Of a stretch of DNA of 42,935 nt, positions 1 through 42,935 are shown one piece after another. The stretch is taken from assembly GCA_050287085.1 (NCBI GenBank), contig JBNKBE010000034.1:1-42935 (forward strand). Reading direction: 5' to 3'. How positions within the stretch are numbered: the stretch's first letter is position 1; each line of letters opens with the position of its first letter. The position numbers and the translations under genes were made by a program. Source of the stretch: Polyangiaceae bacterium. Lineage in GTDB: Bacteria > Myxococcota_A > Polyangia > Polyangiales > Polyangiaceae. The notes below the pieces were generated by a model that worked only from the letters and a program-made list of their open reading frames with translations, did not search any database and had not been told where the DNA came from.

Positions 1-74
1 TTGCCGTGGTCGATGTGACCAATCGTGCCAACGTTTACGTGGGGCTTCTTCCGTACGAATTTCTCTTTAGCCAT
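1..74 (-). CDS. tuf: Elongation factor Tu, second copy (5' end only, truncated by window edge)
   Basis: Reads [24 protein letters not shown](K) from ATG at 74; nt 1-74 identical to 17292-17365; directly downstream of fusA (str operon position). Confidence 0.95.
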
Positions 75-142
75 CTTCCTATTCCCTTGGCGGCAGCACT
101 GCCGCGTCAATCTAGAGTTGGATCACCCAAAGACGAGTGACG

Positions 143-2257
<2,115 letters not shown>

Positions 2258-2563
2258 GGTGTCTCTTGCGGGAGGAGGAGCTTCAGAAATGTCAGACGCT
2301 AGATAAACGAAAGCCCCCCCGGGCCTTCTGCCACTCGCCATTTGAGGGCATTGTCGTTCCGGGAGGGGAATCGGGGGGCATCAAGTCTCGCGACGCCTTG
2401 CGGCAGCGAGAAGGTGCATGCGGTCCATGTCCTGATTGGCAACTCTTATCGAGCTCGCCCAACCGACATCGATCGCTCTTGAGGCAACCCGAGCTATTTC
2501 GTGATGGTCATTTGGAGAAGGAGGCTCCTAGGGAAGCGTATTGAAGACTGACTGAGCTGGGAC

Positions 2564-3034
2564 TCACCAGCGATAATGTGAGAACGCCTTGTTTGCGTCC
2601 GCCATACGATGAGTGTCGTCCTTCTTCTTGACGGCACCCCCTCGGTTCTGCGCCGCATCGACGAACTCAGCGGCCAGGCGCTCTCGCATCGTCTTCTCGC
2701 CACGGGAGCGCGAGAACTGCACCAGCCAGCGCATGGCCAGCGCAACACGGCGCTCCGGTCGCACCTCGACGGGAACCTGGTAGTTCGCACCGCCTACACG
2801 ACGGCTCTTAACTTCAAGCTTCGGCTTAACGTTGTCTAGAGCGCGTCTAAACACGTCCAAGGGCTCTTCCTTGAAGCGGTCTGAAATGATGTCAAACGCA
2901 CCGTAGATGATCCCTTCGGCAGTACTCTTCTTGCCGTCGAGCATCAGGGCATTCATGAACTTTGCGACTAGCTTGTCGCGGTACACGGGGTCCGGCGTAA
3001 TCTTGCGCTTCGGTACTTCACGTCTGCGGGGCAT
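2564..3034 (-). CDS. rpsG: 30S ribosomal protein S7
   Basis: [10 protein letters not shown]...[14 protein letters not shown]...[15 protein letters not shown]. Confidence 0.99.
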
Positions 3035-3055
3035 GGTTTCCTCGAGTCCTTGAAA

Positions 3056-3454
3056 TCAGTTCTTGGGCCGCTTGACGCCGTACTTCGAGCGCTTGCGGTT
3101 GCGGTTTGCCTTGTTGGTGCTGGACGGGCCAATGGCACCCGAAGCGTCCAACGTGCCCCGCACGACGTGGTAGCGAACGCCAGGGAGGTCCTTGACACGC
3201 CCGCCACGAATCAAAACGACGCTGTGCTCCTGGAGGTTGTGACCCTCGCCACCGATGTAGCTGGTCACCTCCATGCCGTTTGTCAGACGCACGCGGCAGA
3301 CCTTGCGCAAAGCCGAGTTCGGCTTCTTGGGGGTCGTGGTGTACACACGGGTGCACACGCCACGCTTGGCCGGGCAGGCCCTAAGCGCTGGAGAGGGCGT
3401 CTTTTCCTGGATGGCCTTGCGGCCTTTACGGATCAATTGCTGAATAGTCGGCAT
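3056..3454 (-). CDS. rpsL: 30S ribosomal protein S12
   Basis: [33 protein letters not shown] motifs. Confidence 0.99.
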
Positions 3455-3484
3455 GGTCTCGGAGCCCCAGTTCGGGGGAGGTGG

Positions 3485-3512
3485 AGGGTATTGATCGGCG
3501 GCCGTGTGTCAA
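3485..3512 (-). promoter_or_regulatory. Putative sigma70 promoter for rpsL-rpsG-fusA-tuf
   Basis: TTGACA-N16-TACCCT on minus strand about 30 nt upstream of the rpsL start. Confidence 0.55.
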
Positions 3513-3625
3513 GCAAAGACGCCGTTTTGTGAATGACTCAGAGCAACCCCGCGAAATCTGGGGCACCCAGGGGAGGGTGCAGCCCACAAAAGAGGCCACA
3601 CCCGTCCAGTAAGAGGAATAGAAGT

Positions 3626-7879
<4,254 letters not shown>

Positions 7880-7883
7880 CTGT

Positions 7884-12002
<4,119 letters not shown>

Positions 12003-12186
12003 CTGAGCTCCTCTGAATGTGCCGAGTTTTGAGGTGGGGTTCCGGAGTCTGAAGCAAGCACGCGGCGCTTCCTTCAATCATCCAGCACGTCGCGGTCTGT
12101 TTCTCCACCGTCGCGTGCCGTGCGTCACGCGTAGTGATCGATCGTGCCCAAAACTCGATAATGAACTGAATCTAAGCCAAGCAAAT

Positions 12187-12247
12187 GCCGACGGAAATGT
12201 CGGCCTCTCAATGCGCGTGAGCACGCCCGTATCGAATACGGGCGTGC
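12187..12247 (-). terminator. Two hairpins in rplL-rpoB spacer (attenuator/processing candidate)
   Basis: Perfect 12-bp stem GCACGCCCGTAT/ATACGGGCGTGC (12221-12247) and GCCGAC-N6-GTCGGC followed by ATTTGCTT on minus strand (12187-12204); E. coli has an attenuator at the same position. Confidence 0.5.
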
Positions 12248-12281
12248 CACGTGTCTTCGTGCCTCGATGGGGTCGAAGGTC

Positions 12282-12662
12282 TTACTTGACCTCAACCTTG
12301 GCGCCGGCTTCTTCCAGCTTCTTCTTGGTGTCCTCGGCCTCTTCCTTGCTTACGCCCTCGCGGACAGGCTTGGGAGCGCCCTCGACCAACTCCTTGGCCT
12401 CCTTGAGGCCCAAGCTGGTGAGCTCGCGAACAACCTTGATGACCTGGATCTTCTTCGCGCCGCCGTCGGCGAGGATGACGTCAAACTCCGTCTGCTCCTC
12501 GGCCGCTTCGGCAGGTGCTGCGCCAGCGCCTCCGCCAGCCACTGCAACGGGAGCAGCGCTTACGCCCCACTTCTCTTCCAGCTCCTTGACGAGACCTGCG
12601 ATCTCGATGACGGGAAGGTTGGAGAGGTATGCAACAACGTCGTCTTTGCTAATGTCAGCCAT
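12282..12662 (-). CDS. rplL: 50S ribosomal protein L7/L12
   Basis: [34 protein letters not shown] 12662 with AAGGAG SD. Confidence 0.98.
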
Positions 12663-12794
12663 GATAATGTAACTCCTTGAAGTCTTTTGTCTTTTGGGTG
12701 GACCTGAGAACGGGTACCAGCAGCTCGATGCTGGCTCCACGGCGGGCCCGGTTTGTAGATTGAGGGTGGCGAACCAAAGGTGCCGTCGAAGGAA

Positions 12795-13310
12795 TCAGCC
12801 CTGCTCCTGCTTTGCGTTGAGCACTCGCACGAAGCTCGACGCCGGAGCGTTGAGCAACATGACGAATTGCTGTGCGGGAGCCATGAACGTCGCAAGCAGC
12901 ATCGCTCTCGCCTCGTCCTTGTTGGGCAGGGTTGCGAGCTGTGTCTCTACGGCCTTCCCGTCCAGCACCTGACCGTCGAGTAGCCCACCCTTGATCTTGA
13001 GCTTCTCATTGGTCTTTGCGTAGTCCTTGAGCAAGCGAGCTGCCGCACTGGGCTCCTCGAAGCTCCAGGCAACGGCCGTCATGCCGCGAAGATGGGCGCC
13101 CAACTTCTCAGCGTACGACTCCTCGCTCACCGCACGGCGGATCAAGGTATTCTTGAGTACCTTGTATTCGACACCCTTCTCGCGGCAGGTATCGCGCAGT
13201 GCACTGACCTCGGCCACGGTCATGCCCGAGTAGTCTACGAAGACCGCTGAGGCCATTCGTGAGAATCGGTCCTTGATGTCTGCGACCGCTTCAACTTTGC
13301 TCGCGTCCAT
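12795..13310 (-). CDS. rplJ: 50S ribosomal protein L10
   Basis: DYSGMTVAEVSALR, KVLKNTL, LATLP motifs; position between rplA and rplL. Confidence 0.96.
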   Translation of the reverse strand: MDASKVEAVADIKDRFSRMASAVFVDYSGMTVAEVSALRDTCREKGVEYKVLKNTLIRRAVSEESYAEKLGAHLRGMTAVAWSFEEPSAAARLLKDYAKTNEKLKIKGGLLDGQVLDGKAVETQLATLPNKDEARAMLLATFMAPAQQFVMLLNAPASSFVRVLNAKQEQG

Positions 13311-14026
13311 CAGCCTTCCTCCTGATTGCCACGTGAATCAACGCTCGTCGGATCCACCCGAACGCCGGGTCCCATGGTGCTGGAGACGGTGATCGAGCGG
13401 AGGTACACTCCCTTGGCCGTTGCCGGCTTCTTGGCGAGCAATTCAGCGATCAGGGAGGCTGCGTTCTCACCGAGCTTGGTCTTGTCGAAAGACAATTTGC
13501 CAATCCGGCAGTGCACGACACCCGCGCGATCTACGCGATACTCGACCTTACCGGCCTTCGCTTCTCGCACAGCCCGCCCGACATCCATGGTCACCGTGCC
13601 AACCTTAGGGTTGGGCATCAGACCACGGGGTCCGAGGATACGCCCCAGCTTACCGACGGTGCCCATCATATCAGGCGTTGCAATAAGACGATCGAAGTCG
13701 ATATTGCCGTCCTGAATCTGCTGCGCAAGCTCATCGGACCCAGCCAGGTCTGCACCCGCATCGAGAGCTTCTTTTTCTTTCTCGCCACGAGCAAAAACCG
13801 CGACTCGCACGCTTTTGCCCGTGCCATGCGGCAATACCAGAGCGCCACGAACCATCTGGTCCGCGTGCTTCGGATTGACGCCAAGGCGTACGGCGAGGTC
13901 CACACTCTCATCGAACTTGGCGAAGGCGACGTCTTTGACCACCTCTACCGCATCCGAAAGCGTGTGCTGCTTCGCTCGGTCGTATTTACCGAACGCCTCT
14001 TTCCGCTTTTTGCTAATTCTACCCAT
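13310..14026 (-). CDS. rplA: 50S ribosomal protein L1
   Basis: [41 protein letters not shown]. Confidence 0.99.
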
Positions 14027-14036
14027 TCAATCTCCG

Positions 14037-14068
14037 CTGGTTGTAGCGACCCGGGAAGGGTCTCCCAG
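14037..14068 (-). promoter_or_regulatory. Putative L1-binding autoregulatory RNA element upstream of rplA
   Basis: mRNA CUGG-GA-GACCC-uuccc-GGGUC-GCUACAA-CCAG: two helices around an asymmetric internal loop next to the rplA SD (GGAG), resembling known L1 mRNA targets. Confidence 0.65.
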
Positions 14069-14178
14069 TGAAGGCGGCTCGGCGAATTCCGAGCTCGCCA
14101 GGGGTGACAACTCACCCAAAAAACATTCAACACACTGACCTGAAGCGCCGGCGCCATAGACGCCGCCGCCGAGGCTTC

Positions 14179-14631
14179 TCAATCGACGACGTCGATCCCC
14201 ATGCTGCGCGCGGTGCCCGCGATGCTGCGACACGCGTTGTCGAGGTTGTTCGTGTTGAGATCTTCCATCTTGATCTTGGCGATCTCCTCGACCTGGGCAC
14301 GAGTTACGTTGCCGACCTTCTTTCGGTTGGGCTCGGGCGAGCCGGAACCTGGCTTTCCTGAGCTGGGGAGGCCTGCCGCCTTCTTCAACAGAATCGCGGC
14401 CGGGGCCGACTTCATGATGAAGGTGTAGCTACGGTCTGCGTATACGGTGATCTCAACAGGCACGACCGTGTCGCCGAGCTTGGCGCTACGAGCGTTGAAG
14501 TCCTTGCAGAACCCCATGATGTTGACGCCGTGCTGACCGAGTGCTGGACCTACAGGCGGCGAAGGGTTGGCCTTGCCGGCTGCCAGCTGCAGCTTGATGA
14601 ATCCGGTTACTTTCTTCTTACTTGCGGCCAC
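14179..14631 (-). CDS. rplK: 50S ribosomal protein L11
   Basis: [38 protein letters not shown] start with AGGAGG SD. Confidence 0.99.
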
Positions 14632-14674
14632 TTGGGACCTCCTTCAAACATAGAAGCTCAGGACGAGCTTGCCT

Positions 14675-15256
14675 CTACGACCTTTTCTCGACATGGCTGA
14701 AGTCGAGCTCGACCGGCGTGGGCCGCCCGAAGATACTGACCATGACCTTGAGCTTCTGCTTGTCGGCTTTGACTTCTTGAACGGTGCCGGAGAAGTTTGC
14801 GAACGCTCCCACAACGACCCGAACGTCATCACCCTCGTCAAACTGTTGAGCCGCCTTCGGTTTGACGGCACCCTCGGTGATCCCTTTGCGGAGACCCTCA
14901 ACGTGCGGCGGATCAACGGGCGCAGGCTTCTTATTGCCCACAAACCCCGTGACCTTTGGAGTGTCCTTGACCAGATGCCACGTATCGTCGGTCATCTCCA
15001 TTTCGACGAAGATGTACCCGGGGAAAGTAGTCTTGTTGCGGACGCGAGTCTTGCCGTTCTTGAGCTGTTGAGTGACCGTCTCCGTGGGAACCATGATTTC
15101 CCCGAACTTGTCCTCAGCCTTGAACTGCCGGATGCGTTCCTGCAAGGCCACCTTGACCTTGTTCTCGTAGCCCGAATACGCCGTTACGACGTACCATTTC
15201 CTCTCGGTAGCGGCGTCATCGGTCCCTTTTGGGCTCTGCGTATTCTCGTCGGTCAT
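14675..15256 (-). CDS. nusG: Transcription termination/antitermination factor NusG
   Basis: WYVVTAYSGYE, FPGYIFVEM, KOW motif and VSIFGRPTPVEL; ATG overlaps secE stop (ATGA). Confidence 0.97.
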   Translation of the reverse strand: MTDENTQSPKGTDDAATERKWYVVTAYSGYENKVKVALQERIRQFKAEDKFGEIMVPTETVTQQLKNGKTRVRNKTTFPGYIFVEMEMTDDTWHLVKDTPKVTGFVGNKKPAPVDPPHVEGLRKGITEGAVKPKAAQQFDEGDDVRVVVGAFANFSGTVQEVKADKQKLKVMVSIFGRPTPVELDFSHVEKRS

Positions 15257-15819
15257 ACTCCGTACACCAAGTTGGTGATGAATCCCCAAACGCGGTCCAA
15301 CAGCCCGACGTAAAGCGTCGCAAACGCGCCTGCCACTAGAACGACCACTGTGCCCGTCGTCACGACCTCGCGCTCCGGCCAATGCACCTTGTACAATTCG
15401 GTCGCAACATCTTCCGCCCAGGACCGGATATCGGCACGACGGGCTGCATAGACCACTGCGGCGATACCAATGAGAGCACCCACTGGCATGGTGACCGAGG
15501 TGCGCTCATCTTCGGCGAAACGAAGAAGCCCCGGAAGCTGCGACACCGCGGCGGGCCACTCTGCCAGCGCATTCCACAACGCGGCGAGCAACTTGCCCGC
15601 TAGAAACGCAACAAGGACGCCACCGATGAAGAAGGCGCCCTGAACGTATTTCGCTGTGCCCAAATGCGCTGCCGCAGCGTCGAACGCTATGTCCTCCGCC
15701 TCAATGGATTCTGCAGCGGCTCGCACCGCCTCAGCCGCGTTCTCAGCGCGCTCCACCGCTGGCTCGCTCGAGGAACCCTGCTCGTCGCTGGGCGAATCTG
15801 TCTGTTCTTTGCTTGCCAT
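15253..15819 (-). CDS. secE: Preprotein translocase subunit SecE (long form, about 3 TM, acidic N-terminus)
   Basis: ELYKVHWPEREVV core followed by a TM helix; position between tRNA-Trp and nusG. Confidence 0.9.
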   Translation of the reverse strand: MASKEQTDSPSDEQGSSSEPAVERAENAAEAVRAAAESIEAEDIAFDAAAAHLGTAKYVQGAFFIGGVLVAFLAGKLLAALWNALAEWPAAVSQLPGLLRFAEDERTSVTMPVGALIGIAAVVYAARRADIRSWAEDVATELYKVHWPEREVVTTGTVVVLVAGAFATLYVGLLDRVWGFITNLVYGV

Positions 15820-15844
15820 GGCTATCGGTGTTGTTGACGGTTTG

Positions 15845-15917
15845 CAGGGGCGGCAAGGCTCGAACTCGCGACCTGCGGATTTGGAATCCGCTGCTCTACC
15901 AACTGAGCTACACCCCT
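15845..15917 (-). tRNA. tRNA-Trp (CCA); 3' CCA not encoded
   Basis: AGGGGTG...GCGGA-TTCCAAA-TCCGC anticodon arm, GTTCGA T-loop, acceptor stem pairs. Confidence 0.95.
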
Positions 15918-15991
15918 ATTGACGGCTAAGCCGTCCTGATACTCGCGATCCGATCGAGCTCTATGCGATTGCTGCGGCGCTTCCGTTGAGA

Positions 15992-16168
15992 CTATTTCGA
16001 CTCGCGATGCTCGGTATGCGCATCGCAAGCCTTGCAGTACTTCTTCAGAACGAGCGGCTCCGCGCCAACCTTCGGACGCTTGGCCTTGTAGTTGCGAGAG
16101 CCGCACACCAAACACTCCAAGGACGTGACGACCTTGGTGGAGCGCTGGCGACGGCTCTCGAAAGACAA
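15992..16168 (-). CDS. rpmG: 50S ribosomal protein L33, zinc-ribbon (C+) form, 58 aa; not in ORF track
   Basis: Hand translation MSFESRRQRSTKVVTSLECLVCGSRNYKAKRPKVGAEPLVLKKYCKACDAHTEHRESK*; canonical tuf-rpmG-trnW-secE position; TTG start uncertain. Confidence 0.88.
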   Translation of the reverse strand: MSFESRRQRSTKVVTSLECLVCGSRNYKAKRPKVGAEPLVLKKYCKACDAHTEHRESK

Positions 16169-16174
16169 GGCGCC

Positions 16175-17365
<1,191 letters not shown>

Positions 17366-17420
17366 CTTGATGCTGCTTTCCGGGTTCCAGAATCCTAAAC
17401 GTTTTCGACCGTAAGATCCG

Positions 17421-17493
<73 letters not shown>

Positions 17494-17531
17494 GGTGCGG
17501 ACTGAATGACCTACTAAACTAGGGCCACTCT

Positions 17532-17605
<74 letters not shown>

Positions 17606-17799
17606 GGGACGCTATGTGGCTGAAGACCCCATAGACCGAAATCGTGTGTTGCGTGCGACGCTACTGACTGACTGCGTGAACTGCTCTAACTCCTGATTGG
17701 CGTGTTTCCCGTTCCCCATGAGATGCCCTGGGGCCTCTTCCGATCCGCACGCGACTGCGGCCTTCAGGTTTTGTGAACTAGCCAGAATTGTTTGCGTTA

Positions 17800-17885
17800 T
17801 GGTGGAGGGTGTTGGATTCGAACCAACGTAGGCATAAGCCGGCAGGTTTACAGCCTGCTCCCATTGGCCACTCGGGCAACCCTCC
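17800..17885 (-). tRNA. tRNA-Tyr (GTA), long variable arm, CCA encoded
   Basis: GCAGG-CTGTAAA-CCTGC anticodon arm, variable arm, GGTTCGAATCC, ends ACCA. Confidence 0.95.
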
Positions 17886-17918
17886 GGAATCTTTATCCTT
17901 CTGTACTGCCTAACCGCC

Positions 17919-17970
17919 TGTCCCCGGCGAGCCGCATGTCTCCGGCGAGCCGCATGTCTCCAGCGAGCCG
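17919..17970. repeat. 18-bp tandem repeat, about 3 copies
   Basis: TGTCCCCGGCGAGCCGCA / TGTCTCCGGCGAGCCGCA / TGTCTCCAGCGAGCCG in the tRNA-Thr–tRNA-Tyr spacer. Confidence 0.9.
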
Positions 17971-18059
17971 ATCAGCGGCAGGCCCGCAGTCGGCGGCTCC
18001 ATGTCCCACGGAGGGCGTCCTTCGCGCAATTGACGGCCGCACCGCGCAGAGCGCGGTCT

Positions 18060-18135
18060 TGGAGCTGGGGAGGGGACTTGAACCCCTAACCGCCGGTTTA
18101 CAAAACCGGTGCTCTACCAATTGAGCTACGCCAGC
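18060..18135 (-). tRNA. tRNA-Thr (TGT), CCA encoded
   Basis: CCGGT-TTTGTAA-ACCGG anticodon arm, GGTTCAAG T-loop, ends TCCA; C6·C67 mismatch in acceptor stem. Confidence 0.92.
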
Positions 18136-18465
18136 GAAAAGGGTTCCGCCACCGCAAGCCCGCGAGCCATGACGGCCACTCAACCGATGGCGGTTATTCA
18201 ACCGGCACGACGATCTGGCCTCCGACAGCCCCATACCGATACGCGCCCCAACGCGGCGAGTGGTGAGGCACTCTATCTCCACGCGGGCCGCCTTAGGAGC
18301 GGTGGCGCTGGTCTTTCCAAAAGTCGAGGGGCGCATGACACAGGGTTGCCGACTGACGCCGACGACCTCCGGATGAGGCTGGCGACTAGAGTTGCCTGGT
18401 ATCTTGGGCAGCAAGCTGAACTGAAGAGACAGCGGTGCTTAGGTACCGGCGGTACGGACCGCGCA

Positions 18466-18494
18466 CTGGTAGCGTCAGGGTAGAGGCCTGTCAA
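18466..18494 (-). promoter_or_regulatory. Putative sigma70 promoter for the tRNA-tuf operon
   Basis: TTGACA-N17-TACCAG on minus strand upstream of the tRNA cluster. Confidence 0.5.
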
Positions 18495-18549
18495 GCATAT
18501 TTCGTACCGCCGGCAGGGCGCCTCCCCGAGGCTGTGCAAACACTCAGTA

Positions 18550-19764
18550 CTATTCGCCTTTCGCGTCGACTTGGCGGGCTCCAGGCAGGGCGTCGCGACG
18601 GAGCATAACGAGCACACGCCGCAGGTCTTCGCGACTATAAGGCAGCGCGTCGAGAGCCTGCTCCTCACGCAACAACGCCTGCGCCAGCTCATCGCGCGCA
18701 GCCCGTGTGCGGGCCACCCATTCCGACTGCTCGCCCGTGCGCTCGGCCATGGCCAGAGTGTGTTCGAAGACGTTCAGCCCTTTGCGCAGCAGCACGCTGT
18801 AGCGCAGGCGCATCGCCCCGAGAAAGACATCGCGCCTATCGCTCCCCACCAGGCCTTGGGGAAGGGGCATGGCCATGACGTCGCGGTGAAGCCCCTGGTA
18901 CAGGCCCCCTAGCCGAAAGCCCGCGATGGCGGTCCAGTGGGCGTCGTTAGCGCGCATCACATCCGAATAGGCGGCCTGAGCGTCCAAGAGCCACTGCGCA
19001 CGCTGCTCGAAGCGAGCGGCAAAGTCCTCCGGCAGCGGGTCGAAGCGAACACCCTCGCCGCGGCGACGCCGCAGTTCAGCGAGGGCAAAATACAGCTGCG
19101 CGATGTCTCGGGGTAAGACGCCGGCACCATCCAAGGAGGTGGTCTCCACCACCCGGCGCCCACGCCCTATGGCGTGCTCGGCGCCGTCCAGGTCACCGGC
19201 GTCGAGTCTACCCAAAGCTCGCGCGCTCAAGACGGCTACCGCCTGCAGGGGTGATAGTGGCTCGAGCCGCAGCGTTGCGACCGCTGCCTCCGCCTCCCGC
19301 CACCTTGATAGGAAGACGAACAGGCGAGAAGCACGAACGCGCGCTTCGGTTGCGTATTCGCTGGACGGATCGCTCTCGAACAAGCTCTGGAAGTGCTGGG
19401 CCGCCGCCCCATGCCGCCCCATGCCTTCCTCGGCAAGCGCAGCCAAGTAGCGAGCGCGCGCGCGAACCCTATTCGAAGGGGAGCGAAATAGAGGCGTAGC
19501 TAGCTCCAAGACGGCAGCGTAGCGCTGGGCGCGCAGATGATGTTCTGCCACAGCCAGCTGACCCTGGTCGTCCGGAAGTGTCGCAGGGGGCGAGCTCCCT
19601 TGAACGTGAGACGCAGGCGGCTGCACCGTCGCATCGGTGGACGCCTCGGGCGTCGTCAAGCTAGACGCGCGGGCACCGCCTGCCATCAGGTTCGAGGCGC
19701 CACCACATCCGGTGAGGACAACCAACGACACTAAACACCCGGCTCGCCTCAACGCGAAGCCCAT
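18550..19764 (-). CDS. TPR-repeat lipoprotein
   Basis: Signal with lipobox VLTG-C after ATG 19764 (start inferred), Pro/Ser linker, helical TPR-like repeats (ARYLAALAEEGMG..AAQHFQ). Confidence 0.7.
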   Translation of the reverse strand: MGFALRRAGCLVSLVVLTGCGGASNLMAGGARASSLTTPEASTDATVQPPASHVQGSSPPATLPDDQGQLAVAEHHLRAQRYAAVLELATPLFRSPSNRVRARARYLAALAEEGMGRHGAAAQHFQSLFESDPSSEYATEARVRASRLFVFLSRWREAEAAVATLRLEPLSPLQAVAVLSARALGRLDAGDLDGAEHAIGRGRRVVETTSLDGAGVLPRDIAQLYFALAELRRRRGEGVRFDPLPEDFAARFEQRAQWLLDAQAAYSDVMRANDAHWTAIAGFRLGGLYQGLHRDVMAMPLPQGLVGSDRRDVFLGAMRLRYSVLLRKGLNVFEHTLAMAERTGEQSEWVARTRAARDELAQALLREEQALDALPYSREDLRRVLVMLRRDALPGARQVDAKGE

Positions 19765-19894
19765 GACGCTTGCAAGCAGGACACCCACTCGAAGTGCTAC
19801 GCTAGCCGCGTAGATTCTGAAGACATCTGTCCTGTTCGAAACGCGTCGCATCACGGTTGGAAACATACTGACACCAGCCTCGCCCGCTACCCAG

Positions 19895-19910
19895 CGGCAC
19901 GAGCATTGCT
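19895..19910 (+). promoter_or_regulatory. Putative sigma54 (-24/-12) promoter
   Basis: CGGCAC-GAGCA-TTGCT matches TGGCAC-N5-TTGC with correct GG/GC spacing; points toward the gene at 20108. Confidence 0.5.
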
Positions 19911-20107
19911 AGCGGCTTGTTTTGTCTGATTGGGGGCCAAAACGAGTTGACGCCAAAAAACAGAAGAGCACTCTTATGAATTGTAGCTACGGCCGCCCAC
20001 ACGTTTGCTTGCAGGGGGGGTGGCTTGCAATTGCGGAAGTCCACTTCCCGACACGCGAGGAATGTGCGGCTGCCGCGAGCGAGAAAGTCGAGAAAGGGGA
20101 ACCGCCG

Positions 20108-20308
20108 ATGGATGCACTTCGATCACTGCACACTCTAGAGCAACTCAGGGAGGCCCACCAAGAGATGGAGTCCGAGCTCCAGACCCTCATGCGACGGAGG
20201 CACCCGACTCCGATGGAACTGCAGCGAACGCAAGTGCTGAAAAAGGAAAAGCTCCTGATGAAGGACAAGATGCGATTGTTGATGCATCGAGTGCGCGTAG
20301 ACACCTAA
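20108..20308 (+). CDS. Small YdcH/DUF465-like coiled-coil protein (66 aa)
   Basis: LEQLREAHQEMESEL...LKKEKLLMKDKM pattern; AAAGGGGA SD before ATG 20108. Confidence 0.7.
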   Translation: MDALRSLHTLEQLREAHQEMESELQTLMRRRHPTPMELQRTQVLKKEKLLMKDKMRLLMHRVRVDT

Positions 20309-20566
20309 GAGCATTGGTTGCAGTCTATCCAAGAAGCCCGGCCCCGCGCCGGGCTTCTCGCGTTGTGAGCCCACGGCCGCACTGCGACGAGAACTCGGGC
20401 TCGTGCCCAAACTCCCAGCAGTCGAACGCAAGTCTCGTCGCGCGCAGGGGACCACGCCGCAAGGCGACCTTCTACCCCCCTCCCACCGGCCGAACCCCAA
20501 ACCGCGGGGCGCGAGCAAGCTCGCTCCCCGCATCTCCGATCAAGGCGTCCCCAATTGGCAAAGCCC

Positions 20567-20594
20567 TTGACGAGGCGCGACAGCAAGCTACACC
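20567..20594 (+). promoter_or_regulatory. Putative sigma70 promoter for trmB (near-leaderless)
   Basis: TTGACG-N16-TACACC ending 10 nt before ATG 20605. Confidence 0.35.
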
Positions 20595-20604
20595 CCCCGC
20601 CCTC

Positions 20605-21240
20605 ATGAGCGAGCTCCGAAGCCACCGCGCCGACTATCCCTATGCCGACGCCCCGCGTCTCCCTGAATTGGGTGCCCTCGACCCTCGGGAGTTCCTGGCA
20701 GGTTCAACCCCGGTGGAATTGGAGATCGGGCCCGGGCGGGGGGGCTTCATCCTGGAGCGGCTGGCGCACGATCCGGACGTGCGGATCTTCGGGCTGGAGA
20801 TTCGACGCAAGTGGGCCACTCTCGTTCAGCGCAAAATCGCGGAGCATGGCTGGGCCAATCGCGGGGCCCTGTACGCGGAAGACGCCAAACTCATCTTGCC
20901 GCGCCTGGTCGACGCTTGCCTGGGCCGCATCTACGTCCACTTCCCGGATCCGTGGTGGAAGAAGCGCCACGCCAAGCGCCTGATCGCCCAAGCTTCCCTG
21001 GCGGACGCAGCCGCGAGACTGCTGCGTCCAGGCGGAGAGTTCTTCGTTCAGACCGATGTCGAAGAACGCGCGGAGTTGTACCAGACTCTATTTGACGCCC
21101 ACAGCGGCTTTGAGCCGCTACTCCCGGAGGGCCCTCGCAGCCCCGACCCTGAATTCGGCGCTAGAAGCCCGCGCGAACGGCGCGCCCTGGAGGACGGTCT
21201 TCCGATCGTTCGGCTGCGTTATCGACGCAAGGAAAGCTGA
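20605..21240 (+). CDS. trmB: tRNA (guanine-N7)-methyltransferase TrmB
   Basis: LEIGPGRG, GLEIR, FPDPWWKKRHAKR, QTD motifs; start inferred at MSELRS. Confidence 0.92.
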   Translation: MSELRSHRADYPYADAPRLPELGALDPREFLAGSTPVELEIGPGRGGFILERLAHDPDVRIFGLEIRRKWATLVQRKIAEHGWANRGALYAEDAKLILPRLVDACLGRIYVHFPDPWWKKRHAKRLIAQASLADAAARLLRPGGEFFVQTDVEERAELYQTLFDAHSGFEPLLPEGPRSPDPEFGARSPRERRALEDGLPIVRLRYRRKES

Positions 21241-21937
21241 GCAGCTCCGAGACCGACCGGACCACGACATCCGGCTGGGGCGATGGCCGCTCCGGAAGCC
21301 CGACGTCGTAGGCGTCGTGCCAGACCGTTCTTAGGCCGACGGCTTGCGCCCCACCGATGTCCGCTTCCAGATTGTCACCGATCATGATGGCGGCGTGAGG
21401 CTCGAGCCGAAAATGGCGCAGCGCCACTTGGAATACGCGCGGATCCGGTTTGCCAAAACCAAGCTCCCCTTCGACCAGAACCAATTCGAAGTACTGCTCC
21501 AGAGAGAAGCGCTCTAGCTTGCGACGCTGAAAAAGAGCGCCGCCGTTGGTCAGCAGCGCCAGGCGATGGCCGCGACGCGAGAGCTCTTCGACGGCTTCGA
21601 TCGCGCCGTCGAAGGGACGTACATGGGCTTCCTTCGTGTCGGTCATGACATCCGCAAGGGCGTGAGCCACGGCCACGCTGACGTCGAACTGCGCACAAGC
21701 TCGCACGGCGACATCGCGGCGCGCCCGATACAAATCGAGTCGTCCGAGGTGAGCTCTACCCGCGTCGCTCCAATAGTCGTCACTGGCAACTCTAATCGCC
21801 CGCAGCAACGCATCGTGGTCATCCCGCTGTGACAAGCACTCGCGAAGTGCCAAACGCCAAGCATCAGGTTGCCCCGCAGAGAAGCGCAGAATCGTGTCGT
21901 CCAGGTCAAAGAGCAGGGTTTCTGGCAGCACAGGCAT
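21161..21937 (-). CDS. HAD-superfamily hydrolase
   Basis: FDLDDT (motif I), LLTNG, GKPDPRVF, IGDNLEADI. Confidence 0.92.
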   Translation of the reverse strand: MPVLPETLLFDLDDTILRFSAGQPDAWRLALRECLSQRDDHDALLRAIRVASDDYWSDAGRAHLGRLDLYRARRDVAVRACAQFDVSVAVAHALADVMTDTKEAHVRPFDGAIEAVEELSRRGHRLALLTNGGALFQRRKLERFSLEQYFELVLVEGELGFGKPDPRVFQVALRHFRLEPHAAIMIGDNLEADIGGAQAVGLRTVWHDAYDVGLPERPSPQPDVVVRSVSELLSFPCVDNAAERSEDRPPGRAVRAGF

Positions 21938-21998
21938 GCGCCTCTTTACAACAATACGACCCTTGGATTGAAGCCTGCTCCCCGCCGCAATTCCGTAT

Positions 21999-22013
21999 TG
22001 GCACGCATCATGC
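21999..22013 (+). promoter_or_regulatory. Putative sigma54 (-24/-12) promoter
   Basis: TGGCAC-GCATC-ATGC, facing the gene at 22354. Confidence 0.45.
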
Positions 22014-22353
22014 CTACGCGGCTGGGGACTCGCTAGCAGGCATCCTGCCGCCGTTGCTCAGCGCTCCGAATCGCACAGAACATGCTGAGTTGGCGCACCG
22101 CCGGCGGCACATGCCTACGACTTAACGCGACACCGACTGACGGCGAGAGCTCAGCACCTGCCTGTGGCGCCCAGTCCAACGCCTTGAAAGCCTCCTCGCC
22201 GGTGCGCTCTTCGAAGAATTGTCCGCCGTGGCGACAGGCACGCTTTCTCTTGACCAAAACCGCTTACGAGCGGACCCTACCACCTCGAAGGGGGGGCCCT
22301 TCGCAGCCTGGCGCGCGACCGCGTCGGACGAAACGCAAGAAGGGGGAAGAGTC

Positions 22354-23331
22354 ATGATTCGAAACGAACGCGCCGACGGGGACGCTCCAACGCAGCTCGT
22401 CGCCCGCCGCGGGCTCGCGCTGAGACGCCTGTCCAGCGTCGGACTTGCATGTTACGCTACAACCGTCTTCGGCTGCAACGATAGCGCCCAGAGAATCCGT
22501 GAATTGAATGCGGAGGCGGACAAGATCGCGACCGCCTGGGCACCGGAACTGGAGAGCACTCGGGAGGAGCTGTCCCAACTCAATCAGCGCTTGGTCGCTC
22601 TCGGGGAAGACGGCGACGCAGAGCTACGAAGTCTGCTGGCCAACGCCACGACGCAACTCGAAGCCGCACGCTCATCTCTGGGTGAACTTCCCAGCAAAGT
22701 TCAGGAAGCCACCACCGCAGGCACGCTGCGGGAGCTGCCCGACGAGTTTGCCGCAGTCTCGAGCAGCGTTTCGACGACAGTAAATGCCCTTGACGTACGT
22801 CTTGGAACGGCGAAGAAGAAGCTCCAAGAACTCGAAGCCGAAGCCCAAGTAGCAGCCGCCGCGCCCAGCTTCGAGCACACGCTCGCCTCCGGACGCGTCC
22901 TCGTAGGCAAGCCGGGAGGGCTCGAAGCACAGCTGGTTGCGGTACTCGCGTCCACGCGTCGGCCGAGCGACTCGCCGCGCTGGATTGCATTAGATCAAGT
23001 AAAGTTCGCACAAGACTCCGCCCAGTTGGAACCCGAAGCCAGTCGTCGACAACTGGAAAACATTGCGGCGCTGCTCGCTACATACCCGCGGCTGGAGCTT
23101 GAGTTCAGTAGTCGCGGCGATAACCCCGACCAGGCCGCTGACCCCAAACTGGCAGTCGCGCGCAGCGAAAACGTCGTCCGAGCGCTCGAGTCATTGGGTG
23201 CCAGCTCCGGCAGGCTGTCGGTCAGCGTGCGGGGCCAGAAAGCCGCTGATTGTAGCAAAAAAACGACTGAGGATACCTCGCCCTGCGTCTCCGACGCGGC
23301 CCGCGTTTCGGTGCGCGTTGTGCATCGCTAG
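22354..23331 (+). CDS. Lipoprotein with coiled coil and divergent C-terminal OmpA-like domain
   Basis: Lipobox-like VFG-C, heptad-rich middle, VKFAQDSAQL..LENIAALLATYP..RGD..LAVARSENV OmpA-like C-terminus; purine-rich SD before ATG 22354. Confidence 0.7.
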   Translation: MIRNERADGDAPTQLVARRGLALRRLSSVGLACYATTVFGCNDSAQRIRELNAEADKIATAWAPELESTREELSQLNQRLVALGEDGDAELRSLLANATTQLEAARSSLGELPSKVQEATTAGTLRELPDEFAAVSSSVSTTVNALDVRLGTAKKKLQELEAEAQVAAAAPSFEHTLASGRVLVGKPGGLEAQLVAVLASTRRPSDSPRWIALDQVKFAQDSAQLEPEASRRQLENIAALLATYPRLELEFSSRGDNPDQAADPKLAVARSENVVRALESLGASSGRLSVSVRGQKAADCSKKTTEDTSPCVSDAARVSVRVVHR

Positions 23332-23556
23332 GCTCGAAGGGGAGATCCCGGTGCCTGCTCCCGGGGCCGAGGCCCGGCGCCCCCGTCCTGTCATGCCTTG
23401 ATACGCAACCGGTGCGTTCCGCCTCCCGGCGACGCCACGTCGGCCGAGCAATCGGGCACCGAATGTGGATGCGCAGCGCGAGCGCGATCGATATGGTCCA
23501 GCCGTTTTGGCCGCAGCCAATAGCGGCGGGTCTTCGGTTCGACTTGCGAGGCATTG

Positions 23557-25089
23557 ATGAAGGTTGGTATTCCCAGAGAGGTTCACCCCGGCGAACGACG
23601 TGTAGCGGCAACTCCCGACACCGTGAAGCGACTGCAGAAGCTTGGGTTTGAAGTCCTAGTCGAGTCCGGCGCCGGGAACGGAGCCTCGTTCCCGGACACG
23701 TCATTCGAGGAGGCAGGGGCTCGCATCGTTGCTGGCGCTGCAGCGCTGTGGAACGAAGCGGACGTGGTTCTCAAGGTGCAGCCCCCAAAGATGGCGGCAC
23801 CCAATGAGGTGGCCCTGGCTCACGAAGGGCAAGTACTGCTCAGCTTCTTGTGGCCAGCAAAGAACGAGGCTCTGTTGAATGCCCTTGCGGCGCAGGGCGT
23901 CACCGCGCTCGGGATGGATCAGATCCCACGCGTTACGCGCGCCCAAAAGATGGATGCCCTGAGCTCGATGGCAAATATTGCTGGCTATCGTGCGGTCATT
24001 GAAGCGGCGAGCTTCTTCGGGCGTTTCTTCACCGGACAAGTCACGGCGGCGGGCAAGGTTCCCCCAGCCAAAGTACTCGTCATCGGCGCTGGGGTAGCCG
24101 GACTTTCCGCTATCGGTACCGCGCGCGGGCTGGGAGCGATCGTCCGCGCCTTCGACACGAGACCAGCGGTGAAGGACCAAGTCGCCAGCATGGGGGCTGA
24201 CTTCCTCGAACTCAATTTCGAAGAAGACGGCACCGGCTCGGGTGGCTACGCCAAGGTGATGAGCCCTGAGTTCATCGCGGCGGAAATGGCCCTGTTCAAG
24301 CAGCAGGCCGCCGATGTGGACATCATTATCACGACGGCCTTGATCCCAGGACGCCCGGCTCCCGTGCTGTTGCCACGCGATATCGTCGAAGTGATGAAGC
24401 CGGGCTCTGTGATTGTCGACATGGCGGCGGAAGCCGGCGGCAATTGCGAGTTGACGACCCCGGGTGAAGTCACCCACCACAACGGCATCACCATTGTCGG
24501 CTACGTGGATCTCCCCAGCCGACTCGCACCCACGGCAAGCCAGCTATACGGAACCAATCTCTGCCACCTGCTGAGTGATCTCGGCGGCGCTGAGAAGTTC
24601 AAGATTGACCACGAGGATGAGGTGGTTCGCGGCGCACTTGTTTTGGAGCGAGGCCAAATGATGTGGCCACCGCCGAAGCGAGAACAACCCGCCCCCAAGG
24701 CCCCAGAACCGACAAAAGCGATCCCCACCGTTCAGGAGCCGAAGCGCAAGACCAGCCCCTGGGGCGTGCTTGCTGCCCTCGGTCTTGTACTCGGCATCAT
24801 CGGCGTCTCTGCGCCCCCTGAGTTCCTCGGTCACTTCACGGTGTTCATCCTCGCCTGCTTCGTCGGTTGGCAGGTCGTCTGGAACGTAACGCCAGCACTT
24901 CACACCCCACTGATGAGCGTGACCAACGCCATCAGCGGTATCATTCTAATCGGTGGCATGCTCCAGATTTCTGGGCCAGTTGACGCACCGGTCACCATTC
25001 TTGCCGCCGTTGCTGTGCTCGTTGCCACGATCAACGTAGCCGGTGGCTTCCTTGTAACACAGCGTATGCTGCGCATGTTCCAGCGCTAA
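23557..25089 (+). CDS. pntA: NAD(P) transhydrogenase alpha subunit (single-chain)
   Basis: [54 protein letters not shown]. Confidence 0.98.
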
Positions 25090-25108
25090 GCGAGGAGACA
25101 ATACGCCA

Positions 25109-26506
25109 ATGACGACTGGACTAGTCACGGCCGCATATCTAGCGGCTGGTATTCTATTCATTCTGAGCCTCGGCGGGCTCAGCAATCAAGAAACCGCTCG
25201 ACGCGGCAACCAAATGGGCATCCTCGGCATGCTCATCGCAATCGTAGGTACGGCGCTAAGCGATACCGTAACAAGCTATCCGGTGCTGCTCGGGGCACTT
25301 GCTGTAGGTGGTGGCATCGGCGCCGTGCTGGCAGCGCGTGTCGAAATGACAAGCATGCCGCAGCTGGTGGCGATCCTGCATAGCTTTGTCGGTCTGGGTG
25401 CGGTCCTCGTCGGCTTCGCCACCCACCTCGACCCCAATGCCCATGCCGAAGGGGCCGCGGCAACGATTCACAATATCGAGATCTTCGTTGGGATCTTCAT
25501 CGGCGCACTGACCTTCACTGGCTCCTTGATCGCATTCGGCAAGCTGCAGGGCGTCGTCGGCAGCAAGCCCTTGCTCTTGCCGGCGCGTCACATGCTGAAC
25601 CTGGCCATTGTCGGCGCCTCGGCCTATCTAGGCATCGGATTCGTCGCAGGGCAGCTCGACCCTATGACGGCATTGCTCGTCATGACCGCCCTCGCCTCGT
25701 TGCTCGGCATTCACATGGTGATGGCCATCGGCGGAGCCGACATGCCTGTTGTCGTGTCCATGCTCAACAGCTATTCCGGCTGGGCTGCCGCCGCCGCTGG
25801 TTTCATGCTCAGCAACGACCTGCTGATCATCACCGGTGCGTTGGTTGGAAGCAGCGGCGCCATTCTGAGCTACATCATGTGCGAGGCAATGAATCGCTCG
25901 TTCTTCAGCGTCATCCTCGGTGGCTTCGGTGACAAGGGTGGAAGCTCCACCTCGAGCATGACCATTGAGGGAGAGGTTAAGCCAACGGACGTCGCAGAAA
26001 CCGTTCGCCTCATGCTCGACGCCAAGGAAGTGGTGATCGTACCGGGCTACGGCATGGCTGTAGCCCAAGCGCAGCATCCTCTGTTTGAGGTTACGCAGCT
26101 CTTGCGCAAGAAAGGCAAGAACGTTCGCTTCGCCATTCATCCCGTAGCGGGACGATTGCCGGGTCACATGAACGTCCTCCTCGCCGAAGCCAAAGTCCCC
26201 TACGACATCGTTTTGGAGATGGAAGAGATCAACGACGACCTGCCCAGTACGCAGGTGGTGTTGGTCATTGGCGCCAACGACATCGTCAATCCAGCCGCCC
26301 TCGAAGACCCAGGCAGCCCGATCTACGGGATGCCCGTGCTGGAAGTGTGGAAGGCGGAAACCACGATCGTGATGAAGCGTGGCATGGCGGCGGGCTACGC
26401 CGGAATTGAGAACCCCCTCTTCTACAAGGAAAACAACTTGATGTTGTTCGGCGACGCAAAGGGCAACGTCGACGCCATCCTGACAGAACTCCGCTCGCGG
26501 ACCTGA
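25109..26506 (+). CDS. pntB: NAD(P) transhydrogenase beta subunit
   Basis: [54 protein letters not shown]. Confidence 0.98.
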
Positions 26507-26519
26507 GCGTAGACAAGTC

Positions 26520-26558
26520 GGCTTTTCCGCCCGGTCAATGCGATCGGGCGGAGAAGCC
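26520..26558. terminator. Long hairpin between convergent pntB and NYN gene
   Basis: GGCTTTTCCGCCCGGTC-aatgc-GATCGGGCGGAGAAGCC, 17-bp stem including G-U pairs. Confidence 0.55.
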
Positions 26559-26584
26559 TCCGACCCGCAAGCAGTGTCGCCTCG

Positions 26585-27127
26585 CTACTCCGCGCTGGGC
26601 AGGAGCGCTGCGGACGAAGCGCCGCCCCCATCGGCGCGCCGACGTTCGATAAGGTCCGCAAAGGGCCGAGGACGCGTTGCAAGCGCCCCCAAGGCAACAG
26701 CGCGATCGCGCAGCGAGCGGTCACCACTGACGATACAAGCTCGCTGCCCCAAGCGCAGAGCTCGAAGACGACCGAGCAGCGCTTTGTCGGCGTCCGGCGC
26801 ATACACAAGGCAGCACCCAAAGCCCGAAGCGTGCACGCGAGGACTGCTGGCGCCGCCGTCAAAGACGACGATCACCCGCTCGGTCTGGGCAAAAGTGGAG
26901 ATCCATCGCAAGACGCGGGCTTGGTTCTCGGACGTCCACCACGGCGTCCGAACCTTGGCTCCGGCAATTGCTGGGGACCCCGGAAGCCCGTCGCGCAGTA
27001 GGGGCGAAGAAGCGGCTCGCCAAGGGCCCAACAGGCAAGCGTGGAGGACGTTGTAGCCATCAACCAGCCACAGATCGACGTCCTCCGGTCGCATGTGTGC
27101 AGATGTGTGGCGGTCGAAGAAGCGCAT
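26585..27127 (-). CDS. NYN/YacP-like PIN-domain ribonuclease
   Basis: LVDGYNV, VVFDG, AD, VSGD motif set; start could be 27094. Confidence 0.75.
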   Translation of the reverse strand: MRFFDRHTSAHMRPEDVDLWLVDGYNVLHACLLGPWRAASSPLLRDGLPGSPAIAGAKVRTPWWTSENQARVLRWISTFAQTERVIVVFDGGASSPRVHASGFGCCLVYAPDADKALLGRLRALRLGQRACIVSGDRSLRDRAVALGALATRPRPFADLIERRRADGGGASSAALLPSAE

Positions 27128-27383
27128 AGCTCGCGAGGTTCAGTCCTCCCGGGTGGCGGAGGACGGGTGGCGGAGGATCCGCAGCATCGGGACGACCTCT
27201 CAGGAAGTCGACACGAACGGTGGTCTTTGGCGTGAGGATCCGTCTTAGCGCGTCTGGAGCAAGGTCGAAAGAATCTGGGGTCAGAACGAATTCCCTCGCG
27301 CAAAGCGCCCCACGATCGCCGCTGGACGTCGCTTTTGAGCGTGGGCCCTTGGGAGGGACCCGTCCCGATGCTATAGCCGAGCC

Positions 27384-28322
27384 ATGCGCAAGCGACCGCT
27401 CGGAAAAACTGGGCTGACCCTTTCGGAACTGGGTCTGGGAACCTGGGGTCTGTCGGGGGGCGGCTACGGCAACGTCGACGAAGAGGATCGCGCCCAGGTC
27501 GTGGAACGCGCGCTGGCGCTGGGCATCACCACCTTTGAGACCGCAGACGTTTATGCCGCAGGCGAGATGGAGCGCCTGCTTGGGAAGCTGGTGCCCAGCG
27601 AGGAAAGCCACGTCATCATCACCAAGATCGGCACCGATCTCGAGAGCTCCCCAAAGCGCAAGCGCTTCGATCCGGAGTTCCTCGAGCGTGCCCTAGACGC
27701 CTCACAGGAACGCCTGGCTCGCGAGTGTCTGGACGTCGTGCTGCTCCACAATCCGAGCGAGGCCGTGATGTCCCGCGGCAAGGCCGCCGAACTGCTGACT
27801 CGCAAGGTGGAAGAAAAGCGCATTCGCGCTTGGGGCATCAGCGCCGGCACGCGCGAAGTGGTGTGGTCCGCACTCGACGTGGACGCCAAGCCGCAGGTTG
27901 TGCAGATGGCCTACAACGCGCTGCACACGGCCGCCGTCTCAGCCGTCGAGCATACACTGGACGCCCAAGGCATTGGTCTGCTCGCGCGCTCGGTGCTGGC
28001 CCATGGCCTGCTCACCGGTGCCTGGCGCCGGGACAAGACGTTCGATCGCCGCGATCATCGGGGGGAGCGTTGGACCTCCGATCAGCTTCAGCGCCGCCTA
28101 TTCCAACTGCGGGCACTGCGCGACTTGCATGCGACCAGTTTGCGGGCAGCCGCGTTGAACTGGGTGCTCGACAACCCAAGGATCGCATCCGCGGTCCTCG
28201 GACCTCGCTCGACCCTGCAGCTCGACCAACTCGTGCGCGAGGCCGGTTCACCTCCGTATCTCGACGCGGGTCGCAAGCAACGCGTCACCCATCGACTGGG
28301 TGAGCTGGGCGCGCTCCGCTAG
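27384..28322 (+). CDS. Aldo/keto reductase
   Basis: RPLGKTGLTLSELGLGTW, FETADVY, TK, LLH, WGIS. Confidence 0.92.
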   Translation: MRKRPLGKTGLTLSELGLGTWGLSGGGYGNVDEEDRAQVVERALALGITTFETADVYAAGEMERLLGKLVPSEESHVIITKIGTDLESSPKRKRFDPEFLERALDASQERLARECLDVVLLHNPSEAVMSRGKAAELLTRKVEEKRIRAWGISAGTREVVWSALDVDAKPQVVQMAYNALHTAAVSAVEHTLDAQGIGLLARSVLAHGLLTGAWRRDKTFDRRDHRGERWTSDQLQRRLFQLRALRDLHATSLRAAALNWVLDNPRIASAVLGPRSTLQLDQLVREAGSPPYLDAGRKQRVTHRLGELGALR

Positions 28323-28438
28323 CGTTCGGGGCAGCTTGCGTTCGGGGCGCGTGTCAGCACCGTCTGGAGGCTCCTTGTTTCGGGGCGCCCCATGACCTTG
28401 CGTGCGCGCGGGGCAAATCGAGCTATGATGACAGGACC

Positions 28439-29290
28439 ATGGTCAGGGTCGACACAAGCATGATCCTGCAGCTGCAGCGCCTCGCAGAGCGCGCCGGCTG
28501 CGAGATCATGAAGGCATATCAAGCCGCTTATCAGGTCGACTACAAAGCACCTGGTGATCCCGTGACTTCAGCAGATCGTGCAGCCAACGAATTGCTATGC
28601 GAGGGACTGCAGGCCAGCTTTCCAGGTGTGCCGATCGTCGCCGAGGAAAGCATGCCCACCGCGTTTGGCGACTACCAAGATGCGCCCGCCACGTTCTTCG
28701 TCGATCCCATCGACGGCACCCGTGAGTTCATCCAAGGCACGGGGCACTTCGTGGTCATGATCGGCCTTTGCGTTCAAGGCGTCGCCACGGTGGGTGTAGT
28801 GCACGCACCCACTACAGGAGAGACTTGGTTTGGGCGCCGCGACGGACATGCCTTCCATGCAGCGCAAGGACGTTCGCCCGAACGGATCCAAGTGGGTGGT
28901 TGCGACGATCCCGCCTCCGCGCTGGTGTTGATATCGCGCGCAAACCTTTCAGAGCCGAGCCAACAGGCTGCGTCGATTGGAGCAAGAAAAGTCCAGGCTC
29001 TTGGTAGTGCGGGGCTCAAGGGCGTGTGGGTCGCGTCCGGGCGGGCCGACGCCTACTATTCGCCGGGTCCGGCCGGAATGCGATGGGATGCGTGTGCCAT
29101 AGACGCGCTCATCCATGCCGCCGGCGGAACACTCACCAATACTCGGGGCGAAGCGCTGAACTACAATGCTCGCTCCCTATCCAATCGGGGTGGCCTTCTC
29201 GCCGCCAACCCGCGCCTCCACGCGCGACTGGTAGCAGGGCTCGCCGGACGCGACGTTGGAAGATTCGACCCACAGGCCCTCACCGACTGA
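28439..29290 (+). CDS. Inositol monophosphatase family (CysQ-like 3'(2'),5'-bisphosphate nucleotidase)
   Basis: PVTSAD, VAEE, VDPIDGTREF, GSAGLK, WDACA. Confidence 0.88.
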   Translation: MVRVDTSMILQLQRLAERAGCEIMKAYQAAYQVDYKAPGDPVTSADRAANELLCEGLQASFPGVPIVAEESMPTAFGDYQDAPATFFVDPIDGTREFIQGTGHFVVMIGLCVQGVATVGVVHAPTTGETWFGRRDGHAFHAAQGRSPERIQVGGCDDPASALVLISRANLSEPSQQAASIGARKVQALGSAGLKGVWVASGRADAYYSPGPAGMRWDACAIDALIHAAGGTLTNTRGEALNYNARSLSNRGGLLAANPRLHARLVAGLAGRDVGRFDPQALTD

Positions 29291-29394
29291 GACGACCGCG
29301 CTAGCTTTGCGAGGTCCCCCAAACCTACCGGACCGAAACCCGACTTGATTGTTGGCGACGGCCTTTGGGGTAGTGTGCCCTCCCTGCCGAATCG

Positions 29395-29424
29395 TTGACA
29401 CGCCCAGAGCGGCCAGCGTACCGT
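29395..29424 (+). promoter_or_regulatory. Putative sigma70 promoter
   Basis: TTGACA-N18-TACCGT about 110 nt upstream of ATG 29534. Confidence 0.4.
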
Positions 29425-29533
29425 TTCGCCGCAGTCAAGTCTGCGTTTCAACCCGGAGCGATTCCTCTGGAATCGCACACTCACCGAGCACTTCCGCTCG
29501 CCAAGCCAGTACGTCCCCTTGAGGAGGAACCCC

Positions 29534-31312
29534 ATGCTCCGAACCGCGCGCACGCGTTCAATGCGCCTCACAGCCACCCTGCTCCACTCACTGCTGACCG
29601 GCTCCGCAATACTCGCCGGCTCCGTGATCGCAGCCAGCACTCTGACGGCTTGCGCCGACGAGAGCAAACCCGACTACTGGATCGAAAAGCTCGAACAACG
29701 AGAGTGGCGCTCGAAGGCCATCGAACGGTTGACGAACTTCTACGAGGACGCGCTAACAAACGCCAAGAAGAACCCGGAGAACGCCGAGGTCAAAGCCCTG
29801 TTGGGGCAAATCGCCGAGCCGCTTACCCAAGTGTACGTTAACGAGTACGTACAGCTTGATGAGAAGACCCGAGAAGCCCTGATCAACCTGCTGGCTTCTT
29901 TCCGTGATCCGCGAACGCTGCCCGCGCTAAACAAGGCGTTCGAAGAATTCGGCAAGAGCGGGCGCGGCGGGCGCGACGTCAAGTGGGCATCTCGCGCCGT
30001 GCGAGACATGAAGAGCCAAGAAGCTGCCGCGGCCCTATTTGCTGCCTTCAAGAAGACCAAACCTTCGACGCCAGACGGCGCTTACTACCGAGATCTCAAT
30101 GAGGCATTGCTTGCGCTCAAGGACCCAAGCTGGGCAAGCGATCTCATCGGGATACTGGACACAGACTTCCCATTTATTCCTCCGGGCAAGAAGCCAACCG
30201 TTGACCAGCAGAAAGACCTACGAGATGCGGCTTACCTGGCCATCACGTCGGCACAGCTGCTCGGGGAGATGAAGAATGAGTCCGCCGTCAAGCCGTTGAT
30301 GATGGTGGTCTTGGACCCAACGCGCGCGCTAGCCAGCAATGACGCTCTGCTGGCGCTTACCAAGATCGGCAAGCCCGCGGTCGATGCCACCGTCAAGCTC
30401 ATCAAGAATCAGGACAAAGAACTCGCGGAGTACTACGCCAAGCAGGTCCAGAAAGCTACGGGGGCGACGTCTCCTCCCACGGGCAATCCCCATGTGGAGC
30501 AAGCGGCCAAGATGCTTGGGGCAATGGGACGCAGCGAGGGCATCGCACCCGTAATCGAGGTCCTGAAGTCCATAGAAGAGGACGCTGACAAAGTACCGCT
30601 CTTGGTGGCGCTGTCTCAGCTACCCCACACGCCTGAGGTCAAGAAGGCATTCATGGATGCCTACTCTAGCCTGGACTCGGATGCCTCGGCAGGCAGTGCC
30701 AAAGCTGTTACGTTGCTGGCCGAGCCAGCCACCACCTTCTTCGATGACTCGATCACTCGTGACATCGTCAATCTTGGCTTCAAAATGAAGGGCAACGACG
30801 ACGTAACAGACAAGCTGCTGCTGACCCTTGCCGCCATCAAGACAATGGGCCCCGGCGACGTCGGACGCGTTGGCTCGCTGGTAAAGACCCTTCCGAAGGA
30901 CAAGGAGCTGGCTCCGCAGGTGGACAAGATCGCGCATGGCTACGAGGTGGCCAAGGGCGTCCTGGACAGATGCAAGAAGGACGTCGGCTGCTACATCAAG
31001 GAAGCTGGCAAGACGAGCAATCAAAGCGAGAAGGACCAGATGGCGGGCGTCAAGGCGCTCTACATGGTCGGGCAGCTCGGCAAGCCCGCCGATGCGTCCG
31101 CGCTGCTCGAGTCCATGCCCGACTTGGAAAAGCCGTCCTTCCGCTACCTTGCAGCGCAGGTCCTGGACCACATGTTCCCGGCGGGCTCGTCTGAAGTGTC
31201 CGCTAAGCTTCAGGAGCTCGTAGACAAGAACAAGAATTCCATGGATTCTGATAAAGCGGCCGCTGACAAGCCGCTGCGTGATGTGCTCTATCGCCTTGAA
31301 GCCCGAGGCTAG
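29534..31312 (+). CDS. HEAT-repeat (alpha-solenoid) lipoprotein
   Basis: GAGGAGG SD, lipobox LTA-C, HEAT-like repeats (AQLLGEMKNESAVKPL, ALLALTKIGKPAVD, AAKMLGAMG). Confidence 0.75.
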   Translation: MLRTARTRSMRLTATLLHSLLTGSAILAGSVIAASTLTACADESKPDYWIEKLEQREWRSKAIERLTNFYEDALTNAKKNPENAEVKALLGQIAEPLTQVYVNEYVQLDEKTREALINLLASFRDPRTLPALNKAFEEFGKSGRGGRDVKWASRAVRDMKSQEAAAALFAAFKKTKPSTPDGAYYRDLNEALLALKDPSWASDLIGILDTDFPFIPPGKKPTVDQQKDLRDAAYLAITSAQLLGEMKNESAVKPLMMVVLDPTRALASNDALLALTKIGKPAVDATVKLIKNQDKELAEYYAKQVQKATGATSPPTGNPHVEQAAKMLGAMGRSEGIAPVIEVLKSIEEDADKVPLLVALSQLPHTPEVKKAFMDAYSSLDSDASAGSAKAVTLLAEPATTFFDDSITRDIVNLGFKMKGNDDVTDKLLLTLAAIKTMGPGDVGRVGSLVKTLPKDKELAPQVDKIAHGYEVAKGVLDRCKKDVGCYIKEAGKTSNQSEKDQMAGVKALYMVGQLGKPADASALLESMPDLEKPSFRYLAAQVLDHMFPAGSSEVSAKLQELVDKNKNSMDSDKAAADKPLRDVLYRLEARG

Positions 31313-31335
31313 ACACTAGCTCGCTCGCAAAGACG

Positions 31336-31362
31336 GTTGAGCCTCCTGTCCGGGGGCTCAAC
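31336..31362. terminator. Hairpin between convergent HEAT-lipoprotein and glutaminase genes
   Basis: GTTGAGCCTCC-tgtcc-GGGGGCTCAAC, 11-bp stem. Confidence 0.5.
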
Positions 31363-31376
31363 TCGTATTTGCGGCC

Positions 31377-32390
31377 TCACTTCGCGGAGTCGTGCTCTGA
31401 AGCGTGCAATGGGCTCGACACGCGCGCCGAAAGCCGAGCCCCCAGCTCGGCCCCCGATAGGGCAAAATGCCAGCCCAACGAGCGACTGAGGTGGCGCAGT
31501 AGAACATGGCCGCGCACGCTCCCCCCCTTGCTGTTGATACGCGGACTGCACACGGCAACGCCTGCGACCCCCGGCACAATAGCCACAATGAGGCCGCTTA
31601 CTCCGCTTTTGGCGGGCATGCCTGTGGCCGCAAGATAGTTCCCGCTCTCGTTGTACATCCCGCATGTCGCCATCAACGACACAACCACGGCCACGGTAGA
31701 CGGCCCAAGCACCCTCCGGCCCGTCTTGGTATCGACTCCGCCGTTGGCAAGTAGCCCCACGAAACGGGCTGCGTCCACGACATCGCCGCGAAGGGAGCAC
31801 AAAGCGAAATAGGCTTCGAGTGCGTCGTCGACGTCCCCTGCCAGCACCCCCGTGTGTTTGAGCAGATAAGCAATGGATCGGTTTCGATAGGCCGTTGCCC
31901 GCTCCGAAGCCCTAACCGCCTCGTCGATTGACAGGGACGTTCCGTAGAGGCTCCGTGCCCACCGCAATATCCACTCGATGCGCTCAGCGGCAGCCCCGGA
32001 GAGCAGCCCCGCGAGCGCAATAGCCCCTGCGTTGACCAAGGGATTGGAGGGCAAAGGACCGTCCGTTTCCAACCGCGCGACAGAGGCAAAGTCACGCCCA
32101 GACGGCTCAGAACCCACGGTCTTGAAGACTTCTACGGCCCCCAGTTCCTCCAGCAGACCCGCCAAAAGCAACAGCTTGGCCGTACTCTGAAAGGTAAAAG
32201 TGTGCTGCCCAGCATCACCGCCCGTGACGACTTCACCCGTGACACACGTGATCGCCACCGACAGCAACTCTGCGTCCACGCGCGCCAATTCAGGGATGTA
32301 GTCCGCCGGCGCACCCTCTCGGTTGCGCCGCGCCCTTTCCAAGCCCACGCGCAGTGCCGCGTTGATCGCCTCGTGGTCGTTGGCCAGCAT
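31377..32390 (-). CDS. glsA: Glutaminase A
   Basis: ADYIPELA, QSTAK (SxxK), GSEPSG, NPLVNAGAI, CGMY, PAKSGVSG; start inferred at MLANDH. Confidence 0.92.
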   Translation of the reverse strand: MLANDHEAINAALRVGLERARRNREGAPADYIPELARVDAELLSVAITCVTGEVVTGGDAGQHTFTFQSTAKLLLLAGLLEELGAVEVFKTVGSEPSGRDFASVARLETDGPLPSNPLVNAGAIALAGLLSGAAAERIEWILRWARSLYGTSLSIDEAVRASERATAYRNRSIAYLLKHTGVLAGDVDDALEAYFALCSLRGDVVDAARFVGLLANGGVDTKTGRRVLGPSTVAVVVSLMATCGMYNESGNYLAATGMPAKSGVSGLIVAIVPGVAGVAVCSPRINSKGGSVRGHVLLRHLSRSLGWHFALSGAELGARLSARVSSPLHASEHDSAK

Positions 32391-32514
32391 GCTCTCTGTT
32401 CTAGCGCGTTTCCCTGCCAAGTGCCCAAACCGTAGCAAGGGTCAAAACGACGTCGCGGGCAAAGCCGCTTCCCCCCCGGGCGCGCGAACGCGCGCGCCGC
32501 GTTCTGCCCGCCCG

Positions 32515-33141
32515 CTACTGCGGCAGCGGCGGGTGAATCAGACCGCGCTGCTGCAACGCGGACACAACGTGCTGAGCCAGGGCGCCGTCCAGTCCCGCGA
32601 AGACTTCCAAGACCTCGAGCTTTGGACTGAGCAAATAAGCAGATGACACACCCGGATGAACACCAAATGACGACCGCACGCGTCCCTTAGCGTCTGCTAT
32701 GAGCACATGTGAAAGCTTGTGTTTGGTCGCATATTGGCGCAGCACCAACGTCGGCGCTGGAACGACCCCCAAAGCCATACCAATCTGCCCCTGGAGAGCC
32801 AACCAACTATCGCGCAAGGAATCCGTCGCGGCCGTGCACTCCGGATGTGAAATGTCGGGACAGAAGTAGACAACAAGCGGTAGCTGCGAGAATTCCGACA
32901 GCCGGAAGCGCCGTCCAAAGTGGGCCAGCGCCTCCACGTCGAACGCAACTTCACCCACCGCTAGCGGCGTCGCGCGCACCGGTGCGTCCGTCTTGGGAGC
33001 CCGCGGTGCCGGCGCCGTGGAGACTTGCTTTGCATCGACGTGCGCCCGTTCGCACCCGGCGCTCACCCAAAGCGCCCCGATACAACCCAGAGCGCCCATA
33101 CCCAGTCGAAGTGTACGTCTCACAAGCCTTGCCATCGCCAC
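32515..33141 (-). CDS. Peroxiredoxin/BCP-like thioredoxin-fold lipoprotein (degenerate active site)
   Basis: Lipobox-like SAG-C; VVYFCPDISHPECT...LRD, YATKHKL..LIAD..G..FGV; start overlaps stop of upstream gene. Confidence 0.65.
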   Translation of the reverse strand: MAMARLVRRTLRLGMGALGCIGALWVSAGCERAHVDAKQVSTAPAPRAPKTDAPVRATPLAVGEVAFDVEALAHFGRRFRLSEFSQLPLVVYFCPDISHPECTAATDSLRDSWLALQGQIGMALGVVPAPTLVLRQYATKHKLSHVLIADAKGRVRSSFGVHPGVSSAYLLSPKLEVLEVFAGLDGALAQHVVSALQQRGLIHPPLPQ

Positions 33142-36100
33142 TACTGAATCTTGTACTCACGCAAACGGCGGTAGAACGTGCGGCGCGGGATACCCGCAAG
33201 CTCGGCAGCCCTTACCCGGTTCCAATTCGAGCGCTCCAATGCTTCTATGATGCGTTCTCTTTCGCCCCGACGATGAGCGGAAAGCGTTTCTTCTTTGGGG
33301 CCCAAAGACTTCGTATCTCGTATCGCAGGTGGCGGGCCTGAAGGCGGCCGACTCAGCGGTCGCTGCGGAAACTCGAGGTCGGCTGCCACGATTTCGTCAT
33401 CATCACTCATGACCCACGCACTGAGCAAGACATGCTCGAGCTGCCGCACGTTGCCCGGCCAGGAGTACGTTGCCAACAGCCGTAGGGCATCCTTGCTCAG
33501 ACTGCGCTTGGGCCGCTGGTAGCGAGCCGCAAAGATGCCGAGGAAGTGGTCTACCAGTAACGGCAGGTCATCGAGTCTGTCGCGAAGGGTCGGAAGCTGT
33601 ACCTCTACGACCACGATGCGGTAGTAGAGATCTTCACGGAATGTCCCCGCATCGACCATCTCGCGGAGATTGCGATGGGTGGCGAAGACGAATCGACACG
33701 CGATCGGCTCCTCCTCCGTCCCCCCAACAGGTCTGACCTTGCGCTCTTGAAGCACTCGCAACAGCCCGGCCTGCATCTTATGCGGCATCTCGCCGATTTC
33801 GTCGAGCAACACTGTGCCGGCACCCGCGTCCCGCAACAGCCCTCGCCTCGCCCTATCGGCGCCCGTAAATGCCCCGCGCACGTGTCCAAACAGCTCGCTC
33901 TCGAGCAAGTGCTCCGGAATAGCGCCGCAGTTGACGCCCAGAAAGGGCAGCTTGCCGCGCTCGGAGCCACGGTGCAAAGCGCGGGCTACAAGCTCCTTGC
34001 CCGTGCCGCTCTCTCCCGTGATGAGCACCGGGACCTGGGTGTCTTTGACCCGGTCAATCAGAGCATAACAACGCCGCATGGGATCACTCGTTCCCACGAT
34101 GCCTTGGTAGCCAAAATGACTCAGAATGACATCCCGCACTGCGCGCAACTCACGACGCGTTGCTTTGAGGGACTCGGTGCGCTGCCCCAGCAACTCCTTG
34201 AGCCGAACCTGCGCAGCCTGGAGCTGCTCATTGGCCGTTGCCAACGCCTCCGCGCGTTGCTTGTTCTCGTTGACCAATTGCTGCGTTTCAATTGCCAGCG
34301 CAACCTGGTCGGCAAAAGCGCGTAACGTGGGCAGTTCCCGTTCGAAGCGCTCCCCAGATCGCTGACGGCTCTCCACATAAAGCGCCCCGATCGGGGCACG
34401 CAAGCGCGCCACGATCGGCACGCAGGCGACCGATTCAAGCATCAATTGGTGGACGCTGCGGAAACCCTGAAGACGTGCATCGTCCCGCGCGCGAGCGCTG
34501 ACCACGGGCTCTCGTGAACTGATAACGGACTCCGCGATGGAGCGGGAGAAGTCGAGATGTTCGGCGTCCCCCGCGCGATGGCTCGACGAGTACACTCGAA
34601 GGCCACATTGCTCGTCCTCCAGGATCACGAAACCGCGTTCAGCGTGAACCAACTCCACCGCGTATTCGATCGCTTTTGCCGCCAGCTTTTCGAGATCCAT
34701 CTCACCCAGGAGCTCTTGATTGATATCCAAGAGCCTCGCGAGACGCTGCTCCAACGGCGTTCGCGTATAAGCTGAGATGGGGGAGCTCAAGCTGGTCGAA
34801 TCACCCAATGCCAACTGGGTCGGTGCATGCACCAGCGCGCCTTCCACCGCGCAACGCAAGCGTCGCCGGCGCGGGTCATTCCAAAACACTTCGCGCAGGT
34901 CCCGCGAGAGTCCGGCACCGATCTCCTCGAGAATCGTCACGGCCTCCAGTCGATCGCGACGAGCCGTAACGTGTTGACCGGCTCCCTCCTCCAACTCCGC
35001 TCGGGTTTCCAAGACACGCCAAATCCAGTCGCGCTGATCGGCACCGCGAGCCGCGGCCAGCGCCGTCGCAAGTAGCCCCCGAGCGTGTTCTTCATCCCCA
35101 CCGACCATGGCGACGCGAGCCGCAGCCAACGAGACAAGGGCCCCGTGGGCCTCCGAATCGCCCAAACTAGCGCGCGCGCGATTGACCCGGGATGTCAGTT
35201 CAAGAACGTTGACGCCCTCGACGTGGACCGCGGCTAAGACGCCCTCGAGCTCTGCCTCAGCCGCGCTACTCGCCATGCCCAGATCGACATACGCCTCCGC
35301 GCAGCGGGCAAAGAGCGCCACCGCCTCGGAATAGTGCTCCTGCTTGAGCTCGAGCTCTGCCTGAGAACCGAGTAGCTGCGCCCGGGAAAAACGACTCAGA
35401 GCCTCTTGCTGTCGCAGCAGCGACTCGATCCCGGCCTGTGCGCGCGCCAGGCGCCCCAGGTAGAGGTCAGCGTTGGCGAGCCCAAGCAAAACGAAACGCA
35501 CCGTATTCTTGCGCCCCGAGCGCCGGCCCATATCGAGCGCCGCTTCGAAACACTCCAGGGCTCGCGCCACATCACCCCGAACGCGATGCAGCACACCCAG
35601 GTTCAGCTGCGCCGTACCAAGGGCTCCCGCATCCCCGACGCGCTGAGCACAGGCGACTGCAGCACGATAGGCCGCTTCCGCTTCGTCCAACGCGTCGGCG
35701 CGCTGTTGGATGAGGCCAAGCCCGATATGGGCCAAAGCTTCAACTCGGCCGTCACCGAGAGTACGCGCCCATTCGCTAGCGCGCGTGAGACTGTCGAGCG
35801 CTCCCGCCTGATCCCCAAGATAGTGGAGCGCCAATCCCTCGAACGCCAATGCTTCTGCGCCGATAGCTCCCTTGTCGGTGACCTCGCGTAGAAGCGGCAA
35901 CGCCTCTTCCGAACGGGATAACGCGACCTCGCTGCGGCCAAGCCACACCTTCCAATACTGTGCTTCTGGACTCTCCGCACGCGCTCTGGCCTCTCCCTCG
36001 ACAGCCATCAATTCGTCATAGGCACGGCGACCATCACCCAAGCCGACAAAGAGGCGGGCGCGACTGACCGCAAGCGTTAAGGGATCGCCCGACTCCGCGA

Positions 36101-37541
36101 GCGCCAACGCCTGCTCCGCCTCGTTGTAGCGTCCGCGGTTGAGGTAGGCTACCGCGCGCTCGAGAGCGTTTTCCGGCGTGATGCTCTCGAGCGGAGCTCG
36201 TCGTGCGCCGAGCAATACGTCGTCGATGTCTTCTTCTGACACCACCGGACTGAGAGCCAACAACCCCACTACCCGCCGCAACTCACCAGGTAAGCTGCAC
36301 GCGGCCAACAACACCCTTCGCGCGGTCTTCTCCGTAAGAGACGGAACCGCTCGCTTCAGCAGCTCCAGCGCGGCCGATTCTGTGAGCCGAGGCACCTCAA
36401 AACGATGCAACGGAGCCGCGACCACGTCTTCCGACGGCTCTTCCGCGGACGCCACGACAAGACAAGCTCCCTCAGCGCGGGCCGCTCGCAGCTGCTGCAT
36501 CGCGCGCTCCGATACGCAGGCGACGTCGTCGACGATGATGACCAGGTCCTGCATCGAGGGAAATGCCGACAACTCGCTGGCAAGAGCCTCGGGCGATGCA
36601 GCAAGAAACTCATCCACCCAAACGAGCGGTGTACCCTCCACTCCCAGCGACCAAGCGAGCCTGCGCAGCAACACGGATCGCCCAGAGCCATCTCGTCCGA
36701 CAACCAGTAGTGCTTCGCCCGCGCTAAGCTGATTGGCCGCGCCCACAAGACGCCCGGCAGTTGAATCTATACCCACGATCGGCCAACTGCTGCCAACACG
36801 GTACAAGACGTCACGCGGAGGCAGTCCTGCCGCTCGGCGCAAGGCCGCGGCGAACTCGTCCGCGGATGGGAAGCGGTGCGAGGGCTCGTCATGCGTCGCA
36901 CGACGCACTACCGGCTCTAGCTCGGAGAGCTCCCCGTCGCACTCCCCAGCGATATCGCGCAGCGCAACGCCCAGCGCGTAGACCTCGGCGCGCACCGTCA
37001 GCGGTCCTCCCGCGAGTAACTCAGGAGCGGCGTACTTCGGCGTCAAACCGCTCGCTCGCGACCCAGCTTCCAGAAAATGAGCGGACAGTCCAAGATCAAC
37101 CAGAGTCGCGCCAGCGGCGGTGGCGATGATATTCGCGGGCTTGACATCACCATGCAAGAATCCAGCGCGATGCACTTCGGTGAGCTGTTCAGCCGCCGCA
37201 CACAATACGCCAACGGTTTGGTGCCAGGACGCGCCCTCGCCTATCAGCGTTTCCAAGCTTTGGCCCGGGACCAGATCCCGAATCATGTAGGGCCGCGCGC
37301 TGCGAGCCAGTCGACCGAAACGCAGGACTTCCGGCAATCCAAGACCCTCGAGCCCAGACAGCGCAACAGCCTCTCGAACCAAGGCTGCCCGCTCGTGCTC
37401 CGTGGCCCCTTCGGCGAGAACCTTGAGCGCGTAGGACCGCCCAGTGTGGCGGTCGCGCACGGACCAAACCTCTCCCCCTCCGCCCGAGCCTAGCTGCTCT
37501 ATGGGCTCATAGCGCTGGGGGAAATCCAGCGAGATGCTCAC
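33141..37541 (-). CDS. Ser/Thr kinase – degenerate NTPase – TPR – GAF – sigma54-dependent AAA+ activator – Fis HTH fusion
   Basis: GSGGGG, ALK, HGDVKPAN, DLG, YAAPE; GRDGSGRS/IIVDD; TPR helices; GAF (ACVPI..GALYV); GESGTGKE, GAFTGA, LLDEIG, WPGNVRQL; HTH RAAELAGIPRRTFYRRL. Confidence 0.92.
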   Translation of the reverse strand: MSISLDFPQRYEPIEQLGSGGGGEVWSVRDRHTGRSYALKVLAEGATEHERAALVREAVALSGLEGLGLPEVLRFGRLARSARPYMIRDLVPGQSLETLIGEGASWHQTVGVLCAAAEQLTEVHRAGFLHGDVKPANIIATAAGATLVDLGLSAHFLEAGSRASGLTPKYAAPELLAGGPLTVRAEVYALGVALRDIAGECDGELSELEPVVRRATHDEPSHRFPSADEFAAALRRAAGLPPRDVLYRVGSSWPIVGIDSTAGRLVGAANQLSAGEALLVVGRDGSGRSVLLRRLAWSLGVEGTPLVWVDEFLAASPEALASELSAFPSMQDLVIIVDDVACVSERAMQQLRAARAEGACLVVASAEEPSEDVVAAPLHRFEVPRLTESAALELLKRAVPSLTEKTARRVLLAACSLPGELRRVVGLLALSPVVSEEDIDDVLLGARRAPLESITPENALERAVAYLNRGRYNEAEQALALAESGDPLTLAVSRARLFVGLGDGRRAYDELMAVEGEARARAESPEAQYWKVWLGRSEVALSRSEEALPLLREVTDKGAIGAEALAFEGLALHYLGDQAGALDSLTRASEWARTLGDGRVEALAHIGLGLIQQRADALDEAEAAYRAAVACAQRVGDAGALGTAQLNLGVLHRVRGDVARALECFEAALDMGRRSGRKNTVRFVLLGLANADLYLGRLARAQAGIESLLRQQEALSRFSRAQLLGSQAELELKQEHYSEAVALFARCAEAYVDLGMASSAAEAELEGVLAAVHVEGVNVLELTSRVNRARASLGDSEAHGALVSLAAARVAMVGGDEEHARGLLATALAAARGADQRDWIWRVLETRAELEEGAGQHVTARRDRLEAVTILEEIGAGLSRDLREVFWNDPRRRRLRCAVEGALVHAPTQLALGDSTSLSSPISAYTRTPLEQRLARLLDINQELLGEMDLEKLAAKAIEYAVELVHAERGFVILEDEQCGLRVYSSSHRAGDAEHLDFSRSIAESVISSREPVVSARARDDARLQGFRSVHQLMLESVACVPIVARLRAPIGALYVESRQRSGERFERELPTLRAFADQVALAIETQQLVNENKQRAEALATANEQLQAAQVRLKELLGQRTESLKATRRELRAVRDVILSHFGYQGIVGTSDPMRRCYALIDRVKDTQVPVLITGESGTGKELVARALHRGSERGKLPFLGVNCGAIPEHLLESELFGHVRGAFTGADRARRGLLRDAGAGTVLLDEIGEMPHKMQAGLLRVLQERKVRPVGGTEEEPIACRFVFATHRNLREMVDAGTFREDLYYRIVVVEVQLPTLRDRLDDLPLLVDHFLGIFAARYQRPKRSLSKDALRLLATYSWPGNVRQLEHVLLSAWVMSDDDEIVAADLEFPQRPLSRPPSGPPPAIRDTKSLGPKEETLSAHRRGERERIIEALERSNWNRVRAAELAGIPRRTFYRRLREYKIQ

Positions 37542-37567
37542 TCAACAACCCTCCCAAGGCACCCCAT

Positions 37568-38494
37568 CTAGAGACCGTAGTCCGCTCCGACGCCGAGAAA
37601 TACCCCCGGTGGCAAGAGATTGAGCCCCACCTCCGCATGCATGACGAACTTCTCGTGCATCTTGTAGCGGAGCCCCACCTGACCGGCGAGCCATGGAATG
37701 AGCAGTGGGCTCGCGCCGCCGTCCGCCCAGGACGGCTCCAGATAGTTGTAGTGCCCAACCTCGTCACCATTGCCCACTTCGCACTCCAGAAAAGCCCCCG
37801 GCCCCGGACAGCGCTGGTAGCTGCCTATCCCGCTTTGTCCCGGCGGCAAGTAGGCTTCCGTGCGGCGCATATCGCCAAAAAAGAACCCGAGGCCCAAACC
37901 CCCGCCAAACGTCGCCGACAACCCCGGCGCAAATTCGTCCGTGCTCACGGTGAAGTCAGAGCCGAGATATAAGATGCTCCAATTCGTATCGATGACCTCG
38001 ATGTCGTCGTCTCCCTTGAAAGGCACCCCATCGAGAGTCAGGAACGAAACCATCCCAAAGAGCCCGTACTCGAATCCATCCTCGCGAATGATGAACTCAA
38101 CGCCTGGTGTGTGGGAATAAACGGTCTCCCCGCCCTCGACGAACCAACTCTGGATGGCCTGTGGAATGATTTGGTTTCGGTAACGAGCTCCAAGAAACAA
38201 GTATGTCTTGTTCCGCTCCTCCGTTGCGCCGAAGCCAGCTGACGTGGGCGCGCGCTCAGCCTCGTCCACCTGTGCCCCGCTGACTTCAGCCGCTTCGCCT
38301 CGAGACGAGTCTTCCTCTTCGGCGGCGCGGGTCTCATCATCGCTCTCGCTGCCAAGCTCTTCCTCCCCAGGCTCGCTTGCGGCGTCGGCGGCCTCTTCAG
38401 CAAACACGGGCGCAGGAACAAGAGCCGCTGCAGCAGCGGCCGCCAGCGAAATTCGGGTCATGCGATTTCGGCACAAAACGTGGATTCGGCGCAT
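37568..38494 (-). CDS. Putative outer-membrane beta-barrel protein
   Basis: GGAGA SD before ATG 38494, Ala-rich signal ending VFA, acidic linker, alternating amphipathic strands, C-terminal FLGVGADYGL. Confidence 0.65.
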   Translation of the reverse strand: MRRIHVLCRNRMTRISLAAAAAAALVPAPVFAEEAADAASEPGEEELGSESDDETRAAEEEDSSRGEAAEVSGAQVDEAERAPTSAGFGATEERNKTYLFLGARYRNQIIPQAIQSWFVEGGETVYSHTPGVEFIIREDGFEYGLFGMVSFLTLDGVPFKGDDDIEVIDTNWSILYLGSDFTVSTDEFAPGLSATFGGGLGLGFFFGDMRRTEAYLPPGQSGIGSYQRCPGPGAFLECEVGNGDEVGHYNYLEPSWADGGASPLLIPWLAGQVGLRYKMHEKFVMHAEVGLNLLPPGVFLGVGADYGL

Positions 38495-38643
38495 AGCGTC
38501 TCCGGTTGGATCCAAGGTAAGACCGAACCGTGCCACAGCTCTGTGCCACATGGAAGAGTGATGGCACAAATCGCGCCAAGCGCTCCCGCCCCTTTCAAGA
38601 GCGGAACAATGCGATCCAGGAGGAGCCAGCTCCCGGGACCGGC

Positions 38644-40266
38644 CTAGGCCAGCGGACTGCGCGGATCGACCACCACGCGATTGCGACCCATTTCCTTGGC
38701 TCGATACAGGGCGGCATCCGCGCGGCCAAAAAGCTCCGCCGGATCCCCATCGAACTCGCCGAGCAAGAGGCTAGCTACGCCAACGCTCACCGAAACACGG
38801 ATCAAGCCAGAGGCGGTCGGAACCGTATTGCGTGCGATCGATTCACGGATCCGGTCGGCGACGCCACGCGCCAACAGGGCATCAGCCCCAGGGAAAACCA
38901 GCGCAAATTCCTCCCCGCCAGCGCGTGCCACGAAATCTTGCTCCCGCGCCTTTCTCCGGAGCTGGTCCGCGACCGCACAGAGCACATCGTCGCCAGCGGC
39001 ATGCCCCATGGTGTCGTTGACGCGCTTGAAGTGGTCAATGTCCACCATGGCGACGCTCAGTGGCTCGCGTCGTGCCGCCGCCCGCAGCAGGTATTCCGCA
39101 AGTTGCGCGCGCAACTCTCGTCGGTTGGGCAACCCCGTCAAGGCATCCGTGCTCGCCAGCCGTTTCAGTTGCTCGTTAGCCTCCTGCAGTTCGAGCGCCA
39201 TCACGTCCTTCTCTTCGAGCACGCGCTCCAGCGTCTGCACGACCTCTACGTAGTGGCGCGTCATATCCACGAGCTGATAACGCGCGTCGTTGACGAGACT
39301 GGCGATATTGGGTTGCACTGGAAGATCGCGGATGAAGGTAGACGCCGCCTCTTCGACCTGCGCAGGAAGCGCCTCCAGCACCTGATTGATGTCGTGATCG
39401 TCCAACCCGAGTCGCGAGCCCGCATCATAGGCTCGCTCTCGGTTCAGGGCGATCTCTCCCCCTTCGAAGACCCCCGCGACCCGCTCAGCAGTCCAGGCCA
39501 CCGCCGCCAGAGGCTCGTCCGGCATCTCCCGCGAGTGATGCAGCGCCACAGCTCGCGTGACGCGTGCCGGCAAGCGGTGCTGCTTGGAAAGCTCGGCCCC
39601 CAGCTCTGCATGCGGGGCGCGCCCCAGCGCCCGTTCACGGAGAGCGCGGTCCGCGGCGGGCGTTCCTGCGAGTTCCAGCGCATGACCGATATCGCTGCTA
39701 CCGCCGCACAAAAAGCCCGCATCGAGCAGAAGCCCGATGGTGAAATAGTCGTCCGGAGCATCATCACCCAGGGCCTCCCCGAGCAGGCGGGCAGCCGTCG
39801 CGCGCCGAATGCACTGCGCGACCAATAGATTCCCGTCCGCGCCAGGCGGTGCCAACTCCGAGATCACCATCCCAAGCGCGACGGTGCGGGTTCCCCGAAC
39901 TCCAAGCAAGTTGATCGCCTGCGAGAGCTCGGTAACCTTGCAGGCTCCCGCATAAGCCGCGCTGTTGACCATGCTGAGCAGGCGCATCGCGAAAACGGGG
40001 TCGCTCTTGGCCAGCTTTGATAGCTCCGCCAGCGTAACGCTCTCCTGCACAGCCGCCTGGAGGATCCGGGTAGCCGTAAACGACGTCACCTCGTGCCCCG
40101 AAGGAACTGCAAGCGCTGGCTTGGCGCTCCCCTCTCCTCCTTGACGCCGAGACGACTTAGGAGCGGTTCGCGGCCCTGAGCCCGTCTCATTGGAGCGTGG
40201 CTCCTCGGCAGATGGCTTTGCGGTCCCGGCCAGCTCAGTTTTTGTCAGTCGTGTGGCCGCAGGCAT
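38644..40266 (-). CDS. HDOD-domain diguanylate cyclase (GGEEF)
   Basis: SDPVFAMRLLSMVNS..AINLLG (HDOD), coiled coil, TDALTGLPNRR, DIDHFKRVND, RxxD (REQD) and GGEEF; start inferred at MPAATR. Confidence 0.9.
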   Translation of the reverse strand: MPAATRLTKTELAGTAKPSAEEPRSNETGSGPRTAPKSSRRQGGEGSAKPALAVPSGHEVTSFTATRILQAAVQESVTLAELSKLAKSDPVFAMRLLSMVNSAAYAGACKVTELSQAINLLGVRGTRTVALGMVISELAPPGADGNLLVAQCIRRATAARLLGEALGDDAPDDYFTIGLLLDAGFLCGGSSDIGHALELAGTPAADRALRERALGRAPHAELGAELSKQHRLPARVTRAVALHHSREMPDEPLAAVAWTAERVAGVFEGGEIALNRERAYDAGSRLGLDDHDINQVLEALPAQVEEAASTFIRDLPVQPNIASLVNDARYQLVDMTRHYVEVVQTLERVLEEKDVMALELQEANEQLKRLASTDALTGLPNRRELRAQLAEYLLRAAARREPLSVAMVDIDHFKRVNDTMGHAAGDDVLCAVADQLRRKAREQDFVARAGGEEFALVFPGADALLARGVADRIRESIARNTVPTASGLIRVSVSVGVASLLLGEFDGDPAELFGRADAALYRAKEMGRNRVVVDPRSPLA

Positions 40267-40372
40267 TCCGGTTCTTTGAGAACGGCATCCTGGGCCCAAG
40301 CTTGAATCGACCCAAACACACAGCGGCGTTGCGAGCTCCAAACCACGCCATCCGAGGAGCGGACTGGATCGC

Positions 40373-41155
40373 TCAGTCGCGCAGTCCGAACCCCCGGAGG
40401 CCATCGGTGGCGGCAAAGCCATTGTGACAGTCAGCACAAAAGTCCAAAGTGGGAGCGCCCTCATCCTGCAGCTTCCCAGACGGGCTTCGCCGCTGATAGA
40501 CCCAATCGCGCGTATCCTCATCTGAGCCCGGCGCCCCCTTGATCATCACCATGACGACGTCGACCGTTCCGTCGTTGTCCACGTCCTGATCTTTGATGGC
40601 AACGCTACCCACCGGCGCCGAGAACTCTTCTTCATCCGCCACCAAGCGCAGATTGCTAGAATAATAGATGCGCACGTGGCCGTGGGGGCTTCCGGGCAGT
40701 GCCGGCTTCAAGTCGTCTGCGAGGGTGAAGAACGCATCCGAAGTGCGGAAGTCAGGATCGAATCTGCCCGGTCCCTGCGAATTCGCATCGGACTGAGCGC
40801 CGCCGGCGTCTGCGTCAGGGCTCCCGTCGTCGCTCTGGGTCGCGCCGTCTTGCTCCTGGTATGTGTCGGGCTTGGGCGCATCGACCATGGCTTCATCACC
40901 TGCCACGGACGCATCGGCATCGTTCGCGGGGCGCCCAGGGCGCATGTCTCCAGCATCCAGCGCCCCTTGGGTAGAGCTTGCCCCGCTGTCCATGCCGCCC
41001 TCGTCTGAGTTGGTGCTACAGCCGATGGCGGCGAGTGCGAACAATACCGGTACCCCCCCAAGAACACGGCCGAGAGTCCCGACCCACGTCTGACGCACGG
41101 GGTTGTGGTCTCCAGAGTAACGTGATCGTGGGGTGAAAGGAGGGAGCGGGGTCAT
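40373..41155 (-). CDS. Cytochrome P460-family lipoprotein
   Basis: Lipobox-like AIG-C, acidic DAG-rich linker, PVGSVAIKD, VMVMIK, DWVY, C-terminal CADCH. Confidence 0.75.
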   Translation of the reverse strand: MTPLPPFTPRSRYSGDHNPVRQTWVGTLGRVLGGVPVLFALAAIGCSTNSDEGGMDSGASSTQGALDAGDMRPGRPANDADASVAGDEAMVDAPKPDTYQEQDGATQSDDGSPDADAGGAQSDANSQGPGRFDPDFRTSDAFFTLADDLKPALPGSPHGHVRIYYSSNLRLVADEEEFSAPVGSVAIKDQDVDNDGTVDVVMVMIKGAPGSDEDTRDWVYQRRSPSGKLQDEGAPTLDFCADCHNGFAATDGLRGFGLRD

Positions 41156-41164
41156 GGCGAGCTG

Positions 41165-41190
41165 TACGTCTGAGAGCGCTGGCCGGTTAC
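41165..41190 (-). promoter_or_regulatory. Putative ECF sigma promoter (GTAACC-N16-CGTA)
   Basis: Exact 16-nt spacing; -10 element ends 9 nt before ATG 41155, no SD. Confidence 0.5.
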
Positions 41191-41296
41191 CTCCAACCCG
41201 GGACCAGCCCCTTTCGGGTCACAGGACCGGGTGTGCCGCGCTACGGCCGCCGCGTTTCACAGCTTGAGCAACGGAGCGCGCGTACAATCTCAAATC

Positions 41297-42379
41297 ATGC
41301 TCACACGGACCATCCCAGCCGTTGGCGGCCCCCTCCGCCAGGCCACCCTTGCACTCGCGTTTGGGATGGCCGTGACCGGTTTGCGATGTGAAAACCCAAA
41401 GGGCACAACAATCGAGTCGACCGAGCTGGGCCAAGCGCAAGACACCGAAGCGCTGCGCGCGGCGCGGCTCCCTCGCCCGGGCGAGGCCACGCCGCGCCGC
41501 ATTGCTCAGCCCCAAGGCCATTTCGCCCGGGAAGGATTCGTGCGCATGGCGCCACCGCTTCAGCTCCCGGGACGCGCATCGCGGCGGGACTGGACCGACG
41601 TTTGGCTGCGACTGCCGGAGCATGGGCAACTGGACGTACTCCCAGACGCCAGGGGGCGGCTGCGGCTCACCTACCCAAACGGAACCATCGCCGACCGCGT
41701 AGAATTCGTCTCCTTCGGCGAGCCTCCCAACCCCACGTGGAGCATCGCCGACGTGCGCGGAACCGAGCTCGTCCAGGGTCGCGAACTATTCCACGCCCTG
41801 CGGCCCACCGCCAACACGGCTCACGCCCCCTTGGAAGGCTTCGCCTGGTTCCGCGACGACGCCACCGCCAGCTCCGCCGCTACGGAACAGCTAGCGACAC
41901 GGGTGGCGAAACTTGCGCAAGTCGCGCCCCAGACTGAAGTCGTGCGGCGCGCTCGAGCCAACAATCAGTGTGCAAGCTGTCACCTTCACGACCGCGACGA
42001 CAACGCGAGTTGGCGTCAGTTCGGACTCGTCAACCGCGGTACGGATCACGCCGGCTTCTTTGTCGTTCGGACGGTGTTGGCAGGACAGGCGCCACTGGAA
42101 ACGTATCTGCCCCATGAGCGCAACCTCAACGACCCGCTGATTCGCTTCGTCTGTCCCAACGACGGCGAAACGTCACTTGCCAGCCGCGGCGACGACGGTC
42201 TCCCTCATTGCGCGAGCGGCAGGATTCCGGTCGGGGTTCTTGACGTTGCCAAAGGACTCGCCCTGCACGATCGCAGAACGCGAGACCTCTGTGCCGCCCG
42301 CCGATACCTTGGCAGACACATGACCACTCGGGCTCGCGAGCATTACGCAAGGGCCTTGGCCGAGTGTGGTCCCCAATAG
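41297..42379 (+). CDS. Exported hypothetical protein with one CxxCH heme-binding motif
   Basis: Hydrophobic N-terminal signal (LALAFGMAVTGLRC), CASCH, four further Cys in the C-terminal part; no family recognised. Confidence 0.65.
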   Translation: MLTRTIPAVGGPLRQATLALAFGMAVTGLRCENPKGTTIESTELGQAQDTEALRAARLPRPGEATPRRIAQPQGHFAREGFVRMAPPLQLPGRASRRDWTDVWLRLPEHGQLDVLPDARGRLRLTYPNGTIADRVEFVSFGEPPNPTWSIADVRGTELVQGRELFHALRPTANTAHAPLEGFAWFRDDATASSAATEQLATRVAKLAQVAPQTEVVRRARANNQCASCHLHDRDDNASWRQFGLVNRGTDHAGFFVVRTVLAGQAPLETYLPHERNLNDPLIRFVCPNDGETSLASRGDDGLPHCASGRIPVGVLDVAKGLALHDRRTRDLCAARRYLGRHMTTRAREHYARALAECGPQ

Positions 42380-42556
42380 GCGACAACCTGAAAACCGGTC
42401 CGAGGCTGCCCAAAGTGCGCAAATCCCGCGCGCCGCGGTAACCGAACTATCCCGTCGAGGATAAGGGTGGGGACGAGGCCAGCTTTCGCGCAGGGCGCTC
42501 CGGGGTTGCCATCCCCCGCGGTGCCTAGCCTTCCTATCTCCCCTCTTTCTTTCCCT

Positions 42557-42577
42557 CCAAGTCCACCTTGGACTTGG
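42557..42577. promoter_or_regulatory. Perfect inverted repeat just upstream of the RBS
   Basis: CCAAGTCCA-cct-TGGACTTGG, ending 22 nt before ATG 42600. Confidence 0.45.
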
Positions 42578-42599
42578 CCCGACCAAAGGAATACGAAAA

Positions 42600-42935
42600 A
42601 TGAAAAAAGGCATTGATGCCGTGCTCAAGGCAGCGCTCCTGGGCGTAGGCGTGTCGGGTCTTGTTGCTTGCAATGACAGCGACAACAACTCCAAGACGTC
42701 CGTGGCAATGTCCGACGCAGGCTGTCCTGGACAGGCAGGCTGTCCTGGGGAAGCAGGATGCCCTGGAACCAACACGTCGGACGCCGGCTGTCCAGGCGCC
42801 GCGGGCTGCCCCGGAAAAGGGGGTGACACCGCCACGGACGCGGGCTGTCCCGGTGCCGCGGGCTGTCCCGGTGCCGCGGGCTGTCCCGGCGCCGCGGGCT
42901 GTCCCGGCGCCGCGGGCTGTCCCGGCGCCGCGGGC
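42600..42935 (+). CDS. Cys-rich AGCPG-repeat lipoprotein (3' truncated; not in ORF track)
   Basis: AAAGGA SD; MKKGIDAVLKAALLGVGVSGLVA-C lipoprotein signal; 10 complete AGCPG motifs; frame open to the window end. Confidence 0.85.
   Translation, partial: MKKGIDAVLKAALLGVGVSGLVACNDSDNNSKTSVAMSDAGCPGQAGCPGEAGCPGTNTSDAGCPGAAGCPGKGGDTATDAGCPGAAGCPGAAGCPGAAGCPGAAGCPGAAG
42840..42935 (+). repeat. 18-bp coding tandem repeat (GCGGGCTGTCCCGGYGCC), over 5 copies, running off the window
   Basis: Directly visible; encodes AGCPGA. Confidence 0.95.

Follow-up and report, generated by a model that had tools for sequence, protein, structure and literature searches.

The window, 42,935 nt, is the whole of contig C34 from the genome of a Polyangiaceae bacterium (6.2 Mb, 160 contigs, 62.8% G+C), so the open reading frame that runs off its right end has been cut by the assembly. 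This frame, gene A, encodes a predicted lipoprotein precursor (Table 1) whose translation has ten complete AGCPG motifs, at residues 40, 46, 52 / 62, 68 / 81, 87, 93, 99, 105. A sequence-only reading had described three blocks of 3, 2 and 5 motifs, each led by SD or TD, with Cys 6 residues apart inside blocks, and the translation agrees exactly. Pfam returns only a collagen-type low-complexity match for gene A. Genes P and X lie upstream in the window and were overlooked by that reading; judged by gene linkage, they belong to the precursor system. The window also holds a 1466-aa kinase-NTPase-TPR-GAF-sigma54 activator (33141-37541, minus strand) and genes for HDOD-GGDEF (38644-40521), AhpC/TSA (32515-33141) and glutaminase (31377-32438) proteins, none of which recurs beside the cluster among the scanned flanking genes of relatives.

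Table 1. Features of the locus in the window and on contig C32
Feature	Position	Strand	Remark
Shine-Dalgarno-like AGGA	42587..42590	+	9 nt 5′ of ATG
Precursor gene A, 5′ part, 112 codons	42600..42935	+	open at contig end
Predicted lipoprotein signal peptide, lipobox LVA-C (Cys24), then Asp/Ser/Asn-rich stretch	42600..42671	+	
Repeat block 1	42717..42770	+	three AGCPG motifs, diverged at synonymous sites
Repeat block 2	42783..42818	+	two AGCPG motifs
Repeat block 3	42840..42935	+	five AGCPGA motifs, then AG; almost perfect 18-bp array
Gene P, predicted lipoprotein with cytochrome P460/c'-beta domain	40373..41155	-	PF16694, E 1.7e-4
Gene P, predicted cross-link Lys	40592-40594	-	
Gene P, CxxCH	40424-40438	-	
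Gene P, family-invariant His		-	
Gene X, 360 aa, unnamed family	41297..42379	+	one CxxCH haem motif (41969-41983); further conserved Cys
Gene X, invariant Arg	41696-41698	+	CxxCH and Arg in 37/37
MNIO gene B (DUF692), 334-aa ORF	C32, L001:13896-14900	-	directly after gene A stop; outside window
Partner gene C (DUF2063-like), 244 aa	C32, L001:13175-13909	-	outside window

Gene A almost certainly continues on contig C32. In six-frame translations of the source genome, the tandem pattern GCPG.{1,3}GCP matches four times here, twice at the end of C32, and nowhere else. C32 is the only other contig carrying tandem GCP motifs, which are located at its extreme end and lead into a stop codon and a PF05114 gene. 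Read on the minus strand from 50281, it opens in frame with GCPGDAGCPGTGGASALDAGCPGQAGCPGQGN and then a stop, giving 4 further GCPG motifs before the TAA. Because the contigs end without overlap, we infer the join, and with it a total of at least 14 core Cys, from synteny with relatives, no reads bridging the two. Given the join, gene A would end 33 codons into C32 rather than run on into a large ordinary domain, the outcome that the sequence-only reading had said would tell against a precursor.

In the 13 AGCPG motifs, of which 10 lie here and 3 on C32, all five codons vary at the third position and none at the first or second, which upholds the earlier statement that the early repeats differ synonymously. 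The last block, which had been called an 18-bp expansion, is indeed an 18-bp array of 5.4 copies with 98% matches; its copy number is as assembled, the assembly break falling inside the array. An assembly artefact, with the repeat inflated or C34 not joined to C32 and the frame leading elsewhere, is extremely improbable: the lack of shared overlap and the breaking up of the sequencing run's contigs inside block 3 speak for it, but blocks 1-2 and the C32 motifs differ solely at synonymous sites, the genome offers a single candidate contig end, and the identical gene order is contiguous in six other genomes.

Gene B matches PF05114 at 322.6 bits. Gene C of the source genome matches the HvfC model (E 1.7e-10) and scores 19.7 bits against DUF2063, below the cut-off of 27.2; a convergent PrkA gene comes after it. 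The earlier remark that no maturase is visible is true of the window, and the maturase lies on C32. Of the families suggested for a search downstream, DUF692 and a DUF2063-like gene are present and DoxX is not among 86 flanking genes scanned. The reading of gene A as a RiPP precursor is thereby strengthened, with a DUF692/MNIO gene and its DUF2063-like partner directly after the apparent 3′ end and the A-B-C order contiguous in relatives. The locus has the traits of an MNIO-PME1 RiPP cluster (PF05114 enzyme, DUF2063-type partner and, by pattern test, a Cys-rich precursor with an export signal). Farther along C32, 6.5-10 kb past the MNIO gene, MoeA, MobA, MoaE and MoaC-like genes (molybdenum cofactor) and a DEAD-box helicase were seen by eye.

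MNIO enzymes about 40% identical to that of gene B are encoded at two further loci of the source genome. At the first (contig C5, L002:1468-3747), an MNIO and its partner are accompanied by a convergent precursor of 91 aa and Buf2 type; it contains a lipobox-like Cys and is placed downstream on the opposite strand, unlike in the usual ABC order. At the second (contig C13, L004:1399-3198), MNIO and partner form a fusion of 599 aa, and no Cys-rich precursor was seen beside it.

The search covered Myxococcota genomes, plus a protein database and plasmids. With the MNIO as query against genome contigs, six loci were found. Five have a GCP-repeat precursor and gene X, four of these being labelled Polyangiaceae or Polyangia; the sixth (L010) has an EKSC-type precursor and neither a GCP-repeat precursor nor gene X. 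A gene X profile served as search bait: within the order 28 of 400 genomes matched, within the phylum 11 of 400 (3 common to both), and within the same genus none of seven. After removal of genome G123, one partial match and two duplicates, 37 gene X loci were kept, of which 32 carry a GC-repeat precursor and five have X alone, without MNIO or precursor within about 5 kb (L046, L048, L049, L055, L082). By eye, gene X adjoins a GMC-type oxidoreductase in L046 and sits between an ArsA-like ATPase and a metallo-beta-lactamase-fold gene in L048 and L055.

Among the 32 precursor loci, MNIO plus partner are found in 31 and a P460-type gene in 31, the one gap in each case being a contig end; 29 partner proteins match DUF2063, 18 above cut-off. 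Precursor and P460 domain are fused in nine loci and encoded separately in 23, as they are in the source genome, and further fusions occur among 21 database matches, two of them named Nannocystales and Myxococcaceae. Since the genomes are samples and kin, these counts describe linkage and not independent events. L005, L006, L008, L041, L043 and L045 have P< X> A> B> C> in one contiguous stretch, and L044 shows P< X> A> as far as its contig end. Gene A, or an A-P fusion, is directly 5′ of B in 27 of 31 loci; gene order otherwise takes many forms. Two P460-type genes, one fused or one extra, occur at L047:1988-3327 and L045:439-6611.

In the reverse direction, a precursor profile matched 34 of 401 genomes, 22 of which are the known loci (the source genome, G000, and G123 included). 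The 12 other genomes gave fourteen regions, all of them free of MNIO, X and P, and all 20 leader-covering GC-repeat matches (G000 and G123 excluded) fall in the cluster loci. A second finding that had been named as damaging to the precursor idea, homologs without Cys conservation or modifying enzymes, is not what we see, Gly-Cys and the enzymes being kept.

Beside the clusters, 86 flanking genes (of 112 candidates) were scanned, and none belongs to the copper-transport, multicopper-oxidase, NrsF or DoxX families; only one encodes an ECF sigma factor. A LysR-type regulator adjoins the cluster in 10 of 32 loci (L047, L051, L052, L059, L064, L065, L066, L078, L080, L081). DsbA-like genes adjoin clusters L077 and L079.

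Core counts were made on 241 Cys past the lipid Cys in 32 homologs, one of them probably a miscalled lipid Cys. The preceding residue is Gly in 238 of 241, and Ala stands at -2 in 195. Position +1 is Pro in 194, Ala in 32 and Gly in 12; in all, 47 core Cys have Ala, Gly, Ser or His there. Since these three positions dominate while Gly at +2 occurs in just 93 of 241, the family motif is (A)GC(P) rather than the GCPG core proposed before. The 6-residue period is likewise peculiar to the window copy: homologs have 2-16 core Cys at free spacing, 3-17 residues apart with a mode of 7, and spacings of 3-4 are frequent (45 intervals). The array has almost no His or Met. Three loci (L050, L052, L059) have no GCP and use GCA or GCG, with the same enzyme group. 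The L050 precursor (L050:6225-6557) combines 11 AGC(A/S) motifs with 6 Met, a mixture of ligands of the Cu(I)/Ag(I) type, and that of L052 uses TKGCG, near the Lys-rich EGKCG type.

In the predicted export signal, Cys24 is invariant in all 24 aligned precursors, and by pattern test 33 of 33 carry, within residues 20-28, an [AGS]C that is preceded by 9 uncharged residues. A strict lipobox pattern fits 11 of 33 and a looser form 23; the Cys is invariant, and the window copy reads LVA-C. None of the 24 precursors matched an NCBIfam precursor model, HvfA-type included.

Gene B scores 300.5 bits against the bufferin maturase model (cut-off 310) and 281 against HvfB (cut-off 360), nearest to these two yet below both; the ApyH, ChrH and MbnB models are far (82, 43 and 31 bits). 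Its His/Glu/Asp motifs are intact, kept as in 49 other MNIOs. Mapped by motif, the Asp corresponding to FonB Asp249 is kept, while at the FonB Phe250 site GCP MNIOs have no Phe and mostly Thr, Asn or Gln. They carry the signature ENITYYAxMP, whose Met occurs in 31 of 32 versus 2 of 49 other MNIOs. In a quick tree of 81 MNIOs, labelled by motif and eye and with no Buf1 or HvfB reference among them, the 32 GCP enzymes need 3 changes versus 25.3 for shuffled labels. In this tree they do not form a single clade: 27 of 32 make up one branch (SH-aLRT 88) and five fusion-type ones lie outside it. The branch that holds Buf2, EGKC and related types (45 rows) contains none of the 32.

At other myxobacterial MNIO clades we noticed Ser-Cys lipoprotein-like precursors with EASCSG or EASCG repeats or a terminal SCGxGTC (L133, L136, L137, L139, L143, L144, L146, L150, L156, L162, L163; also L141, L153 and L158-L160). 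Their MNIOs are mostly grouped in the tree, and by sequence these precursors are possible further undescribed types. Another branch (SH-aLRT 100; L138, L145, L147, L148, L149, L155) has no Cys-rich precursor directly upstream.

What such an enzyme could make of a Cys-Pro core can be set against the recent literature. According to PMC13097082, FonBC processed no Pro at any position and requires Gly or Ala after Cys, so the known captophorin enzyme would reject a GCP core. Among the routes to 5-thiooxazole proposed in that paper, its authors prefer one through an azetidinone, which needs an N-H at +1, as does an oxazolone-thioamide route; on chemical reasoning Cys-Pro, which has none, would exclude both. 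A thioaldehyde is the proposed common MNIO intermediate, and it collapses to formylglycine in DybH variants (PMC13733907). The characterised MNIO-PME1 products are all described as carrying 5-thiooxazole and generally binding Cu (PMC13097082; 10.64898/2025.12.15.693703), and lipidated products have been demonstrated for NedA and DybA (PMC13056109).

It is very likely that the MNIO acts on precursor A, and the product is probably a 5-thiooxazole. In the cytoplasm, the MNIO and its partner would oxidise each Cys at C-beta, yielding a thioaldehyde; ring closure by the carbonyl of the Gly before it would follow, for a total of -4 Da per Cys. As Pro offers no N-H, closure would take the direct route, and use of the -1 carbonyl fits the Gly that is nearly always there.

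It is unlikely that the MNIO acts on A but Pro diverts the thioaldehyde, giving formylglycine, an ene-thiol or Cys-Cys cross-links in the CxxC/CxxxC members; such a product would be no captophorin but a chemistry new to MNIOs. The formylglycine of the DybH variants (PMC13733907) and the block of FonBC by Pro (PMC13097082) would fit such an outcome, as would the GCP enzymes' own signature and missing Phe at the motif-mapped Phe250 site, and the many Cys spacings of 3-4. The 47 non-Pro +1 sites and the three GCP-less loci tell against it: as these cores share the GCP enzyme group, a single chemistry indifferent to +1 is simpler, and the MNIO sequence is closest to thiooxazole formers.

Bacterial metallothioneins are unmodified cytoplasmic Cys/His clusters without a maturase. 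The metallothionein branch of the earlier reading, an unmodified peptide, is now unlikely given the export signal, the linked MNIO and the near absence of His. More broadly, repeats that stay unmodified, as a metallothionein-like thiol array or a flexible cytochrome tether with the MNIO serving another substrate, are very unlikely. In nine loci the repeats do sit like a linker, with the lipid anchor on one side and a folded cytochrome domain on the other, but in 23 they are the entire mature protein. Gene A immediately precedes B in 27 of 31 loci, the MNIO of the source genome has no other Cys-rich ORF beside it, and near-invariant Gly-Cys is enzyme-type, not metallothionein-type, selection. 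The rejection of Pro by FonBC (PMC13097082) would also favour an unmodified array.

Gene P, whose true start is probably downstream of 41155, gives a model with pLDDT 92 that Foldseek matches to the P460/c'-beta fold (prob 1.00, E 2e-5; TM 0.61-0.66 to 7s5o, 7ead and 6hiu), and the family profile matches P460 at E 5e-8. The predicted haem cross-link Lys, aligned to McP460 K78 (6hiu) and NsP460 K106 (6amg), is present in 33 of 33 P460-type proteins, and none of the 33 has Asp or Glu in the column of McP460 D102 / NsP460 A131, the distal carboxylate. NsP460, which is inactive, also has no distal carboxylate, and P460 cross-linking is peroxide-dependent (PMC11928373). An invariant His of the gene P family aligns within one residue of the TtCP-beta capping Phe29. 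Five other P460-type genes of the source genome lie outside the cluster, on contigs C18, C8, C5, C13 and C15. Gene X has no Pfam or NCBIfam match; its family comprises proteins of about 340 aa with CxxCH and, on a weak fold lead, is possibly a remote relative of the P460/c'-beta fold.

On balance we lean towards reading A as a peptide that is anchored by lipid, modified by the MNIO and probably able to bind copper, with haem proteins as its partners. After modification, precursor A would be exported by Sec and lipidated at Cys24 to give a membrane-anchored array, which could bind Cu(I) through 14 or more heterocyclic thiols. The P460-type protein and protein X would be redox partners, in the place that DoxX holds in many bufferin clusters; they would supply or remove electrons and likely handle the redox state of the array. 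Copper buffering is somewhat favoured as the main job of the modified array. The lean is a slight one because FonBC rejects Pro, the azetidinone and oxazolone-thioamide routes need an N-H at +1, and the gene context, with no copper families and one ECF sigma among the 86 flanking genes, names no copper role specifically. Further points against this reading are that 5 of 37 gene X loci lack the cluster, that the source genome has five more P460-type genes, that the MNIO and its partner score below their model cut-offs, that the GCP MNIOs are not one clade in the quick tree, that His and Met are nearly absent from the array, and that the strict lipobox pattern fits just 11 of 33 precursors.

The array might instead be the cofactor arm of a periplasmic haem enzyme, combining thiooxazole-bound Cu with the Lys-cross-linked P460 haem and the haem of protein X for chemistry or sensing of NO, hydroxylamine or peroxide, often under LysR control; we consider this unlikely. 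The P460-type gene, present in 31 of 32 loci and fused in nine, across three gene orders and several families, argues for it, and so do the cross-link Lys kept in 33 of 33 with an invariant His near the capping position, the need of P460 cross-linking for peroxide (PMC11928373), the ten adjoining LysR genes and the retention of five parts through many rearrangements. Against it, the distal carboxylate required for hydroxylamine oxidation is missing in 33 of 33, 2-16 Cys at free spacing suit a sponge better than a defined site, and 23 of 32 loci, like the source genome, encode the array apart from the cytochrome. A bolder form is put forward only tentatively, that the five-gene myxobacterial module is a membrane-anchored copper-haem redox device. 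In such a device a Pro-tolerant MNIO would turn up to 16 Gly-Cys-Pro sites into thiooxazoles by the direct route, and the Cu-loaded array would be the cofactor arm of a Lys-cross-linked P460 protein and an Arg-substituted P460-fold cytochrome. If so, it would be the first RiPP modification used within a haem enzyme and the first non-nitrifier job of a P460 cofactor.

Because Cys-Pro has no +1 N-H, its modification would test the ring-forming routes. The family supplies natural Cys-Pro substrates (194 of 241 sites), and the outcome of modifying them would either speak for the direct route or uncover a chemistry new to MNIOs. We know of no job for cytochromes with the cross-link Lys but no catalytic carboxylate, and the cluster ties a group of such P460-type cytochromes to a peptide pathway. 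Bufferin-type clusters often carry DoxX; the two c-type haem proteins here would be soluble, spectroscopically tractable partners. From uncultured myxobacteria, the cluster would contribute a further class of RiPP, with a predicted lipid anchor, and an enzyme that is a candidate for tolerance of Pro; reference-genome surveys seem to have overlooked both.

In a literature search that reached few subscription papers, we found no paper on the GCP precursor family, none linking DUF692 with P460, and none tying P460 to a RiPP in Myxococcota. GCP and Myxo are absent from the text of PMC12452194, and AGCP and GCPG from the scanned rows of two of its tables, which may list accessions in place of sequences; that paper mentions hundreds of unclassified small Cys precursors, which may include the GCP type. 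GCP is also absent from the main text of PMC13056109. In the PMC13097082 dataset, 25 AGCP matches all resemble, on our reading, a formate dehydrogenase iron-sulfur subunit. Five GCPG matches there are one non-precursor protein and two EGCPG/KDGC-type precursors (WP_211631149.1, WP_338289611.1), which are MNIO-linked, have no lipobox seen, and may represent Cys-Pro sites in a second MNIO precursor lineage.

Three precursor classes were tried for membership and set aside. An EGKCG/oxazolin (HvfA) assignment was rejected on the -1 Gly (238/241), the missing NCBIfam precursor match and an MNIO below the NF003818 cut-off; a Buf1/Buf2 assignment on the free spacing, the absence of DUF2282 or a 6/12-Cys core, and a Pfam match of the collagen-type low-complexity kind only; and a chryseobasin (ChrA/DybA) assignment on the absence of CPACGMG and 43 bits to ChrH against a cut-off of 600.

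The EGKCG captophorins (oxazolin HvfA, fontiphorin FonA, gonophorin, and lipidated NedA; PMC13097082, PMC13056109) share with the present family an exported precursor of short Cys repeats, the order precursor-MNIO-DUF2063 partner and an MNIO of the bufferin/HvfB group; NedA is known to have a lipid anchor (PMC13056109), which is predicted here. Their core is Glu-Gly-Lys-Cys-Gly, whereas here it is Ala-Gly-Cys-Pro. The present cluster also includes a pair of c-type haem genes, and DoxX is absent from the scanned flanking genes. The bufferins Buf1 and Buf2 of Caulobacter also have a signal peptide, an MNIO and a DUF2063-RRE partner; about 16% of Buf2 carry lipoprotein signals, and rare Buf1-cytochrome c fusions exist (10.1101/2024.03.18.585515; PMC12452194). 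However, bufferins fold into domains in which 4, 6 or 12 Cys are fixed (Buf1 is DUF2282, Buf2 has 6/12 Cys; same sources), in contrast to the low-complexity array of 2-16 Cys here; their fused cytochrome is PF00034 and not P460-type, and the source genome's Buf2 locus is separate, on C5, with an MNIO 40% identical to gene B. The rejection of Pro by FonBC at every site, as reported in PMC13097082, further sets the cluster apart from captophorins and bufferins. The DAG-RiPPs lipo-DybA and lipo-NedA (PMC13056109) carry an SPII-type signal on an MNIO precursor, the kind of signal that is predicted for gene A. Chryseobasin ChrA also contains a Cys-Pro dyad; in its CPACGMG, PMC13733907 describes oxidation of the second Cys, which Gly follows, the Cys of Cys-Pro being needed solely for final macrocyclisation. 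Gene P resembles the cytochromes P460/c'-beta described in PMC11928373 in fold, CxxCH and cross-link Lys, but it lacks the distal carboxylate and has an invariant His close to the site of the capping residue. It also carries a predicted lipoprotein signal and is linked, or in some relatives fused, to a predicted RiPP precursor, a setting that our searches met in no paper. By analogy, the cluster would seem, by a small preponderance, to work like a captophorin/DAG-RiPP cluster while being a member of neither the EGKCG, Buf1, Buf2 nor ChrA type. Its new features, read from the sequences, are the Gly-Cys-Pro core, the P460-type partner often fused to the precursor, and the unnamed CxxCH protein.
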